DNA of 64,000 nt, from contig CBDATS010000004.1 in NCBI GenBank assembly GCA_965200245.1, positions 224,001-288,000 of the forward strand, given 5' to 3'. The notes beneath the pieces were generated by a model that was not told the origin of the DNA, searched no databases, and was given only the letters and a program-made list of their open reading frames with translations. Below, in pieces: positions 1-64,000 of this stretch. Position 1 is the stretch's first letter, and each line of letters begins with the position of its first letter. The DNA is from a bacterium (GTDB lineage Bacteria > UBA8248). Both the position numbers and the translations under genes were made by a program.

Positions 1-23
1 CCCTGCTCCACAACTGCTGCCAT
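1..23 (-). CDS. rplJ: 5' fragment of probable 50S ribosomal protein L10 (runs off the window edge)
   Basis: ATG at 21-23 with a GGAGG RBS at 31-35, directly after the rplA stop; identity rests on synteny only. Confidence 0.55.
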
Positions 24-35
24 TTCAGGGCCTCC

Positions 36-740
36 TTATTTCAGTGCCGCGAGAAGAGACTGGTGGTCAACCTTTACGCCGGGCCCCATCGTGCTGGAGA
101 TGGTGAGACCCCTGAAATACACCCCCTTGCTCGCCGCGGGTTTCGCGCGAACGAGCGCGTCCACGACCGCCGCGACATTCTCGGAAAGCGCCTTTTCCTC
201 GAAACTCACCTTTCCGACCGGAGCGTGAATGATGCCCGCCTTATCCACGCGATATTCCACCTTGCCCGCCTTGATCTCCCGGACCATACGGCCCACGTCG
301 AAAGAGACAGTTCCCGATTTCGGGTTGGGCATCATCCCACGCGGCCCGAGCAGTCGTCCGAGCTTGCCTACAACGCTCATGACATCGGGGGTCGCTACCA
401 CGCGGTCGAACTCCATCCAGCCGCCTTGAATCTTCTCGGCCAGATCGTCTGCTCCCACATATTCGGCGCCCGCTTCTTTCGCCTCGGCCACCTTCTCGCC
501 TTTAGCGAACGCCACGACGCACTCCTCCTTGCCGATGCCGTTGGGCAGAACGACGCTCCCCCTGACCATCTGATCCGCGTGGCGCGGGTCCACACCGAGC
601 TTGGCGGATATCTCGACCGTCTCGTCGAATTTCGCCGAAGATACCTCCTTCACGAGGCCGACGGCCTCAGAGAGAGGATGCAGCTTCCCCCTGTCGACCC
701 GTTCCTTGGCCTGTGTGTAATTCTTGCCGTGTTTTGGCAT
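36..740 (-). CDS. rplA: 50S ribosomal protein L1
   Basis: MPKHGKNY...KFDETVE...[14 protein letters not shown]...STMGPG; GGAGG RBS. The longer 36..1433 ORF is a spurious upstream extension. Confidence 0.98.
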
Positions 741-758
741 TTGCCTGCTTCCTCCTTC

Positions 759-794
759 GTGGTTCGAACGACGCCTGGCACTGACGCCTTCCAC
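759..794 (-). promoter_or_regulatory. Putative L1-binding autoregulatory RNA hairpin between rplK and rplA
   Basis: Minus strand GTGGAAGG...TCGTTCGAACCAC closes a GTGG/CCAC stem just upstream of the rplA RBS, resembling Firmicutes-type L1 mRNA sites. Confidence 0.55.
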
Positions 795-808
795 CTTGAT
801 TCGAAAAA

Positions 809-1234
809 CTATCCGCTGACCTCGATGCCCATACTCCGGGCCGTGCCCTCGATGATACGGACGGCCCCTTCGAGGTCGGCGCTGTTCAGGTCGTCTTTCT
901 TGGTTTCCGCTATCTCTTCGAGTTGTTTGCGCGTCACGCTGCCCACACCCTCGCGCCCGGGTTCGGAGGAACCCTTCGCCAGGGCGGCGGCCTGCTTGAG
1001 GAGGGCCGAGGCGGGCGGACTTTTCATGATGAAGGTGAAGCTCTTGTCCGCGTACACCGAGATCACGACCGGTATGATCGTACCTTCCCTGCCCTGAGTC
1101 TGCGCGTTGAAGGCCTTGCAGAATTCCATGATGTTCACGCCCTGCTGGCCGAGTGCAGGCCCGACGGGCGGGGCGGGATTCGCCTGGCCTGCCGGAATTT
1201 GAAGTTTGATGATGCCGACCGCTTCTTTCGCCAT
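809..1234 (-). CDS. rplK: 50S ribosomal protein L11
   Basis: [43 protein letters not shown]. Confidence 0.98.
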
Positions 1235-1332
1235 TTTCCCCTCTCGAACAATCCAAGCCCAGAGCATCGCCCGGGCTTCCTTTATTTCTATTTCCCGGAG
1301 GCGGCGAACTGCGCGCCCCGGCTTGATTTCGC

Positions 1333-1860
1333 TTACACTTTCTCCACCTGGAGCATCTCAAGTTCCACGGGCGTTGCGCGACCGAAGATGCTGACCATGA
1401 CCTTGAGTTTTCCTCGATCGGCGTGAACCTCATCGATCTCGCCGGTGAAGTTCACGAAAGGTCCGTCTATCACGCGGATGTTCTCGCCTTTTTCGAAATC
1501 GATCTTGGGCTTGGGCTTCTCGGCTTCCCCGCTCATCTGCTTTAGGATGTTCTCCATCTCGGATTCCGAGAGAGGACTCGGAGCGGTCCCACCCAGAAAA
1601 CCCGTCACCTTCGGCGTGTTCTTGACGATGTACCAGGTATCCTCGTCGCACTCCATGCGGATCAAGATATAGCCGGGGAAGAACTTCCGGGAACTCGTGC
1701 GCCTCTTGCCCCCCTTGACCTTTACCACCTGCTCGGTGGGAACCACGATTTCCTCAAGCTTCTCCTCGTATTCCTTCCCGCGAAACTGCTCTTCAATCGA
1801 GCGCTTCACCTTGTTTTCGAAACCCGAGTAGGTGTGCACCACATACCAGTTCATGGACAT
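1333..1860 (-). CDS. nusG: Transcription termination/antitermination factor NusG
   Basis: [26 protein letters not shown] motif [19 protein letters not shown]. Confidence 0.97.
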
Positions 1861-1874
1861 GCCGAATTCCTGAC

Positions 1875-2090
1875 CTAGAAACCAAAATTGAGAAAATAGC
1901 TGACGGCTCGGGACAACGCCAAATCGACGAGCCCCAGATAAATCGCAATGATGAACACGAACACAAGGGCGACAGCAGTTTGCGCCGCCGTCTGGCGCAT
2001 ATCGAGCCATGTCACGCGTTTCGCTTCGCTCTGCACATCGCGCAGAAAGGTGCGCCCCTGATGAACCCAGCCCATTACCTTGTTATTCAT
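1875..2090 (-). CDS. secE: Preprotein translocase subunit SecE
   Basis: FLRDVQSEAKRVTW followed by one TM helix; lies between tRNA-Trp and nusG. Confidence 0.9.
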   Translation of the reverse strand: MNNKVMGWVHQGRTFLRDVQSEAKRVTWLDMRQTAAQTAVALVFVFIIAIYLGLVDLALSRAVSYFLNFGF

Positions 2091-2150
2091 CCATCCATTC
2101 TCCGCTGCTGCTCCGGGCCTTTCCCAACCAACTCTCGTCTACCGAATTCA

Positions 2151-2226
2151 TGGCAGGCCAGGAGGGACTCGAACCCCCAACCGCCGGATTTGGAGTCCGG
2201 TGCTCTGCCAATTGAGCCACTGGCCT
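2151..2226 (-). tRNA. tRNA-Trp (CCA)
   Basis: Cloverleaf AGGCCAG...CTCCAAA...GTTCGAGTC...CCA. Confidence 0.97.
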
Positions 2227-2257
2227 GTGAAAACCTTTTTCTGCTTCCTGAGACGCT

Positions 2258-3436
<1,179 letters not shown>

Positions 3437-3666
3437 GGCCTGCCTTCTCCTTCTAGTGTAAATATTCGAAAAATACCTTCAGGGAGAGAGGAACCATTTC
3501 CTCCCTTCTACCTTACCATTCCCGAAAAACGCACTTTATACCCACTCGGCTGAAATCTTGTCCATCGCCACAGGGAAAATCGGCAAAACCCAGAGAGCGC
3601 AAGGCGTTTCATACAAATTACAAGATAATGCACAAACCTCAAATTATCAATGAATCTCACCCGCCC

Positions 3667-3742
3667 TGGAGCCCACGACCGGACTTGAACCGGTGACCTC
3701 TTCCTTACCAAGGAAGTGCTCTGCCGGCTGAGCTACGTGGGC
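3667..3742 (-). tRNA. tRNA-Thr (GGT)
   Basis: Cloverleaf, anticodon loop TTGGTAA, 3' CCA. Confidence 0.96.
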
Positions 3743-3919
3743 CGACTACACCAAGGGCTCGCGAACGTCATTTATTTCAGCCGAAGCAACCTCATCGAAT
3801 GATGAAACCGGAGAGGCGTTCCGGGCGAATAATACAACTTATTCCGGCCAGGGCAACCCCAAAAGCCGAAAGTCACATGAATCAAACAAATACCAAGGCG
3901 GAAAATCCCCGACTCGTCC

Positions 3920-3995
3920 TGGAGCGGGAAACGGGGCTCGAACCCGCGACCCTCAGCTTGGAAGGCTGATGCTCTACCATCTGAGCTATTCCCGC
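3920..3995 (-). tRNA. tRNA-Gly (TCC)
   Basis: GCGGGAA acceptor stem, loop CTTCCAA, 3' CCA. Confidence 0.96.
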
Positions 3996-4041
3996 CTCTA
4001 AATCCAAAGCGCACGTCTCGCTCATCACAATATTCATCTTA

Positions 4042-4126
4042 TGGTGGGGAGGGGAGGATTCGAACCTCCGAAGGCTGAGCCGTCAGATTTACAGTCTGAT
4101 CCCTTTGGCCACTCGGGAACCTCCCC
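4042..4126 (-). tRNA. tRNA-Tyr (GTA)
   Basis: 85-nt class II cloverleaf, loop CTGTAAA, 3' CCA. Confidence 0.96.
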
Positions 4127-4288
4127 TGGAAACCAAGCCCAACAAAACAAACATAAATGCTATCAGAAAATTTCGCGGAAACCATCTGTTCCCCGAAACC
4201 GCCGCATCCATCCAAACCCGTAAAGAGATAACGCAGGCGACTTTCAGCCGGATTATCTGCTGCGGGGTCCTAAAGGCGCGTCCCGCCG

Positions 4289-4364
4289 TGGAGCTGGCGA
4301 GAGGACTCGAACCTCCGACCTGCTGATTACAAATCAGCTGCTCTACCAGCTGAGCTACGCCAGC
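4289..4364 (-). tRNA. tRNA-Thr (TGT)
   Basis: Cloverleaf, loop TTTGTAA, 3' CCA; order Thr-Tyr-Gly-Thr-tuf as in the classic tufB operon. Confidence 0.96.
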
Positions 4365-4379
4365 CCGCAAAGGCGGGTC

Positions 4380-4408
4380 AAATTAGGCCCACCCGCGCAC
4401 CTTGTCAA
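4380..4408 (-). promoter_or_regulatory. Sigma-70 promoter of the tRNA-tuf operon
   Basis: TTGACA-N17-TAATTT just upstream of tRNA-Thr. Confidence 0.6.
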
Positions 4409-4495
4409 GCCCCTCCCTTTTGTGAAAGCGAAAACAGGAAACGTGCGCCTGGGGTTCTGCTCCCGGAAAACCGGGCCAATCGCGAGGAAGGTTGC

Positions 4496-5260
4496 TCAGG
4501 TCCGATTCGTGCCCTCGTCTTCTCCTCCATTCACGCGCAAGCCATGGAGCAGGATGGCCGTGGCGACGGAGGCATTCAGCGAAGACACCACCCCCGCCTT
4601 GATGGGAATCCGAACGCGCACGTCGCAGTTTTTGAGAACGAGCGGCCGCACCCCCCTGCCTTCCGCCCCGATTACCAGGCAACAGGGTCGGGGCAAGTCG
4701 TCGACGCCGAGTATTCTATCTCCTTCTGCGTCCGCCGCCAGAACCCAGTAGCCCGCCTCTTTCAGAGACGAGACGGCACGTGCCAGATTCGTCACTCGTG
4801 CGAGGGGCACGACCTCCAAGGCACCCGCCGCTGCCTTCGCTACGACGGGGGTCAAGCCCACGGCGCCATCCTTCGGCCAGACGACACCACCCGCCCCAAG
4901 GGCCGCAGCGCTTCTCAAGACAGCGCCGAAATTCCTTGGATCCTGCACACCGTCGAGCAGCAGAATCGGCGGTGCCTGTGCGGGCTGGGCATCGATGAGT
5001 GCATCGAGCGAGAGAAGAGGGGTAGGGTAAACTTCCGCCACCAGGTTTTGATGCTGCGCCGAGGCGGCGACTTTCGAGAGTTGTCCAGAGTCGAGCACCT
5101 CGACGGGAACCCCCTGCGCCTCGGCAAGACGCACCGCCTCGACCACCCGACGACTCCGACGACCTTCCGCGACAAGGAGCCGCCTTACCCGAAGCGGTCC
5201 GCGCACAAGAGCCGCCGGCACGCTGTGCGCACCGCAAACGTATTCGGGTTTCAGTTTCAA
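4496..5260 (-). CDS. rlmB: 23S rRNA (Gm2251) 2'-O-methyltransferase, SpoU/TrmH family
   Basis: LDGVQDPRNFGAVLRSA, GAEGRG, SLNASVA. Confidence 0.9.
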   Translation of the reverse strand: MKLKPEYVCGAHSVPAALVRGPLRVRRLLVAEGRRSRRVVEAVRLAEAQGVPVEVLDSGQLSKVAASAQHQNLVAEVYPTPLLSLDALIDAQPAQAPPILLLDGVQDPRNFGAVLRSAAALGAGGVVWPKDGAVGLTPVVAKAAAGALEVVPLARVTNLARAVSSLKEAGYWVLAADAEGDRILGVDDLPRPCCLVIGAEGRGVRPLVLKNCDVRVRIPIKAGVVSSLNASVATAILLHGLRVNGGEDEGTNRT

Positions 5261-5330
5261 GAGTTATGCCCTGCGGTGATGGGATGTGACCCGGCTGGTG
5301 CGCAAACTTCGGCTCCGCCTGCGTGCGTCG

Positions 5331-6794
5331 TCACGGCACCCTTCGCTTCCAGAGGGTGCCGCCGGGGCTGTCTTCCAGGACGATGCCGGCCGCCGCGAGT
5401 TCTTCCCGGATACGGTCGGCTTCGGGAAAATCCCTGCTCGCACGCGCCTTGGCGCGACGTTCGAGCAGCGCTTCAATCTCCTCATCGCGAAAGACTCCGT
5501 TTTGACCATCTTCTCCATCGGGGAGTTGCGCGCTTGCGGCGCTTCTGAACCAATCCTCGGGCGAGTGGGCAAACAGGCCCAGAACCTCACCCACTTCCTC
5601 AAAAACCTCGCGTGCAGGCTGCGCCGCAGATTCGGGCAACGCGCCCGCCACGTTGATGAAGCCGTTCACCCTTCGCGCGAAATCGAAGAGATGGCCCAAG
5701 GCGCGCGCGGTATTGAAATCGTCGTCCATCGCTTCTATGAACTGGGAGCGAAAGGCGGTGACCTCTTCCTCCACCCGCTCGCGCCAGCCTCCGGTATCTC
5801 CTCCGCCGTTTCTGGCGAGCCTGAGCCGCACGTTGTAGAGCCGGTCGAGTCCCTTTCTCGCGTCACCCACCACCTGATCCGAATAATCCACCGGATGCCT
5901 GTAATGTGTCCCCAGGAGAAAGTAGCGGATCACCTCGGCGGGGTGTTCCTCCAGAATCGTTTTGATGGTGAAAAAGTTCCCCTTCGACTTGCTCATCTTC
6001 TCGTGCTTGATCTGCACGAAGCCGTTGTGCACCCAGTAGCGCACCCACTCGTGACCGAAGCAGCCTTCGCTCTGCGCGATCTCGTTCTCATGGTGGGGGA
6101 ACACCAGGTCTTCCCCTCCGCCGTGGATGTCGAAGCGTTCGCCAAGGTAGCGACTCGACATGACGGAGCATTCGATGTGCCAGCCGGGACGGCCCTGCCC
6201 CCAGGGACTATCCCACTCGGGTTCGCCGGGCTTCGCCGCCTTCCAGAGGGCGAAATCAAGTGGGTTGCGCTTGCCCTCGTCCGATTCGATACGATGGCCC
6301 GCCTCGAGTTCTTCGATGTTACGCCCCGAGAGCTTTCCATAGTCCGCGAATTTCTCGATGTCGTAGTAGACATTGCCCGCGTACTCGTAGGCGATACCCT
6401 TGTCGATGAGCTTCCCGATCATCTCGATCATGCCCTCGATGTTCTCCGTGGCGCGCGGAGCGACATCCGCCCGATGGACGCCGAGCGCATCCATATCCCT
6501 ATAGTATTCGGCAATGAATCTTTCAGTCAGATCGCCGATGGGAATCTTCAGGCGCCGGGCACGGGTGATGATCTTGTCGTCCACGTCCGTGAAGTTGCAC
6601 ACGAAAAGGACATCAAAACCACAGTATTCGAAATAGCGGCGAATCACGTCGAAGACGATGGCGGCGCGCGCGTGGCCGAGATGACAGTGGTCGTACACTG
6701 TCACCCCGCAGACATATATTTTCACGCGGTTTTCTTCCAGGGGTTCGAAGGGTTCTTTCTCCTTCGTCAACGTGTTGTATAGCTGAAGGACCAA
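5331..6794 (-). CDS. cysS: Cysteine-tRNA ligase
   Basis: [24 protein letters not shown]. Confidence 0.98.
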
Positions 6795-6886
6795 ATGTAT
6801 TTCTCCAGAATCCGCGTGAATTCAGACGTGAAACATGCACTTCGGGCAACATTCAGGTGGAATTTGTCATGCCCCGCCGATGCGCG

Positions 6887-7369
6887 TCAAGGAGATTCCT
6901 CGCTGATCGTACAAACCGCGTGCGCAGCGACGCCTTCCTCACGACCTGCAAAGCCAAGACCCTCGCCCGTCGTCGCCTTGACCCCCACCCTGTCAAGCGG
7001 GATACCCAGGATGGAGGAGATGACCTCGCGTATCTTCGGAATGTGGGGGGCGAGTTTCGGCCTTTGCGCCACGACCACGGAGTCCACGTTGCCCGGCTCC
7101 ATGCCGCGTTCAGCGAGAAGCGCCACGACACGCGCGAGGAGCACCCGGCTGTCCGCGCCGCGATAGGCCTCGTCCGTATCGGGAAAGTGCGAGCCGATGT
7201 CGCCCAGGGCCGCCGCGCCCAGAAGCGCGTCGATGATGGCATGGATGAGGGCGTCGGCGTCGGAGTGCCCGGCGAGGCCACGGTCGTGGGGAATCTCCAC
7301 CCCGCCAAGAATGAACTTTCTACCCGCCTCGAAACGGTGGACATCGTAGCCTACACCGACGCGCATCAC
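6887..7369 (-). CDS. ispF: 2-C-methyl-D-erythritol 2,4-cyclodiphosphate synthase
   Basis: [30 protein letters not shown]. Confidence 0.97.
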
Positions 7370-7383
7370 GCGGAAGCCTCCGC

Positions 7384-8130
7384 CTAGGTACGTTGTTCGA
7401 GTTCCATCAGCCGCGCCGCGCGCTCCATGTCTCCCGGCGTCGTCACCTTGATATTCTGCACGCTTCCTGCAACGAGCTTCACTCGTGCGCCGACAGCCTC
7501 GAGCAGGGCAGCCTCGTCGGTTCCCTCGAAACCACTTGCCTCGGCCCGCACCATCGCGCGCGCGAGCAACTCGCGCCGCGCCACCTGGGGCGTCTGGGCG
7601 AGCCAGAGACCCTCGCGCGGGCGTGTGGTCTCTATGAATCCCTCTGCGTCACCCACCTTCACCGTATCCACCACGCGAAGAGCGGCGATAGCAGCACCCG
7701 TCTCCGACGCGCCGATGAGGCACCTCTTCAGTAACTCGGCAGTCACGAGGGGCCGCGCCCCGTCGTGCACAACCACCCAGGAGACGTTATCGCCCAAGGA
7801 GTTGAGAGCGTTCCGAACCGAATCCTGGCGGCTTGCGCCGCCCTCGACGACCTGGACGGGAACGCATAAGCCAACGGGAAGATCGGGCGGGTCTAAACCG
7901 GGGGGAAGTGCCACGACGACACGGCCCACGAGATTAGAGCGCGCAATCCGCAAAAGGCAATGGTGGAACAGGGGTTTTCCGGCAAGGCTCTGGAACTGCT
8001 TCGCCACCGCGCCCGGCAGGCGGAGGCCCTTGCCCGCGGCGGGGACGATGAGTGCCACTTCATCCGGTTCCGGCAACGAACGAGAAGCGCGCGCAGGTTC
8101 ACCGGCTGTTTCGGTAGAGTTCCGCTTCAT
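7384..8130 (-). CDS. ispD: 2-C-methyl-D-erythritol 4-phosphate cytidylyltransferase
   Basis: [31 protein letters not shown]; start uncertain. Confidence 0.93.
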
Positions 8131-9163
8131 CTCGTATTTGCGCAAATATCATCCGCCCGGCGGTGGTCTGCAGGACGCTTGTCACCGAAACGGGAATCTG
8201 ATCGCCGATCCGGTCCTTGGCGTTGTCCACCACCACCATGGTTCCATCGTCGAGATAACCGACGCCTTGATTGTATTCCTTGCCTTCCTTGATGACGAAG
8301 ACGCTCATCTCCTCGCCGGGCAAGACGACCGGCTTCACCGTGTTGGCCAGTTCGTTGATGTTCAAGACCCGCACCCCTTGCAGTTCGGCCACCTTGTTCA
8401 GGTTGAAATCGTTCGTCATCACCTTGCCGCATATCTCTTTCCCCAGGAGCACTATCTTCGTATCCACCTCCTTCACGCGGGGGAAGTCGGCCTCAATGAT
8501 GTCGATGTCGAGATCCTGGTTCTGTTGAATCCGCTGCAGGACATCAAGGCCGCGGCGTCCACGGTTTCGCTTCAGGGAATCGGATGAATCCGCTATCTGC
8601 TGCAGTTCCTTGAGTACGAACTGGGGCACTACCATGGGCCCTTCGACGAAGCCCGCCTCGCAAATATCCGCGATGCGCCCGTCTATGATGACACTCGTAT
8701 CGAGAATCTTCGCGTGGTGGTGTTTCTTGGCGCCCGGAGTTTTCTCCATAGGCGGCAGAAGCTGTGAAAACTGGCTTCCCGCCGCCGAACCGAGAAAAAT
8801 CCCGAGACCGCTGAGGAGTAGACCGAAGAAGGCGTCCGCGAGTGGGCGCACGCCCGCCGAAAACGCATCACCAACGAGAGCACAAATCAGCAAGGTGGCC
8901 AGAAGGCCGAAGAGCAGGCCCGCCGCCCCGCCGACCAGAACGCCGAACCTGAGCTTGCCGAGTTCTCTGGCGAGCACCAGCAACAGAACACCCGCCAAAG
9001 CGCCTGCAGCCAAACCGACGGCCAAACCCGCCATGCCCATGGCTCCCAAGAGCGCCGCACCCATCACGCCGCAAAGGACGATGAACAGAACGCCTAAAAT
9101 CAGGTGCAGGTAATTGAGGCTCGCTTTCTTCTCCCTTGGTATCTTGTGGATGGATTCATTCAT
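8099..9163 (-). CDS. Membrane-anchored PIN/TRAM domain protein (YacL-like)
   Basis: N-terminal TM helices, LDTSVIIDGRI, RGRRGLD, TNDFNLNKVA, GYLDDGTMVVV, QTTAGRMIF. Confidence 0.93.
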   Translation of the reverse strand: MNESIHKIPREKKASLNYLHLILGVLFIVLCGVMGAALLGAMGMAGLAVGLAAGALAGVLLLVLARELGKLRFGVLVGGAAGLLFGLLATLLICALVGDAFSAGVRPLADAFFGLLLSGLGIFLGSAAGSQFSQLLPPMEKTPGAKKHHHAKILDTSVIIDGRIADICEAGFVEGPMVVPQFVLKELQQIADSSDSLKRNRGRRGLDVLQRIQQNQDLDIDIIEADFPRVKEVDTKIVLLGKEICGKVMTNDFNLNKVAELQGVRVLNINELANTVKPVVLPGEEMSVFVIKEGKEYNQGVGYLDDGTMVVVDNAKDRIGDQIPVSVTSVLQTTAGRMIFAQIRDEAELYRNSR

Positions 9164-9389
9164 CTACAGTTTCCTCCACGAAATGTTTCCAGAACGAAAA
9201 TAAAGATTATTAAATACTAGATTCCCTTTGTGTCATAAGCATTACGGGCAGTAGAAAAATCGCCAACGCCCAGGAAACGACCCCTTCGGGATGTTCCGCA
9301 CCCCGCAAATCAAGTTCTCCCCTACCGCTTGAATAGCTTGCAGCGGCCGTCAAGCATGCCGGATGCGCTCTCCCAACAAATCAAGATGG

Positions 9390-9875
9390 CTACTCCTCAT
9401 CCAGAATGAAATCACCGCTTTTTCCGCCTGTTTTCCTCACCAGTCGGATTCCAGAGAGCACCATACCCTTGTCCACCGCCTTGCACATGTCGTAGACGGT
9501 CAGGCCAGCCACGCTCACGGCAGTCAAAGCCTCCATCTCCACACCTGTTCTGTCCTTTGCGCGCACCGCGGCTTCGATGCGTAGAAACCCCAGCGACTCA
9601 TCCGCCGAGAAATCGATTTCCACACTGGACAGGCGCAGGGGATGACACATGGGAATCAGGTTTGCGCATTGTTTCGCTGCCATGACGCCCGCGATTCGCG
9701 CCGTTCCCAGTACGTCTCCCTTGGGTATTCCGCCTTCAACAATCAGGTGCAGGGTTTCGGGTGCCATCTCGAGACGGCCGCGCGCCACGGCTTCGCGCCG
9801 GGTGACTTCCTTTTCCCCGACATCCACCATCCGGGCTTGGCCCTTCTCGCCAACGTGAGAGAGTTCCTGGGACAC
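9390..9875 (-). CDS. moaC: Cyclic pyranopterin monophosphate synthase
   Basis: ARMVDV, KGDVL, LIPMCH, TGVEMEAL, YDMCKAVD, KTGGKSG. Confidence 0.97.
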   Translation of the reverse strand: MSQELSHVGEKGQARMVDVGEKEVTRREAVARGRLEMAPETLHLIVEGGIPKGDVLGTARIAGVMAAKQCANLIPMCHPLRLSSVEIDFSADESLGFLRIEAAVRAKDRTGVEMEALTAVSVAGLTVYDMCKAVDKGMVLSGIRLVRKTGGKSGDFILDEE

Positions 9876-10034
9876 GGACTACACCTCCCGAGCAAACCGA
9901 CGAAGCGGGACATTTCACTTCACGGGTGGATTCTCCAAGTTCATCATACAACAGGTTGTCGAAACATTAAAGGAAAATACAAACCATGGTTTTGAAAGGG
10001 AAAAGGACAGTTTGTGTTACAAAAACATCGTCCC

Positions 10035-10589
10035 CTAGAGTTTTGCCAAGGTGAGACCCTGTTGTTTCTGGTATTTGCCCTTCTTGTCGGCGTAGGAAGT
10101 CTCACACTCCTCGTCGCTCTCGAAAAACAACACCTGAGCGATACCCTCGTTCGCGTATATCCTGGCAGGCAGGGGCGTGGTGTTGGACACCTCGAGGGTG
10201 ACAAAGCCCTCCCACTCGGGCTCGAAGGGTGTAACATTGACGATGATGCCACAACGCGCATATGTGCTCTTGCCCACGCAGACGGTGAGCACACTCCTGG
10301 GAATACGGAAATATTCCACCGTCTTGGCCAGGGCGAAGGAATTGGGCGGAATGATGCAGGTGTCCGCCTTTACATGGACGAGCGAGCGCTCGTCGAAATT
10401 TTTGGGATCCACGATGGTGGAGTTCACGTTCGTGAAGATCATGAACTCATCGGCGATGCGGATGTCGTAGCCGTAGGAGGAGACGCCGTAGGAGATGGCA
10501 CCCTCGCGCACCTGCTTGTCCTCGAAGGGTTCTATCATGCCACGCTCGCGCGCCATCTTCGATATCCACTTGTCCGATTTTATCGACAT
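10035..10589 (-). CDS. dcd: dCTP deaminase
   Basis: [33 protein letters not shown]. Confidence 0.97.
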
Positions 10590-10699
10590 CGCGTGAACCT
10601 CTACCTTCCCGGGAGAACCTCGAAAACTTCCATTCCATCCGAAACCGAATATGAGCGATGCGCAGCGATTCGGGGGATGAAAATCCAGGACACGTAATA

Positions 10700-10738
10700 T
10701 CCAAGGGTGAGGAGAGACCGACTCTCCTCACCCTTGGA
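10700..10738. repeat. Perfect 17-bp inverted repeat in the dcd leader
   Basis: TCCAAGGGTGAGGAGAG-accga-CTCTCCTCACCCTTGGA. Confidence 0.85.
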
Positions 10739-10855
10739 CGATCTTCCCCGTCCGCCCGAAACGGGGTCGATCTCGCAAGCGTGTCTGTAGCTCGAAACGA
10801 GAGAGACGCGCATGAGATTCGCTTTGCTCACAGTGTTTCCAGAAAAAGCAAATAA

Positions 10856-10871
10856 ACACAATATATAGTGC
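10856..10871. promoter_or_regulatory. NrdR-box-like palindrome in the probable dcd promoter
   Basis: ACACAATATATAGTGC matches the NrdR consensus acaCwAtATaTwGtg; lies between a minus-strand TTGACG (-35, 10874-10879) and a TTTATT -10; weaker copy at 10898-10913. Confidence 0.7.
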
Positions 10872-10908
10872 CACGTCAACGATCTTTTGGGACTAGAGCA
10901 CAATTTCT

Positions 10909-10973
10909 CGTGGATAGCCCGTGGAAAAACAGGGGATATTCGGGGGGGGGGGGGGGGGGGGGACTGTGAATAA
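10909..10973. promoter_or_regulatory. DnaA-box-like array interrupted by a G21 homopolymer
   Basis: CGTGGATAG (10909), CGTGGAAAA (10920), AGGGGATAT (10931), G21 (10942-10962), consensus TGTGAATAA (10965). Confidence 0.5.
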
Positions 10974-10998
10974 CGCACACAGCCCGTTGTGAACGGGC

Positions 10999-11847
10999 CT
11001 ATTTGAAGCGATCCACGTGAATCTTGACTTTCGCCCCTTCGCGCAGGCGCCTGAGAAGCGCCTCGTAGTTCTCGCTCCGCTTGATTTCCGAATAAACGAG
11101 CCTTACGTCGTCCTTTACGTCCTCAAACCTAGCGTCGGCGGCATTCACGCGCTCGATCACCCGTATCACTTGCCAGCCGACGGAGGTACGAATCGGTTCG
11201 CTCGGCTGGCCGATGGGCAATTTGAACGCCACGTCCTCAAGCGCCTTGTCCAGAGCGCCCCGCTCGGCCGTGCCCATCATCCCACCCGCCTCGCGCGTAG
11301 CCTCGAAGATGGAACGCCGCCTCGCCACTTTTGCGAAGGGTTCTCCTTTTCTCAGTTCGGCGACGGTGTCCCACGCATCCTGCTCGGTCTTGAGTACAAT
11401 ATGGGCCAGTGTGACCGACTCCTTGCGACGAAAACGCTCCTTGTTGGCGAGAAAGAAATCGCGCAACTGCTGCCCGGTTGCGCCCGTCGCCTCGGCACCC
11501 TGTCTCACGAATTCCTCGATGACGAGCCTTCGCTTGAGACGATCAACCCTTTTGCGTATCGCAGGCAATTCATCCACTTTCCGGCGGAGCGCCTCCTGGT
11601 ACAGGAGTTCCCCCTGCACGATGCCTTCCAGGAACTGCTCCTTGTTCTGGCGGATGCGGATACGCACGGCAGGAGCCAACTGTTTGAGTCTCTCCTCTAT
11701 TTCCCCCAAGGTGAACTTTTGATCGTTCACCTCGATCACGACCTGACCCATATCTTTCCCGGAGAGGGCGTTTTCCCCGGACGCCCCTTCGGCGAGCGGA
11801 CAGCCGAAAAACAAAATCGCCGCGAGCAACGCGAATATCCTTTTCAT
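10999..11847 (-). CDS. Exported parvulin/PpiC-type peptidyl-prolyl isomerase (PrsA-like)
   Basis: Signal peptide, LAHIVLK, GEPFAKVARRRS, GGMMG, SEPIRTSVGWQVIRV. Confidence 0.85.
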   Translation of the reverse strand: MKRIFALLAAILFFGCPLAEGASGENALSGKDMGQVVIEVNDQKFTLGEIEERLKQLAPAVRIRIRQNKEQFLEGIVQGELLYQEALRRKVDELPAIRKRVDRLKRRLVIEEFVRQGAEATGATGQQLRDFFLANKERFRRKESVTLAHIVLKTEQDAWDTVAELRKGEPFAKVARRRSIFEATREAGGMMGTAERGALDKALEDVAFKLPIGQPSEPIRTSVGWQVIRVIERVNAADARFEDVKDDVRLVYSEIKRSENYEALLRRLREGAKVKIHVDRFK

Positions 11848-11960
11848 ATCCGCCTCATCCCTCTCGCCTGCGAGGCTCGAAAAACCATTCCCGAAAACCA
11901 GCCTTGAATATAACCGGCAAACGCCGAAGAGCGAAAATTGTCTTTCATCATCAGAAGCAT

Positions 11961-12923
11961 TCAAATGAAATAGCTGAACATCAGCGCCAGATAGTACCCG
12001 TATACGGCCGCAAACACAAATCCAGCACCACGCCCGAGCCTGCGCCTCCATACGGCGAGAAACAAAAACATCAGCATCAGGAGAAGCATGAACGGAAAAT
12101 CCAGAACGAACGATTGCCGTTCGATTCCCAGAGGTGCGATGAGCGATGCTCCGCCGAGAACCCAGGCGATGTTCAGTATGTTTGCTCCCAGCACGTTGCC
12201 CACGGCCATGTCCCCATGTCCGTTCAACGAAGCGGAAACCGCCGTTACCAGTTCGGGCAGCGAGGTACCTACGGCCACGAGCGTAAGAGCGATGATTAGT
12301 TCTGGAATTCCGAGGGCGCGGGCCAGATGTGCAGCGTTCTGCACGAGCAGAACGCTGCCGAGCACGACCGCTACCGATCCGGCGATGAAACGCAGCCCGA
12401 TATACTGCTTTTCCCGGTCGATCATCGCACTCGCGAAATCAAAATCCGTCCATGTCCCCCGCTTCATCATGAACCACAGGTATACCCCGACCATGGCGAA
12501 CAAGACCATGCCTTCCACCCGCGAGAGTTCTGCATCCCAGGCCAGGGAAAGGAGCAGCACGCCCAGCATCAGCATGAAAAGGCCTTTGGGCAAAACATCT
12601 TCGCGGGTAAGGGACACCGGCTCAAGCAGGAACGCTACTGTCAGTATGAGTCCAATATTGCATATGGTCGAACCAACCGCGTTTCCCACGGAAGTGGCCG
12701 GATGACCCAGCCAGGCCGCGATGACGGAGACGCTGAATTCGGGAGCCGTCGTCGCCAGGCTCATCAGGGTTGCGCCGACGATGACTTTGGGAACGCCCGT
12801 GATTTCGGCGATGCCCACCGCACCATCGGTAAACCAGTCTGCACCCTTCGTTATGACAAGGAGGCCCGCGGCGAAGAAGATAAAATTCGCCCAGATGGGA
12901 AAAGTCGCGAAGTATGCTTCCAT
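11961..12923 (-). CDS. Ca2+/Na+ antiporter (YrbG/CaCA family)
   Basis: Alpha repeats ATTAPE/GNAVGS and GTSLPE/GNVLGAN. Confidence 0.92.
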   Translation of the reverse strand: MEAYFATFPIWANFIFFAAGLLVITKGADWFTDGAVGIAEITGVPKVIVGATLMSLATTAPEFSVSVIAAWLGHPATSVGNAVGSTICNIGLILTVAFLLEPVSLTREDVLPKGLFMLMLGVLLLSLAWDAELSRVEGMVLFAMVGVYLWFMMKRGTWTDFDFASAMIDREKQYIGLRFIAGSVAVVLGSVLLVQNAAHLARALGIPELIIALTLVAVGTSLPELVTAVSASLNGHGDMAVGNVLGANILNIAWVLGGASLIAPLGIERQSFVLDFPFMLLLMLMFLFLAVWRRRLGRGAGFVFAAVYGYYLALMFSYFI

Positions 12924-12974
12924 GCCCGAGAAGCGTCCTTTATATGGCGCCAGCACCGAATTGCCGGGGAGCCG

Positions 12975-13760
12975 TCATTCCCCCTGGAACCGGGGCTTTC
13001 TCTTCTCCAGAAACGCGGCGATACCTTCCTGAAAGTCCCGGCTGACGACAGTCTCGGCCTGCGCGGACGCCTCCGCTCGAAGCGCCATCGCCGCATCGAG
13101 GCCGCCCGAGGCACGAACCAGTTTCTTCGCCGCGCGAAGCGCGATCGAGGGTCCCTCGGCGAGCCTTCTTCCGAAGGCTGTCGCATTTTCCATGAGCGCG
13201 TCGTCGTGATGAACCGAGCGAACGAGTCCGATGGCCAGCGCCTCGTGTGCGTCGATGACGTCGCCCGTCAGTATCATTTCCAGGGCCTTGGCACTCCCTA
13301 CCACCCGGGGCAGAAAAAACGTGCCCCCGCAATCGGGGACCAGCCCAATCTTCGAGTACACCTGCCCGAACGACGCGCCCTCGCCCGCCAGGCGGATGTC
13401 GCAGGCCAAAGCGATATCACATCCTGCGCCCACGGCGAAACCATGGACGGCGGCTATCGTCGGGCAGCGAACCTCGTGGAGTTTCACCAGCGCCCGTTGA
13501 TAGTCCGGCCAGAGGAACTCCTCCATCCGCTCCCCGGCCCGGATGCGCGCCTCGATTTCCTTCAAGTCCCCGCCCGCGCAGAATGCGCGCCCCGCTCCAC
13601 TCAGGACCATCGCGCGGATGTCAGGTTCGTCGCATCGCTCGCACACCTCGTATAGGTCTTTCGCCATCCGACGGTCGAGCGCGTTGAGCGCATCGGGACG
13701 ATTGAGCCGCACGAAGGCAAGGCCGTTCTCCTCCTCGAAATCGATGGTTTTCCACGTCAT
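12975..13760 (-). CDS. Enoyl-CoA hydratase/isomerase (PaaG-like)
   Basis: LNRPDALNAL, AFCAGGD, AVGAG, GLVPDCG, FLEKRKP. Confidence 0.92.
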   Translation of the reverse strand: MTWKTIDFEEENGLAFVRLNRPDALNALDRRMAKDLYEVCERCDEPDIRAMVLSGAGRAFCAGGDLKEIEARIRAGERMEEFLWPDYQRALVKLHEVRCPTIAAVHGFAVGAGCDIALACDIRLAGEGASFGQVYSKIGLVPDCGGTFFLPRVVGSAKALEMILTGDVIDAHEALAIGLVRSVHHDDALMENATAFGRRLAEGPSIALRAAKKLVRASGGLDAAMALRAEASAQAETVVSRDFQEGIAAFLEKRKPRFQGE

Positions 13761-13964
13761 GTTTCGTTCTCCCGTAATCTCCTTTTCCGATTGATGTGGA
13801 AAAAAATTTTTATTTTTCCTAGAATATGGGATATCTTCCGAAGTTGGAAGGAAGAGGCACATCGCAATCCGGGAAACACGCCGGAAGCATCTGTGGATGT
13901 TACGACCAGCGCCCGATGGGTTCCGGGCAGTTGCGAGCGCGGAATCCTGATTAAGGGGTGAAAA

Positions 13965-14588
13965 ATGGAATCACCGGACTCTGTCATCAAGATATATGAT
14001 CGCTGGGGCAAATTCTACGACCTCGTATTCAAGAACGTGTTCAACGAGGGCAGAAACGTCTGTGTCGATATGCTCGACCTCCAGCCGGGCGAGAAACTGC
14101 TGGAAGTGGGCGTGGGCACCGGACTCTCCCTGCCGCTCTACCCGTCGACTTCCGAGATCATCGCCATCGACATCTCTTCGAAAATGCTCGAGAAGGCGAA
14201 AGAGAAAGTCGAGAAGTTCGGCCTCGGCAATGTAAGGCTCGGCGTCATGGACGCGCAGAACATGGAGTATACGGACAACACCTTCGACTGCGTCACCGCC
14301 TGCTACGTGGTAAGCGCGGCCCCCGATCCGCACAAGGTCGTCTCGGAGATATGTCGCGTGTGCAAGCCGGGCGGGCGTATCGTTTTCATCAACCATTTCA
14401 AGAGTCAGAAATTCCTGCTGGCGAAGTTCGAAGAACTCATCAACGGTGTTTGCAAGAAATTCGGCTGGGAGACCACCCTGGACCTCGAACCTCTGCTCGA
14501 GGCGAACAACCTGACTCTCGAACGCCAGGAGCGCGTGAACATCTTCGACTACTGGCGCGCGGTACTCTGCATCAATCCCGACAAATAA
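13965..14588 (+). CDS. Class I SAM methyltransferase, phospholipid N-methyltransferase (Rhodobacter-type PmtA-like)
   Basis: YDRW, LEVGVGTGLSLP, RVCKPGG, INHF. Confidence 0.8.
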   Translation: MESPDSVIKIYDRWGKFYDLVFKNVFNEGRNVCVDMLDLQPGEKLLEVGVGTGLSLPLYPSTSEIIAIDISSKMLEKAKEKVEKFGLGNVRLGVMDAQNMEYTDNTFDCVTACYVVSAAPDPHKVVSEICRVCKPGGRIVFINHFKSQKFLLAKFEELINGVCKKFGWETTLDLEPLLEANNLTLERQERVNIFDYWRAVLCINPDK

Positions 14589-14651
14589 CCTCATTGGCCA
14601 CCACTCCAATGGCCCGGTGCGTGGCGCAACCGGCCACCCGGCTTAAGTGAA

Positions 14652-15560
14652 ATGAATCTCGAACCGAACACCTATGGCGTATTGCTCGGTGCGATAGCCT
14701 CGGCCGCATGGGCGGTTTTCGTCTATTTCATCAAGCGCGCGCTGATGAACGCACCGGTCCTCAAGGTCACCGCCGCCGTCACGACCACAAACGCCGTTCT
14801 CGTAACGCTCATCGCTATCGGCTTCATCTCGATCGACGATTTTCAGGGCGCCACCAAGTCCACTCTGATGTTCGCCTTCATCGCAGGCTTTTTTCATATC
14901 GGCATCTCGCGTTCGTTCTACTACCGCGCCATCCACCGCATCGGGCCCAACCGAGCCATCCCCATCGCGCTGACGTATCCCGTCGTCACGGCCGTGGGGG
15001 CGTCGTTCATGCTTGGGGAGACGCCGACGATCTCCATCTTCACCGGTCTCGCGATTCTCCTTGTCGGCATCACGCTCATCGTTCAGGCCGAACCATCCCG
15101 GGATGCGGAATCGAGCGAGCACGGCGCGAGATGGAAGCTCTTCGGCTGGATTTCCGCGGGCGTCACCTCGCTCTTGTGGGGCGTAGCAGCTATTTTCTTC
15201 AAAAAAGCGTCCCTGAACCTCCATCCTCTCGCCACCACCGTGATAGCGCTCTGGGTCGGGTCTGCCACCGCCACGCTTCTCATGGCACTCGACAGGGGAG
15301 AGGAATCGCGCGGATCCATTCCCGCTTCGGCCTGGATGTGGATTTTCGCCGCGGCCGTTTGCCAGTCGATCGCCGTACCTTTTTATAACTTCGCGTTCGT
15401 CTACACGCTGTCCGTGCGCGTGACGGCCCTCGTTTCCGCCCAGCCTCTCATCGTCCTGGTGCTAGGTTGGCTATTCCTGCGCGAGATGGAGAACATCACA
15501 CCCCGGCTCGTCCTAGGCGCACTCCTGACCGTCGCAGGCACCATATTCGTCATCATATAA
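14652..15560 (+). CDS. DMT/EamA family transporter
   Basis: About 10 TM helices in two EamA repeats. Confidence 0.85.
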   Translation: MNLEPNTYGVLLGAIASAAWAVFVYFIKRALMNAPVLKVTAAVTTTNAVLVTLIAIGFISIDDFQGATKSTLMFAFIAGFFHIGISRSFYYRAIHRIGPNRAIPIALTYPVVTAVGASFMLGETPTISIFTGLAILLVGITLIVQAEPSRDAESSEHGARWKLFGWISAGVTSLLWGVAAIFFKKASLNLHPLATTVIALWVGSATATLLMALDRGEESRGSIPASAWMWIFAAAVCQSIAVPFYNFAFVYTLSVRVTALVSAQPLIVLVLGWLFLREMENITPRLVLGALLTVAGTIFVII

Positions 15561-15667
15561 AGTATATTAAGTCGAGAAAGGGTTCTCTTCTCCCCCTCGG
15601 GATGCTACTCTTGGACCTCCAATCACCCAGAAAAAATTCTGAAATCTTATCCGACAAGGAGAACAAA

Positions 15668-16144
15668 ATGAGCGAAGTCATTCACGTCACTAAAGCCCGG
15701 ATTGTCAAGGAACCCGGCAGGGGTATGAAGACGGGCTATCTCGACGCCTTCCCTGAGGACCCGATTCCCTACGGCATCCACGGAGGCATCAAGAACTTCT
15801 ACAAGGCCGAAACCGAAGAGGAGCGACCAGCCACGCTGGATCACCTCGCAGCCGCCGTCGCCGGGTGACTGACGGGCAACATGGGAGGCGCGCTGGATGC
15901 GCGCGGAATCAAGAGCAGCCCAGACAATCTCGTGGCAGAAGTGGAAGGCATCATCGAAAACGTGGACGGCATGGCCTTGGTCACCAAGATCAAGGTTCAC
16001 TACAAGTGCCGCATCCCCAAGGGCAACCGAGAAGAAGCAGAGCGCGCCCTCGCCGTGCACGAGAAGGGCTGCCCGGCCAGCCAGAGCGTGCAGCGGGGCA
16101 TCGCGGTCGAATATACGGCGGAGTTCGAAGAAGTGGACGAATAA
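15668..16144 (+). CDS. OsmC/Ohr-like protein with in-frame UGA (probable selenocysteine)
   Basis: GGAG RBS; frame runs ...DHLAAAVAG-TGA(15866-15868)-LTGNMGGALDARGI...CPASQSV; the UGA sits at the first conserved Cys of the OsmC fold. Confidence 0.85.
15888..15904 (+). promoter_or_regulatory. Putative bacterial SECIS hairpin
   Basis: GCGCGC-TGGAT-GCGCGC starting 19 nt after the UGA, G at loop position 2. Confidence 0.55.
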
Positions 16145-16373
16145 ATGGTGTGGGGGGCACCCCTCTCTCGTGATACGGTAAAATCCTGCACGGTCAAGCG
16201 CGGACCTGGACTTCTCGCTTTGCATGCAGCACCCGATTTTGCCTGTGTGGCAGTCCTTCCCCGGGGCTGCCGCAAGGTTTTCGGGCCGCCCGTACCACCA
16301 TATCGAGCCTTTGTTTCCTTCAGAGCAGATACACCGATCCACCACTATGATTCATTCTGGTTTTCAGGCTTTC

Positions 16374-18203
16374 CTACACGAACACGATACCGTAGCGATA
16401 CCGCCGGTCGATCGCCCACGCCATGCACAGGGAGAACCCGGCCAGGAGAGCGAGTCCGACCGCCTGTTCCCAGGTACCGACGAGCAACGCGCCCGCAAGG
16501 AACATCAACGAGAAAACGAAGACACTCAAGGCCAGCCACAGACCCGCAAGAGCCAGCATGGGCGCCGAACGCAAATCCGGCCCGCGAACCCGGTTCCATG
16601 CGCCCGGCGGACGTACTTTGAGCCAGAACATCCGCAAGACATCGGAGCGCACAGGTCTCGTGAGAAGCGTAACTGTCATCATCACCACGAAACCGACGCC
16701 CACTTCCGCCGCCAGCAAAACGGGAAATTCGGGCGGCTTCCCCCCCCAATGGAGATAGAGGGCGGTCACGCCTGCGGCGAGCATCCCTGAAACTTCCGTC
16801 CAGGCGTTCGCACGCCACCACAGCCAGCGCAGGATCACCGGAAGGCCCAGCCCCGCTCCGAGTGAAATGTGGAACTTCCACGCCACCTCGAGACTATTGA
16901 TCTGCCCTGCCACGGCGAACGCGCCGAGCGCCATTATCAACACGCCCAGGCGGCTCACGAACAAGACTTCCCTCGTGCCCGCTTTTTTTCGAATGAATCG
17001 TGCATACATGTCGTTCACGAGATAGCTCATCCCCCAGTTCAGGTGCGTGTCTACCGTGCTCATGAACGCGCCCAAAAGACCCACTATCACCAAACCCAGC
17101 ACCCCCGCCGGAAGGAGTTTCTCCATCAGGAGGGGATAGGCGGCCTCTCGGTCGGCCAGAATTTTCGCCTCTATCGTACCTGGGAGCACATCCATCCCTT
17201 TGGGGACCAGAATCAGGCTCACGAGGCCGACCAATATCCACGGCCAGGGTCTCAAGACGTAGTTCGCCACCGTAAAGAGGAAAGCGCCCGCTTGAGCGTC
17301 CCTCGGCGAGCGCGCCGAGCACAGCCTCTGTCCGATGTAGCCGCCGCCGTCGGCATTGTTGTGTGCCCACCAGACGACGAACAGGTATATCAAAATCACT
17401 TGCGCACCCGCCCATCCCGCACCCTCGGGTGGAAAGAAGGAAAGAATTTCCGCGGCACCTTTGGCGCCGTAAATCTCACCCAGCTTCACGCTCAGGCCGG
17501 AGAGCCCGCCCACAGCTTCCACGGCATACCAGGCGAAGAGACAACTGCCCGCCATCGCTATCAAGAACTGGAAAAGATCGGTGAGCATGACGCCCCTTAT
17601 TCCGCCCGCACTCGAATATGCCGCTATCATCAAGACGAGCAGAGCGACCGTTACGCTCTCGTTCACGCTACCCATCGTGAGTGCGGCGGGCCAGTTCGCC
17701 TGTATCGCCGCCCAGAGGGCAGGCGGGAGAACCTTCTCCCACTTGAGGAAGGGCTCGGCTATCTTTGCCATGGCACGAAACACCCAACCCAGAACGATCA
17801 GGTTCACGATGAGGGAGGAATAAACGGCCTTGAAGCCGCGCAGGAACGCGCCGGGTCCGCCGCCGTAGCGCAACTCGATGAGTTCGGCGTCGGTCACCAC
17901 GCCCGCGCGCCGCCACAGGGGGGAGAAGAAGACCGCGACACCTACGTTGCCGATGACCCACGCCCACCAGAACCAGTTCCCGGAAATCCCGCGCTTCGCG
18001 ACGATACCGGCCACGACGAGGGGGGTGTCGGAGGCGAAGGTGGTCGCCACCATCGAGATTCCAATCCACCACCAAGGGAGGCTGCGCCCTGCCACGAAGT
18101 AGGAAGCCAGGCTCTTCGATGCCGAACGAGAGGTGATCGTGCCGACCAGCAGCGCGAACGCGATGTAGGCGAGGATGAATGACCAGTCCAGGGCAGAGAG
18201 CAT
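16374..18203 (-). CDS. Sodium:solute symporter (SSS family)
   Basis: YFVAGRSLPWW, SMVATTFASDTPL, TDLFQF, AFMSTVDTHLNWG. Confidence 0.92.
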   Translation of the reverse strand: MLSALDWSFILAYIAFALLVGTITSRSASKSLASYFVAGRSLPWWWIGISMVATTFASDTPLVVAGIVAKRGISGNWFWWAWVIGNVGVAVFFSPLWRRAGVVTDAELIELRYGGGPGAFLRGFKAVYSSLIVNLIVLGWVFRAMAKIAEPFLKWEKVLPPALWAAIQANWPAALTMGSVNESVTVALLVLMIAAYSSAGGIRGVMLTDLFQFLIAMAGSCLFAWYAVEAVGGLSGLSVKLGEIYGAKGAAEILSFFPPEGAGWAGAQVILIYLFVVWWAHNNADGGGYIGQRLCSARSPRDAQAGAFLFTVANYVLRPWPWILVGLVSLILVPKGMDVLPGTIEAKILADREAAYPLLMEKLLPAGVLGLVIVGLLGAFMSTVDTHLNWGMSYLVNDMYARFIRKKAGTREVLFVSRLGVLIMALGAFAVAGQINSLEVAWKFHISLGAGLGLPVILRWLWWRANAWTEVSGMLAAGVTALYLHWGGKPPEFPVLLAAEVGVGFVVMMTVTLLTRPVRSDVLRMFWLKVRPPGAWNRVRGPDLRSAPMLALAGLWLALSVFVFSLMFLAGALLVGTWEQAVGLALLAGFSLCMAWAIDRRYRYGIVFV

Positions 18204-18290
18204 GTGCGCGTCTCTAAGATGGGGCAGACTTTGCGCGCATCCTACACGGATATGATTATGCGATACAGCAGACCTTCAGTCTCACGACGC

Positions 18291-18323
18291 AAAAACGCCC
18301 CGCACTGCGTACGGGGCGTTTCA
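18291..18323 (-). terminator. Rho-independent terminator, copy 1 of a 33-bp repeat
   Basis: AAAAACGCCCCGCACTGCGTACGGGGCGTTTCA. Confidence 0.75.
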
Positions 18324-18374
18324 TGCAAAAGAGGACAGGCAAGCCGTCGACTGCCTGAACGGCCTGTCTCCAGA

Positions 18375-19538
18375 TCAGCGAGCCACGAAAGTGCGGTGCA
18401 CCCAACGGTTGTTCCCGCGCCGGACTTCCATGTACAACGCTTCGTCCGCCATGCGCGTTTCCAGGTTCATGCCGCCCGGCATAGCTCTCGAAACGGACTT
18501 CGCGGCACGCGCGGCATCGATGAACGCGGCGACCTCGGCAAGCGTCGGCTGTTTGCGTTTGCGCACTCCTGTTTCCGCGATGGCCTCCGTCGCAGCTGCC
18601 CTCAACTGGCGCGGCCACACCTTCCGGAACAGATCAGGGCTTCCGAACTCATCGCCGCTATTGAGCCGGCCACCAACTGCGAAGACATATCCCACTGCGT
18701 CGGGGTGCGCATCCAGCAGACTTCTCAAGGCTTTTTCATAGTCCACGAGGGCCGAGGCGAGGCACTTGTTCTCCAGGGACAACTGGAGGCTCGTGCGCGA
18801 GCGCCTGTCGGTGACCCGCGCCCCCACGGTCATGCCCAACGAATCCTGCACCATCCCGACCGACCGCCAGACTTCATTCTGAAGTGATCGGCCACTCGCT
18901 CGCCGACGCGCCCCCTGTGAAATTCCCGACCCAATTCGTATCCCTGACATCCCGATTCGATCGGCCTCGTGAACGGTCTCGATCCCCATTCTTTTCAAAA
19001 TTGCAATCTTGCCGGCCCGCGAGGGCATGCGGTATGCGGATGCCGAAAACTCGCTCACCTTCTCACGGCCGCGACCTGCCCATCTTCCCGACTCGACACA
19101 AAAGGCGCCTATGGGGAGGTAGCCCGAATGCGGGGGGATGATCTGGCTGGTGACCAGGACGCGGTCCTGCTTGCCTCCCTTGACGATGTCGCCTGCCTGA
19201 ATGAAAACTTCACGAGCACCCAGATTACGGACCATGAGTTGCTTGACGTTGCCGGTTTCGATGACCTTGACGAGACCCTCCTTCATCGCCTCGTCCAGGG
19301 TGACCGGCGTGGGACCCGTGCCTCGGCCCTCGCGGTGAATCAGATAGACGGTGAGATTGTTCTGCGTGTAGGGACCACTCAAGCGATAGTCTTTCATTGC
19401 CTTGGCAGAAGCCGTAGCAGGCGGCAGCCCGATTGCGATTACACACGCGGCTAAAACAGCGGCACCATACCCCATCAGCAGTCCAGAAGTCGCCCGCACC
19501 CGGCTGAAAAGGCGCGTTTTCGAAAACTCTGTGTGCAT
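18375..19538 (-). CDS. Secreted ARPP-1/DUF6569-like protein
   Basis: Signal peptide, then NLTVYLI...TLDEAM...V.ETGNV..L.V.N...GDIVKGGKQDRVL...FCVESGRW; start uncertain. Confidence 0.7.
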   Translation of the reverse strand: MHTEFSKTRLFSRVRATSGLLMGYGAAVLAACVIAIGLPPATASAKAMKDYRLSGPYTQNNLTVYLIHREGRGTGPTPVTLDEAMKEGLVKVIETGNVKQLMVRNLGAREVFIQAGDIVKGGKQDRVLVTSQIIPPHSGYLPIGAFCVESGRWAGRGREKVSEFSASAYRMPSRAGKIAILKRMGIETVHEADRIGMSGIRIGSGISQGARRRASGRSLQNEVWRSVGMVQDSLGMTVGARVTDRRSRTSLQLSLENKCLASALVDYEKALRSLLDAHPDAVGYVFAVGGRLNSGDEFGSPDLFRKVWPRQLRAAATEAIAETGVRKRKQPTLAEVAAFIDAARAAKSVSRAMPGGMNLETRMADEALYMEVRRGNNRWVHRTFVAR

Positions 19539-19706
19539 GGATTAACTCCTCTCTTACCGCTTGAAGCTGGCGGCGTAATCTCCTCCAAATCGATCAACAG
19601 CTGTTCACACAAGTTTTCACGTCATCCCGAACTTGTATTTATGACTTGGGCAGGTTCCCTCGATTTAACTTCCGGCTGTGCCGCGAGAGAGCACTTCCCA
19701 AGGCGA

Positions 19707-19739
19707 AAAAACGCCCCGCAGTGCGTGCGGGGCGTTTCA
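19707..19739 (-). terminator. Rho-independent terminator, copy 2 of the 33-bp repeat
   Basis: AAAAACGCCCCGCAGTGCGTGCGGGGCGTTTCA (2 mismatches to copy 1). Confidence 0.75.
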
Positions 19740-19770
19740 GGAGAGAAGAATCTCTGGTTGGTATGTTTGT

Positions 19771-22017
19771 CTAGTTGTGGTTTCCGTTCGTCTTCAGTCG
19801 GCCCAGGACCTCCAGCACGTGATCAGGCGTGATGGGAATACGCGTGATGCGCGCGCCTATCGCCTGACCCGCGGCACAGGCCACTGCCGCAGCTCCTGCC
19901 GTGCAGGGAGGCTCGCCGATGCCCTTCGCACCGTAGGGACCGAGGCCCTCACCGGATTCCAGGATCACATTGTCCCACTCGGGCGTATCTACCGAGGTGG
20001 GGATGAGGTAACCGTGGAACTCGTTGTTCAGGAGCGCACCCTTTTGCGTGAGTACCTCTTCGGTCAGGGCATGGCCGACACCCATCATGGTGCCGCCCTC
20101 GAACTGCCCTTCCACGTGCTGCAGGTTGATGGACTGGCCCACATCGTGTCCCGACCAGTAGTTGAGTACACGAAGTTCGCCCGTATCGACGTTCACCTCG
20201 ACTTCGGCCGCGTGGATGCCGAACACATAATCCATCCAGCCGCCCGCGTCGCCGTATTGCTCGTTGCCCTCATACTCGTGCACGCCGAGCTTCGTCTTGC
20301 CCACGGTATGGAGATCGATCCCCATCTTCCTGCACTGGGTCACGGCCTCTCCGAAGGAGACTCCACGTTCCTCGGAGGCTTTCACGTAAGCGCGCCCGTC
20401 TCGAATATCCAGGTCATCGGGGTTCGCTTCCAGAAGCTCCGCAGCGCCTTTGAGGATTCTGTCTTTCAGTTCCGCCGAGGCGCGATAGCACGCACCGCCC
20501 GAGATCATCGTCTGGCGACTTCCCGCAGTTACGCCCACGAGCGGGGTGACGTGAGAATCCGACATCGTCACCGTCACGTCTTCGAGTGTTATCCCCAAAG
20601 CCTCGGCGGCTATCTGGCGGTTCGTCTGCATCTGGCCGGCGCCTACGTCCGATGCACCCGAGCGCACGCTCACGCTGCCATCCTCGTCAACGCCAACGTA
20701 GACCTCACCTTCGTTTCTCGGCCTTCCGTATCCGCCGATATTGGCAACCACGCCGACGCCCACGCGCCAGGGGCCGTGGTCTTTCTCGGGCACCCGGCCC
20801 GCCGGGCGGCCGATGAGCTTTTTCGTCTCCTCGACCAGTTCGGGCAACATCACGCGAGAAGGCACGGGCTGGTTCTGCATGAGGGTCTCGCCCTTGGTGA
20901 TGAAGTTCATCTCCCGAAACTCGAGCGGATTCATACCCAACCGCGCGGCGAGTTCATCCATCTGCGCCTCATAGGCGAAGCACACCTGGTTCGCGCCCAC
21001 GCCGCGCATCGCCTCGGTGAAGGGATTGTTCGTCCTGACGGCGCGTGCGCGGCCCCGTGCGTTCGGGATTTCGTAGGGGCCGCCGCTCACTACGAGCGCG
21101 CCCAGTAGCAAGCCCTTGCTGTTGGCCGTGTAGCCGCCAGCATCGCCGATAATGTCGATTTCGGTAGCAGTAAGCCTTCCGTCTTCCGTAGCACCCGTCT
21201 TGTATTTCATGAGGAAAGGGTGTTTCTTACTGCCCGTGTTCATGGTTTCTTCTCGCGAATAGGCCATGCGCACGGGTCGCTCCGTACGGATCGATAAAAG
21301 CGCCATGAAGGCACCGAGGAGGGGGTGCTCCTTGCCGCCGAACGCGCCGCCCAGCATCGGACAATCATAACGCACGCGACTCAGGGGCAAGTTCAGCGTC
21401 CGCGCTACGTTCTGGTAGTTTTCGATCATCTGCGTGGGCACACGGATGTTTACCACCCCACGTTCGTCCACCCAGGCGACGCCGCCTTCGGGCTCGATGA
21501 AGGCATGATCCAAGCAGGCAGAGAAATAGGTATTCTCGACGATCACGTCCGCCTCGGCGAAGCCCGCCTCGATGTCTCCCTTGTCCGTCTTCCAGTCGCA
21601 GACCACTTCGCCTTCCTCGAGCGTGGTGAAGTCATACGCACCGGGCAGCGGATCATAGGCGACACGCACGAGCGAGGCCGCCTCTTCGGCTAGGTCCCGC
21701 GTGTCGGCGGCTACGAGCGCTATGGCGTCGCCGATGTCCAGAACGACGTCATCAGCCAGCACAGGGAAATCAGGATATCGGCCCGCATTCAGCCCGGGAA
21801 TGTCCTTCGCTGTGAGGACGCAGTGTACCCCCGGAAGGGCGAGTGCCTCACTCGTGTCTATTTCCAGTATCCGCGCAGGTGTCATAGAGGCACGGACGGC
21901 TTTCCCGTAAATCTCGCCCGGCATATGGAAATCATCGCCGTAGACCGTATCGCCGACCGCCTTCGCCAAGGCGTCTTCTTTCGTCGGCGACGCGCCGACA
22001 TGCGTCAACTGAGCCAT
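19771..22017 (-). CDS. Xanthine dehydrogenase family molybdopterin-binding large subunit
   Basis: GGAFGGK, AMRGVG, GQFEGG, AKGIGEPP. Confidence 0.92.
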   Translation of the reverse strand: MAQLTHVGASPTKEDALAKAVGDTVYGDDFHMPGEIYGKAVRASMTPARILEIDTSEALALPGVHCVLTAKDIPGLNAGRYPDFPVLADDVVLDIGDAIALVAADTRDLAEEAASLVRVAYDPLPGAYDFTTLEEGEVVCDWKTDKGDIEAGFAEADVIVENTYFSACLDHAFIEPEGGVAWVDERGVVNIRVPTQMIENYQNVARTLNLPLSRVRYDCPMLGGAFGGKEHPLLGAFMALLSIRTERPVRMAYSREETMNTGSKKHPFLMKYKTGATEDGRLTATEIDIIGDAGGYTANSKGLLLGALVVSGGPYEIPNARGRARAVRTNNPFTEAMRGVGANQVCFAYEAQMDELAARLGMNPLEFREMNFITKGETLMQNQPVPSRVMLPELVEETKKLIGRPAGRVPEKDHGPWRVGVGVVANIGGYGRPRNEGEVYVGVDEDGSVSVRSGASDVGAGQMQTNRQIAAEALGITLEDVTVTMSDSHVTPLVGVTAGSRQTMISGGACYRASAELKDRILKGAAELLEANPDDLDIRDGRAYVKASEERGVSFGEAVTQCRKMGIDLHTVGKTKLGVHEYEGNEQYGDAGGWMDYVFGIHAAEVEVNVDTGELRVLNYWSGHDVGQSINLQHVEGQFEGGTMMGVGHALTEEVLTQKGALLNNEFHGYLIPTSVDTPEWDNVILESGEGLGPYGAKGIGEPPCTAGAAAVACAAGQAIGARITRIPITPDHVLEVLGRLKTNGNHN

Positions 22018-22042
22018 TGTCTCCTCCAATATTTTGAAAGAG

Positions 22043-23041
22043 CTACCCTCGCAGGGCCGCTACGTCCAGGACCTCGCCCGTCACAGCACTCTGCACGACT
22101 GCCTCGAGCACGGCAACGACCTCGAGTCCTTCGGGTCCGCCCGTCTCGGGAGTGGCCTCGCCGCGGATGCACTTGCAGAACTCACCCATCTCGTCCGCCA
22201 GGGCGTCTCCGCCCACGACCTCAACCTCGGTGCGCGCCTCCTCGCCCACTTTGGCTACGTAGAGCTTTCCGCCCTCTTCTTCGCTGTAAGCGCGCATTTT
22301 CGTGCCGAAGGCTGCCGTGTCACAGATCTTTGGAACGACGAAAGAGGAGCCGATGTGGCCTAGCGGGCCACTCTCGTACTCGATGATGATGTTCGTCGCA
22401 TCGTCCAGGTTCGTCTTGCCGAGCAACTTCTTGCTGAAGGCAGCCACACGCTTCGCGGGACCTGCCAAGTACTGAAGGTTGTCGATCATGTGGACACCCA
22501 GGCCCGTCATGGAACCCGCAGGGCATTCGGTGGGGTCATTGCGCCAGCCCGACCTGGCTTCGAAACCCATGGGCAGCGAAAGGTTGGCCTCAAGTTGATG
22601 CACTACTCCGAGTTCACCCGCATCGATCATCCGCTTGATCTCGCGATTCGCGCCGAAGCGGCGGCGGTGGTGTCCAACCTGCAGGGTGACGTTCGCGGCG
22701 GAAGTTGCCTCGACCGCCTTTTTGGCCTCATCGACGGTGAGGGTGAGCGGCTTCTCGACAAACACGTGCTTGCCTGCCGACGCTGCCGAAGAAATCATGT
22801 CCAAATGCGTGGAGTGAGGCGTCGCGATGATGACGCCTTCGACCTCCGGGTCGTTCCATACTTCATCCAGACTACCTGCCATCCGGCAGCCGTGTTTCTC
22901 TGAAAACGCCTTGCGAGCCTCCTCGCTGCGCGCGAAACCCGTCACCACCTCGCCCGAACCACTGCGGTTCAGGGCGTCCACCAGAACGCCGCCCCACCAG
23001 CCAAGACCGATAGAGGCAAGTCGCACCTTTTCATCAGCCAT
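22043..23041 (-). CDS. Gfo/Idh/MocA family oxidoreductase
   Basis: GLGWWG, ATPHSTH, GKHVFVEKP. Confidence 0.92.
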   Translation of the reverse strand: MADEKVRLASIGLGWWGGVLVDALNRSGSGEVVTGFARSEEARKAFSEKHGCRMAGSLDEVWNDPEVEGVIIATPHSTHLDMISSAASAGKHVFVEKPLTLTVDEAKKAVEATSAANVTLQVGHHRRRFGANREIKRMIDAGELGVVHQLEANLSLPMGFEARSGWRNDPTECPAGSMTGLGVHMIDNLQYLAGPAKRVAAFSKKLLGKTNLDDATNIIIEYESGPLGHIGSSFVVPKICDTAAFGTKMRAYSEEEGGKLYVAKVGEEARTEVEVVGGDALADEMGEFCKCIRGEATPETGGPEGLEVVAVLEAVVQSAVTGEVLDVAALRG

Positions 23042-23183
23042 GATTCGACTCCTCATTTACCGAATGGATGAATTCGCGGCGTTCCATGGAACATCGCGTC
23101 GAACAGACACCGCATGATTTTGTGCAGGCCGCACCATAACCCAACAAGGTGTACTTGAAAACCACGCCCGAGAAAAACAGGTC

Positions 23184-23215
23184 AAAAAAAACCTCCTCCC
23201 GTCTCCGGGAGGAGG
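23184..23215 (-). terminator. Rho-independent terminator
   Basis: 10-bp stem, GAGA tetraloop, U8 tract. Confidence 0.85.
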
Positions 23216-23336
23216 CTCTCGCAAGGGGTAGTTGCGAGATGTATGATTGCGTGGCGGAGGAGTGCCGACCCGATCAGCTACCCCTCTCGCCAGCCTGCCG
23301 GGGCGTGCCGCCTATGAACGCCCCGACCGGCTTGCT
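23184..23336 (-). ncRNA. Candidate sigma-54-dependent small RNA (~150 nt)
   Basis: Begins 12 nt downstream of a -24/-12 motif, folds into GC-rich stems, and ends in CCTCCTCCCG-GAGA-CGGGAGGAGG-T8. Confidence 0.65.
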
Positions 23337-23346
23337 CTTATTATCT

Positions 23347-23362
23347 TGCAAGCACCGTACCA
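23347..23362 (-). promoter_or_regulatory. Sigma-54 (-24/-12) promoter
   Basis: Minus strand TGGTACGGTGCTTGCA, i.e. GG-N10-GC, close to TGGCAC-N5-TTGCW. Confidence 0.75.
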
Positions 23363-23390
23363 TTTTTTATTTTTCGGAAAAGTCTTTATA

Positions 23391-23403
23391 TATCAATGAA
23401 TTA
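23391..23403 (+). promoter_or_regulatory. IHF binding site
   Basis: TATCAATGAATTA is an exact WATCAANNNNTTR match in an AT-rich tract ~30 bp upstream of the -24 element. Confidence 0.65.
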
Positions 23404-23513
23404 CAATTCTGCGCAGGCCCGCCGAATTGCCACTTTGTCACAAGTCACCGGACAACGACGACAAAACGTCATGGGAAAAAATCAATTTCAATTCCGTGGG
23501 GGAATTCTTCTCT

Positions 23514-24128
23514 TCATTCAGAAGCAGCTGATTTTTCGGGAAAGGCGTCCAGCGCCTTGGAAACGGCCGCCTTCATCTCGTCTCCGTGTGCAAGCGCCGT
23601 CGTCGCGCGGACTTGCGATTCCCACAAGGTATCCTCAGAGTTCAGGTCGAGAAAGTGTATCTCGACCCGCGCGGCGCAAACTTCTACGTCCTCGCAGGAG
23701 CGCTCGCCCGCCGCTATCGCTACCGCCTGTGCGCCGGTATCCCTGAGCGCCGAAAGATGGGCCTCAGCGATTTTTCCTTCTTTGTTCAGCAAATCGTCCG
23801 TTTTCTTTTTTTCGAGTTCCCTGGGCCAGCGGACGACCTGATAGCCCTTTGCAATCAAGACGTCCCGAATCAGGAAGGCGCCCTCAATCAGTTCGATCCT
23901 CCTGCCCTTCGGCGCTTCTATACCCGCCTTCTTGTAGACGTCGCGGAAAAGCCCCGTCCAATCGCTCGGATATTGGAACGGGGCGACAGTGAGGCGCGCA
24001 AGCGCTTGTATCTTCACAGGTCGTGCGATGACCTGCCTCACGGACAACTCATAGGCGCACCCCGCCATAAGGAGAAGCGACAGCACCGCAGGCAAAAGCG
24101 GAAGCCTCGACGCGAAGCTCTTCATCAT
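23514..24128 (-). CDS. Hypothetical lipoprotein
   Basis: Signal peptide with lipobox-like MAGC; overlaps the upstream gene stop. Confidence 0.7.
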   Translation of the reverse strand: MMKSFASRLPLLPAVLSLLLMAGCAYELSVRQVIARPVKIQALARLTVAPFQYPSDWTGLFRDVYKKAGIEAPKGRRIELIEGAFLIRDVLIAKGYQVVRWPRELEKKKTDDLLNKEGKIAEAHLSALRDTGAQAVAIAAGERSCEDVEVCAARVEIHFLDLNSEDTLWESQVRATTALAHGDEMKAAVSKALDAFPEKSAASE

Positions 24129-24838
24129 CGGTCGCTCCATGCGATTCGCTCCACCCAGTCGAGGAGCAACGCATATACGTCCCAACTCTCGCTCCAGATG
24201 GAGGAGGCGTATGAGACCGCCATCCCCCAGCCTCCCACAGAGACCAACGTCGCACCGCCGATACAAACGAGGTCCAAAAAGAAGATGAAGACCCAGGAGA
24301 AAACGCGGCCTCCGCGCGCAAGATCGGGTTGCGATGCGCCCAACGCCCGCAACGTCATGAGTACATGCAGGCAAAGCGTGAAGCCGGAAAGAAACGCTAC
24401 AGCCTGCGGAATCCATCCGTATGCCAGAGCCCAATTGAGCAGCGCGCCCAAGAGCAGGACGACGACCGTCAGCAGCGGGAAAAAGTAGGGCGCCAGTGTA
24501 ATCAAGGGGTTCGTGCCGCTCAGACCCACCTTACCGCTGCCGCGTCCTACCTCGAACGAACTCACCTTCTTCCCCGTGAGCAGGGCAAAAGCCAATTGCG
24601 TGAATTCGCGCACGAAGGCGTAGAGAAATTCAGGGGGCTTCAGCCTGTGCCAGACAGAGTAGGCAGCCACGCCTGCCAGGAAGACCCAACCTTCGGTCGC
24701 GGGCAGATACGAACCTGTGCCACTCGCGAAAAAGGCAGCCGGGAGGTGCGTCCCGAACGCGAGCATCGCCCCCCAGCAGGAGGGCAACAGGAGTACAGTG
24801 ACCATCCAGGCCAGGAGTCTCAACAGAAAGGACTTCAT
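24125..24838 (-). CDS. M50B-like membrane protein with degenerate zinc motif
   Basis: AFVREFTQLAFALL (HExxH position), NPLITLAPYFFP. Confidence 0.6.
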   Translation of the reverse strand: MKSFLLRLLAWMVTVLLLPSCWGAMLAFGTHLPAAFFASGTGSYLPATEGWVFLAGVAAYSVWHRLKPPEFLYAFVREFTQLAFALLTGKKVSSFEVGRGSGKVGLSGTNPLITLAPYFFPLLTVVVLLLGALLNWALAYGWIPQAVAFLSGFTLCLHVLMTLRALGASQPDLARGGRVFSWVFIFFLDLVCIGGATLVSVGGWGMAVSYASSIWSESWDVYALLLDWVERIAWSDR

Positions 24839-24961
24839 TCACTCACTCGTTCAGTTCCTCGGGCGAAGAGGCGAACGTAGGGCAAGAATGGCTTATATGC
24901 CGCTTCCCGGCAAGGCGAGAACCCGCAAACCCGATCTCGTCGGCATATTGCCAAAAAAATC

Positions 24962-24991
24962 TTGACACATTATATTTAACTACATGGTTAA
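24962..24991 (+). promoter_or_regulatory. Promoter -35 with palindromic operator (probably for the ArsR repressor)
   Basis: TTGACA followed by TTAAC-N6-GTTAA upstream of dinB-arsR-SRPBCC. Confidence 0.5.
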
Positions 24992-25033
24992 TAATCAAGC
25001 CTTTTCATGAACTACTCAATACAGGAGCTTCCC

Positions 25034-25552
25034 ATGAACGGCGCGAAAATGATTGCCTACACCTTCGAAATGAGCGACGGACTCGTCCGGCGAGCGTTGA
25101 AGGGCCTTGATGATGCGGACCTCCTGAAACGGCCCAGCGACCAGGACAACCCCATCGGCTGGTTGATGTGGCACAAAACGAGAGTCGAGGATTGTGCCTT
25201 TGCAGCCGTCGCCGGAAAGGAGCAGGTCTGGATCGCCGGGAAATGGCACGAGAAATTCGAGATGGACGCAGACCCGAAACAAATCGGCTTTGGAGACTCG
25301 CTCGAACAGGTCATGAACCTCAAATTCACGAAACAAGATGTTATCGATTACGCCAACGCCACCCGGGCACGCACGCTTTCCACTCTGGAATCAATTTCGG
25401 TGGAGGACCTCGAAAAGGAGATTACCGACATCGGAGGCAACGCGATCAAGATCGGAGACTATCTGGGCAGGGTTGCCGTCGACTATCACCACCATTGCGG
25501 ACAGATTTGCTATCTCAGGGGATTTATTACCGGATTCGGTTGGGCGTTTTAG
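25034..25552 (+). CDS. DinB/DUF664 family protein
   Basis: NPIGWLMWH...ED, HHCGQICYLRG. Confidence 0.85.
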   Translation: MNGAKMIAYTFEMSDGLVRRALKGLDDADLLKRPSDQDNPIGWLMWHKTRVEDCAFAAVAGKEQVWIAGKWHEKFEMDADPKQIGFGDSLEQVMNLKFTKQDVIDYANATRARTLSTLESISVEDLEKEITDIGGNAIKIGDYLGRVAVDYHHHCGQICYLRGFITGFGWAF

Positions 25553-25618
25553 TTCCAACCCGATCGATGGGCGACCGAGGAGGTCAATCACAACCGAGGA
25601 AGGAAGGTTCCCCGACAC

Positions 25619-25954
25619 GTGAAAACAGAAGCAGGTCTCGACGCCACTTTCTCCGCGCTTTCTGACCCCACGAGGCGGGCCATACTATCACGGCTCTTCC
25701 GGGGGGAAGCCACCGTGACCAGTATTGCTGCACCATTTGATATTTCCTTGCCGGCGATCTCCAAACACCTGCGCGTCCTTGAGCGCGCCGGCTTGGTTCA
25801 CAGGGAAAAAAGGGGCCGCATCCATCACCTGCGCCTTGAGGTCGAACCGATGCGCAAGGCGTCGGAATGGCTGGATTTCCACCAGCGATTCTGGGAAGGG
25901 GGATTCGATACCCTCGCCCGCTACCTCGAAGAAAAAACAGACATGGAGAATTGA
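25619..25954 (+). CDS. ArsR/SmtB family transcriptional regulator
   Basis: FSALSDPTRRAIL, ISKHLRVLERAGLV. Confidence 0.92.
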   Translation: MKTEAGLDATFSALSDPTRRAILSRLFRGEATVTSIAAPFDISLPAISKHLRVLERAGLVHREKRGRIHHLRLEVEPMRKASEWLDFHQRFWEGGFDTLARYLEEKTDMEN

Positions 25955-25957
25955 AGA

Positions 25958-26401
25958 ATGCCCGAGACGAACAGTACCCTTGTCATCAAGCGAACCTTCC
26001 ATGCACCACGGGAGAGAGTCTTCGCTTCGTGGACGAGGGCCGAGGAACTCAAGGGTTGGTGGGGAACGGAGGGCCACACCGTGCCCAACGCCGAGATGGA
26101 TTTCAGGGAAGGAGGAAAATTCCGCGTCGAGATGCAGACCGATGAGGGGGAGTCTTTTTATCTAAACGGCGCGTTTTTGGAAATCAATCCGCCTGAACGG
26201 CTCGTCTTCACATTCCGGTGGGAGCGGGGGGAGTGGAACTATCCCGAAACCCGGGTGAGTGTTGACTTTCTGGACAAGGGCGACGAGACCGCCATCCTCC
26301 TCACCCACGAGGGATTCCCGGACAAGAACATGCGAGACGAACACCAAGAGGGCTGGGGCGAGTGCCTCGATAACCTGCACACGAATCTGGGAGGGAGATA
26401 G
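25958..26401 (+). CDS. SRPBCC/AHSA1-START domain protein
   Basis: RTFHAPRERVFASWT, PPERLVFT, EGWGECLDNL. Confidence 0.9.
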   Translation: MPETNSTLVIKRTFHAPRERVFASWTRAEELKGWWGTEGHTVPNAEMDFREGGKFRVEMQTDEGESFYLNGAFLEINPPERLVFTFRWERGEWNYPETRVSVDFLDKGDETAILLTHEGFPDKNMRDEHQEGWGECLDNLHTNLGGR

Positions 26402-26554
26402 GAAACCTCGAAGGATTGTGATTATGCTGCCCTGCTCTCTTTTGCTCCCGGAAAAATCAATGTAGGATACGCACTCTCTATTTCGATCTCAAAGTATCCG
26501 GCATCCATACCGACTGCGTACGCGGTGAGCAGGATGCGCACGAACTCCTCCTGG

Positions 26555-27946
26555 ATGGAGCAACTCACTTTGGAAGCGCGCGTACTTTCTCCTTGCGGTG
26601 TTATCGGATCGGGTTTCCCCGAAAGTTCCTTCGAGCGCGGATTGTCCATGATGCCTCACGTTATCGCCTGCGACGGCGGATCGACGGACAATGGACCGGC
26701 CTTTCTTGGCGCCGGAAAACCGAATTTCTCCCGCTCGGCGACCAAACGCGATCTCAAGCTCATGCTGAAAGGGCGCGAAAGACTGGGCGTTCCAGTTATC
26801 GTGGGCTCGTGCGGCACGGCGGGTGGAGACGCAGGTCTCGAGTGGATGCGCGACATTTGTCTCGAGATCGCCCGCGAGGAGGGCCTGAGCTTCAACCTCT
26901 CTCTGGTTCGCAGCGAACAGGATAAAGAATATCTAAAGAAAAGATACGAAGAGGGCCGCATTCAGGCGCTCGATCCGGCTCCTCCGATCGATGAGGAAAT
27001 AATCGACAACAGCGCGCACATCGTGGGTATGATGGGAGACGAGCCCATCGCCCGGGCGCTCGACGAGGGAGCGGACGTCGTACTGACGGGCAGGGCTTCT
27101 GACACTTCTGTCTTCGCCTGCCACCCCGTGCGAATGGGTGTGGACAGGGGCCTCGCCTGGCACGCTGCGAAGATACTCGAATGCGGCGCAGCCTGCGCGG
27201 TGCATCGCGCCCGGCCAGACGGCTGTTTCGCCTGGATTCGCGACAACCATTTCGTGGTCGAGCCGCTCAATCCACAGATGTACTGCACCCCGCAGAGCGT
27301 GGCCTCGCACACCCTATATGAAAACACAGACCCATTCTATATCACCGAGCCGGCGGGTGTTCTCGACACAAGTTGCTCGGCATACTCGGCCGAGAGCGAG
27401 CGCGCCGTGCGCGTGGTGGGTTCCGAGTTCCACACGGCCGAGCGTTATTCCATCAAGCTCGAAGGGGCGGAACTCGTTGGCTACCAGTCAGTGATCATCG
27501 GTGGGGTGCGCGATCCCATGATTCTCAAACAACTCGATTCCTGGCTCGAGGGCATCCGGGAAGGCTTCGCGGTGCGTGTTCAGGAAATTTTTCCCGACCG
27601 CGGTTCTGCGCCCGCCTACCATCTCACCATCCGCGTGTTCGGGCGCGACGCCGTGATGGGGACGCTCGAACCCGAAACAAGCTGTCTTCCCCACGAGGTG
27701 GGCGTGCTCTTCGAGGTGACGTCCGAGGATCAGGTATCCGCCAACACGATGGCGTCCACGTTAGCCCACTTTGCGCTTCACTACCCCATCCCCGAGTGGA
27801 GTGGTCTCATTTCGACGCTGGCGTTCCCTTTCACGCCTGCAGAAATCGAGAAAGGCCCCGTCTACCGCTTCAATCTGAACCACGTTGTTTATCCCGACGA
27901 CCCCTATGAAATGTTTTCCACCGAGATGATGGAGGTGGCGAACTGA
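26555..27946 (+). CDS. AtuA-like (DUF1446) protein
   Basis: IACDGGSTDNGP, GSCGTAG, GRASD, HAAKILECG, HTLYEN; start uncertain. Confidence 0.85.
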   Translation: MEQLTLEARVLSPCGVIGSGFPESSFERGLSMMPHVIACDGGSTDNGPAFLGAGKPNFSRSATKRDLKLMLKGRERLGVPVIVGSCGTAGGDAGLEWMRDICLEIAREEGLSFNLSLVRSEQDKEYLKKRYEEGRIQALDPAPPIDEEIIDNSAHIVGMMGDEPIARALDEGADVVLTGRASDTSVFACHPVRMGVDRGLAWHAAKILECGAACAVHRARPDGCFAWIRDNHFVVEPLNPQMYCTPQSVASHTLYENTDPFYITEPAGVLDTSCSAYSAESERAVRVVGSEFHTAERYSIKLEGAELVGYQSVIIGGVRDPMILKQLDSWLEGIREGFAVRVQEIFPDRGSAPAYHLTIRVFGRDAVMGTLEPETSCLPHEVGVLFEVTSEDQVSANTMASTLAHFALHYPIPEWSGLISTLAFPFTPAEIEKGPVYRFNLNHVVYPDDPYEMFSTEMMEVAN

Positions 27947-28260
27947 TGGCCACACTCGGCGAACTCGCAAAGCTCATCCGTTCGAAGAACGCAGGGCCCT
28001 TCAACCTCACGTTCGACGTCATGTTCGATGAGGAAAAAACCTATCGACACGTGGTGGAATCGAACGTCCTTACCAAGGAGGTATTCTGCCGCCTCTACAA
28101 TCTCGCGGAGGACAGGGTGCTGCTCGTTCATCACGACGCCGCGCGCGCGATCAAGGTATCAATCCCCCGTCACGTGTTTTCCTGCGACCTTGAAGACGGC
28201 GACTGCTACGGCGGACAGCAGTTCGGCCTCCTCGTGGGTATCGAAGTCCCGGATCCGTAA
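27946..28260 (+). CDS. DUF4387 family protein
   Basis: IRSKNAGPFNLTFD...DCYGGQQ; translationally coupled to the AtuA-like gene. Confidence 0.85.
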   Translation: MATLGELAKLIRSKNAGPFNLTFDVMFDEEKTYRHVVESNVLTKEVFCRLYNLAEDRVLLVHHDAARAIKVSIPRHVFSCDLEDGDCYGGQQFGLLVGIEVPDP

Positions 28261-28281
28261 GAAAAAACTGGAGAAAAGAAA

Positions 28282-28890
28282 ATGGCTGTTCACACGACTG
28301 CAGACGAAATACGAGCGCTTTTTCCGGAACTGGTGCAAATCGAAGACCCCGCATTGCGCGACGGGGTGGTCGACATCTGGCTCGATCTGGCCGCAGAGAC
28401 CGACTGGGACCGTTTCGAGGACATTCCGAAAAACCTGAAAAATGAAAAACACATGACACTCATCGGCCACGTTCAGGGCGTGACGAGCATAGCTGTCACC
28501 ATGGCCGATCTTGTCAAGAAACTCCACGGGATAGAGGTTGACCGCGACCTGCTCATCGCCTCGTGCGTTTTGCACGACATCTCGAAACCGCTCGAATCCG
28601 CGCCAAACCCCGGGGGACCTCCCACGGGAAGCGATGTGCCGCCAGGGAAAACCACCGAGTTCGGCGAGAAAATTCAGCATGGGGTCTACGGGGCACACAA
28701 GATATGGGAGAAAGGATTGCCCAAAGCGCTCGAACTGGCACATCTCGTCATTACCCACACGCGCGCGAGCAATACGCGCTCCCAAAGCTACGAGGCCGCA
28801 CTTCTTTTCTACGCAGACTGGGTGGATTCGGACGCGGGTATCGTCTTGGGTGGAGGGACACCCCTCGCCTCGAAATGGGTGGAGGAGTAG
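28282..28890 (+). CDS. HD-domain protein
   Basis: LIGH, LHDISK, H...H...H and YAD. Confidence 0.8.
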   Translation: MAVHTTADEIRALFPELVQIEDPALRDGVVDIWLDLAAETDWDRFEDIPKNLKNEKHMTLIGHVQGVTSIAVTMADLVKKLHGIEVDRDLLIASCVLHDISKPLESAPNPGGPPTGSDVPPGKTTEFGEKIQHGVYGAHKIWEKGLPKALELAHLVITHTRASNTRSQSYEAALLFYADWVDSDAGIVLGGGTPLASKWVEE

Positions 28891-28923
28891 ATACGACCGC
28901 TGAGGTGTCTCCCGGAATCCCTG

Positions 28924-29826
28924 TCATTTTCCCCACACAATCGCGAACGCGCCGATTACGGACAGGGCACCGCCTATCACGATGCGCATCGTGATCTTCT
29001 CCAGTCTTTTCAGGAACAACCACGAGAAGACGATAACCCACAAAACAGAGAGGCGGTTGATAGGTATCACCTGCACCACTTCTCCCCTCCTGAAGGCCGC
29101 CCAGAGGCAAAGGGCGGCCGTCGTATTCGCGGCCACCCCGCACGCAATCGTCACGAGTCCCCTGGGACTCCAGTTCTTCGCCCCTTTTTCTTCTTTCGTG
29201 AACGGCATCGCGGCAAGGAGCAATGCCGTCGCCGTAATGGTGGATATCGCGATTCCCAAAGATTCGGAAGGCATGATGGCGAGAGCGTATTTTCTGAAGA
29301 CGAACGTCAGGGAAAACAGGAAGGAAGCCACGACCGGCACGAGAAAATAGATGAGAACGACATTCCGTGCTTCGGGCCCTTTTTTGCCGGATTCGCGTTC
29401 ATGGACCAGAAGAACGGCCCCGACCATGATGGCTATCGTGCCGACGGCCACGCCCGCGGTGAACTGCTCCCCCAATATGAAAACGCCCATGAACGCAGAC
29501 CAAACCAGGATAGACTGCACCATAATCTGCGTCCGGGCCAAGCCGATCAGCCGCATCGACCAAAAAATCATGTAGCGTCCAATAGAACTGCCGAATATTC
29601 CGATGAGCATGAACCAGATAAAGGCCTCCAGGTGCCATGCGACTCCTTCGTCCCACAAGAGATAGAGCGCGACAGCCAGCGTCGCAGTGAGGGCGTTCAT
29701 CGAAATGGCCGCAATCGCAGGCCCGATGTGGAGAAGCGCCTTCCGATAGAATACCTGGGAGATGGCGACAAAAAACGCCGCTATGAACGACAAGAGATTC
29801 GGGTGTAATGACTTGAGCAAGACCAC
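28924..29826 (-). CDS. DMT/EamA family transporter
   Basis: About 10 TM helices in EamA repeats. Confidence 0.85.
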   Translation of the reverse strand: MVLLKSLHPNLLSFIAAFFVAISQVFYRKALLHIGPAIAAISMNALTATLAVALYLLWDEGVAWHLEAFIWFMLIGIFGSSIGRYMIFWSMRLIGLARTQIMVQSILVWSAFMGVFILGEQFTAGVAVGTIAIMVGAVLLVHERESGKKGPEARNVVLIYFLVPVVASFLFSLTFVFRKYALAIMPSESLGIAISTITATALLLAAMPFTKEEKGAKNWSPRGLVTIACGVAANTTAALCLWAAFRRGEVVQVIPINRLSVLWVIVFSWLFLKRLEKITMRIVIGGALSVIGAFAIVWGK

Positions 29827-30046
29827 CCCATGAAGAAACGATTTGTTCGGCGATGCCAGATAATCCAGCCGCCAAAAAAGACATTATGCCCGTCTTCCAC
29901 TCATCTTGTTCGTGACACCCGAAAACCCATCTGCGGCCCTATCCGGCCAGCCTCGCACGGGGACAAAAGAAAGGACCCACTGGAAAGGACCCGACAATCA
30001 GAACGATTCCCGAAATGAGCACGCGGGAAAATTTTCCGATTTCACC

Positions 30047-31942
30047 TCAGGCGGGAGGATAACCCAAGCCGACGAGAGCCTCCTCGATTTCAGACAGGAT
30101 GGCCGGATCGTCGATAGTGGCCGGCACCCTGTATGCCTCTCCATCTGCGATGCTCGCCATCGTCCCCCGCAAAATCTTGCCCGAGCGCGTCTTGGGCAAG
30201 CGGTTCACCACCGTAGCCTGGCGGAATGAGGCGACTGCGCCGATCTTCTGGCGAACGAGCTGGACCACCTCGCCGACGATGTCTTCGTCGTTTCTATCAA
30301 CGCCCGCCTTGAGCACCAGGAAGCCGAGCGGAAGTTGGCCCTTGAGTTGATCCTTCACGCCGATAACAGCGCACTCAGCCACGTCGGGGTGGGCCGATAA
30401 CACCTCTTCCATCCCGCCCGTCGAGAGTCTGTGACCCGCCACATTGATAATGTCGTCCGTCCTCGACATCACGTAGACGTAGCCCTCCTCATCCATGTAA
30501 CCGGCATCGCCTGTCTTGTAGAAACCCGGGTATTCACTCAAATAGGAGTCGATGAAGCGCTCGTCCGCGTTCCACAGCGTGGGCAGGCACCCAGGCGGCA
30601 AGGGAAGCCTGACACACAGCGCGCCCATCTGTCCCGCTCCAAGCTCGCGGCATTCCGTGTCCAAAACCTTGAAATCGTAGCCGGGCACCGCTTTGGAGGG
30701 TGAGCCGTACTTGACTGGCATATGCTCGATTCCCATGGGATTCGCCAACATCGGCCAGCCGGTCTCCGTCTGCCAGTAGTGGTCGATAACGGGAACCTGC
30801 AGGTGCTGTTCCGCCCATTGGATCGTGTCCGGATCCGAGCGTTCGCCTGCCAGGAAAAGAATGCGGAACCTGTGGAGATCGTACTTTTTCATGAGTTCGG
30901 CGTCCGGGTCGTCTCGCTTGATAGCACGGAACGCCGTGGGCGCGGTGAAGAAAACCTCCACTCCATGCTCGGAAATGATGCGCCAGAAAACACCTGCATC
31001 GGGTGTCCCCACAGGCTTGCCCTCGAAAAGGATGGTGGTACAACCGTGAAGGAGCGGTGCGTACACAATATAGGAATGCCCCACAACCCAGCCGACATCG
31101 GAAGCGGCCCAGAATACCTGCCCCGGTGATACGTCGTACACGTTTTGCATTGACCATTTGAGAGCCACCATGTGACCGGCGTTGTCCCTCACCACTCCCT
31201 TGGGCTGGCCCGTCGTTCCCGAAGTGTAAAGAATATACAGTGGATCCGTGGCGGCAACGGGCACGCAGGCCGCTGGTGAAGCGTCACCAAGCGCATCGTT
31301 CCACTCGACGTCACGACCTTCGATGAGTTCCGCCTCGACCTGTGAGCGCTGGAGAATGATGCACTTTTCGGGTTTCACGCTGGATATGTTGATCGCCTCA
31401 TCAAGCAGTGGTTTGTAAGCGATGATGCCCGAGGGCTCGACCCCACAGGATGCGGAGATCATGAGCTTAGGTTTCGCATCCTCTATACGCGTGGCCAGTT
31501 CATTCGGCGCAAAGCCCCCGAAAACGACCGAATGCACCACACCGATGCGCGCGCAAGCCAGCATGGCGATGGCGGCTTCGGGCACCATCGGCATATAGAT
31601 GATGGCGCGGTCTCCCTTTTCCAACCCCTGGGCCTTGAGGGCACCTGCGAAATGCGCCACCAAATGCTGCAATTCCCTATAGGTTATCTTTTCTGTGGAA
31701 CCACCCGTGATGGGCGTGTCGTATATCAGGGCGAGTTGTTCCCCTCGCCCTTCTTCGACATGCCGGTCGACCGCGTTATAGCAGGTGTTGACCTCTCCTC
31801 CAGTAAACCAGCGATAAAAGGGCGGGTTCGAGTCATCAAGCACTTTCTCCCACTTCTTATACCAGTAGATTTCCTCCGCGGCTTCCGCCCAGAATGCTTC
31901 CGCCTCCGAGAGGGAACGGCCGTGAACCTCTGCATAGCCCAT
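30047..31942 (-). CDS. prpE: Propionyl-CoA synthetase
   Basis: YTSGTTGQPKG, DHYWQTETG, VAGHRLSTG, PKTRSGKILR. Confidence 0.88.
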   Translation of the reverse strand: MGYAEVHGRSLSEAEAFWAEAAEEIYWYKKWEKVLDDSNPPFYRWFTGGEVNTCYNAVDRHVEEGRGEQLALIYDTPITGGSTEKITYRELQHLVAHFAGALKAQGLEKGDRAIIYMPMVPEAAIAMLACARIGVVHSVVFGGFAPNELATRIEDAKPKLMISASCGVEPSGIIAYKPLLDEAINISSVKPEKCIILQRSQVEAELIEGRDVEWNDALGDASPAACVPVAATDPLYILYTSGTTGQPKGVVRDNAGHMVALKWSMQNVYDVSPGQVFWAASDVGWVVGHSYIVYAPLLHGCTTILFEGKPVGTPDAGVFWRIISEHGVEVFFTAPTAFRAIKRDDPDAELMKKYDLHRFRILFLAGERSDPDTIQWAEQHLQVPVIDHYWQTETGWPMLANPMGIEHMPVKYGSPSKAVPGYDFKVLDTECRELGAGQMGALCVRLPLPPGCLPTLWNADERFIDSYLSEYPGFYKTGDAGYMDEEGYVYVMSRTDDIINVAGHRLSTGGMEEVLSAHPDVAECAVIGVKDQLKGQLPLGFLVLKAGVDRNDEDIVGEVVQLVRQKIGAVASFRQATVVNRLPKTRSGKILRGTMASIADGEAYRVPATIDDPAILSEIEEALVGLGYPPA

Positions 31943-32382
31943 ACTTATTCCTCCAAGCCGAAAATGCGTATCTCTTAGTGAATCATCATATTTGTCTGGA
32001 ATCGTAAAGATTTATTGTAACAAATTCCGCCTGTATTTGCGCGACCGGAGGGAATCAAACTGACCCACTACCAACCTTGTGGGAGTGTCTCACTTAGAAA
32101 AGAATCAAACAGTTACGCAGGGCTCATCATGCGGAAGTGCATTCGCCACTCCACGCGTCTTACGAATACACCCTCAAAGCGCCTGGAGAATCAGATGCAC
32201 ATACAATCTTTTGAATGGCTTGGACTTACGGTTTCTTTCTGTACCGGACGTGATCAATCTTGCAGAAGACTCCGAAATCCTGGCAGATATTCTCATTCCG
32301 GCGGGTGATTGGCCTCTCCCCCCTTGGGCGTCAAATACTACAGTTCGCTCCGCCGAACACTCCCCGGTTGATCATGTTCGAT

Positions 32383-33684
32383 TTACAACTCGATCACGTC
32401 CATCGCGTCGGGGTTGAGGATGCGGGGGCCATTCTCCTCCACGATCACCTGTGGCCCGAAGACCATGAACATCCTGTCTTCGTGCGCGGCCTTGACCTCC
32501 ACGGCGAGGGCCATGCCCGCCTGCACCTCGAAATCCTCCAAGAAGCCGTAGCGCCCGCCCGCCAGTTCGCACCATTCGGGGTTCTCGGAAAGACTCCCCT
32601 CAACGAATGGCTCGCGCCACGGGAAGTTCCGGGGAATATCGCCTGCGCATATCGTCGTCATGGGCGGCTCAATGCCGTCGAGCCCCACCCCGTGCACCTG
32701 GGGAATCTCGTGATAATACCCGTTCCGCAAAACCGCCTCGTTCGAGGCACGGTCCACCTCGGACCAGGGCGTGCCCGGCTTCAAGGCGTCGAGCGCGGCG
32801 TGGAGGCTTTCGAGCACTGCTTCTCGAATCGGTTTGTAGTCATCATCCATCGGCCCCAGCGACATCGAGGTGTGGGGGTGGCTGTAGTAACCCCCGTAGC
32901 GCGAATAATAGCCGATGCACAGCATGTCGCCTGTATGGAGAATCCTGTCCGTGGGCCTTCTGTTCACCGGATAGCCCTTTCCCGAGCACATGATAAGCCA
33001 ACTATCGCGGCCGGGCTCCGCGCCTGCGCGCAGGCTCGCGCTGAAAAGTTCCGCATACACCTCGCTCTCCCGCACGCCTGGGCGGCAGCATCGGAGCACG
33101 GCGTCTATCTCAATGTTCACCATCTCGGCGGCTTTCTCCATCATCGCGACCTCTTCGGCGCTCTTCTTGATCCGCAGACGCGTGAGAATGTCCGAGGCGT
33201 CGGCAAACTCCGCATCTGGCAGAAGCCTTTTCAGGTTCTGATACGTCATGTAGGGAATTGCCCCCTCCGCGCCGTATCCTCCGCCGATCAGGCCGACGAT
33301 ACCGATTTTTCCGCTTTCATACCCCAGTTCCTTGATGGCGTCTGTGGCCACGACGCTCACCTTCCCCTCGTGCCCCCGGTAGCGCACTCCCTCGAAACAC
33401 GACTCGGTGTACCACTTGCCCCAGTTCTGAAGTAACCAGAATGTTACGGGCGCACCTTTTCGGGGAAATACCATGCTGCGCTCCCCGTAATCGCTTCCAT
33501 CAAGCCAGCGGGTGTTGCCGTTGCCGTTCGAGCCGCGCCCGATGACGATGAGACAATCGAGCCCGCGCTCGTCCATGGCGGCGCGCACTGCGTCCCACCG
33601 CCTGTCGCGTTCCTCGCTGGAAAACGAAGCCGCCGCATCGCCAGTGCGGCTGTCTCTTGGGAAAAACCTGGGATCCGTTACCAT
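32383..33684 (-). CDS. M24 (Xaa-Pro peptidase/creatinase-like) family protein
   Basis: Creatinase N-domain, KSAEE, HGVGL; most M24 metal ligands not evident. Confidence 0.75.
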   Translation of the reverse strand: MVTDPRFFPRDSRTGDAAASFSSEERDRRWDAVRAAMDERGLDCLIVIGRGSNGNGNTRWLDGSDYGERSMVFPRKGAPVTFWLLQNWGKWYTESCFEGVRYRGHEGKVSVVATDAIKELGYESGKIGIVGLIGGGYGAEGAIPYMTYQNLKRLLPDAEFADASDILTRLRIKKSAEEVAMMEKAAEMVNIEIDAVLRCCRPGVRESEVYAELFSASLRAGAEPGRDSWLIMCSGKGYPVNRRPTDRILHTGDMLCIGYYSRYGGYYSHPHTSMSLGPMDDDYKPIREAVLESLHAALDALKPGTPWSEVDRASNEAVLRNGYYHEIPQVHGVGLDGIEPPMTTICAGDIPRNFPWREPFVEGSLSENPEWCELAGGRYGFLEDFEVQAGMALAVEVKAAHEDRMFMVFGPQVIVEENGPRILNPDAMDVIEL

Positions 33685-33804
33685 TGGGCTCTCCTGAGTT
33701 TTCGAGTCGAATCTCTTCCGCACGACTGGACGCAGACACGCGGAATCATTTAGCCTCAAGTAGCACTATATCCGCACTATAACAAATGGGCCGGACGCCT
33801 AAAA

Positions 33805-34938
33805 ATGAGTGAAGCACAATTCGTCTGTATCGACTGCGGGGAGGAATATCTCACCGACCTCCCCCGCTGGCGGTGCGACTGCGGCGGCCCTCTGGAATTG
33901 ACACCGAACGGCGTCTTTGCGCGCGAATCCCTGGCTTCCCGTCCTGCCACATTGTGGCGCTACAGGGAGGCGATTCCCGTCAAATCGGATGCGAACATCG
34001 TCAGCATGAACGAGGGCATGACACCGCTCGTCCCCTTCGCTTTCTCGGGTGCAGAAATTCTCTGCAAACTCGATTTTCTCTTCCCCACCGGCTCGTTCAA
34101 GGATCGCGGAGCCACCGTGCTATTGAGCAAGCTGAAGGAGTGGGGACTCGGCCAAGTCCTCATGGATTCTTCGGGCAACGCTGCCGCCGCCGTCTCTGCC
34201 TACGCCGCGCGCGCGGGGATCGAATGCGATGTCTACGTTCCCGCTTCCACCTCTTCGGCCAAGTGCGCGCAAATCGCTGCCTACGGTGCGAGTCTCAGGA
34301 AAATCGAAGACCCTCGATCCGCCGCAACAGCCGCGGCTATCAAAGCGGCGGAAAAACGCTTCTACGCCTCTCATTTCTGGAACCCCTGGTTCAATCACGG
34401 CACCAAGACCTGGGCGTTCGAGGTGTGGGAACAATCGGGCTTTACGGCGCCCGACGCCGTGGTCGTCCCCGCCGGACATGGATCTGCGCTCATCGGCGCC
34501 TACCTGGGCTTTTCGGAACTCCTCCGGGCGGGTCATATCGACGAACTCCCGAGAATCTTCGCGGCCCAGGCGGCGAAGTGCGCGCCGATGGTGAAGATGT
34601 GGGAGGAGAACCTGGAAGTCGTACCCGAAATAGCACCCGAGAACACGCTGGCCGAGGGCATCTCCATCACTGCGCCCGTGCGCTGGAAGCAAATGCGCGA
34701 TGCGGTGCTTGAAAGCGGAGGCAGCTTTGTCGCGGTAGAAGACGAAAAGTTGCCTCCTCTCCTCCGGGAGTTCGGCGCGAAGGGCCTGCTGATGGAACCG
34801 ACGAGCGCCGTCGCCTTCGCAGCTGTCGAGTCATTGAGAGAACACGGCAAGATTACACCGTCCGACGCCGTGGTCGTTCCGGTAACAGGTCATGGCCTCA
34901 AGGCCGCCGATAAGCTCGAAAAGATCATGAGTGTCTGA
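33805..34938 (+). CDS. Threonine synthase-like PLP enzyme
   Basis: N-terminal CxxC/CxC, PTGSFKDRG, SSGNA, TGHGLK. Confidence 0.88.
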   Translation: MSEAQFVCIDCGEEYLTDLPRWRCDCGGPLELTPNGVFARESLASRPATLWRYREAIPVKSDANIVSMNEGMTPLVPFAFSGAEILCKLDFLFPTGSFKDRGATVLLSKLKEWGLGQVLMDSSGNAAAAVSAYAARAGIECDVYVPASTSSAKCAQIAAYGASLRKIEDPRSAATAAAIKAAEKRFYASHFWNPWFNHGTKTWAFEVWEQSGFTAPDAVVVPAGHGSALIGAYLGFSELLRAGHIDELPRIFAAQAAKCAPMVKMWEENLEVVPEIAPENTLAEGISITAPVRWKQMRDAVLESGGSFVAVEDEKLPPLLREFGAKGLLMEPTSAVAFAAVESLREHGKITPSDAVVVPVTGHGLKAADKLEKIMSV

Positions 34939-35663
34939 TGGATTTTCGCCGCACCGAACGGACGAGGGGCGCCTATTTCCGCAAAGGGATGAAACATTGC
35001 GTTCAGGCACCCGGTATCGGACTTTTCGCCGCCATGTCGGGCTTCGGCGCGCTCGCCAGGGACAGCGGTGTCTCGCTCCTCATCGCGTTGGGCATGACAG
35101 GTGGCATGTGGAGCACGCCGGGCCAGGTGGCCTTCGTGGAACTTTTCGGCGCCAGCGTCGGTGGATTCGCGCTCATAGCCTCGGTCACCATTGCCAACGT
35201 GCGGATGTTTCCCCTCACAATCGCCACCATACCCTTGCTGAGGACTCGAACGGGCGTTGAACCCGTACATTTCTGGATGGCCCACATCAACTCGGTCACT
35301 TCGTTCGTTCAGGTCGTAGAGATGAGCCAACACATCCCGGACAAGAGCCTGCGGACCGCCTATTTTTTCGGCTTCACGACCGCCTGCATGTCATTGGGCC
35401 TGCTCGGCACTGCGTCCGGTTACACGATGGCCTCCAGGATGCCCGGCCTCATCGCGCGGACACTCATGCTCATCACGCCGCTCTTCATGCTGTTGCTGGC
35501 CGCCCAGAGCAGCCGGCGCTCTGTCCTGATGTCGGTGGTGCTTGGCTGCGCGCTCGTGCCACTGGGGTATCTCCTCTCCACGAACTGGGGTCTCCTCACG
35601 GGCGGCGTTCTGGCCGGAACACTCGCCTTTGGGGTCGAGAGAATGAGGAAGAACGATGCCTGA
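34938..35663 (+). CDS. AzlC family exporter subunit
   Basis: PGQ, ANVRMFP, TM helices; coupled to the downstream AzlD. Confidence 0.82.
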   Translation: MDFRRTERTRGAYFRKGMKHCVQAPGIGLFAAMSGFGALARDSGVSLLIALGMTGGMWSTPGQVAFVELFGASVGGFALIASVTIANVRMFPLTIATIPLLRTRTGVEPVHFWMAHINSVTSFVQVVEMSQHIPDKSLRTAYFFGFTTACMSLGLLGTASGYTMASRMPGLIARTLMLITPLFMLLLAAQSSRRSVLMSVVLGCALVPLGYLLSTNWGLLTGGVLAGTLAFGVERMRKNDA

Positions 35664-35988
35664 TGCCGCGAGCCTTTTGGGAATCGCCATCGTCTGCACC
35701 TATTCCTGGCGGTGGATGGGCGTGCTCGTCGCGGGTCGAATAGAGGACGACAGCCCCGTCTTCGAGTGGGTGACCTGCGTGGCCTACGCCATCGCCACAG
35801 GACTGATGATGAAGATCATCCTTCTGCCCGGTGGCGCGCTTGCCCAGACGAATCTCATCGACCGCCTCGCGGGGCTGGCGGTCTGTATAGGCGTCTTCTA
35901 TGCTGCGGGGAAAAACCTGCTTGCAGGCCTCGGCGCGGGCGTATGTATATTTATGTTGTTGCCGGGCTTGCGGCACCTTTTGCTTTAG
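35656..35988 (+). CDS. AzlD domain protein
   Basis: TYSWRWMG, small hydrophobic partner of AzlC. Confidence 0.78.
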   Translation: MPDAASLLGIAIVCTYSWRWMGVLVAGRIEDDSPVFEWVTCVAYAIATGLMMKIILLPGGALAQTNLIDRLAGLAVCIGVFYAAGKNLLAGLGAGVCIFMLLPGLRHLLL

Positions 35989-36017
35989 GGGCCGAATCCA
36001 CAGAGAGGAGAAAAACC

Positions 36018-36857
36018 ATGGGCATCACCGAAACCCCCTGGGCCCACGAGAAAAGCTGGCGTGAGGTACGCGAATATCTCGATTCGGGCCAGGATATTGT
36101 CCTCCTGCCCGTGGGGAGCGTGGAACAGCACGGCCCGCATATGCCCATGGGTCACGACGCGCTCGCCGCGCACAACGTCGCTCAAGATGCGGGACAGCGG
36201 GCAGGCGTTCTGGTCTACCCCACACTCTGGTACGGCTGGAGCAATAACCACATGGCGCTTGCGGGCACGATTACGCTGAGACCAGAAACACTCACCGCCG
36301 TCGTGACCGACATCATGAGTAGTCTCCTCTACCACGGCTTCAATCGGGTGGTCCTGGTGAACGGACACCGGAGGGCCAACCTCGCGCCGCTCGAAATCGC
36401 CGTCAACCAGATGCGCCAGAAGACAGGGGCTGTACTCGCCATCGTGGATGTAGGCATCATCGCCTTCGACAGGATTCCTGAAATCAGAACCACGTCCCCC
36501 GGCGGGCAGGGCCACGCGTGCGAACTGGAAACCTCGCATGCTCTTCATATGTATCCTCATCTGGTGGAAATGGAAAAAAGCGCGCCCAATTACTCGAACC
36601 CGAATCCAGATTGGATGACTGCGCACCACATTTCGGATCCGGCGGTGGATGCGCCGCGCTTTTTCTACCCCAAGACGGTCGCCGAATACCGGGCCGAAAT
36701 CGGCGATCAGGGACAATCGGGCGACCCGACGGCGGCAACTGCCGAAAAAGGACACGCCTTCCACGAGGTCGTGGTGGAAAGGCTCATTGGCGTCATCGAG
36801 TATCTGAAAGCCAGAGAGGTGAACATCCAACACCGCCCCGCGCCATTCGATGACTAA
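36018..36857 (+). CDS. Creatininase family protein
   Basis: GSVEQHGPHMP..D, NGH, GHACELETS, GDPTAATAEKG. Confidence 0.92.
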   Translation: MGITETPWAHEKSWREVREYLDSGQDIVLLPVGSVEQHGPHMPMGHDALAAHNVAQDAGQRAGVLVYPTLWYGWSNNHMALAGTITLRPETLTAVVTDIMSSLLYHGFNRVVLVNGHRRANLAPLEIAVNQMRQKTGAVLAIVDVGIIAFDRIPEIRTTSPGGQGHACELETSHALHMYPHLVEMEKSAPNYSNPNPDWMTAHHISDPAVDAPRFFYPKTVAEYRAEIGDQGQSGDPTAATAEKGHAFHEVVVERLIGVIEYLKAREVNIQHRPAPFDD

Positions 36858-36895
36858 GGGCGAGCAGCGCAGGTTTTTCGCACCGAAACGGGAGA

Positions 36896-38080
36896 TTGAG
36901 ATTGCCGAAAAGAAAGCCAAGCAGCTATTTCATGGGCTACAAAAGGCCGAGTGGGCCGCCCGGGGCGAGGAATCACCTCGTCGTCGTAAGCGCGATGGAC
37001 AATGCCAATCCCCTGGCGCGGCGGATCGGGAAACTCGTGCGCGAGGCAGTCATCGTGAACACGACATTCGGCAGAAACCTTTTCGGTGAGGATGAGAAGC
37101 AGCACTACCGGGTGATGGGCCGTACGGCGGGTCACCCGAACGTGGGTGCGGCCATCGTCGTGAGCCTGGAGCCCAAAAGCGCACAGGACGTCGCCGACGT
37201 CGCGGCGGAAACCTCACCCTGGATGCCCATCGAAACCCTCACCATCCACGAAACAGGCGGCACACTCCAGACGGCGAACCGGGGGGTGGAGATAGCCCAG
37301 AAACTTTACCGGCACCTGAGCGTTGCGAGGCGCAGGCGATGCCAATTGTCCGAGATCACCATGGGAACAGAATGCGGCGGATCGGACACCACGAGCGGGC
37401 TGGTGGCGAACCCGGTTACCGGGGTGCTTTCGGACAGGATCGTGGACGCAGGGGGCGTCGTCCTTTTTTCGGAAACCATGGAAATCGTCGGCGCCGAGCA
37501 TCTTCTGGCAAAACGCGCGGCGAACAAGAAAGTGCGGGCGAAATTGCTCGGAGCGGTAAAACGCACGATGGACTACGCCCACGAGATGGGGATGGATATC
37601 ATCGGTTGCAACCCGACGGAAGACAACATTCAGGGCGGGCTCTCCTCGATCGAGGAGAAAAGCCTGGGCGCCGTAAAAAAAGCGGGCACGCGGGAGGTCG
37701 TGGATGTTATCGTTCCAGGTGAGCGGACAAGCCGGCGGGGCTGTGTATTTCTGGACGCGCCCAGCGCGGGTGTTGAGAACGTCACGGCTCTGGCGGCGTG
37801 CGGGTCGCAGGCCATCATCTTCAACACGGGAAACGGAAATCCCATCGGTCACCCCGTCTCACCGACCATCAAGGTGACGGCAAACCCCCGCACGGCGGCA
37901 CGCATGGCGGAGAACACCGAGCTTGACATCAGCGGCGTCATGCGTGGTGAACTCTCACGGGATGAAGCCGTAAACCTCCTGCACAAGGAGTTGACGGCCG
38001 TTTTGAGCGGAAAGAGAACACGGGCGGAAATTTTGGATGATACCGAAATCACCGTGAGCCGTTTGGCGCTGAATTTATGA
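36896..38080 (+). CDS. UxaA/GarD/SuyB family dehydratase/lyase, large-subunit type (no SAF domain)
   Basis: ECGGSD, N..GGLSSIEEKSLG..KKAG, TGNG. Confidence 0.85.
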   Translation: MRLPKRKPSSYFMGYKRPSGPPGARNHLVVVSAMDNANPLARRIGKLVREAVIVNTTFGRNLFGEDEKQHYRVMGRTAGHPNVGAAIVVSLEPKSAQDVADVAAETSPWMPIETLTIHETGGTLQTANRGVEIAQKLYRHLSVARRRRCQLSEITMGTECGGSDTTSGLVANPVTGVLSDRIVDAGGVVLFSETMEIVGAEHLLAKRAANKKVRAKLLGAVKRTMDYAHEMGMDIIGCNPTEDNIQGGLSSIEEKSLGAVKKAGTREVVDVIVPGERTSRRGCVFLDAPSAGVENVTALAACGSQAIIFNTGNGNPIGHPVSPTIKVTANPRTAARMAENTELDISGVMRGELSRDEAVNLLHKELTAVLSGKRTRAEILDDTEITVSRLALNL

Positions 38081-38152
38081 TTCACAACCGGGCGATTCGT
38101 CCCTTCGCCCAGGATATTATAGATTGATGTATCGATTGGAAAGGAGTTTTTC

Positions 38153-39358
38153 ATGAACAACGCAATCACCCCCGTTCCCGTGGATGGGGACTACGTCGTC
38201 GGCCTCGCGCAGGAATTGATTCGTATTCCGGCGGAAAATCCGCCGGGCGACTGCTCCGAGGTGGCCGAGCGCATTCTCGCGGAACTAAAATCCATCGGCG
38301 TCGATCAAATCACAACTCACGAATACGAGCCGGGAATGCCCAACTTCATCATTCAAGCGGGCGACGGCGGTCCGGGAGGGCACTTCGTTATCGGCGGCCA
38401 CATGGACACCGTGCCCGTCCACCCCGAAGAAACAGACGCCTGGCAAGTCCCCCCCTTCAGCGGCGAACTCAGGGACGGCGAAATCTGGGGACGCGGCGCC
38501 GCCGACATGAAAGGTGCTCTGGCGTCCACCATCGGCGCGTTCAAGGCCCTGAAGGATGAGAAAATCACCATAAACGGAACGCTCACCTGGGTCCTGCTCT
38601 CAGACGGCGAGAAAGGGGATTACTACGGTGCGCAGTCGCTGGTCAACAACGGCGTCTTGAAGGAATTGGACGGCGACATGGTGCTCTACACCGAATCGAC
38701 GGGTAACAACATCATCCGCTCCTTCAAGGGCCGTGTGTTCTTCGAGGTCAAGGTACGCGGCCACTCGGTGCACGTGAGCGTACCCGACAAGGGAATCAAC
38801 GCCATCGAGAAGATGGCGAAGATCATCGACGCATTCAGGGCGGAGCGCATTGCGCCTCCGCCGCATCCCTTCCTGGGGCCGGGCACCCTGGCCTTCTCGA
38901 CCATCAAGGGCGGCTCCGCCGTGAACGTCGTGGGTGGTCGGTGCAGTGCCACCTTCGATGTACGTATGCTGCCGGGGCAGACCTCCGCCGGCGTCAAGGA
39001 GAAGCTCGAAGGCATCCTGGCAGAACTCGCGCTGGGCGATCCCGAGTTCGACGCTTCGGTGGAGATAATGCCGAGCGGAGCGCGCGAGGTCACCGAAATC
39101 GCGGAAGAAGAACCCGTCGTGCAACTCATGGAGCGAGTAGTGCCCGCCGTGCGGGGAACACCGAACGAGTACCTGCCCGGCATCGAGTCTCCGGGCGCAC
39201 TCAGGCTCTTCATCGAGAACGGGATCCCGGGCGTCTTCTTCGGGCCGGGCGAATTCATCTCCGAAGCCCACCTGCCGAACGAGCGCGTACCCGCGCAAAA
39301 TCTCATCGACGCCGCCGGCATGTTCGCCACCGCCGCCAGGGCACATTGCAACGAGTGA
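38153..39358 (+). CDS. M20/ArgE/DapE family metallo-hydrolase
   Basis: GHMDTVP, GRGAADMKG, AHLPNE; EE motif altered to GE. Confidence 0.85.
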   Translation: MNNAITPVPVDGDYVVGLAQELIRIPAENPPGDCSEVAERILAELKSIGVDQITTHEYEPGMPNFIIQAGDGGPGGHFVIGGHMDTVPVHPEETDAWQVPPFSGELRDGEIWGRGAADMKGALASTIGAFKALKDEKITINGTLTWVLLSDGEKGDYYGAQSLVNNGVLKELDGDMVLYTESTGNNIIRSFKGRVFFEVKVRGHSVHVSVPDKGINAIEKMAKIIDAFRAERIAPPPHPFLGPGTLAFSTIKGGSAVNVVGGRCSATFDVRMLPGQTSAGVKEKLEGILAELALGDPEFDASVEIMPSGAREVTEIAEEEPVVQLMERVVPAVRGTPNEYLPGIESPGALRLFIENGIPGVFFGPGEFISEAHLPNERVPAQNLIDAAGMFATAARAHCNE

Positions 39359-39766
39359 GGAGGGTCCCGAAGCGGCGAAGTCTCTCTCCAGAAACGTCGT
39401 CCTATGTAAATCAAGAAGGCTATAGGCGGAAACACCGTTGTTCCGACATATCGATATATCAGGCTAAATCGTCGTTCCTGAATTCTTTGAAATTTGCTGA
39501 AATTATTAAAATTATTTGTCTTTTAAAATCCTGAGCAGGAATTGCATTCCATAACATGTAAAAGCGAAAGCGGATTCACTACAACCATTGCGCATCCTAT
39601 CGCGTCCCTAGCTGACGTTTACGCAGTTCCCCCGCAAAGTCCAACTTGCAATAGCCTCTTCTCATTTTTCACCGCGATCTTCTACACTCGCTTTGCGCTC
39701 TATAACTTTGTTTCAATACACTTGAATTCGCATGCGTCAGGGACCCTGTATCAGAATCGGGTTGCG

Positions 39767-40054
39767 ATGCAGTTGCAAAACAAGGGAACCTGGCTGAGGA
39801 GCACCCTGCTCGCCGCCGCACTCCTGTTCGGTGCGGCGGCGTTGCGCCGGCCGGGGCCTTTCCCATGCTGGAGTGCGTACATCGTCACCGTCGGCGGGGT
39901 TCCCGGTATCGCGGGGAGCCTGACGCCGTTCTTTCCCACGCTGAGTCCGGTGCGCCAGTTCGCACTGACCGCATTCAGCGTCCGGGCACTGGCCGTCGGC
40001 TTCCTGCTGCTGCGCGGCGCACGCGGATCGGCCGGAGGGTCCACCGCCGGATAG
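39767..40054 (+). pseudogene. Possible remnant: signal peptide fused to an IPTL-CTERM-like sorting tail
   Basis: High-GC patch; N-terminal hydrophobic leader and C-terminal PTLS+hydrophobic+basic tail with almost no body. Confidence 0.3.
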
Positions 40055-40148
40055 TCAGTGGAATCGTATCTCTCCCTGATTGATACAGTCCATACACACC
40101 GGAACTGTCAAAAAGGGATAGTTGCAAAAACAAATTTGTATTCCTGAC

Positions 40149-40585
40149 TTATCGTAGATGGGTGACCTCAATGCCGCCCCAGTGATCTTTAGGTACTCTG
40201 CCACGAGTCGACGGTGGCGATGATGTGGCTGGTCCTCGCTGCAGAGAAGGCATCCATCATCTATGACATCCTTCGGGGTAGTTTCCTCAATTCGCCGATC
40301 ACGCATCAGTTCGATAAATCGGGGTTCATAGGCCTTCCAGTCCATAGTCCCTGAGCGATACTCACGCAACAATTCTTTCGTGGGGGCGATATCCGGCAAA
40401 TGAATATAGTCTATCCCGCAAATCTCGTCGAGAAAGTATGCGAGATCGTTCTTCTTGGCGAAACCGGCGAGTTGCGAGCCGTTGTTGATTCGGACATCTA
40501 CTACCCGTTTCACACCCGAATTGCGGAGCAGGCTGAAGAAACGGGGTGCCGATTTCTTGGTAAACCCGATGGTGGACAGCTTCAT
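40149..40585 (-). pseudogene. DUF488 family protein, frameshifted near the 3' end
   Basis: TIGFTKKSA, VDVR, LLCSE..PHHRHRRLVAEYL (Cys to Arg); native-looking tail DHWGGIEVTHLR* lies in a shifted frame. Confidence 0.75.
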
Positions 40586-41211
40586 TGGACTGCTCCGGTG
40601 GAAGTGTTGATCAGATTTTCGTCCACGAAGGCAACGCGCCTTGCATGGCGTTCCACTGCTTGGACAACGAGATCCGCCCGGGACATGAACAGTTCGCCTT
40701 CGGGTCGCAGGTTGAAGCGTTCAAGCAAGCGATCCATCGCCTCGCCATGAGTTTCCAACTAGCCGCCGGCGTGGATATGGGCAACTTCGAGGCCACGTTC
40801 ATCAAGTGCCTGCGAGACAAGGAGTGTCCGGTGGCAGTCGAGTGGTTCCTTTTCCGCACACATGAGTGCGATGCAGTGTCTGTCACTCCCGTGAATTATG
40901 CTTTCGAGCCCGCATTGAAACAACTCGGTTGTAGCAACCCGATCATAACGGATGCGTCCGTCTTCGTAGCACTCAGGATTGGTGGAGCGACCACCTGGTT
41001 CGCGACCGAGATATACATACTCGATTCCGCCAGCCTTGTTGAGAGCATCGGCGAGCAAATCGCGATTAAACTGGACGTTAAAGCGACTGTAGGCTACTGA
41101 CCGGACATCGGCCAGGGCAGAGACTTGATGTTGCTGCAGAAGAGAACAGAAAGCCTCCAGGGTATGGGTGGAATGCCCGATGGTGAATATGGGATTGTCG
41201 GTTTTAGCCAT
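40582..41211 (-). pseudogene. DUF488 family protein with premature TAG
   Basis: TIGHS, DVRS, MCAE..P.DCHR; TAG at 40759-40761, then the frame continues (LETHGEAMDRLL...) to a TGA overlapping the next ATG. Confidence 0.75.
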
Positions 41212-41218
41212 GACTGTG

Positions 41219-41889
41219 TTATTCGGCTTCGATGACTGTTGCGATCAGCTTGTAGCAATAGGCCCCGAATAGTTCCCCGAGGCTGATGGAGAGGTAGCAG
41301 TTATGAAGCTCATAGATACCGTTTGGTTTATTCAGGTACTTTTCCTCATATATGGGATCGGTGAGTGATAGTTTGTATTCCACACTCGCATGCAAAAATT
41401 TGACCGATTACCTTAGGCCTATCCCCAAAACCTGAATGCTCGGATAACCCTAACTTATCGACATGGATTAGTCTCAATGAGTTTGAGACCTTTGCTATCT
41501 GTGAGCGAGGAATCCTGTCGTTCAACTTTCCGGATGCCGCCCAGAGTCGATCCATAGAGAAGCAACAGGATCCACGAGTTCAGAGAACCGATTCCGGGGA
41601 AAAATCCCATCCTTTGTCCAACGAGAGTCAGGATCAAGCAGCCAGTTTTCGGTTTGATGCTTTTCGGGCTGGTGCTTCAGGACCGGGATGGCAATGATGT
41701 CCAGTACCTGTGGGTCCTGGCCATTCCCATATAATCGTTCCTCCTCAGATATTTCCTGCCCCTCTCTTGCACTGACAGGCCGAACCCAGTTCCCTGCTTC
41801 CTGATTTTTGCTCCATTCCCGGCAGCGATGCATCGCCCTCCCGGCTTACGAGAATTGGCCAGGCAAACAATGCGCTTCAACCCGGACAT
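41219..41889 (-). pseudogene. Dual-OB-fold domain protein, multiply frameshifted
   Basis: Fragments KRIVCLANSRKPGGRCIA / WVRPVS...HQTENWL / NDRIP...SLRLI / LTDPIYE...SISLGE...YCYKLIATVI* in different frames. Confidence 0.7.
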
Positions 41890-42183
41890 GATTGCTATGA
41901 TATTCCTGTTTGTCTTATGAGATGCTCCGACAACCCTGCTGGGCTTAATTTAATGCATAGGTGTACATGGTCAAATAAATCACGAATACTACTGGCTCGC
42001 TGTGATCGGGTTTTTGACGGAACAATTCGATTTATTTTAAATTGTTCACTGTCATTTCGGTAAATGCTGGGATTCAGAACCGGGTTGGGGACAACGCTTC
42101 GACTGATAGGAAACAGAAACGACAAAGGGACAAGTCATGGCCTGTCCCTACGGAATCGCCAGGCATCTCTCATACTCGTATTC

Positions 42184-42215
42184 AAAAAAACGGGGGAGCG
42201 TCGCACACTCCCCCG
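42184..42215 (-). terminator. Rho-independent terminator of the LLM operon
   Basis: CGGGGGAG/CTCCCCCG stem followed by U7 on the minus strand. Confidence 0.75.
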
Positions 42216-42239
42216 GTCACATCACGCAAGGCTTTCGAG

Positions 42240-42617
42240 CTAATACCCTTCGTCTATCACCTCTTTGAGTTGCGTGCAGCCCGCCACGAGTGCAGTCATC
42301 CCGCATGGGGGAAGCATGCACTCCAAGGCCTCGGTCGCCTCCTCGACGGTCGCGCCAAGTTGCAAGGCTTTCTTCAGGTGGTTCTTTATGCCCTCGGTGT
42401 CGGAAGGGTCCCGCGAGGCACTCGCCACAGCGATGAAGAGTTCCTTGTATTTCTCGTGAAAGGGACCCTGTTTCTTCATGATGTGGTTCTTCAGGTTTTC
42501 GTAGTTCTCAAGAAGTTCCGGGTCCACCTCGCAGAGGAGTTCATACGCCGGATAGATAAATCCCCGTGCCGCCTTCATCTCCTCGTACAAGGCCCTGCCC
42601 CGCTCGCTCATCGCCAT
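42240..42617 (-). CDS. Carboxymuconolactone decarboxylase (CMD) family protein
   Basis: KYKELFIAVA...HLKKALQLGATVEE. Confidence 0.85.
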   Translation of the reverse strand: MAMSERGRALYEEMKAARGFIYPAYELLCEVDPELLENYENLKNHIMKKQGPFHEKYKELFIAVASASRDPSDTEGIKNHLKKALQLGATVEEATEALECMLPPCGMTALVAGCTQLKEVIDEGY

Positions 42618-42661
42618 CGTGAATCCTCCTCAAGCCAACCCCCGTCTCGGGCACAAAACTC

Positions 42662-43432
42662 CTATGGATACACTTCCTTCTCGAGCACGGAAACCTCGTG
42701 CCCGGGCAGGATGTATTCCTCTTTCGTGGCGCGTTCGATGCACTTCCAGATGGAGTCCATCGCGTCGCGCATACTCGACATCTGTCCTGCGGGAACACGA
42801 CGTTCAAGTCCTTCATTTATCTGGATGACGTCGGCGGCGATGACGTAGGTGCCCACGCGCGTCTCGACGGCGACCGAACAATGCCCCGGAGTATGGCCCG
42901 GCGTGTGGAAATAGGTTACGCCCGGCACGATCTCGTAATTGTCCTTCCAGATCGGCTCGAAGATGATTCCCTGCTGCGCGATCACGGGCCAGCGGGTGTT
43001 GGGGTGAATCGGCGCGTCGTAGGGCTTCGACTGCAGCGCGACCGGGCAGATGGAGTATTGAAGCTCCTCGGCCCACACGTACTTGATGGCGTTGGTGAAC
43101 AAGTCACAGTTCTGGGAGTGATCCCAGTGGAGGTGCGTAAGGATGAGGATATCGACTTCCTCGGGCTTCCAGCCCGCGCCTTCGAGTTGCTCGCGTACGC
43201 CCTGGCCGGGTTCCCTGCTCGCGGGCCATGGGGCACCGCCGCGCTCGGGGTCCAGGAAACTGGTATCGACCACAACCTTCACATCTTTGCCGTCGTGGTC
43301 TTTCGCCCCTTCGATCATATAGATGAACGAGGGAATGGCGAGCTTCTTCCCGAAATTCGTCCAATACACCATATTGGAGTAATCCGTGTGAATGGTGCCG
43401 CAGTTCAGCGGACGGATGGTGAGGTCTGGCAT
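42662..43432 (-). CDS. Metallo-beta-lactamase fold, N-acyl-homoserine lactonase-like
   Basis: THLHWDH, TPGHTPGH, AAD, PGHE. Confidence 0.88.
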   Translation of the reverse strand: MPDLTIRPLNCGTIHTDYSNMVYWTNFGKKLAIPSFIYMIEGAKDHDGKDVKVVVDTSFLDPERGGAPWPASREPGQGVREQLEGAGWKPEEVDILILTHLHWDHSQNCDLFTNAIKYVWAEELQYSICPVALQSKPYDAPIHPNTRWPVIAQQGIIFEPIWKDNYEIVPGVTYFHTPGHTPGHCSVAVETRVGTYVIAADVIQINEGLERRVPAGQMSSMRDAMDSIWKCIERATKEEYILPGHEVSVLEKEVYP

Positions 43433-43549
43433 GGAAACTCTTCCTTTCTGCTTTGTTTCGCGGCCGTGGCGGACCGCAAACCTATGATGGCGAATACGCC
43501 GGATAATCACCGACCGGACGCCCCAAGGCCGGCGAACGGATGTTCGTGC

Positions 43550-44149
43550 TCAGGCCCGCGCGGTTCTCGCGTAGCGCACCACCTCCATCAACTCCTCGGG
43601 GCCTTCGGATTCGACCGCGTCGAGACCGAGAGCGAGGTTCAGCCGGTTGCTCATGTTCCGGTACGACACCGATCCGATAATGTCCAAAATGTTCTCGTCG
43701 CTGAAGCCCGCCCCGCGCAGCGAGTCGAGATCCTCCTCGCTCATGGCGTAGTGGTCGAACGTGAGTTTTTCGGCGAATTCGAGCATCGCCTTGTCGGCAT
43801 CGTCGAGAACCGGGGAATTGTTCCTGTCCATCACCACGGTGGCCACATCGGCCAGTGTTACGTCATCACCGCTTTCTGCACGGAAAGCCTGGCCATGGTT
43901 CATCGTTCAGCCATAGCACCCGCCGATGGTGGCCACATAGTAGGAAAGCAACTCCTCGCGTCTCTGGCCCAGCGTCGAATTGCCGCCGTGAACAGCCATG
44001 TTCATGGTCTGGCGTCCGTTCAGCACCTCAGGCCTGCGCGCCATCGTGAGCAGCAGCTTGGGCACCGCGCCTCTTTTCGCCCTGATGCCCTCAAGTATTC
44101 CGTGCGCGGGTTCCTGGGCGTCATTCAGCCTCAATGGGGATATCCACAT
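43550..44149 (-). CDS. AhpD/CMD-like peroxidase-related protein with in-frame UGA (CxxU; probable selenocysteine)
   Basis: Two track ORFs share a frame: ...ELLSYYVATIGGCYG-TGA(43907-43909)-TMNHG...FAEKLT...GFSDENILDI...NMSNRL. Confidence 0.85.
43871..43888 (-). promoter_or_regulatory. Putative bacterial SECIS hairpin
   Basis: GCTTTC-CGTGCA-GAAAGC starting 18 nt after the UGA, G at loop position 2. Confidence 0.55.
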
Positions 44150-44182
44150 TCTCCGTTCTCCTCCATACCGATACCGGTTGCT

Positions 44183-45229
44183 TTACGTCACCGCACGCTC
44201 CTCCTGGAACGCGGGCATCACCTCTTTCGCAAACCTCTCTATTGATTGAATCGCCTCGTCTTGGGCAATGCCGCGCAGAACGAAGATCATGATGTGATCC
44301 ACCCTGAATTCCGCCTGGAGTCGCTTGAGGTCGGCAATCACCTTCTCCGGCGGGCCTATGACGCCGCCGCCCTCGATGACCTCGCGGATGTCGACCTCGT
44401 AGCTCCAATTTCGCTTGAGCGCCTCTTTCTCCTCAAGCGGCATCTCGATGGCGTTCACCGCACTGCGATAGGAGAGATACCAAGATTCGGAGGGTTCGAT
44501 TTGCCTCCAAGCATGTTCCGGGTCGTCACACACGTGGACATGGTGCGCCATGAGGGAGGGATAATCGTTCGGGTCGCCCCCCCGGTTGCGCACAGTCTCC
44601 TGGAAAAGCGCCATCTTTTCCAGAAATACGTCGGGGCCCTTGAAAGTGCCCGAAGCCATTATATTGTAGCCCTTCTGTCCGGCGAAGACATAGGTCTCGG
44701 GACTCGTGCCCGCCAGCCATATGGGAGGACGAGGCTTCTGGATGGGCTTCGGGAAAATTTCTGCATCAATGCAGCTGTAATACTTCCCGTGGAAGGTGAG
44801 GCATTCTCCCTCCAGCAGGCGGGTAATCACCTCAAGACCTTCCTGCATCTTCTCCCTGCTTTCGGTGGGGGAGATGTTGAAACCCTGAAACTCTTTGGGC
44901 TGGGAACCGCGCCCGACACCAAGCTCCAGACGTCCGCCGCTCAGCACGTCAACGAGGGCCGCCTGTTCGGCGAGGCGCACCGGATTGTGGAAGGGTACGA
45001 TGCAGATAGCGGTGCCGATTCGTATCTTCCTGGTTCTTTGCGCGATGGCGAGCGCGACCATCAGGGCGTCGGGGCACATGCCCACGCGGGAGAAATGGTG
45101 CTCAGCCAGAAATACCGTGTCGTAGCCGAGTTCGTCCGCCACCTCGCACTGTTCGATCAGTTGCTCGAACTCGTGGCAATAGGTCTCCCCTTCCTGGCAG
45201 GCAGGAATATAAAAAAGCGAAAATTTCAT
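44183..45229 (-). CDS. Luciferase-like (LLM) flavin-dependent oxidoreductase
   Basis: AEHHFS, RLAEQAA.VDVLSGGRLELGVGRG, PKPIQKPRPPIW. Confidence 0.92.
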   Translation of the reverse strand: MKFSLFYIPACQEGETYCHEFEQLIEQCEVADELGYDTVFLAEHHFSRVGMCPDALMVALAIAQRTRKIRIGTAICIVPFHNPVRLAEQAALVDVLSGGRLELGVGRGSQPKEFQGFNISPTESREKMQEGLEVITRLLEGECLTFHGKYYSCIDAEIFPKPIQKPRPPIWLAGTSPETYVFAGQKGYNIMASGTFKGPDVFLEKMALFQETVRNRGGDPNDYPSLMAHHVHVCDDPEHAWRQIEPSESWYLSYRSAVNAIEMPLEEKEALKRNWSYEVDIREVIEGGGVIGPPEKVIADLKRLQAEFRVDHIMIFVLRGIAQDEAIQSIERFAKEVMPAFQEERAVT

Positions 45230-45277
45230 CTTTCATGCCTCCATGCCGTTCATGAAATGCCCGCGCGCATGGGCGGC

Positions 45278-45676
45278 TTACGCGCCCATCGTGAAGACCT
45301 TGTCCGCCCGGATACGGTAGATGACGCGCACCTGGCCCTCCTGGCGGTTGGGATAGCTCTCCACCCCCAGGTACTTCTGCGCAAGAGAATCAATGTGTTC
45401 TTCCGCCCCGTTCTCGGTAATCTCGACGACCGTGCCCTGAATTCCCACCCACCTGTAGGCATTTTCGGGGTCAACGATGGCGATCGACACCTTCGGCCTT
45501 GCGCGCATGTTCAGGTCCTTCAGGCGGTTCTTCGCAGAATTGATCTCAATGATGTCCCCGTTGGTATTGAACCACACGGGAGAGACCTGCGGAGAGCCGT
45601 CCTTGTTCTGGGTACCCAGATACAGGAGGGCCTTGGTGTCGAGAATACCGGCATGAGATTCGGGTATCAGCGCCAT
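45278..45676 (-). CDS. PPOX-class (probably F420-dependent) oxidoreductase
   Basis: GSPQVSPVW, K..N...P.VS, IDSLAQKYLG. Confidence 0.85.
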   Translation of the reverse strand: MALIPESHAGILDTKALLYLGTQNKDGSPQVSPVWFNTNGDIIEINSAKNRLKDLNMRARPKVSIAIVDPENAYRWVGIQGTVVEITENGAEEHIDSLAQKYLGVESYPNRQEGQVRVIYRIRADKVFTMGA

Positions 45677-45724
45677 GTTGGATTCCTTATATGAAAAAGA
45701 TTCTCGATTGCGTCCCGGGTACGA

Positions 45725-46699
45725 TCAGACGCACTTGGGCAAAACCTCTTCGGTGAACATTCTGAGAGATTCGTCGAAATCCTGGACTGGCGGATCGATC
45801 ATGATACTCTTGACGCCGTAGGACTCTACTTCCTTGATGCGCTCGACGCACTGTTCGGGTGTTCCCGTGATGGTGAAGCGGTCCAGAATATAGTCGGTGA
45901 TGAGGGGCACGTGCTTGGGATCCCGCCAGTTGCTCACGTCGAAATTGTCAAGAAGGTTCTGAATCTCGGGCTTGTACGGGTCAGGCACCGAATCGAGCGT
46001 CATGCGGAAGTTGTGATGCGCGCGGTTCGCCACTCGCGCCCGTACCTTCTCTCTAGCACGCACACCGTCGGTATCCACAGAGACGACCGCACCGAAAATG
46101 ACATCCATTTCCCCAAGAGAGGGGTCGCGATTCGCCATTCCCTCGTTCAGGTATTTCATCACCCAGTCCACCGTCTCCTGGTAGACGCCCGAACCCACGA
46201 TGACGCCGTCTGCGACTTCGGCCGACATGGAAAGCGTCCTGGGACCCTCGGCGGAAGTGTAGATGGGGATTTCCCGTTCACACCACATCTTCACGTTCAC
46301 GTCCTCTGCATATTCCACCGTCTCGCCGCGTGTAAACGCGCGAATGGCAGCGATGGACTCGCGCATCCGGGCGAGCCGGGCCATCTTCTTGCCCAGCGTG
46401 TAGACAGGCGTGTCGCCCGAACCAATACCGAACAGCACGCGGCCTCCCGAGAGTTCATCGAGCGTCGCGATCGTGCTCGCTGCCACGCTGTCGTCATGCA
46501 GCACCGGGTTCGTTACGCCGGGGCCGATTTTCACGTGCGAAGTATTCTCAATCGCCAGAGCGAGTGCGACGTTGTGATCCCGGCAGGTGAGGTGGCTCTC
46601 CGCAATCCAGACCTGCTCGAAGCCGTTGTCCTCGGCGTATTTCGAACGCTGCGCCACAAGCCGGATGTCATCCGGCACCAGGTGAAGACTGAAACTCAT
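45725..46699 (-). CDS. LLM oxidoreductase, Mer-like (F420-dependent type)
   Basis: IGPGVTNP, ATLDELSGGRVLFGIGSGD, GPRTL; start uncertain. Confidence 0.85.
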   Translation of the reverse strand: MSFSLHLVPDDIRLVAQRSKYAEDNGFEQVWIAESHLTCRDHNVALALAIENTSHVKIGPGVTNPVLHDDSVAASTIATLDELSGGRVLFGIGSGDTPVYTLGKKMARLARMRESIAAIRAFTRGETVEYAEDVNVKMWCEREIPIYTSAEGPRTLSMSAEVADGVIVGSGVYQETVDWVMKYLNEGMANRDPSLGEMDVIFGAVVSVDTDGVRAREKVRARVANRAHHNFRMTLDSVPDPYKPEIQNLLDNFDVSNWRDPKHVPLITDYILDRFTITGTPEQCVERIKEVESYGVKSIMIDPPVQDFDESLRMFTEEVLPKCV

Positions 46700-46751
46700 A
46701 CCCACGAAAAGCGCCTCCTGAACTTTGAAAGGAAAAGATGCCTTCAGGGCA

Positions 46752-47822
46752 TCAGGATTGACTTCCATTAGAGCCAGCGGGCACGGCGGCGTGCACCAGC
46801 GGCATGACATCGTTTGCGAAACTTTCTATCGAGCGCATCACCGAGGCATGGTCCGGCCCACGCCAAGGTGCCAGGATAAGGTGATTTACTCCGTAATCGT
46901 CGCGCAGTCTACAGATATCCGCCGCAACGGCCTGAGGATCGGCGATAATGCCGCCTCCCTTGACGATCTCGGCGACGTTCAGTTCATAGCTCCAATTGCG
47001 TTTCAAGTGCCTGGCTTCTTCCTCGGGCATTTCCACCTCATTTACCCTCGCACGGTAGCGCAGGTACTCGCCCTCGCCATCCACCGTGAGCCGGAAGCAT
47101 TCATCGACATCCTCCGCGTCGCACACGTGGATGTGGTGAACGAGTGGCCTCTCGATTCCAGCGGGGTCGACGCCTGATTTCCGGATGGCGTCCTCATACA
47201 ACCCGAACTTCTGCCTGTAGACATCCGGACCCGTAAATCCCGCCGAGGCCGTCACTTTGAAGCCGTTCTCGCCGGCGTAGGTGTAGGTTTCGGGACTCGT
47301 GCCCGCCAGCCAGATGGAGGGTCTCGGCTTCTGCAGGGGCTTGGGAAAGATTTCCACACCCTCGCAGTTATGATACCGCCCCTGGAACGTCACCTTCCGC
47401 CCTTCAAGCAGGCGGGAGAGAATGTAAAGTCCTTCCTTGAGGCGTTCCCGGCTTTCAGAAGGTCTCGCGCTGAACCCCTGGAACTCCTTGGGCTGAGAAC
47501 CTCGTCCCACGCCCAACTCCAGCCTGCCACCGCTAATGAGATCCACCATGGCAGCCTGCTCGGCCAGCCGGATGGGATCGTGGAACGACATGATGGAAAT
47601 GGCCGTCCCCAAATGTATTCTTTTCGTCTTTTGCGCGACTGCGGCACAGATGAGGAGAGGATCGGGAATCATCCCGACGCGGGAGAAGTGATGCTCGGCG
47701 TACCAGACGCACGAATAGCCCAATTCATCCGCCAGCGCGCTCTCTTCGATCATCTCCTCATGTACCAGAGCCTCCGTCATGTCTTCGGGACGGTATAGAA
47801 TGTAGAACAGCGAATATTCCAT
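46752..47822 (-). CDS. LLM flavin-dependent oxidoreductase (paralog of 44183-45229)
   Basis: AEHHFSRVGM, GVGRGSQPKEFQGF, LAGTSPETY. Confidence 0.92.
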   Translation of the reverse strand: MEYSLFYILYRPEDMTEALVHEEMIEESALADELGYSCVWYAEHHFSRVGMIPDPLLICAAVAQKTKRIHLGTAISIMSFHDPIRLAEQAAMVDLISGGRLELGVGRGSQPKEFQGFSARPSESRERLKEGLYILSRLLEGRKVTFQGRYHNCEGVEIFPKPLQKPRPSIWLAGTSPETYTYAGENGFKVTASAGFTGPDVYRQKFGLYEDAIRKSGVDPAGIERPLVHHIHVCDAEDVDECFRLTVDGEGEYLRYRARVNEVEMPEEEARHLKRNWSYELNVAEIVKGGGIIADPQAVAADICRLRDDYGVNHLILAPWRGPDHASVMRSIESFANDVMPLVHAAVPAGSNGSQS

Positions 47823-48078
47823 AAAACTATTCCCGGTATCGCAGCGTGAACCTCGATTGGGTGAGTTTCTCTTGTCCTGCCCGGAAGACGGTCCTCGCGA
47901 CGAGTAAAACGCGACCTTCAGGTTTCCCGTATTCGGAATTGGGAGTCATAATGCCGATACCGTCGCTGGCGCGTCAAGGTTGCCCGCCGAATTTACAAAT
48001 TTCGGGTTATCAAATATGCTTGGCCGCTGCTTGAATCATATTGAACGATGAAATACAGGTTTTCCAAGCGGAGGCACC

Positions 48079-48837
48079 TTGAGTTCACTCGCCTTGATTC
48101 TGGCTTTCTGCGCCGCGTTCGTCGGCTCGGGCCTCAAAGCCGTAGGCGGATTCGGCTTCGCCACCCTCACGACACCCACCGTGGCCATTTTCTGGGATTT
48201 GCCCACGGCCATCGCCGTCATTTCCATCCCCACCCTGTGCACGAGCCTCATGAACGCCTGGCGAACGCGTGCCGCCGTCCACGAGGGTTTGAGACCCTTC
48301 GTGCCCTTCTTTTCCATGAGCCTCGTGGGCCTGGCCGCCGGCCTGACGATTCTTCTGAACACCGACCCGCGCCTCATGAAATTCATCCTAGGCGCCTTTT
48401 TGATCTGCCAGATCGTCTGGCAATGGTTCCAGCCCGAAAAACCAGCGCCTGAAAAGTCCCTGAAGCGATCACTGGGCATGGGTGCGGTCGCGGGGCTGAT
48501 GCTTGGCACCATAAACATCCCTTCCCACGTCATTGCCTCATACCTCACCGGAATGAAGATATCCAAAGAGCGCTATCTCTTCGTACTGAGCGCAAGCCAG
48601 GTGGTACTCAGAGTCGCGGCCATTGCTTCCATCGCGGCGGCGGGCTACATCGGCGAGACGGCCCTGTGGCTCATACTCATTCTCTCGACGCCCGTGCTGC
48701 TCGGCTTTTTCGTGGGCACGAAGATATACAACATCTTCACGGATCAGGCGTTCTTCCGTATCGTAACTGCTGTTCTGTTCCTGATGGGCGTTATACTCCT
48801 TGTCATGAACTACGAGGGAATCGCCGCTTTTTTCTGA
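48079..48837 (+). CDS. TauE/SafE (TSUP) family membrane protein
   Basis: GGFGFA, about 8 TM helices. Confidence 0.82.
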   Translation: MSSLALILAFCAAFVGSGLKAVGGFGFATLTTPTVAIFWDLPTAIAVISIPTLCTSLMNAWRTRAAVHEGLRPFVPFFSMSLVGLAAGLTILLNTDPRLMKFILGAFLICQIVWQWFQPEKPAPEKSLKRSLGMGAVAGLMLGTINIPSHVIASYLTGMKISKERYLFVLSASQVVLRVAAIASIAAAGYIGETALWLILILSTPVLLGFFVGTKIYNIFTDQAFFRIVTAVLFLMGVILLVMNYEGIAAFF

Positions 48838-48968
48838 TTTTCTGGAATTACATCGCAAACCCTGACGGAATTGACGGGGACGAATCATCCGCGCTATTTT
48901 CAGATTCATCGCAAAAACAAAAAAAGCAAAATCATGTTCCGACAGACATTGCATAAGGACCGAACAAC

Positions 48969-49721
48969 ATGCCGGCGAAAGTAAGTATCAAGAATCTGCA
49001 TATGGAATACTACCTGAAGGACAGAAAGGTGCACGCCTTAGAGGACATCAATCTCGATATCCAGGATGGCGAGTTCCTCTGTGTCGTGGGACTGTCCGGT
49101 TGCGGGAAGACCACGCTTCTCAACATCCTGGCCGGATTCCTGAGCCATACGGCGGGTTCCATTCTCCTGGACGGCAACCCCATCTCGGCCGCGGGCCGCA
49201 TGAACCGTGGCGTCGTGTTTCAGGAATACGCGCTCTTTCCGTGGCGTACGGCGCTCAGGAACGTCGAGTTCGGCCTCGAGATGAAGGGTTTCACCAAGGA
49301 AGAACGCAGGCAAAAGGCGCAGGAATACCTGGAACTCGTTCATCTCGAGAAATTCACCCATCTCTACCCCCACAACCTCTCCGGCGGCATGAAGCAGCGC
49401 GTCGCCGTGGCACGGGCTTACGCGTACGAACCCCAGTTCATGCTGATGGACGAGCCTTTCGGCGCGCTCGACGCGCAGACGCGCGAGAACCTCCAGTCAC
49501 TGACGGTCGAGGTCTGGGAAAAAACGAAAAAGACCATCTTCTACGTCACGCACAACCTGAGCGAGGCGGTATACCTCGCCGACAGGATCATCGTTCTCGC
49601 AGGTCAGCCGGGGCAGATTCACAAGGAGATTATCGTGGACGTTCCACGTCCCCGGGACCCCTTCGACCCGAGGGTGATTGAACTCGAACATATGGCGACG
49701 GAAGCCGTACGCGGCAACTAG
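48969..49721 (+). CDS. ABC transporter ATP-binding protein (TauB/SsuB-like)
   Basis: GLSGCGKT, LSGGMKQR, DEPFGALD, VTH. Confidence 0.93.
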   Translation: MPAKVSIKNLHMEYYLKDRKVHALEDINLDIQDGEFLCVVGLSGCGKTTLLNILAGFLSHTAGSILLDGNPISAAGRMNRGVVFQEYALFPWRTALRNVEFGLEMKGFTKEERRQKAQEYLELVHLEKFTHLYPHNLSGGMKQRVAVARAYAYEPQFMLMDEPFGALDAQTRENLQSLTVEVWEKTKKTIFYVTHNLSEAVYLADRIIVLAGQPGQIHKEIIVDVPRPRDPFDPRVIELEHMATEAVRGN

Positions 49722-49744
49722 CGCAACCCCGAAAAAGAATCACA

Positions 49745-49787
49745 AACGAGAAAGGCCAACTCCACTCGGGAGTTGGCCTTTCTCGTT
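49745..49787. terminator. Bidirectional terminator hairpin between convergent genes
   Basis: 19-bp perfect inverted repeat AACGAGAAAGGCCAACTCC-actcg-GGAGTTGGCCTTTCTCGTT. Confidence 0.8.
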
Positions 49788-49804
49788 CCTGTCGGAATAA
49801 TCAG

Positions 49805-50677
49805 TTATTTGCGCTGACCGCCGACCTCTTCCATCATGCCCCACTTGATGACGGTCACTTTCTCGAACTTCTCGAAGATAAACTTCTCCATCACGAACCC
49901 GACCAGAGCGATGGCCGCGATGCCGACCAGCATGAAGGCGGTGTCCAGATCCTCGCGGCTGTCGAAGATGGCGTAGCCGAGACCCCAGTCGCTCGCGGCC
50001 ACCATCTCGCCCGCGATGCCAGCACGCCAAGCGCGTGCGAGGCCGATACGGATGCCCGAGAGGATGAAAGGCAGCGAACCGGGGAAGACAACCTTCCAGA
50101 ACAGGGTCATTCCCTCGGCATTCATCGATTGCGCCGCACGTATCCACACCGGATTGATGGTCTTCACCCCCGTCCAGGTAGAGGAGATGGCCGGGAGCGC
50201 GGCGGCGAACGCGGTGATGAAGATCATCGTCGTGTTGCCGAGGCCGAACCACAGGACGAGAATCGGGCTCCACGCCAAGGCCGGTATGGGCAGCAGCATG
50301 CTCAGGATGGGGATCATGAACTTCTCGAACCAGCCAACGCGTCCCATAGCGATGCCGATCGCTATCCCCACGAAGCCCGCGATGATCATTCCCACCATGA
50401 TCCGCCAAGCAGTGTGGTAAGAGTGAACGCACAAGACGCACAAAGTCTCACCGGACCTCAGGAAAGTAACTTCGTAGAAGCGATGCAGAATGGGGAATAC
50501 ACGCGGGAACAGCGCGGGTTCACCCACAAACCAGGCGATACTCTCCCAAATCACGAGCACTGCGATAAAGCTCGGGATGTTGTCCCGAATCCACATCCAG
50601 AACTTCTCCTGCGTGGTGTACTCGGTTGGAAGTTTTACGTCATCTCTTCTGACCTCATCCGTCGCCGTCGCCATCAA
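49805..50677 (-). CDS. ABC transporter permease (TauC/SsuC-like)
   Basis: PIPALAWSP..LWFGLG, EAA-like loop RAAQSMNA, AGEM, GLGY. Confidence 0.9.
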   Translation of the reverse strand: MMATATDEVRRDDVKLPTEYTTQEKFWMWIRDNIPSFIAVLVIWESIAWFVGEPALFPRVFPILHRFYEVTFLRSGETLCVLCVHSYHTAWRIMVGMIIAGFVGIAIGIAMGRVGWFEKFMIPILSMLLPIPALAWSPILVLWFGLGNTTMIFITAFAAALPAISSTWTGVKTINPVWIRAAQSMNAEGMTLFWKVVFPGSLPFILSGIRIGLARAWRAGIAGEMVAASDWGLGYAIFDSREDLDTAFMLVGIAAIALVGFVMEKFIFEKFEKVTVIKWGMMEEVGGQRK

Positions 50678-50894
50678 CAGCCTCCTAAATCACGCGAATT
50701 TCAAATCATTTCGTATGGAATGCGTCCATGAGCTAAGTCACGAAATCATTCATCTGCTCTGGATGATTCATTGCGGGCGCATTCCGATTTGCTCAATTTC
50801 AGACTATTGTTGCAAAATTGAAACTCCAAGTCAAAATCATCGGGCAAAGATTTCATCGCTTTCGAATCATGGAATTTCGTGCGGGATCATCGCT

Positions 50895-51329
50895 TTATCC
50901 AGAACCTTTTTCGGCAATATCACGAAACCGCGCGGCCACGCTCTCGTCCGCCCCCTCGCCGATATAGGCACCGTAGGTCGAATCGTCCTCGGCGACTCCC
51001 TCGATCTGCCAGGTCGTATCCTTCGCCACGATGAATATGACGTCCTCATCGTCTGTGGCCACCATACTGTGTAGCGAATTGGCCGGTATGTGGATGATCC
51101 CCCCTTTGCCGACCGTCTTGTGCTCGCCGTCGATCATCGCCTGCAGGCGGCCCTGCTGCACGAATATGAACTGTTCGTTGGGGTGACGATGCGGCCTGCT
51201 GCCAGTCCCTGCGGGCTTGTTGATGACGCCGAATATCACGCGTTCCCCATCGACCCAGGCACCCTCGGAGGTGCTGTAGCTTGCCCCCGCCAGTTTTTGC
51301 TCCATCGTATCGGGATCGTAAAAAGGCAT
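50895..51329 (-). CDS. Cupin domain protein
   Basis: PHRHPNEQ...IHIPANSLH. Confidence 0.85.
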   Translation of the reverse strand: MPFYDPDTMEQKLAGASYSTSEGAWVDGERVIFGVINKPAGTGSRPHRHPNEQFIFVQQGRLQAMIDGEHKTVGKGGIIHIPANSLHSMVATDDEDVIFIVAKDTTWQIEGVAEDDSTYGAYIGEGADESVAARFRDIAEKGSG

Positions 51330-51396
51330 TGTCTTCCCTTTCCTCCAATCAGTTGCTCAAGGATTCATGGATACTTTCTGCTTTATACGCGATTGG

Positions 51397-52419
51397 TCAT
51401 ATTTCGCGGTACTCTGTGGCGATGGCGAACCCCTTGTTCCCCACCTCGAACGGCCCGCTGCACCTGCTGAAGAAAAGCACGCCGTCGGCCGGGCTGCGCA
51501 ATTCCTCCACCACCTCCAGGCGATAGGGGTCCAGCATTTCCCCCAAAAGCTCCCCTTCCCTCACCTTTTCACCCAGATCGGTAAAGTGCGTTTTGCGCGA
51601 GACGAGATATCCTCCGTTCGATGGGTTAACCTCAGCGCGATGGGCGACATCAAAATAGGTAATCCTCATTCTCTTCTCCTCCCCAAGGAGCATTCCGAGG
51701 TGAACGAGGAGGTTCAGGAAACCTTTTTCGAGATCGGTACGGTAGAGGTTCTCCTCGAATTCGGGCAGATAGGCACCGCCAATCTCAACGCTGACAGCGG
51801 GTATCCCCTGCGCGAGCGCATGACCCGAGGCGCTCGATTTGCTGAAGGGCACGCCGTGCACCAACCTGGCACCTCCGCTCGCGAAGGCGATTGCCATTCC
51901 GCGCGATTTTTCAGCGGGGGCACCCTGGGCGTCCGAATCCATATCCACACGCCTTTGGATTCGTCCCGCCGTCCCGCCCGAGTGAAACTCCACGAGATAG
52001 TCCGCGCCTTCAATCAAGGTTTCACGAATCTTTTGCGCGTAGCGTTGCGTGAGTGTCCCCTTGGCAGAACCTGGAAACACCCCCCAAAGGTTCGTATGTT
52101 CGTGCTGGTCCGGTGATTGCCGCGAGAAATTCGAAAAAGCGAATGGATTCGCCACCGGCACGAGTTGCAAGGCACCGCTCAACCGCGCGCGATCGATTTG
52201 CACCAATACGTTCTGAAATGCGCGAATCGGCTGCGGCTCATCCCCGTGGACGCACGCCAGAACGGAGAGGGTGGGGCCGGGCTTCGCTCCCCGCACGCAA
52301 TGAAGGGGCAGACCCGTCTCAGAACCCGTGAGCATCCGCGCCACCGGGATATTCACGTATTCATAGTCTCCGGGGGCTATCGTAGCGCCTTCGATTTCCC
52401 AGACGTCCGCTCCGTTCAA
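51397..52419 (-). CDS. M14 succinylglutamate desuccinylase/aspartoacylase family protein
   Basis: HGDE, VANP, FPG, FHSG, EIGG, C-terminal barrel. Confidence 0.88.
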   Translation of the reverse strand: MNGADVWEIEGATIAPGDYEYVNIPVARMLTGSETGLPLHCVRGAKPGPTLSVLACVHGDEPQPIRAFQNVLVQIDRARLSGALQLVPVANPFAFSNFSRQSPDQHEHTNLWGVFPGSAKGTLTQRYAQKIRETLIEGADYLVEFHSGGTAGRIQRRVDMDSDAQGAPAEKSRGMAIAFASGGARLVHGVPFSKSSASGHALAQGIPAVSVEIGGAYLPEFEENLYRTDLEKGFLNLLVHLGMLLGEEKRMRITYFDVAHRAEVNPSNGGYLVSRKTHFTDLGEKVREGELLGEMLDPYRLEVVEELRSPADGVLFFSRCSGPFEVGNKGFAIATEYREI

Positions 52420-52420
52420 A

Positions 52421-53422
52421 CTAATGCCCCCTGATCTCGGAAACCTCCACTACGCGCCCGCTTTTCGCGCTTTCGATGATCGCCTCCAAGACGGCCACCA
52501 CTTCGCGCGCGGCCTTGCCGTCCGTCTCAGGCGTAGTTTCGCCGCGGATGCACTTGCCGAATTCCTGGATTTCCTCTGCGAGTGCATCGCCGCCGTCCAC
52601 GGAGATCTCGCTCCTTTGGGTTTCGTCTTTTTTCTGCAAATAGAGTCGCTCGCCCTCGTCTTCACTCCATGCGGAGCCTTCGGTACCGTGAGCCAAGGTC
52701 GTGCATTGCTTGGAGGTGACATAGCATGTGGTGATGTAGCCGAGCGGACCGCTCTCGTATTCCAGGATGATGTTCGTCACGTCATCGAGATTGCCCTTGC
52801 CAAGCAGCGGCTTGCTGAACGCACTCACCCGTTTCGCCGGACCTGCGAGGTACTGCAGGTTGTCCACCATGTGGACGCCCAGCCCCGTCATACCCCCCGC
52901 CGGGCATTCCGCTGGGTCATTTCGCCAACCGCCCCTAGGGTTCTGTCCGTTCGGATTGGAGAGGTTCGCCTCCAGGACGTGGATCATCCCGAGCGTGTCC
53001 TCGTCTATCATCCCGCGTATCCTGCGGTTCGCGCCCTGCCGTCTCCTGTGGTGCCCGACGAGGAGCGTGACGCCTGCGCTCTCGGTGGCATCGATACACT
53101 TGTCCGCCTCGGCCACCGTCAGGGTGAGCGGCTTCTCGACGAAAACATGCTTGCCCGCCGATGCGGCCTGCGTTATCAAGTCCGTATGCGTGGAATGAGG
53201 CGTGGCGATGAGAATCCCCTCCACCTCGCTGTCCTTCAGGACTTCATCGTAAGACGCCGCTGGACGGCAACCGAATTTCTCTGCGAATTCCTGGCGCGCC
53301 GATTCGGTTCTCGTGAAACACCGGATAATTTCCACGTTTCCCGCCCTTTTCGCTGCATTCGCCAGCATGTTCCCCCAATTGGCCAGCCCTATCGACGCCA
53401 ACCGTACTTTACCGTTCGCCAT
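52421..53422 (-). CDS. Gfo/Idh/MocA family oxidoreductase (paralog of 22043-23041)
   Basis: ATPHSTH, GKHVFVEKPL, GLGVHMVDNLQYLAGP. Confidence 0.92.
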   Translation of the reverse strand: MANGKVRLASIGLANWGNMLANAAKRAGNVEIIRCFTRTESARQEFAEKFGCRPAASYDEVLKDSEVEGILIATPHSTHTDLITQAASAGKHVFVEKPLTLTVAEADKCIDATESAGVTLLVGHHRRRQGANRRIRGMIDEDTLGMIHVLEANLSNPNGQNPRGGWRNDPAECPAGGMTGLGVHMVDNLQYLAGPAKRVSAFSKPLLGKGNLDDVTNIILEYESGPLGYITTCYVTSKQCTTLAHGTEGSAWSEDEGERLYLQKKDETQRSEISVDGGDALAEEIQEFGKCIRGETTPETDGKAAREVVAVLEAIIESAKSGRVVEVSEIRGH

Positions 53423-53648
53423 AACAACCCCCATTTCGTTAAACAAGTGCCGAAGAAAGTTCTGCGCTCATTGCCCGGAAAATGCCGGAGTGCGCCTCAT
53501 ATTTTGCTGAACATAATTTGTCAGAAGCGACGGGAAAGAGTAACATTCATGACTTGGGTTCAACAAACCTGACAACAAAATTTTTCGATCCGTGGTGACT
53601 CACCAATAACTCTACGTGGGTAGTTTAGTCAAAAAAGGAGTGTATCGG

Positions 53649-54476
53649 ATGCCGTTTCATCGTTTCGAAGAAATTGAGAAAAAAGCCGTTTCTCCCCACC
53701 TCTCCTCCGGCCAGGGAGCCATCGTGGAGGGGGAATACATGTACTTCTGCCAGGTAAGCAAGGTGGCTGGCACGGGTTCCCAAATTCATTATCACCCCAA
53801 TGAACTCATGATTTTCCCCGTCAGAGGGAAAATTAACGCCCTCGTCGGCAAGGACAGGAGGGTCGTCACGCTAGGCACCTTCGTGCACGTACCCGCGTAC
53901 GCCCAACATCAGATGATCGCCACCGAGGACGGTGACATGGACTACCTCTATGTGAAGGACCGTTCCTGGACTGTCGTGGGGCTCGACAGGGACCAGGTCG
54001 TGCCGGACAAGGCGCTCACCGTCGATGAAATCAACGAGCAATATGAAGACGGCACTGCCGACGACGTAGAAAGAGACGCCGAAAAGGCGCAAATCATCGT
54101 CGATGGCCTGAACAATTCCTACTACCCCATCCTCCCCTCCCTCGATGCACCCGCATCTTCGGGACGTCATACCGTATGGATCGAAGGCGAGCGCCTCGCG
54201 TTCGGCTACGGGGAAATACCCGCAGGCTTCTCTGGGGAAACCGCCGAGAACGCGCACGAACAATTCGTTTACGTCCTGATGGGAGTCATTGACGCCCAGG
54301 TGGACGACGACCACCAGCAGGCGGGTCCCGGCTCCATCATTCACATCCCGAAAGGATCGAAGCAGAACCTCTCCACCCAGAGCGGGCAACACGCACGCTA
54401 TGCGTCGGTGCGGGCCATGCCGAAACTCGAAGAGATGCTGAGAGAAAAAGCGGTGGCCGTGGCAGCGGAAAACTAG
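53649..54476 (+). CDS. Bicupin protein
   Basis: HYHPNE...QH in domain 1; degenerate HEQ in domain 2. Confidence 0.82.
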   Translation: MPFHRFEEIEKKAVSPHLSSGQGAIVEGEYMYFCQVSKVAGTGSQIHYHPNELMIFPVRGKINALVGKDRRVVTLGTFVHVPAYAQHQMIATEDGDMDYLYVKDRSWTVVGLDRDQVVPDKALTVDEINEQYEDGTADDVERDAEKAQIIVDGLNNSYYPILPSLDAPASSGRHTVWIEGERLAFGYGEIPAGFSGETAENAHEQFVYVLMGVIDAQVDDDHQQAGPGSIIHIPKGSKQNLSTQSGQHARYASVRAMPKLEEMLREKAVAVAAEN

Positions 54477-54493
54477 GTCGGGGCGAATCACGT

Positions 54494-54892
54494 ATGGCGA
54501 AATACCTGGTTTGCAAAATAACGGAACTTCCCCCCGGCGCACGCAAGATAGTCGAGGTTGCGGGCCGATCCATCGGCGTGTTCAACATCAAGAACTCCCT
54601 CTATGCGGTCAGGAATTCCTGCCCGCACCAAGGCGCACCGCTGTGTCTCGGCAAGGTCAAAGGGACGATGAAATCCTCCAGGCCGCATTCTTACGAATAC
54701 GTGATGGACGAGCAGGTTCTCGTGTGCCCCTGGCACTGCTGGGAGTTCGACATCACGAACGGGCGTTCTGTCTTTAACCCCCACAGGATGCGCGTCAAGA
54801 CCTACGAAGTCACGCTCGAAGCAGAAGAAGACCCCTCTATCGAGACCTACGAAGTCACGATCGAAAAGGATCTGGTGATGGTGTACGTGTGA
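54494..54892 (+). CDS. Rieske [2Fe-2S] ferredoxin
   Basis: CPH...CPWH with a long insert. Confidence 0.92.
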   Translation: MAKYLVCKITELPPGARKIVEVAGRSIGVFNIKNSLYAVRNSCPHQGAPLCLGKVKGTMKSSRPHSYEYVMDEQVLVCPWHCWEFDITNGRSVFNPHRMRVKTYEVTLEAEEDPSIETYEVTIEKDLVMVYV

Positions 54893-54920
54893 TCCCGACT
54901 CACAGAAGACGAGGGCGCAA

Positions 54921-56018
54921 ATGAGAAAAATCGAGAAAATAGAACTCTTCCCTGTCGCCATACCGCTCAACCATCCCTACAAGAGCGCCACGCGGACCGC
55001 GACGCATTCAGAAGACATCGTCGTGAAAATCACCTGCGAGGGCCTTTCGGGCTGGGGAGGAGCACCGCTTCGTTCATTTCCGACCGGAGAGACACTCAAG
55101 AGCGCTTACCAGATACTTGATGAATACCTGGTTCCCGCGATCGCCGAATGCAATCCATTCGATCGCGAACTCATCGTCCACAGGATGGACAAGGCCATGC
55201 CCTTCCACCATTCGCCGAAAGCGGCTATCGATTGCGCGGTGCACGACCTTATCGGGCGTATGCTGGGTTGTCCGGTCTACGATCTGCTGGGCGGAAAAAT
55301 CCGGGACGAGATGCCCGCTTTCGACATCCTGCCCCTTGAATCGCCCGAAAGAACCGCCGAGTTAGCAGCGGAATCCATGGCCTTGGGAATCACCTCGTTC
55401 AAGGTGAAGATGAACCGCGACACGAAGACGAGTATCGCGCGCGTGGCGGCGGCCAGAGAAGCGGCCGGGGACGAGGCGCACATCGTCGTCGACGCGAACA
55501 TGAGCTGGACACCCAAGCTCGCCGTGCAGATGTGCGCGCGCATCGAGGACTACGGCGTCACCATGGTCGAACAGCCCGTGCCCGGCAACGACCTCGACGG
55601 TCTGGAATTCGTTACCAGGAACACGCGCATCCCCATCTGTGCGGACGAGTCGTTCCGCCCCGATTATCTAGCCCAAATCGCCCGCAGGCGCGCCGCCGAC
55701 ATCGTGAACCTGAAGGTGAACCGTGAGGGCGGGCTGCTTCACGCGAAAAAGGCCGCCGCCCTCATCGAAATTCACGGCATCGAGGGCATCTGCGGCAGCG
55801 TGATCCACAGCGCACTGAACGATGCCGCCTGCGCGCACCTTTTCGCCTCGACCCCTTCCATCGTCTACAACGAATCCGGCAAGTCCCCCGCCTGGCATAA
55901 CGAGGACATCGTAACGGGCTTCGAGGCGCAAGGCGGTACAGTCAAGGTTCCCGAAGGTCCCGGCCTGGGGGTGGAAGTGAACGAGGAGGCGGTGCAAAAA
56001 TTCCGCCTCGATCTGTAA
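54921..56018 (+). CDS. Enolase superfamily, muconate cycloisomerase/epimerase-like
   Basis: KVK, DAN, EQP, DES, NLK, GPGLG. Confidence 0.9.
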   Translation: MRKIEKIELFPVAIPLNHPYKSATRTATHSEDIVVKITCEGLSGWGGAPLRSFPTGETLKSAYQILDEYLVPAIAECNPFDRELIVHRMDKAMPFHHSPKAAIDCAVHDLIGRMLGCPVYDLLGGKIRDEMPAFDILPLESPERTAELAAESMALGITSFKVKMNRDTKTSIARVAAAREAAGDEAHIVVDANMSWTPKLAVQMCARIEDYGVTMVEQPVPGNDLDGLEFVTRNTRIPICADESFRPDYLAQIARRRAADIVNLKVNREGGLLHAKKAAALIEIHGIEGICGSVIHSALNDAACAHLFASTPSIVYNESGKSPAWHNEDIVTGFEAQGGTVKVPEGPGLGVEVNEEAVQKFRLDL

Positions 56019-56094
56019 CAGGCAAACCTTTCCGGCCGTTCGACACAGACGTAGCCAACCCCGGAAGCAACCCTGCCTTTTTGTGATCTCCGGC

Positions 56095-57240
56095 TCAGAG
56101 CTTGTGGCCGTAGAGTTCCTCGGCGCTTTCGTGATAGATGCGGTGCCTCATGTCGTCCGATACCTCCTGAAACACCTGTCTGGGGTTGTCGAAATCCCAA
56201 TGCGGATAATCGGACGCGAATAGCAGCGTCTTCTCCGCTCTCGCCATCCTGAGAATCTGGCGATGATCCTCATTCGTGGGCGGCTCGGCGATGGGCTGCG
56301 TCGTCAGCCGGACATGGTCGACGATGTATTCGCTCGGTGGACGCTCCAGCCAGGGAACCTCCGCACGCAGCGAGCGCCACTCCTGATCGAAGCGCCACAT
56401 GATGCTCGGCAGCCAGGCGTAGCCCATCTCCTGAAAGACGACCTTGAGCTTCGGGAAGCGCACGAATACACCCTCGCACACCATGCTGATGACCTGCGCC
56501 TGGGCTATCGTCACCGCGCCCGTGTGCACCTCGATGTAGTAGGCGGGAATTCCACCCGGGTTCATGGGCGTGTTGACGCCCGCCGCTTCTCCCGCGCCGT
56601 GCATCCCGACAGGCAGGCCCATGGCTTCGGCGGCCTCGTAGATGGGATAATAGTGGCGGTTTCCCATCAACACGTCTATCTGTGGAATCTGTACTTGCAC
56701 CACATCGGGATGAGAACCAATCCTCTCGATTTCCCTGGCTGCGAGCCCCGGGTCGCGCGGGCCGACGTGTATCGCTAGCTTCAGGCGGGGTTCCGGCTCG
56801 CACCACTCGTGCAGCAGCCAGTCGTTGTTCGCGGAAATAAAGGCGGCCGCCATGTCGGCGTCTGGCAATCCGCCGATGCCGAACAGATCGCCTGCGATGA
56901 GGATGCCGACGTCGATACCGTATTTGTCCAGATGGTGGGAGCGCAGCATGTCGAGACTCGATCCCGGCCTCCCGCCGTCGGGCGGCAGGGCGTCGGGACG
57001 TTCGGCCCCGTGGGGATGGTAGTACCAGCGCTTGGGTATGGAGAAGACGTTTCGCGCGGTGTTGGGATCCTTGGCGGAACTGAGCGGTGCCACGCCCATG
57101 CGCTTGCGCCACGATTCGGACAGGTACGGGTGCAGCTGGTGCATGCCGTTCATTCTCGGATGGATGTCCGCATCGATGATCTTGAACTTCACCGCATCCG
57201 CCGATTCCGGCGCCATCGCTTCAAGTCCGAGCTCGCTCAT
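56095..57240 (-). CDS. Amidohydrolase_2-fold protein, possible dinuclear oxygenase subunit
   Basis: IIDADIH, GMH, QEMG, ASDYPHWDFD. Confidence 0.85.
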   Translation of the reverse strand: MSELGLEAMAPESADAVKFKIIDADIHPRMNGMHQLHPYLSESWRKRMGVAPLSSAKDPNTARNVFSIPKRWYYHPHGAERPDALPPDGGRPGSSLDMLRSHHLDKYGIDVGILIAGDLFGIGGLPDADMAAAFISANNDWLLHEWCEPEPRLKLAIHVGPRDPGLAAREIERIGSHPDVVQVQIPQIDVLMGNRHYYPIYEAAEAMGLPVGMHGAGEAAGVNTPMNPGGIPAYYIEVHTGAVTIAQAQVISMVCEGVFVRFPKLKVVFQEMGYAWLPSIMWRFDQEWRSLRAEVPWLERPPSEYIVDHVRLTTQPIAEPPTNEDHRQILRMARAEKTLLFASDYPHWDFDNPRQVFQEVSDDMRHRIYHESAEELYGHKL

Positions 57241-57283
57241 TTCAGGCCCCTCTTGGGTCAAAAACTCGAAAATCTGTGTCGCC

Positions 57284-58627
57284 CTAAAGATCGGGAAATG
57301 CCGCCTGCCAGCCCATTTCCTCCTCGAACCACCTCGCCATAGCCAGGAGTTTCTCCTCTCCACAACGCATCGCGCCGAACTGGATGCCCAACGGGAGGTT
57401 CATACCCCCGCGCCCCAGAGGCAGGGTGATAGCGGGTTGCCCCGAAAAGGTGAGCGGCTGCAAAAAGGCGGGCGATCCGGTGGATTCCGCCCAGGGCAGC
57501 GGTCCCGCTTCGAAACTCGGCAGGACGAACAGATCATATCGTTCCATGAGAGCGTCCATTTTCCGCATAAAACTCGCCCGAACACGCAGCGCCTTCGCGT
57601 AGTGAACCGCGGGCGTCATGTACCCGATTGTGAGGCTCCTTCGCACGTAAGGCGGGAGTTCGTGCCTGTGCGCCTCATATAATTCCTGGTGGTAAGCGGC
57701 GGAATCCACGCACCTGGCGATGAAATGCGCCGCGTTTATCTCATCCATGCTCAAAGGAAGCTCAATCTCGTGGACTTCGACGCCCCTGGATGTAATCTGT
57801 CCTACTGCCCGCTCGGTCCACTCGGCGACTTCTTCGCTCGCCAGCGCGAGCAAATGCTTAAAGTACGCGATTTTCCCGGGCTTTCCAGGCGTAATGTTCG
57901 CAAGAGGCGGCGGAGCGTTCACAGCACCGTGATCCGCGCCGTCGGGACCCGCCGCCACCTCCAGAATCCTTGCGATGTCCTCGACGGTGCGCGCGATGAT
58001 TCCTACATGATCGAAATTCCACGATACGGCAATGACGCCCGTCCTGGGAATGCGCCCGTAGGTGGGTTTCAAACCCGGCACCCCGCAATACGCGGCGGGA
58101 CGCAGGGTGGAACCCGTCGTTTGGCTGCCGAGTGCTGCGGGAACCATACCTGCGCCCACGGCGGCAGCGGAACCGCTGCTCGAACCACCCGGGCTTCGTT
58201 CAAGATTCCAGGGATTGCGGGTGATGGAGGGATCCCCTTGCGCAAAGGGCGTCGTTACCGCCTTGCCGAGGGCAATTGCGCCCGCGTTCCTCAAGCGTGC
58301 CACACAGCTGGCGTCCTCGGCGGTAGTTCGTCCCTCGAAAATATGCGTTCCGGCTTCAAGTTTCAGTCCCCGAATGGCGAAAATATCCTTCGCGGCATAC
58401 GGCGCGCCGGCCAGAGGCCCCAACACTCCCCCGGCGTTTCTGGCGTCGTCTACCGCATTCGCCGCCAGAAGAGCGCCCTCCCTGTCCACCTGCACCCACG
58501 CCTTCACCTGCCCTTCACAAGCGTCAATGCGTAACAGCAGAGAACACACCCACTCCGTCGCGGTAAGGGCACCCTCCTCCATCCTGCTTAAGCCCTCGCT
58601 CAGCGATAGACGCCAGTGTTCACTCAT
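57284..58627 (-). CDS. Amidase (AS family)
   Basis: KD, PGGSSSGS, GSQTTGSTLRPA. Confidence 0.92.
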   Translation of the reverse strand: MSEHWRLSLSEGLSRMEEGALTATEWVCSLLLRIDACEGQVKAWVQVDREGALLAANAVDDARNAGGVLGPLAGAPYAAKDIFAIRGLKLEAGTHIFEGRTTAEDASCVARLRNAGAIALGKAVTTPFAQGDPSITRNPWNLERSPGGSSSGSAAAVGAGMVPAALGSQTTGSTLRPAAYCGVPGLKPTYGRIPRTGVIAVSWNFDHVGIIARTVEDIARILEVAAGPDGADHGAVNAPPPLANITPGKPGKIAYFKHLLALASEEVAEWTERAVGQITSRGVEVHEIELPLSMDEINAAHFIARCVDSAAYHQELYEAHRHELPPYVRRSLTIGYMTPAVHYAKALRVRASFMRKMDALMERYDLFVLPSFEAGPLPWAESTGSPAFLQPLTFSGQPAITLPLGRGGMNLPLGIQFGAMRCGEEKLLAMARWFEEEMGWQAAFPDL

Positions 58628-58833
58628 TCCGCACCTTCATCGGCATTCTGGTTTTTCAGAGTGGGGATAAACGGTTCATCCGTGTTTTCCACGGGTATAT
58701 CGGAGAGAATCCGGATCATCTGCGCGCAATCGTCTGCCGTCTTGAGGCCGAGCTCATCCTGGGGCACGCCGAAGATGGAGAGGGCCATCTCACCGATTTG
58801 CGCCGCTAGTTTCTCTTGCCGTTCCGGCGACAT
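58624..58833 (-). CDS. Small protein coupled to the amidase (GatC/AtzG-like?)
   Basis: GGAG RBS, ATGA overlap with the amidase start, C-terminal EP motif. Confidence 0.55.
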   Translation of the reverse strand: MSPERQEKLAAQIGEMALSIFGVPQDELGLKTADDCAQMIRILSDIPVENTDEPFIPTLKNQNADEGAE

Positions 58834-58951
58834 CTTCTCCCCTCGTCACACAAACTCAAGTCTCATGAGCATCACGAATTGGGCATCTCGAATAAAATGC
58901 ATCATACTATAAAGGAGTTGCCGGGACGAAGGGGGATGAGAGGGAAAACAC

Positions 58952-59404
58952 ATGAAAATCTGGGTGGATGCGGACGCATGCCCGCAAGAGGTCAAGGAAA
59001 TTCTCTACAAGACCGCAGATCGTCTCGACATCCCCACCGTGCTCGTGGCGAACATGAAGCTCAGGACGCCGGAAATCCCCTCGGTTTCCATGATTCAGGT
59101 TCCCGGCGGAGCGGACGCCGCTGATAAGCACATCGTCGAGCACTTGAGCGCGGGCGATTTCGTCATCACAGCGGATGTTCCTTTCACGGCGAAGGCGGTG
59201 GAAAAAGGCGCGCTGGCCATCGATCCCAGAGGCGAGGTCTATACCGAGGAAAACGTGGGCGAGCGGCTTTCCTTGAGAAACTTCATGATGGATATGCGCT
59301 CGGGCGGGCTCGTACAGGGCGGACCGCCGCCCATGGCCGTAGCGGATCGCCACAAATTTGCAGCGGCCCTCGACAGGGAATTGACGAGAAGAAGAAACGC
59401 CTAG
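58952..59404 (+). CDS. YaiI/YqxD (UPF0178) family protein
   Basis: IWVDADACP, DAAD, VITAD, PRG, GGP. Confidence 0.92.
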   Translation: MKIWVDADACPQEVKEILYKTADRLDIPTVLVANMKLRTPEIPSVSMIQVPGGADAADKHIVEHLSAGDFVITADVPFTAKAVEKGALAIDPRGEVYTEENVGERLSLRNFMMDMRSGGLVQGGPPPMAVADRHKFAAALDRELTRRRNA

Positions 59405-60387
59405 GCGTTCACGTCTACTACCACGCGGCCCCGCACCCGCCCTTTCAGTATCTCGCCACCCAAGCCGGACAGATCGGACAGCGTCGCTTCGGCAATCATC
59501 GACTCGAGTTTGTCCTGCGGCATCTCCTCCCCAAGCCGTGTCCACGCCTTACTGCGGGGTTCATAGGGGCACATGACGGAATCGATGCCAAGCAGGTTCA
59601 CGCCCCGAAGGAGAAAAGGGATCACCGTCGTCTCGAGCGCGCTCCCGCCGGCCAGACCCACCGCCGCCACCGAACTTCCATATTTCATTTGCGTGAGCAG
59701 GCGAGCCAGCGTCGTACCGCCCACCGAATCGATGCAGCCCGCCCAGCGCTCGCTCTCGAGCGGGCGTTTTGTGGTTTCGGCGAGTTCGCTCCGGTCGATG
59801 ATTTTCGATGCACCGAGCGATCCGAGATATTCGTGGGTTTCCTCCCTGCCAGTCGAGGCGGTGACGGAATAGCCCAGATGCGCAAGAACAGCCACTGCGA
59901 CCGAGCCGACTCCTCCTGCAGCGCCCGTTACCAGAACTTCCCCGTCATCCACACCCAGACCGTGGTCCTCCAGCGCCTGAACGGAGAGCATCGCGGTGAA
60001 ACCCGCCGTGCCGAGTGCCATCGCCTGTCTCGTCGAGAGGTTCTCGGGCAGATGGACCAGCCAGTCCCCCTTGACGCGCGCTTTCTGGGAATATCCGCCC
60101 CAGTGCGACTCACCGACCCGCCAGCCAGTGAGAATCACCTTGTCCCCGGGGCTGTAACCTGAGTGCGTACTCTCTTCCACGGTACCCGCGAAGTCGATGC
60201 CCCCGATGTGAGGGTAATTCCGCACCAGCCGCCCGATGCCGCCCAGAACCATCCCGTCCTTGTAATTGAGCGTCGAATAATCTATCGCGACCGTCACGTC
60301 GCCGTCCGGCAGGCTCGCCTCGTCGAGTTCCTGAATCGACGAGGTGACTTTCCCGTCCGCTTCCTCCAAAACCAGAGCACGAAACAT
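59401..60387 (-). CDS. acuI: Acrylyl-CoA reductase AcuI/YhdH family
   Basis: STLNYKD, GTAGFTAML, GAAGGVGS, PFLLRGVNLLGIDSV. Confidence 0.85.
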   Translation of the reverse strand: MFRALVLEEADGKVTSSIQELDEASLPDGDVTVAIDYSTLNYKDGMVLGGIGRLVRNYPHIGGIDFAGTVEESTHSGYSPGDKVILTGWRVGESHWGGYSQKARVKGDWLVHLPENLSTRQAMALGTAGFTAMLSVQALEDHGLGVDDGEVLVTGAAGGVGSVAVAVLAHLGYSVTASTGREETHEYLGSLGASKIIDRSELAETTKRPLESERWAGCIDSVGGTTLARLLTQMKYGSSVAAVGLAGGSALETTVIPFLLRGVNLLGIDSVMCPYEPRSKAWTRLGEEMPQDKLESMIAEATLSDLSGLGGEILKGRVRGRVVVDVNA

Positions 60388-60407
60388 AATGCATCATCTC
60401 CATATAG

Positions 60408-60893
60408 TCAGCTTTGTTCTATCGCCTCCTTGAACAGGCCGAGCGTCGCTTCGGCGAACGCCCACATATTCGCCTCCCTGTTCGCATCGCCCGTCTCAAG
60501 CGTCATTACCTTTTCCACCGGACCGGATACTGCCATGCACGAATGTCCGGGTGCATCCCCGTACCTGTTGCCCGAAGGGCCCGCCGCCCCGGTTTCAGAG
60601 AGGCCCCATGTCGAACCCAGCCTGTCCTTGATCGCCGCAGCCAACTTCGCCGCGTAAGGCTCCGTGCTCGGCCTCATTCCCTCGAAGGTCTCTTCGGGCA
60701 GTCCCAAGAGGATACTCCTCGAATCGTAGGTGTAGAGCACCCCGCCACCCATGTAGTAGGCCGAAGCTCCCGGAACCGCGAGAAGTGCAGAGGAAACCAG
60801 ACCGCCCGCGGAGGTTTCCGCAACGGTGACCGTTTGCTCCCTATCCTTCAGCATTTGCCCGATTTCACCGGCCATTCGCGTGAGTAGATCCAT
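60408..60893 (-). CDS. CinA C-terminal/PncC-like protein (non-canonical active site)
   Basis: AETSAGG, PGAS, SETGAAGP. Confidence 0.85.
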   Translation of the reverse strand: MDLLTRMAGEIGQMLKDREQTVTVAETSAGGLVSSALLAVPGASAYYMGGGVLYTYDSRSILLGLPEETFEGMRPSTEPYAAKLAAAIKDRLGSTWGLSETGAAGPSGNRYGDAPGHSCMAVSGPVEKVMTLETGDANREANMWAFAEATLGLFKEAIEQS

Positions 60894-61082
60894 GTACGTC
60901 TCCAGATGTAAAAAACGCAAACCCAGAAGTTGGAACAATGGCACAATCTCGCCCGAAAATCATCCGTCGCCGATTCCGGTACACATAAAGGACGCGAGGG
61001 GAAGATATTTTCTTCTCGTGATATATTGCGAAAAACGCACGCCATGATTTGAGTATGTCCGATTTCACGGAGGAAACATCTT

Positions 61083-63410
61083 ATGCCCGATGGGAGGGAC
61101 GGGGTCGAGAAACGCCATCACAGTTCCCACTGGGGGGCTTTCCGGGCGCACGTACGCGATGGCCGCATGGTGGGCTTCGAGCCCTTCTCCCATGATCCAG
61201 CGCCCTCCCCCATCCTAGAGTCCATCCAGGATGCCATATATGACGAAACCCGCATCTCCCGGCCCATGATCCGCGCGGGCTGGCTCGAGCACGGCCCCGG
61301 CAAACACACCGAAGGACGCGGCGGCGAACCCTTCGTGCCAGTTTCCTGGGAGACGGTCCTCGGGATGGTCTCTGACGAGATAGAGCGAATCAGGACCGAA
61401 CACGGCAACGAATCCATTTTCGCCGGTTCATACGGCTGGGCGAGCGCGGGCCGCTTCCACCATGCCAATACTTTACTCAAGAGATTCTTCAATTGCTACG
61501 GCGGCTTTACGGATCAGGTGACCACTTACAGCATCGCCGCGGGATACGTCATCCTCCCCCATGTCCTGGGGGACAATGTCGCCTGCTCGGGTCCTATCAC
61601 GACGTGGGACAGTATCGAGCAGGAGGGCGGGCTTTTCGTCATGTTCGGCGGCATACCGGTCAAGAACACGCAGGTCGCTGCGGGAGGTACGGGAGAACAC
61701 ACTCTCGAGCTTTGGCTCGAAAGGGCGAAGGCGAACGGGGTGGAATTCGTGAACGTAAGCCCCTTGAAAGACGATGTGCCCGATTTCCTGGAGGCCCAGT
61801 GGCTCGCCGTACGCCCCAATACGGACGTGGCGCTCATGCTCGGCCTCGCTCATACGCTTTGGGAGGAGAACCTGCATGACAAGGAGTTCCTCGCGCGCTA
61901 TTGCGTGGGTTTCGAGAGGTTCGAAGCCTATCTGACGGGTGAAACCGACGGCTGGCCCAAAACCGCGGACTGGGCGGCTCCCATCACGGGAATCGGGGCG
62001 GACGTCATTCGAAGCCTCGCCCGGCGCATGGCGGGCGTGCGAACCATGCTCAACACGAACTGGTCGCTTCAGCGCGGGGACCACGGTGAGCAGACGTTCT
62101 GGATGACTACCACGCTCGCCGCCATGCTCGGGCAAATCGGGCTGCCCGCCGGCGGGTTCGGCTTCGGCTACGGGAGCATGGGCGGGCGCGGAACGCCGCG
62201 CGAGGACATTCCCTCCGTCAAGATGAATTTCGGAAAAAACCCGACGGGCAGCTTCATCCCCGTCGCCCGTATCGCGGACATGATGCTCCAGCCCGGTGGG
62301 GAATACGACTTCAACGGCGAGCGCCGCACTTACCCCGATATCCGCATGGTGTACTGGTGCGGCGGCAATCCCTTCCACCACCATCAGGATCTGAACCGGC
62401 TGGTGAAGGCGTGGCGGCGGCCTGAAACCATTGTCGTCCACGACCCCTGGTGGACATCCACCGCGCGTCATGCGGATATCGTGCTGCCCGCCACAACGAC
62501 GCTCGAGCGTAACGACATCGGCTCGAGTTCGAGGGATCGCTTCATCCTTGCAATGCACAAGGTCATCGAGCCAGTAGGTGATGCCCGACACGATTTCGAC
62601 ATCTTCTCAGATTTGTCCGAGCGCCTCGGCTTCAAGCGTGCGTTCACCGAAGACCGTAACGAGATGGAATGGCTCCGGCACATCTACGAAGAGGCACGCC
62701 AGAAGGCCGCTTCCAAAGGCGTAGTTCTCGACACGTTCGATCATTTCTGGGAGACGGGGCACACAGAAGTCGCCCCGCCGGAGACGCCCTACGTCTACCT
62801 GGCCGATTTCCGGGAAGACCCGGAAAAACACGCGCTCAAAACGCCTTCGGGGAAGATAGAGATATTTTCCGAGCGCATCGAGAGCTTCGGTTATGACGAT
62901 TGTCCGCCCCACCCCGCCTGGCTTGAACCCATAGAATGGCTTGGAAGCGAACTGGCGGAGAAATTTCCGCTGCACCTGATCTCGAACCAGCCGCGCACGA
63001 GACTCCATGGCCAGATGGACAGCGGTTCCACCAGCATCAAGAGCAAGATTCAGGGCAGAGAGCCGGTGTGGATTCATCCCGAAGACGCCACCGCGCGGGG
63101 AATCCGAGGCGGAGACGTCGTGCGAATCTTCAACGAACGGGGTGCGATCCTGGCCGGTGCCGTCATCACTGACGGGCTGCTGCCGGGCGTCATCCAGCTC
63201 TCAACGGGTGCATGGTACGACCCGCAGGAGCCGGGCAGAATCGGCGCGCTCGACAAACACGGAAATCCCAACGTCTTGACACCCGACAAGGGAACCTCGA
63301 GCCTCGGACAGGGCCCTAGCGCGCACAGCGCGCTGGTGGAGATGGAACGCTACGAGGAGGAGCTTCCCGAGGTTACGGCGTTTCAACCCCCATCCCTAAT
63401 CGAGGCGTAG
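61083..63410 (+). CDS. Cytoplasmic DMSO/biotin-sulfoxide reductase family Mo-bisPGD enzyme (BisC-like)
   Basis: SHWG, GSYGWASAG, YS (Ser ligand), GGNPFHHHQD, RLHGQ; no Tat signal. Confidence 0.9.
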   Translation: MPDGRDGVEKRHHSSHWGAFRAHVRDGRMVGFEPFSHDPAPSPILESIQDAIYDETRISRPMIRAGWLEHGPGKHTEGRGGEPFVPVSWETVLGMVSDEIERIRTEHGNESIFAGSYGWASAGRFHHANTLLKRFFNCYGGFTDQVTTYSIAAGYVILPHVLGDNVACSGPITTWDSIEQEGGLFVMFGGIPVKNTQVAAGGTGEHTLELWLERAKANGVEFVNVSPLKDDVPDFLEAQWLAVRPNTDVALMLGLAHTLWEENLHDKEFLARYCVGFERFEAYLTGETDGWPKTADWAAPITGIGADVIRSLARRMAGVRTMLNTNWSLQRGDHGEQTFWMTTTLAAMLGQIGLPAGGFGFGYGSMGGRGTPREDIPSVKMNFGKNPTGSFIPVARIADMMLQPGGEYDFNGERRTYPDIRMVYWCGGNPFHHHQDLNRLVKAWRRPETIVVHDPWWTSTARHADIVLPATTTLERNDIGSSSRDRFILAMHKVIEPVGDARHDFDIFSDLSERLGFKRAFTEDRNEMEWLRHIYEEARQKAASKGVVLDTFDHFWETGHTEVAPPETPYVYLADFREDPEKHALKTPSGKIEIFSERIESFGYDDCPPHPAWLEPIEWLGSELAEKFPLHLISNQPRTRLHGQMDSGSTSIKSKIQGREPVWIHPEDATARGIRGGDVVRIFNERGAILAGAVITDGLLPGVIQLSTGAWYDPQEPGRIGALDKHGNPNVLTPDKGTSSLGQGPSAHSALVEMERYEEELPEVTAFQPPSLIEA

Positions 63411-64000
63411 ATGTCCAAAAAATTCTTCTCGGATCATGCAAAGTGGCCCCGGTGCGTTTCGGGAGGGCCTTTTCTGTTCTTCAGCGGGCGGATGGGGATG
63501 CATCCGAAAACGGGGAACATTTGCACCAGGTACACCGACATCGGCGAGAAGGGGCCTGCCCGGACGAAAAACTATCCCTGGGTCGACAGGATAGAAGCGC
63601 CCATCGGCGCTCAAGCCATCGCCACTTATGAAGGTGTGGGAGAAACGCTTGAAGCGAAAGACGGGGGGCTTGAGAACCTGCTCAGGTTCCATCTCTATCA
63701 GCTCGACAAGCGCTTTTTCCCGGTATTCGACAGCATCCGGCGTCACTATGAACCGAAAGCACCGACGCCGAGCACCGCCGTGGGCATGGGCGCGTTCGAC
63801 CCGGAAAGATCCGTGCGCTTCAACATCGACGGCATCGCCTTGAACCCGGAAGCCGCGAGAACCCTGGGTAAAAGAATGGTGCATGAAGGCTCCAGGGCGC
63901 ATTCAGCCGCGGCTCATTTCTCCCACGTCGTGGGAGCGGGACCGTACCTTTTCGTCGCCGGACAGATTCCGACGGATACCTCGAAACCCGGATCCCCCCT
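63411..64000 (+). CDS. Multi-domain RidA/YjgF-like protein (3' truncated by the window)
   Basis: Open frame from the ATG right after the BisC stop: MSKKFF...FLFFSGRMG...; a second repeat starts HFSHVVGAGPYLFVAGQIP. Confidence 0.7.
   Translation, partial: MSKKFFSDHAKWPRCVSGGPFLFFSGRMGMHPKTGNICTRYTDIGEKGPARTKNYPWVDRIEAPIGAQAIATYEGVGETLEAKDGGLENLLRFHLYQLDKRFFPVFDSIRRHYEPKAPTPSTAVGMGAFDPERSVRFNIDGIALNPEAARTLGKRMVHEGSRAHSAAAHFSHVVGAGPYLFVAGQIPTDTSKPGSP

Follow-up and report, generated by a model that had tools for sequence, protein, structure and literature searches.

GlmY (GlrR/QseF, Enterobacteria) is a sigma-54-dependent small RNA (sRNA), and in Myxococcus the sRNA Pxr has been proposed to have a sigma-54-type promoter. 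To our knowledge, almost nothing is known about the RNA regulators of the uncultured lineage considered here. In the Vibrionaceae, the Qrr RNAs are described as small terminated RNAs, some of them multi-copy, driven by sigma-54 and an NtrC-family regulator, LuxO (bioRxiv 10.1101/2021.07.01.450815, PMC3730234, PMC10162802). GlmY and CrcZ/CrcY are described as enhancer-binding-protein-dependent sRNAs with upstream activator sites, which sequester a protein (PMC4152352, PMC6296734). The Cuckoo/alpha-r14 sRNAs of Alphaproteobacteria, such as NfeR1, are multi-hairpin RNAs with an anti-Shine-Dalgarno (anti-SD) motif of the CCUCCUCCC type, which in the Cuckoo family is reported in each hairpin loop while the stems vary (PMC10746234, PMC4615179); the NfeR1 promoter, as described there, is without a sigma-54 signature.

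We analysed a window of 64,000 nucleotides, the whole stretch of DNA presented here. Its minus strand carries a spacer bounded by a lipoprotein gene upstream (24140-23514) and a Gfo/Idh/MocA oxidoreductase gene downstream (23056-22043, assigned by Pfam). Comparison with related genomes indicates that this spacer holds a real conserved gene, that of a structured RNA of about 150 bases with a predicted sigma-54 promoter, in an uncultured bacterial family. We regard it as a new family of putatively sigma-54-dependent sRNAs within a known kind of regulator, that of Qrr, GlmY and CrcZ.

The likeness to Qrr lies in sigma-54 with a candidate NtrC-type regulator, in a small terminated RNA, and in the paralogous copies of some genomes. 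The RNA described here is longer, however, and folds differently; the present genome yielded no Hfq gene; and the regulator is not adjacent to the RNA gene and scores 377 bits with the NCBIfam LuxO model, whose cut-off is 800. The enhancer also seems to differ from the LuxO box in its half-site letters. With CrcZ/CrcY (CbrB and sigma-54, Pseudomonas) and GlmY, the RNA shares a sigma-54-type sRNA promoter with upstream activator sites, but it has no repeated CA-rich or GGA loop motifs and belongs to another phylum; Pxr, too, comes from an unrelated lineage. Letters of the CCUCC type, as in Cuckoo/alpha-r14, are present in this multi-hairpin RNA, but CUCCUCC and CCUCCUCCC lie here inside stems, and the only exposed pyrimidine-rich part is the loop of a helix called P3 below.

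A first-pass annotation of the window had not recognised the sequence as any known sRNA, Qrr, GlmY, CrcZ and Pxr included, and a search of Rfam agrees, as no family reached its gathering score over the region. The best sub-threshold scores were those of nse_sRNA (21.1 versus 75 bits), anti-hemB (20 versus 49.5) and ar14 (13.9 versus 58.8), those of 20-21 bits being driven by the terminator. In the literature on sigma-54, small RNA and Nitrospinota, none of the matches listed mentions Nitrospinota, and further searches gave only known systems.

Promoter and upstream control elements

The complete unit proposed by the first-pass annotation, of sigma-54/IHF type, for an undescribed small structured RNA with an intrinsic terminator, is strongly supported by comparison with relatives. 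Its predicted elements, with a hairpin that precedes them, are as follows.

23490..23507, minus strand: hairpin GAATTCC-CCCAC-GGAATT, just 3' of the stop codon of the upstream lipoprotein gene
23459..23471, minus strand: distal enhancer site UAS-1, TGACGTTTTGTCG, an inverted repeat GAC-N5-GTC centred at about -129 from the predicted start
23421..23440, minus strand: proximal enhancer site UAS-2, TGACAAAGTGGCAATTCGGC, centred at about -95, from the alignment of upstream regions
23391..23403, plus strand: IHF consensus TATCAATGAATTA, an exact match to WATCAANNNNTTR, centred at about -61
23347..23362, minus strand: sigma-54 promoter TGGTAC-N5-TTGCA, TGGTACGGTGCTTGCA, in which 10 nt separate GG (23361-60) from GC (23349-48)
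23184..23336, minus strand: predicted RNA of 153 nt, running from the +1 (23336) through the whole U tract

The annotation had read the promoter correctly, in letters and coordinates. It has 10 of the 11 letters of TGGCAC-N5-TTGCW. Such a match alone is not rare, since 61 sites with at least 10/11 consensus letters are present in the 3.68-Mb genome, and the case for a promoter rests on conservation in relatives. Promoter and IHF counts were made on 30 of the 36 distinct copies of the RNA, five promoter-less copies and one copy with an insertion, in G014, being left out. GG-N10-GC was kept in all 30, and at least 10/11 letters in 27. In the G014 copy (L063/L086), about 75 nt are inserted between the promoter, followed by a truncated P1 start, and the complete RNA; this sequence is found on two contigs of the assembly. 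The IHF consensus, claimed as exact, was confirmed by direct reading. Between promoter and enhancer, in either orientation, the consensus is exact in 6 of the 30 copies and has at most one mismatch in 23.

The activator site had been proposed as TTGTC (23455-51) facing GACAA (23438-34). Both words are there, and GACAA lies within the conserved UAS-2, but TTGTC falls in a variable spacer; the conserved sites are instead the inverted repeats at 23471-23459 and 23440-23421. In most copies, the upstream alignment has a ATGACGATTTGTCG-like UAS-1 sequence 105-110 nt before the -24 element. UAS-2 of the relatives consists of two overlapping 5-3-5 inverted repeats (TGACAAAATGTCAATTTGAC; GTGACAAAATGTCAATTTGAC) at a fixed distance, the second half being degenerate in the window's copy. 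Upstream activator sites at about -129 and -95, with an IHF-like site at about -61, fit the layout of a sigma-54 unit, in which such sites stand some 80-150 nt ahead of the promoter, often with IHF bound in between.

Allowing one mismatch, a 14-mer of UAS-1 was found at the RNA locus in 22 of the 23 genus genomes. Matches elsewhere are few; 45 were counted in all, versus 10 with the reversed control, 7 of which fall in one genome. The strict motif occurs in each genus genome only at the RNA gene, a pattern that resembles a regulator devoted to sRNA genes, as with Qrr. In the genome of the window, at least 10/11 promoter letters and an exact UAS match coincide only at the RNA promoter; no other good promoter there carries the motif, so that the search for a wider regulon by this route was negative. 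A one-mismatch UAS site recurring in five genomes was set aside; in the three examined, it lies inside a long conserved stretch that looks coding.

Other signals were noted in passing. On the 9.6-kb contig C12 of G000, around positions 300-700, two sigma-54-like sites are interspersed with TTAGTGAGTGCTCACTAA palindromes and three GTTGCCCCCGTGGATGCCAC repeats in tandem; this cluster may be a mobile element or contamination (8% contamination in the assembly). A weak CRISPR-DR25 match was traced to the hairpin at 23490-23507. The lipoprotein gene forms a pair (24838-23514, minus strand) with that of a membrane protein, and most genomes keep this pair in synteny with the RNA. The predicted lipoprotein has 208 residues and the lipobox LMAGC. 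Neither protein has a Pfam or NCBIfam match in the window, and in relatives only is the membrane protein weakly M50B-like by Pfam. Further off, at 2154-4364 (minus strand), lies a cluster of five tRNA genes.

Fold and distribution of the RNA

By direct reading, the 153-nt stretch is GC-rich and ends with CCTCCTCCCGGAGACGGGAGGAGG followed by T8 at 23184. Its predicted fold has an energy of -89.5 kcal/mol (z = -8.6), and none of 200 shuffles folded equally well. The structure was assessed on an alignment of the 36 distinct copies, the controls being pairing partners slid by 1-3 columns and 500 shuffles. With P1, P2, P3 and the terminator taken together, 96.9% of cells are paired versus 42-49% in the slid controls, and 22 pairs have changes on both sides versus 3-9; no shuffle (0/500) reached the observed values. 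This conservation of structure had been named as a check by the annotation. Four predicted helices are supported by covariation and are listed with the linker between them, "both-side" meaning changes on both sides of a pair.

23292..23332, minus strand: P1, a long hairpin with apical part GUUCAUAGGCGGCAC; 16 pairs, 10 with both-side changes, 96.2% paired
23253..23291, minus strand: P2, a hairpin; 15 pairs (3 + 12), 98-100% paired, 3 with both-side changes and 9 that never vary
23240..23252, minus strand: single-stranded linker ACGCAAUCAUACA, conserved in the genus and partly across the family
23217..23239, minus strand: P3, stem CUCGCA/UGCGAG with pyrimidine-rich loop ACUACCCCU; 6 pairs, 4 with both-side changes
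23184..23216, minus strand: intrinsic terminator, a 10-11-bp GC-rich stem with GAGA loop and U8; 10 pairs, 5 with both-side changes, 97.5% paired

The predicted +1, which had been placed at the base of a GC-rich hairpin, is indeed 4-5 nt upstream of P1 (23332-23292). The stem of P1 covaries freely while its apex (AGGCGGCAC) is near-invariant. P2 is almost invariant in sequence: the anti-SD-like CUCCUC has GAGGGG(U), the 5' arm, as its partner, CUCCUCC pairs with GAGGAG, and the loop is CGG (UGG in most relatives). The anti-SD-like motifs are therefore not in loops: CUCCUCC belongs to the P2 stem (3' arm) and CCUCCUCCC to that of the terminator (5' arm), a point against the pairing model given below. 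The conserved parts left exposed are the P1 apex, the linker and the P3 loop, which in relatives is C/U-rich. The strong U8 terminator is as announced, a covarying stem (CCTCCTCCCG/CGGGAGGAGG) and then T8 ending at 23184. Nearly all aligned copies have a perfect 10-11-bp GC-rich stem and U6-U9; the GGA of the loop is not conserved. A simple promoter/terminator scanner did not have this terminator in its list.

The annotation had also drawn a helix enclosing an anti-SD-like motif and, mutually exclusive with it, a second stem. The first, AGGGGTAG/CTACCCCT, fails, as it is perfect in the window only, is paired in 69.6% of cells versus 47-62% in slid controls, and has one pair broken in 26 of 34 sequences. 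The second, CTCGCAA/TTGCGAG, is a real covarying helix, P3 (CTCGCA/TGCGAG), but the mutually exclusive switch between the two is unsupported.

The stretch from P2 to the terminator varies from 15 to 63 nt among copies, with length changes that are not multiples of three. Pfam found no match in ORFs overlapping the RNA on either strand, and no ORF is conserved. We conclude from the non-triplet variation and the lack of Pfam matches that the region is not coding, in line with the earlier reading that it had no credible ORF.

With BLAST, the RNA turned up in all 22 other genomes of the genus, in 31 of 36 from the family, and in none of 24 genomes outside the family. A covariance model built from the 36 distinct copies, which gives 174 bits on the window's own copy, found it in 36 of 41 other genomes of the family and in none of 9 genomes in the rest of the phylum. 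The model missed five family genomes: four from genus g5, which are reduced (2.0-2.2 Mb), and one from g3, which is fragmented and 87% complete. In the genome of the window, the stretch is single-copy. Weak third matches of the model (24-27 bits; G002, G012, G062) proved to be coding-region ends with terminators. A degenerate 21-mer run on the GTDB species genomes gave 32 matches. Of these, 28 are full copies, and the MAGs that carry them are all labelled Nitrospinota, Nitrospinaceae, (Candidatus) Tectomicrobia or 'bacterium'; the other four (MAGs labelled Acidobacteriaceae, Pseudomonadota, Anaerolineae and Lichenihabitans) are chance matches. Sequencing runs containing the full stretch are labelled sponge metagenome or bear a coded organism label.

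We infer a transcript of the RNA gene. Metatranscriptome contigs (X6, X7) aligned to 22400-24200 cover the 5' part of the Gfo/Idh/MocA gene and the upstream gene and none covers 23184-23336, contigs being unable to show either ends or absence. From a third run (X19), no contig aligned to this interval.

Stand-alone gene or leader of the Gfo operon

The annotation had left two roles side by side, a trans-acting sRNA or an attenuator of the downstream operon. We favour the stand-alone sRNA gene, which is reasonably probable against a leader or attenuator on the grounds given below. The cis reading, which we consider unlikely, would have the sigma-54 promoter drive the Gfo-XDH-ARPP-1 operon, with the RNA and its terminator setting read-through, perhaps by sensing a metabolite or a protein. 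It draws on position. All 30 promoter-bearing copies of the main locus, from at least seven genera, are followed 108-203 nt away by the same, co-oriented Gfo/Idh/MocA gene, then by an XDH-family molybdenum subunit and an ARPP-1 protein, and a cis element would be expected to show such unbroken synteny. The protein with the ARPP-1 domain (ARG and rhodanese-phosphatase-superfamily-associated; 19538-18375, minus strand), encoded directly after the XDH-family molybdenum subunit, is an unusual partner for an enzyme of this kind.

Attenuation would call for an alternative pairing, and one is conceivable between the 5' arms of P2 and of the terminator, with 94% of cells paired. This candidate antiterminator, however, has no covariation beyond shuffles (42/500 for cells paired, 41/500 for covariation score), the switch helix drawn earlier is not conserved, and the near-universal perfection of the terminator, in stem and U tract, also argues against regulated read-through. 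Moreover, the operon appears to have a promoter of its own after the terminator:

23133..23161, minus strand: putative sigma-70-like promoter of the Gfo operon, TTTTCA-17 nt-TATGGT

TTTTCAA and TTGGGTTATGGT are conserved, separated by a 10-nt spacer of fixed length and, within the genus, variable sequence, and this layout is kept across genera. With 8/12 letters, the promoter scores under the threshold of the simple scanner. Transcription from this promoter is expected to start near 23126, and one RNA-library contig extends about 39 nt further upstream, to 23165, which would fit some read-through of the terminator and to that extent the cis reading. The interval 23161-23110 also holds a covarying 5'-UTR hairpin upstream of the Gfo/Idh/MocA gene, and its TTGGGT motif recurs inside P2.

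The second copies bear on the question in two ways. That of G030 (L085, G030:C36, about 2310-1996, minus strand) lies away from the Gfo locus. It has a perfect TGGCAC-N5-TTGCT promoter (TGGCACGCCGCTTGCT), UAS-like repeats and its own terminator. It follows a TPP-enzyme gene, and about 48 nt after it come the ends of convergent genes, one of them ComEC-like, so that this copy, unlike the 30 of the main locus, has no co-oriented gene to lead. Together with the conserved sigma-70-like promoter, it is what makes us favour a stand-alone sRNA.

Five genus genomes have a second copy of another kind, without promoter (L062, L041, L047, L054 and L067, in G002, G016, G012, G011 and G010, respectively). 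It is placed 5-7 kb downstream of the main copy and ahead of a sodium:solute symporter gene in all five. In four it comes directly after the ARPP-1 stop codon and a small GC hairpin, and in the fifth it is preceded by no more than a remnant of the end of the ARPP-1 gene. These copies retain CTTGC from the old -12 element but have lost TGGCAC. In BLAST, the homology of second copies runs from 23331 to 23184, matching the predicted RNA exactly. The place of these copies, between ARPP-1 and symporter in the same gene cluster, suits the cis reading, by which they would act likewise on the symporter gene; on the stand-alone reading, they would be sRNAs from the 3' end of the operon.

Candidate activator and mode of action

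The rpoN and enhancer-binding protein genes that the annotation had asked for are present: one rpoN copy (Sigma54_DBD match of 201.6 bits) and only two true enhancer-binding proteins, each with full Sigma54_activat and HTH_8 domains, which makes the sigma-54 regulon unusually small and tractable. The genome also has four genes of the HU/IHF family. One of the two regulators, of the NtrC type (REC-AAA+-HTH), adjoins a 741-residue PAS histidine kinase; among NCBIfam models, AtoC, NtrC and ZraR rank highest on it, all below their cut-offs. It is 22-41 kb from the RNA gene in many genomes. The other is GAF-AAA+-HTH.

We tentatively regard the NtrC-type regulator as the likely activator of the RNA, and the argument is one of co-loss and elimination. 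The four g5 genomes, without the RNA, are also without an ortholog of this regulator, their matches to it (46-47% identity) covering the AAA+ and HTH parts only; this amounts to essentially one loss event, in reduced genomes. The GAF-type regulator is retained in g5 genomes, at 61-66% identity. Of the 21 genus genomes with a match, 17 have a RimK-like gene 2-10 kb away from it, and in the genome of the window this RimK-like gene is preceded by an intergenic sigma-54 promoter of its own, accompanied by a different palindrome. That promoter (TGGCACGCATTTTGCT; G000:C4:1171966, minus strand, outside the window) is upstream of the RimK-like ATP-grasp gene; the palindrome, ACGATATATCGT, is about 115 nt further upstream, and the GAF-type enhancer-binding protein 6 kb away.

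Sequence comparison establishes the predicted promoter, the helices and the terminator; it also shows that the RNA is confined to one family and that one copy is independent of a downstream gene. The best explanation of the whole is, we believe with fair confidence, a free-standing gene for a structured sRNA of about 153 nt transcribed by sigma-54 polymerase. In the corresponding working model, an NtrC-family enhancer-binding protein would bind the two inverted-repeat sites at about -129 and -95, a protein of IHF type would bend the DNA at about -61, and the activator would open the -24/-12 promoter. Transcription would start near 23336 and stop at the stem and U8 of the terminator, at 23184. 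The RNA would then fold into P1, P2, the single-stranded linker, P3 and the terminator hairpin. It would most likely act in trans and without Hfq, the exposed linker and the pyrimidine-rich, anti-SD-like P3 loop pairing with ribosome-binding regions of mRNAs. In this model, both the pairing and the identity of the activator are suppositions.

The search for targets took four probes (the loops of P1 and P3, the linker, and the linker together with the P2 3' arm) to about 3960 start regions, as given by a crude in-house gene caller. Duplex energies at start regions equalled those of gene-internal controls (for instance, 131 versus 129 at or below -26 kcal/mol), and neither the neighbouring genes nor the regulators were outliers. 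Across 23 genomes, a 12-mer complementary to CUCCUCCGCCAC had 223 matches, about 30 of them in the RNA genes; the reversed control had 182, to be compared with the roughly 193 left. For a 19-mer complementary to the linker, the RNA gene itself was the only close match. An apparent target at the start of the NtrC-type regulator gene was discarded, since it falls in the last coding part of the kinase gene and relatives do not conserve it.

This lack of signal from mRNAs is one point for a structured RNA that would bind a protein rather than pair, as a decoy or scaffold recognised through the P1 apex and P2. Conservation of P2 beyond the needs of a plain helix (9 of 15 pairs never vary) and an apex that stays near-invariant above a freely covarying stem point the same way. 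But invariant sequence is equally expected of a base-pairing seed, no partner is known, the CsrA and Hfq genes were not found in this 96%-complete genome, and the terminator-loop GGA is not conserved; we think such a role improbable, slightly more so than a leader. A chance assembly of motifs in a spacer, without function, for which one might invoke the 61 sigma-54 matches of this level and the X6/X7 contigs that show no transcript over the RNA but cannot show absence, is scarcely credible, being contradicted by the conservation of promoter, structure and terminator, with covariation, in 36 distinct copies from at least seven genera.

Returning to the free-standing sRNA, a further step can be proposed with some reserve: the RNA might be the main or only output of a dedicated system of PAS kinase and NtrC-type regulator, LuxO/Qrr-like and of independent origin, in an Hfq-less lineage labelled Nitrospinota/Tectomicrobia, with a promoter-less paralog made in some species from the 3' end of the Gfo-XDH-ARPP-1 operon. 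We hold this possible, and on balance doubtful.

The finding leaves unchanged the understanding of how sigma-54-dependent sRNAs work. It defines a new RNA family known from 36 distinct copies, described by a covariance model and having four covariation-supported helices, and it gives a marker RNA for searching metatranscriptomes. It adds a sigma-54 control region, complete and conserved, from genomes with no more than two enhancer-binding proteins. It also provides a concrete candidate pair of promoter and activator, testable in a heterologous host. If the dedicated-system reading were true, two inputs would converge on one RNA sequence.

Follow-up and report, generated by a model that had tools for sequence, protein, structure and literature searches.

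A gene on the minus strand of the window, a 64,000-nucleotide stretch of bacterial DNA, spans 44149..43550 and contains one in-frame TGA codon (43907..43909, minus strand). Under translation table 11 the locus yields two open reading frames, 44149..43907 (80 aa) and 43903..43550 (117 aa), whereas reading the TGA as selenocysteine (Sec, U) fuses both into a single protein of 199 residues (80 + U + 118). Translation would start at the ATG at 44149-44147, 8 nt downstream of a Shine-Dalgarno-like GGAGGAG (44158..44164, minus strand), and end at a second TGA (43552-43550), the true stop. The codons TGC TAT GGC TGA ACG ATG AAC CAT are present and give the motif C78-Y-G-U81-T-M-N-H85, in which Sec81 takes the second position of a C-x-x-C motif. 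The codon string, the TGA at 43909-43907 and the joining of the two frames into one 199-aa protein are as described in the original prediction. Public gene calls split the locus; in records from the clade the 80-aa ORFs are annotated as 'hypothetical protein' and the 116-117-aa ORFs are unnamed.

Gene neighbourhood and expression

The neighbouring genes lie on the same strand. A gene for an LLM class (luciferase-like) flavin/F420 oxidoreductase (44183..45229, minus strand) is located upstream, separated from the selenoprotein gene by a 33-nt gap, and is itself preceded by a gene for a PPOX-class F420-dependent oxidoreductase (45278..45676, minus strand; TIGR03618 above cut-off). Downstream are a gene for a metallo-beta-lactamase-fold (MBL) protein (42662..43510, minus strand), whose best matches are to lactonases, all below cut-offs, and the last gene in the cluster, which encodes a 125-aa CMD-family protein (42240..42617, minus strand) without an in-frame TGA and with 90-100% identity across 17 related loci. 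An intrinsic-terminator-like hairpin with 11 pairs and a T run behind it (42191..42215, minus strand) just past the CMD gene likely marks the end of the operon, which in total contains three LLM-class oxidoreductases, the PPOX F420 enzyme, the lactonase-like MBL protein and the CMD protein. The gene order PPOX - LLM - Sec gene - MBL - CMD was kept in 17/17 related loci. There was no AhpC/Prx gene within about 5 kb of the selenoprotein gene, so an 'alkylhydroperoxidase' role is without support from the context, and no halogenase or bmp-type genes were found among the 12 ORFs scanned (38153 to 49721).

Two metatranscriptome contigs, of 2595 nt (42216-44810) and 833 nt (43545-44377), cover the gene with no differences; contigs from RNA libraries indicate presence, not strand, ends or level, and may include DNA carry-over. 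Near-identical DNA was present in sequencing runs labelled sponge metagenome.

Family, fold and active site

The fused protein matched the NCBIfam model TIGR01926 with 109.9 bits against a curated cut-off of 81.8, over residues 2-177 and across the TGA, and was the only match to this model above cut-off in the whole genome. The Pfam CMD model (PF02627) matched region 40-120 with 22.6 bits, marginally below its gathering threshold of 23. The AF2 model (pLDDT 92.6) is all-helical with an AhpD-like fold, and Foldseek comparison gave TM-scores of 0.72-0.78 to 3c1l, 6k40 and 2oyo, entries that were also matched at the sequence level with E-values as good as 1e-17.

Alignment of 82 selected full-length homologues, each a single protein, showed that the Sec column is occupied by Cys in 70/82, with the first Cys conserved in 73/82, His85 in 79/82 and Glu66 in 76/82; two of the Cys homologues are about 50% identical to the selenoprotein and have their Cys aligned to the UGA. 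The Glu...Cys-x-x-Cys-x-x-x-His relay is present as E66, C78, U81 and H85, with Sec in place of the second Cys and with a spacing equal to that in PA0269 and Mycobacterium tuberculosis AhpD. At the auxiliary Tyr/His position of the relay, which directly precedes the second Cys, 68 of the 83 alignment rows have Tyr and the selenoprotein has Gly. Assignment to gamma-carboxymuconolactone decarboxylase, which has the CMD fold without a CxxC relay, was rejected, as the CxxU...H relay is present and 4g9q and 2q0t match poorly (TM 0.36-0.55). The protein very probably belongs to the 'peroxidase-related' TIGR01926 / COG2128 family and would act as an AhpD-like oxidoreductase, and the original placement of Sec where CxxCxxxH has its second Cys agrees with the Cys pairing seen in the homologues.

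Conservation of the in-frame TGA

Exactly one TGA was present in 28/28 orthologous copies, which come from 27 of 51 genomes of the phylum and represent three genera, and the motif C-Y-G-U-T-[M/I/L/V]-N-H was seen in the 26 loci read. Within-genus dN/dS was 0.06-0.11 upstream of the TGA and 0.10-0.21 downstream, values that indicate purifying selection on both halves; Nei-Gojobori comparisons with genus g5 were saturated (pS about 1) and were left out. Synonymous-codon entropy was 0.27-0.28 at codons 81-96 compared with 0.42-1.10 elsewhere, and codons GGC86, TTC89, CGT90 and GAA92 were invariant in 24/24 sequences. The loss of synonymous variation begins just past the UGA, where the first of the two hairpins described below is located.

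Candidate SECIS hairpins

Two mutually exclusive hairpins can form downstream of the UGA. Hairpin A (43868..43893, minus strand), the one named in the original prediction and the candidate SECIS in the genus, has a 6-bp stem GCUUUC/GAAAGC (43888-43883 with 43876-43871) and the loop CGUGCA with G at loop position 2. It follows an 18-nt spacer, its loop starts at +25 from the UGA, and it is lengthened by GCC/GGU pairs past a 2-nt AG bulge. The core has a free energy of -6.9 kcal/mol and a pair probability of 0.96 in its own 60-nt fold; across the genus the probability was 0.98-0.99 in 45-nt folds and ranged from 0.00 to 0.99 in the 60-nt folds of the other members. Two pairs have changed on both sides, and the resulting covariation score, which has few lineages behind it, was reached by 0/500 shuffles. 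In genus g5 a mismatch weakens hairpin A and hairpin B folds instead. Hairpin B (43879..43897, minus strand; CAUGG/CCGUG with a 9-nt loop) has an energy of -3.0 kcal/mol, pairs in 109/110 core cells and shows no covariation, and it lies where paralogous AhpD-like selenoprotein genes have a strong SECIS-like hairpin of 7-9 bp, the ancestral SECIS position of the family. Pair counts, energies and ensemble probabilities favour hairpin A in the genus, whereas for genus g5 and the UxxU paralogues they favour hairpin B.

The 83-nt fold was no more stable than its shuffles (z = -0.48), and folding energy was therefore not used as evidence. Of 6651 in-frame sites in long ORFs of the genome, 3.8% have a perfect 6-bp hairpin at the same position, or 2.2% if a G is also required within the first two bases of the loop; given this chance rate of 2-4% and the z score, the hairpin alone is weak evidence. 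The case for a non-random feature, built from sequence comparison, lies in the conserved TGA (28/28), the Cys pairing and the drop in synonymous variation at this site. An Rfam scan of 43700-44000 with E up to 10 returned no SECIS family and only three chance-level snoRNA/frameshift matches. The loops in most other selenoprotein genes of the genome start at +17 to +22, earlier than that of hairpin A.

In the OsmC-type gene that the window also contains, with U at 15865-15867, the hairpin consists of a 6-bp stem GCGCGC and the loop UGGAU and follows a spacer of 19 nt, so the likeness in hairpin geometry between the two genes (18- and 19-nt spacers, 6-bp stems in both) was borne out. The original description of the hairpin stands as to geometry and has to be widened to include hairpin B, a second, exclusive candidate at the ancestral SECIS position; either may be the one bound by SelB. 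The SECIS most likely lies within 15-45 nt past the UGA, with hairpin A as the candidate in the genus.

Selenium machinery and other selenoprotein candidates

The genome encodes the complete Sec machinery, with selA (572.7 bits), selB (391.9), selD (338.6) and tRNA-Sec (75.9) all above curated cut-offs, and its selD itself carries one TGA. selB lies at C4:1421793-1423679 and the tRNA-Sec gene at C8:357344-357436. The two conditions named as refuting the original prediction, a missing Sec machinery and homologues split into two genes lacking Cys at the site, do not hold. Further read-through genes were sought genome-wide with a coding-potential model whose seed set was the ORFs of at least 700 aa after resolution of overlaps. 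From 131 read-through candidates, those lacking a redox-like motif were set aside, and the remaining 40 correspond to 39 distinct regions: the AhpD-like gene and 38 that were submitted to Pfam. Seven of the 38 had no TGA-spanning domain, six being adjacent same-frame genes and one having its TGA upstream of its only domain. One of these six is in the window, where the TGA at 45725-45727 belongs to the adjacent same-frame pair of a second LLM gene and the PPOX gene. Among the 38, a nucleotidyltransferase region (L109) is ambiguous, and two GrdB/PrdB-like domains stop 4 residues before the U.

In total, a family domain extends across an in-frame TGA in at least 29 genes of the genome, a motif-selected lower bound and not a census, and up to 13 of these are candidate CMD/AhpD-type genes. 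This fits the Sec-rich proteome that the original prediction had proposed, and UBA8248 Nitrospinota are described as being among the most selenoprotein-rich bacteria (PMC13326102). A UxxU (UYGU) sister paralogue of the CYGU protein is present in relatives.

Decoding of the UGA and proposed function

We regard the locus, with high confidence, as a real gene, missing from annotation, whose product would be a small selenocysteine-using redox enzyme. That the TGA is instead a true stop, leaving a pseudogene or two small genes of 80 and 117 aa without Sec, agrees with the split public gene calls and with the ATG found two codons 3′ of the in-frame TGA, but a single family domain and a single predicted fold cross the TGA, and the homologues form one uninterrupted chain in which Cys occupies this site. 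The retention of the TGA in 28/28 copies from three genera, dN/dS values of 0.06-0.21 on either side of it, the synonymous constraint located exactly downstream of it and the complete Sec machinery also argue against a true stop, which is considered extremely improbable. Sequence cannot by itself identify the inserted residue, but nothing specific points to a standard amino acid (Trp, Cys or Gly, for instance) placed there through near-cognate suppression or recoding. TGA is an ordinary stop in this genome, including at the end of the same gene, and the orthologues terminate in TAA, TAG or TGA interchangeably, while the residue aligned with the UGA in homologues is a redox Cys. With a dedicated tRNA-Sec, SelA, SelB and SelD present and dozens of other redox-motif TGAs followed by downstream hairpins, insertion of a standard amino acid would be highly implausible.

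A different question is whether the selenoprotein acts outside peroxide defence, as a selenol small-molecule reductase serving a flavin/F420 monooxygenase-lactonase-CMD pathway, for example by reductive dehalogenation of the kind associated with Bmp8. Such a role would be consistent with the PPOX-LLM-Sec gene-MBL-CMD core conserved in 17/17 loci, the absence of a nearby AhpC/Prx gene, the near-identical DNA in runs labelled sponge metagenome, and the match of Bmp8 (6ohi) to the family profile (E = 2.2e-19) and to the model (TM 0.70). Bmp8 reportedly uses a Cys mechanism that has been likened to that of the Sec-dependent deiodinases. However, identity to Bmp8 is just 17-18%, the match is given as alignment ranges and not residue by residue at U81, and the 12 ORFs between 38153 and 49721 include no halogenase or bmp-type genes. 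In addition, the closest solved relatives are 'peroxidase-related', and for DR1765, the one among them with a phenotype, a deletion mutant is described as H2O2-sensitive (PMC8945050). On balance a small-molecule reductase role is judged unlikely. The more specific proposal that both the CYGU protein and the UYGU sister paralogue are selenol reductases of this pathway in sponge-associated Nitrospinota, possibly with Bmp8/deiodinase-like dehalogenation and with the UxxU protein cycling via a diselenide, is decidedly improbable; a diselenide redox centre for the AhpD fold is not listed in the selenoprotein review tables or in the literature searched.

For the AhpD-like redox enzyme that we favour, the UGA at codon 81 would be decoded as Sec by the SelA, SelB, SelD and tRNA-Sec of the host, directed by a SECIS hairpin 15-45 nt past the UGA, in the genus most likely hairpin A with its loop at +25. 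In the Glu66...Cys78-x-x-Sec81-x-x-x-His85 relay Sec81 would stand in for the second Cys, its selenolate attacking an oxidised substrate, which may be a hydroperoxide or the sulfenate or disulfide of a partner. A Cys78-Sec81 selenenylsulfide would then form, which a thiol system of the cell would reduce again. The gene is presumably co-transcribed with those of the LLM-class and PPOX-class flavin/F420 oxidoreductases, the lactonase-like MBL protein and the small CMD protein, and, as this cluster is conserved, the physiological job of the enzyme is probably tied to the oxidative pathway of the cluster.

The novelty of the finding is low in that the family (PMC13188914, PMC2398784) and the Sec-rich lineage (PMC13326102) are already described; new are the CYGU motif, the conserved operon with flavin/F420 oxidoreductase, lactonase and CMD genes, and the sister paralogue with UxxU that relatives carry. 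Joining the two halves recovers the full redox enzyme and mends the annotation in at least 27 species-level genomes, and adds to the published picture of sponge-associated Nitrospinota as investing heavily in selenium. The locus also provides a test case for selenoprotein finders, combining a conserved TGA and a constrained 3′ region with a short hairpin that is shifted relative to paralogues and has a poor energy score, and the fixed operon offers a route to the substrate of a large family of unassigned function.

Comparison with known systems

Like bacterial SECIS elements, the candidate region offers, within a few tens of nt past the UGA, a hairpin whose apical loop contains G/U, and it is under synonymous constraint; unlike them, it has no Rfam match, can form two alternative hairpins and, at +25, has a loop later than most in the genome. 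The tetrabromopyrrole debrominase Bmp8 (6ohi, 6ohj) belongs to the same AhpD-like superfamily and matches the profile over nearly its full length, but the likeness is one of fold and profile, given as alignment ranges only. Membership in the Bmp8 type was rejected on the 17-18% identity and on the gene context, the neighbours being LLM, PPOX, MBL and CMD and not bmp-type.

In M. tuberculosis AhpD (1knc, 1gu9) the second Cys, Cys133, is the attacking nucleophile. The chain topology differs from that of the selenoprotein, fold similarity is low (TM 0.43-0.47), the profile match covers the two-helix motif only, and ahpD in M. tuberculosis adjoins ahpC, whereas no Prx gene lies near the selenoprotein gene. 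The proton relay described for M. tuberculosis AhpD, Glu118-Cys130-x-x-Cys133-x-x-x-His137 (PMC3141380), has the same E-12-C-xx-C-xxx-H spacing as Glu66-Cys78-x-x-Sec81-x-x-x-His85.

Closer in fold (TM 0.72-0.78) are the Cys-type structures DR1765 of Deinococcus radiodurans (6k40), Mlr4105 of Mesorhizobium (3c1l), 2pfx, 2prr and 2oyo, mostly structural-genomics entries without known substrate. Identity is 30-35% to 6k40, 3c1l and 2pfx and 22-24% to 2prr and 2oyo, and their CxxC...H, with Cys and not Sec, aligns with C78/U81/H85.

The nearest counterpart is the AhpD-like selenoprotein family (TIGR01926 / COG2128 YciW), predicted from Sargasso Sea and GOS metagenomes. "AhpD-like, TIGR01926, CxxU" is listed as a selenoprotein family with one Sec (PMC13188914, PMC9312934), and for 'AhpD-like 1, COG2128, CxxU' 299 Sec and 902 Cys members are given in GOS (PMC2398784). 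Most homologues, and 20/20 paralogues, have C-x-Y-C/U compared with C-Y-G-U here, and the candidate SECIS lies about 9 nt downstream of the usual hairpin of the family. Public records from the clade annotate only the halves of the present gene, whose position within an LLM/PPOX/lactonase/CMD operon is fixed, and it shares with the family the same model, the CxxU position and the single Sec.

An in-frame TGA joins two open reading frames into one conserved gene

On the minus strand, translation with table 11 gives two open reading frames, 44149..43907 (80 aa, with TGA as its stop) and 43903..43550 (117 aa), and a Shine-Dalgarno-like GGAGGAG is located 8 nt upstream of the ATG at 44149. The codon string quoted in the original prediction is present in the sequence, and reading its TGA (43909-43907) as selenocysteine (Sec, U) fuses the two frames, as had been proposed, into a single protein of 199 residues with the motif C78-Y-G-U81-T-M-N-H85. 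The true stop of the gene is also a TGA (43552-43550).

A search of the phylum (51 species genomes from GTDB, E ≤ 1e-35) recovered 28 orthologous copies with 61-92% identity in 27 genomes: the genome holding the window (G000), 21 of the 22 other genomes of its genus, all four of genus g5 and one of the two of genus g8. The single genus member lacking a copy is a 79% complete genome. Exactly one in-frame TGA is found in every copy (28/28), the motif C-Y-G-U-T-[M/I/L/V]-N-H was present in the 26 loci read, and no Cys-form orthologue was detected in the 51 genomes at this threshold; Cys forms at approximately 50% identity occur in metagenome collections (P0014 and P0030). Within the genus, dN/dS was 0.06-0.11 before the TGA (codons 1-80) and 0.10-0.21 after it (codons 82-199; comparisons with g5 were excluded due to saturation). 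Mean synonymous-codon entropy across 24 orthologues (two of the 26 were left out for indels) was 0.27-0.28 at codons 81-96, compared with 0.42-1.10 everywhere else (12-codon windows). GGC86, TTC89, CGT90 and GAA92 are invariant in all 24 sequences, as is GCT88 in all 21 that retain Ala at that codon.

The selABCD genes, whose identification had been suggested as a check, are all present above curated cut-offs, with selA (572.7 bits) and selB (391.9 bits) adjacent on contig 4, and selD (338.6 bits, with one TGA of its own) and tRNA-Sec (75.9 bits) on contig 8. Genome-wide reassignment of TGA is excluded because this gene terminates at an ordinary TGA stop and its orthologues use TAA, TAG or TGA as stop codons. 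Other readings of the interrupted frame (pseudogene, split gene, recoded stop) are each very unlikely in view of the conservation, selection, RNA constraint, Sec machinery and TGA use taken together.

Family assignment, predicted fold and catalytic residues

The protein matched NCBIfam TIGR01926 ("peroxidase-related enzyme") with 109.9 bits (cut-off 81.8) over residues 2-177, a match that crosses the TGA, and a profile search of the whole genome found this gene alone above the cut-off; Pfam CMD scored 22.6 bits, slightly below its cut-off of 23. A PDB sequence search returned the AhpD-like entries 6k40, 3c1l, 2pfx, 2prr and 2oyo (E 1e-17 to 1e-11), and the CxxC...H region of all five aligned to C78/U81/H85. 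An AlphaFold2 model built from 83 aligned sequences is all-helical with a mean pLDDT of 92.6, and Foldseek gave TM scores of 0.72-0.78 to these AhpD-like entries, whereas M. tuberculosis AhpD scored only 0.43-0.47.

The homologue alignment called for in the original prediction pairs Cys with the Sec column in 70 of 82 full-length homologues (a selection from the 150 best representatives and two earlier hits, with fragments and longer fused proteins left out). In the same set the first Cys column is Cys in 73, His85 is retained in 79 and Glu66 in 76. Tyr immediately precedes the second Cys in 68 of the 83 rows; this protein has Gly there and Tyr one residue further upstream. The Glu-12-Cys-x-x-Cys-x-x-x-His spacing is that of the AhpD proton relay outlined for PA0269 and M. 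tuberculosis AhpD (PMC3141380). The alignment and the model show that the predicted fold is AhpD-like, that the relay residues are retained and that Sec takes the position of the second Cys.

The constrained stretch after the UGA and its hairpins

The constrained stretch that follows the UGA is the probable SECIS, and two mutually exclusive hairpins can be drawn in it. The originally predicted hairpin (hairpin A, 43868..43893) proved real, with an 18-nt spacer, a 6-bp stem (GCUUUC/GAAAGC) and a loop, CGUGCA, that starts at +25 and has G at position 2. It is extendable by three pairs over a 2-nt AG bulge, and its core has a free energy of -6.9 kcal/mol. Folding gave it a pair probability of 0.96 in its own 60-nt context, 0.98-0.99 in 45-nt segments from across the genus, and 0.00 to 0.99 in 60-nt segments from other genus members; the prediction therefore depends on the amount of context folded. 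Of the cells in 22 distinct sequences, 82.6% are paired, two base pairs have changes in both stem halves (among them G-C replaced by A-U in g5), and the covariation score was matched by none of 500 shuffles, the lineages being few and related.

The alternative (hairpin B, 43879..43897; CAYGG/CCGUG with a 9-nt loop, -3.0 kcal/mol) pairs in 109 of 110 core cells and never covaries. It occupies the site at which the paralogous AhpD-like selenoprotein genes of the lineage have a strong hairpin of ~6-9 bp, drawn by RNAfold in 18 of 20 fetched loci and two of three earlier distant loci, and the g5 and UxxU-paralogue sequences are predicted to fold into it. Apical loops in the genome's other likely selenoprotein genes start mostly from +17 to +22 and include GGUC, GUA, GUG, AGGC and AGGUG; a start at +25 or +26 is shared by three genes, namely this one, the OsmC gene of the window and a Prx-like gene. 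Within this genus hairpin A is the stronger SECIS candidate, and it appears to have replaced, further downstream, an ancestral element of the B type. By itself the hairpin is weak evidence, given a chance rate of 2-4% for such a hairpin at that position, z = -0.48 for the segment fold and no Rfam match for the region.

A Sec-rich proteome

A genome-wide search for UGA read-through, as originally suggested, was performed by coding-potential scan of the 3.68-Mb genome and gave 131 candidates, of which 40 with a redox-type motif were analysed (39 distinct regions, 38 besides this gene). A Pfam domain crosses the TGA in 27 of the 38, and a TIGR01926 domain does so in one more (L122). In two GrdB/PrdB-like hits the domain stops 4 residues short of U, one region (L109) is ambiguous, and seven regions have no domain that spans the TGA (six are adjacent same-frame genes and one has the TGA upstream of its only domain). 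Including this gene, a family domain thus spans the TGA in at least 29 genes, in addition to selD; this count is a motif-selected lower bound. They comprise 11 CMD/AhpD-type (this gene included), four OsmC, four UGSC, three deiodinase-like/Prx and four AhpC-TSA genes (one UxxU), and one each of thioredoxin, GrdA and DUF3179. Counting two further CMD/AhpD-type candidates would give 13, two candidates scoring below the cut-off. The Sec-rich proteome that had been inferred is borne out, in agreement with the BSepDB entries for three Nitrospinota MAGs labelled "UBA8248/UBA8248", which list 54, 50 and 48 selenoprotein genes and place them among the ten richest bacteria (PMC13326102).

The set of CMD/AhpD-type genes with one in-frame TGA is unusually large and includes C2:110790-111329, C4:461286-461813, C4:1107241-1107759, C5:510296-510823, C5:686702-687139, C8:205885-206394, C5:15085-15600 and C15:128341-129117 (contig:positions in G000); most genes of this type carry C-x-Y-U-x-x-H-N and a GGUC loop from +22. 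The OsmC-type gene of the window (15668-16144, plus strand, L106) has its TGA at 15865-15867 in the motif A-V-A-G-U-L-T-G; Pfam OsmC crosses the TGA, and a 6-bp GCGCGC hairpin with the loop UGGAU lies 19 nt after it. Three other OsmC-type genes of the genome have an in-frame TGA (L119, L125 and L129). A Prx-like (AhpC-TSA) gene (L137, C8:308279-308842) has two TGAs, in the UxxU motif H-W-U-P-Y-U, and adjoins a UxxC paralogue at C8:307600-308160. In three paralogues with the motif G-A-I-T-U-P-P (C2:279356-279994, C4:1411931-1412728 and C5:27410-28249), the TGA is spanned by matches to three Pfam families, iodothyronine deiodinase (PF00837), Redoxin and AhpC-TSA. Codon 28 of a small nucleotidyltransferase-domain ORF (L109, C4:551629-551964) is a TGA that falls within the Pfam match (F-C-E-R-U-K) and may reflect Sec, a start-site artefact or a broken gene. 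An EF-Tu/SelB-family match in the window (2231-3400, minus strand; C4:226231-227400) contains one TAG, probably a boundary effect of the match, and adjoins tRNA-like hits at C4:226155-226226 and C4:228046-228126.

A sister paralogue with two TGAs

A sister paralogue with 42-49% identity to the gene passes TIGR01926 at 88 bits and carries two TGAs, in U-Y-G-U-A-x-N-H, in all seven loci read (L050-L056; for example L051:277-873, minus strand). Within the phylum it occurs in 24 of the 51 genomes, namely 19 of the 22 from the genus, the single g3 genome and four of five g2 genomes. G000 has only an internally deleted remnant, in which the N-terminal 10 residues are fused in frame to residue ~114 onward, in two copies (C4:127136-127390 and C5:835962-836216). 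Two different queries gave identical hits at C4 ~127-129 kb and C5 ~834-836 kb, which points to a duplication or to redundancy in the assembly; the contamination rating of this genome is 8.11%. Two review tables list UxxU only for Prx-like, mercuric-reductase-like and FmdB-type proteins, and a literature search found no description of a UxxU or diselenide form of an AhpD-like protein.

Operon context and RNA libraries

The gene and its neighbours are all on the minus strand with short gaps between them: three LLM-class (luciferase-like flavin/F420) oxidoreductases (46752-47822, 45725-46810 and 44183-45229), a PPOX-class F420 oxidoreductase (45278-45676; TIGR03618, above cut-off), an MBL-fold protein (42662-43510; best matches lactonases, every one below cut-offs), a 125-aa CMD protein (42240-42617) and a terminator-like hairpin (42215-42191). 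All 17 related loci, which come from two genera, preserve the succession PPOX, LLM, Sec gene, MBL, CMD, and no peroxiredoxin gene was found among 12 ORFs scanned between 38153 and 49721. The stop TGA of the 45725-46810 LLM gene (45725-45727, minus strand, L121) lies in frame with the PPOX gene, which led the coding-potential scan to flag it as a read-through candidate; it was rejected as false. Two metatranscriptome runs cover the locus with contigs of 2595 nt (42216-44810) and 833 nt (43545-44377), both with zero differences, including at the TGA; such contigs prove neither transcription nor strand. Near-complete coverage of the stretch came from runs labelled sponge metagenome or carrying a coded organism name.

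Possible mechanism and comparison with known systems

The Sec81 selenolate would attack an oxidised substrate, after which a Cys78-Sec81 selenenylsulfide would form and be reduced by a thiol system. The second Cys is reportedly the nucleophile in M. tuberculosis AhpD. The operon context favours a function linked to flavin/F420-dependent oxidation chemistry over classical partnership with AhpC. A role as a small-molecule reductase is considered unlikely. Deletion of a relative, DR1765, gives H2O2 sensitivity (PMC8945050). Bmp8, a debrominase of the same superfamily, matches by profile (E = 2.2e-19) and by model (TM 0.70) with an identity of 17-18% only.

AhpD-like selenoproteins are a known family: one table gives "COG2128 (YciW), CxxU" (PMC9312934), and the GOS table ranks "AhpD-like 1, COG2128, CxxU" fourth by number of members (299 Sec, 902 Cys; PMC2398784). 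Since the family is already catalogued and BSepDB lists the lineage, neither the kind of protein nor the selenium richness of the lineage is new. The novelty is modest, and lies in public records of the clade that show only the two gene halves, in the CYGU motif variant, in the fixed operon and in the apparent SECIS shift.
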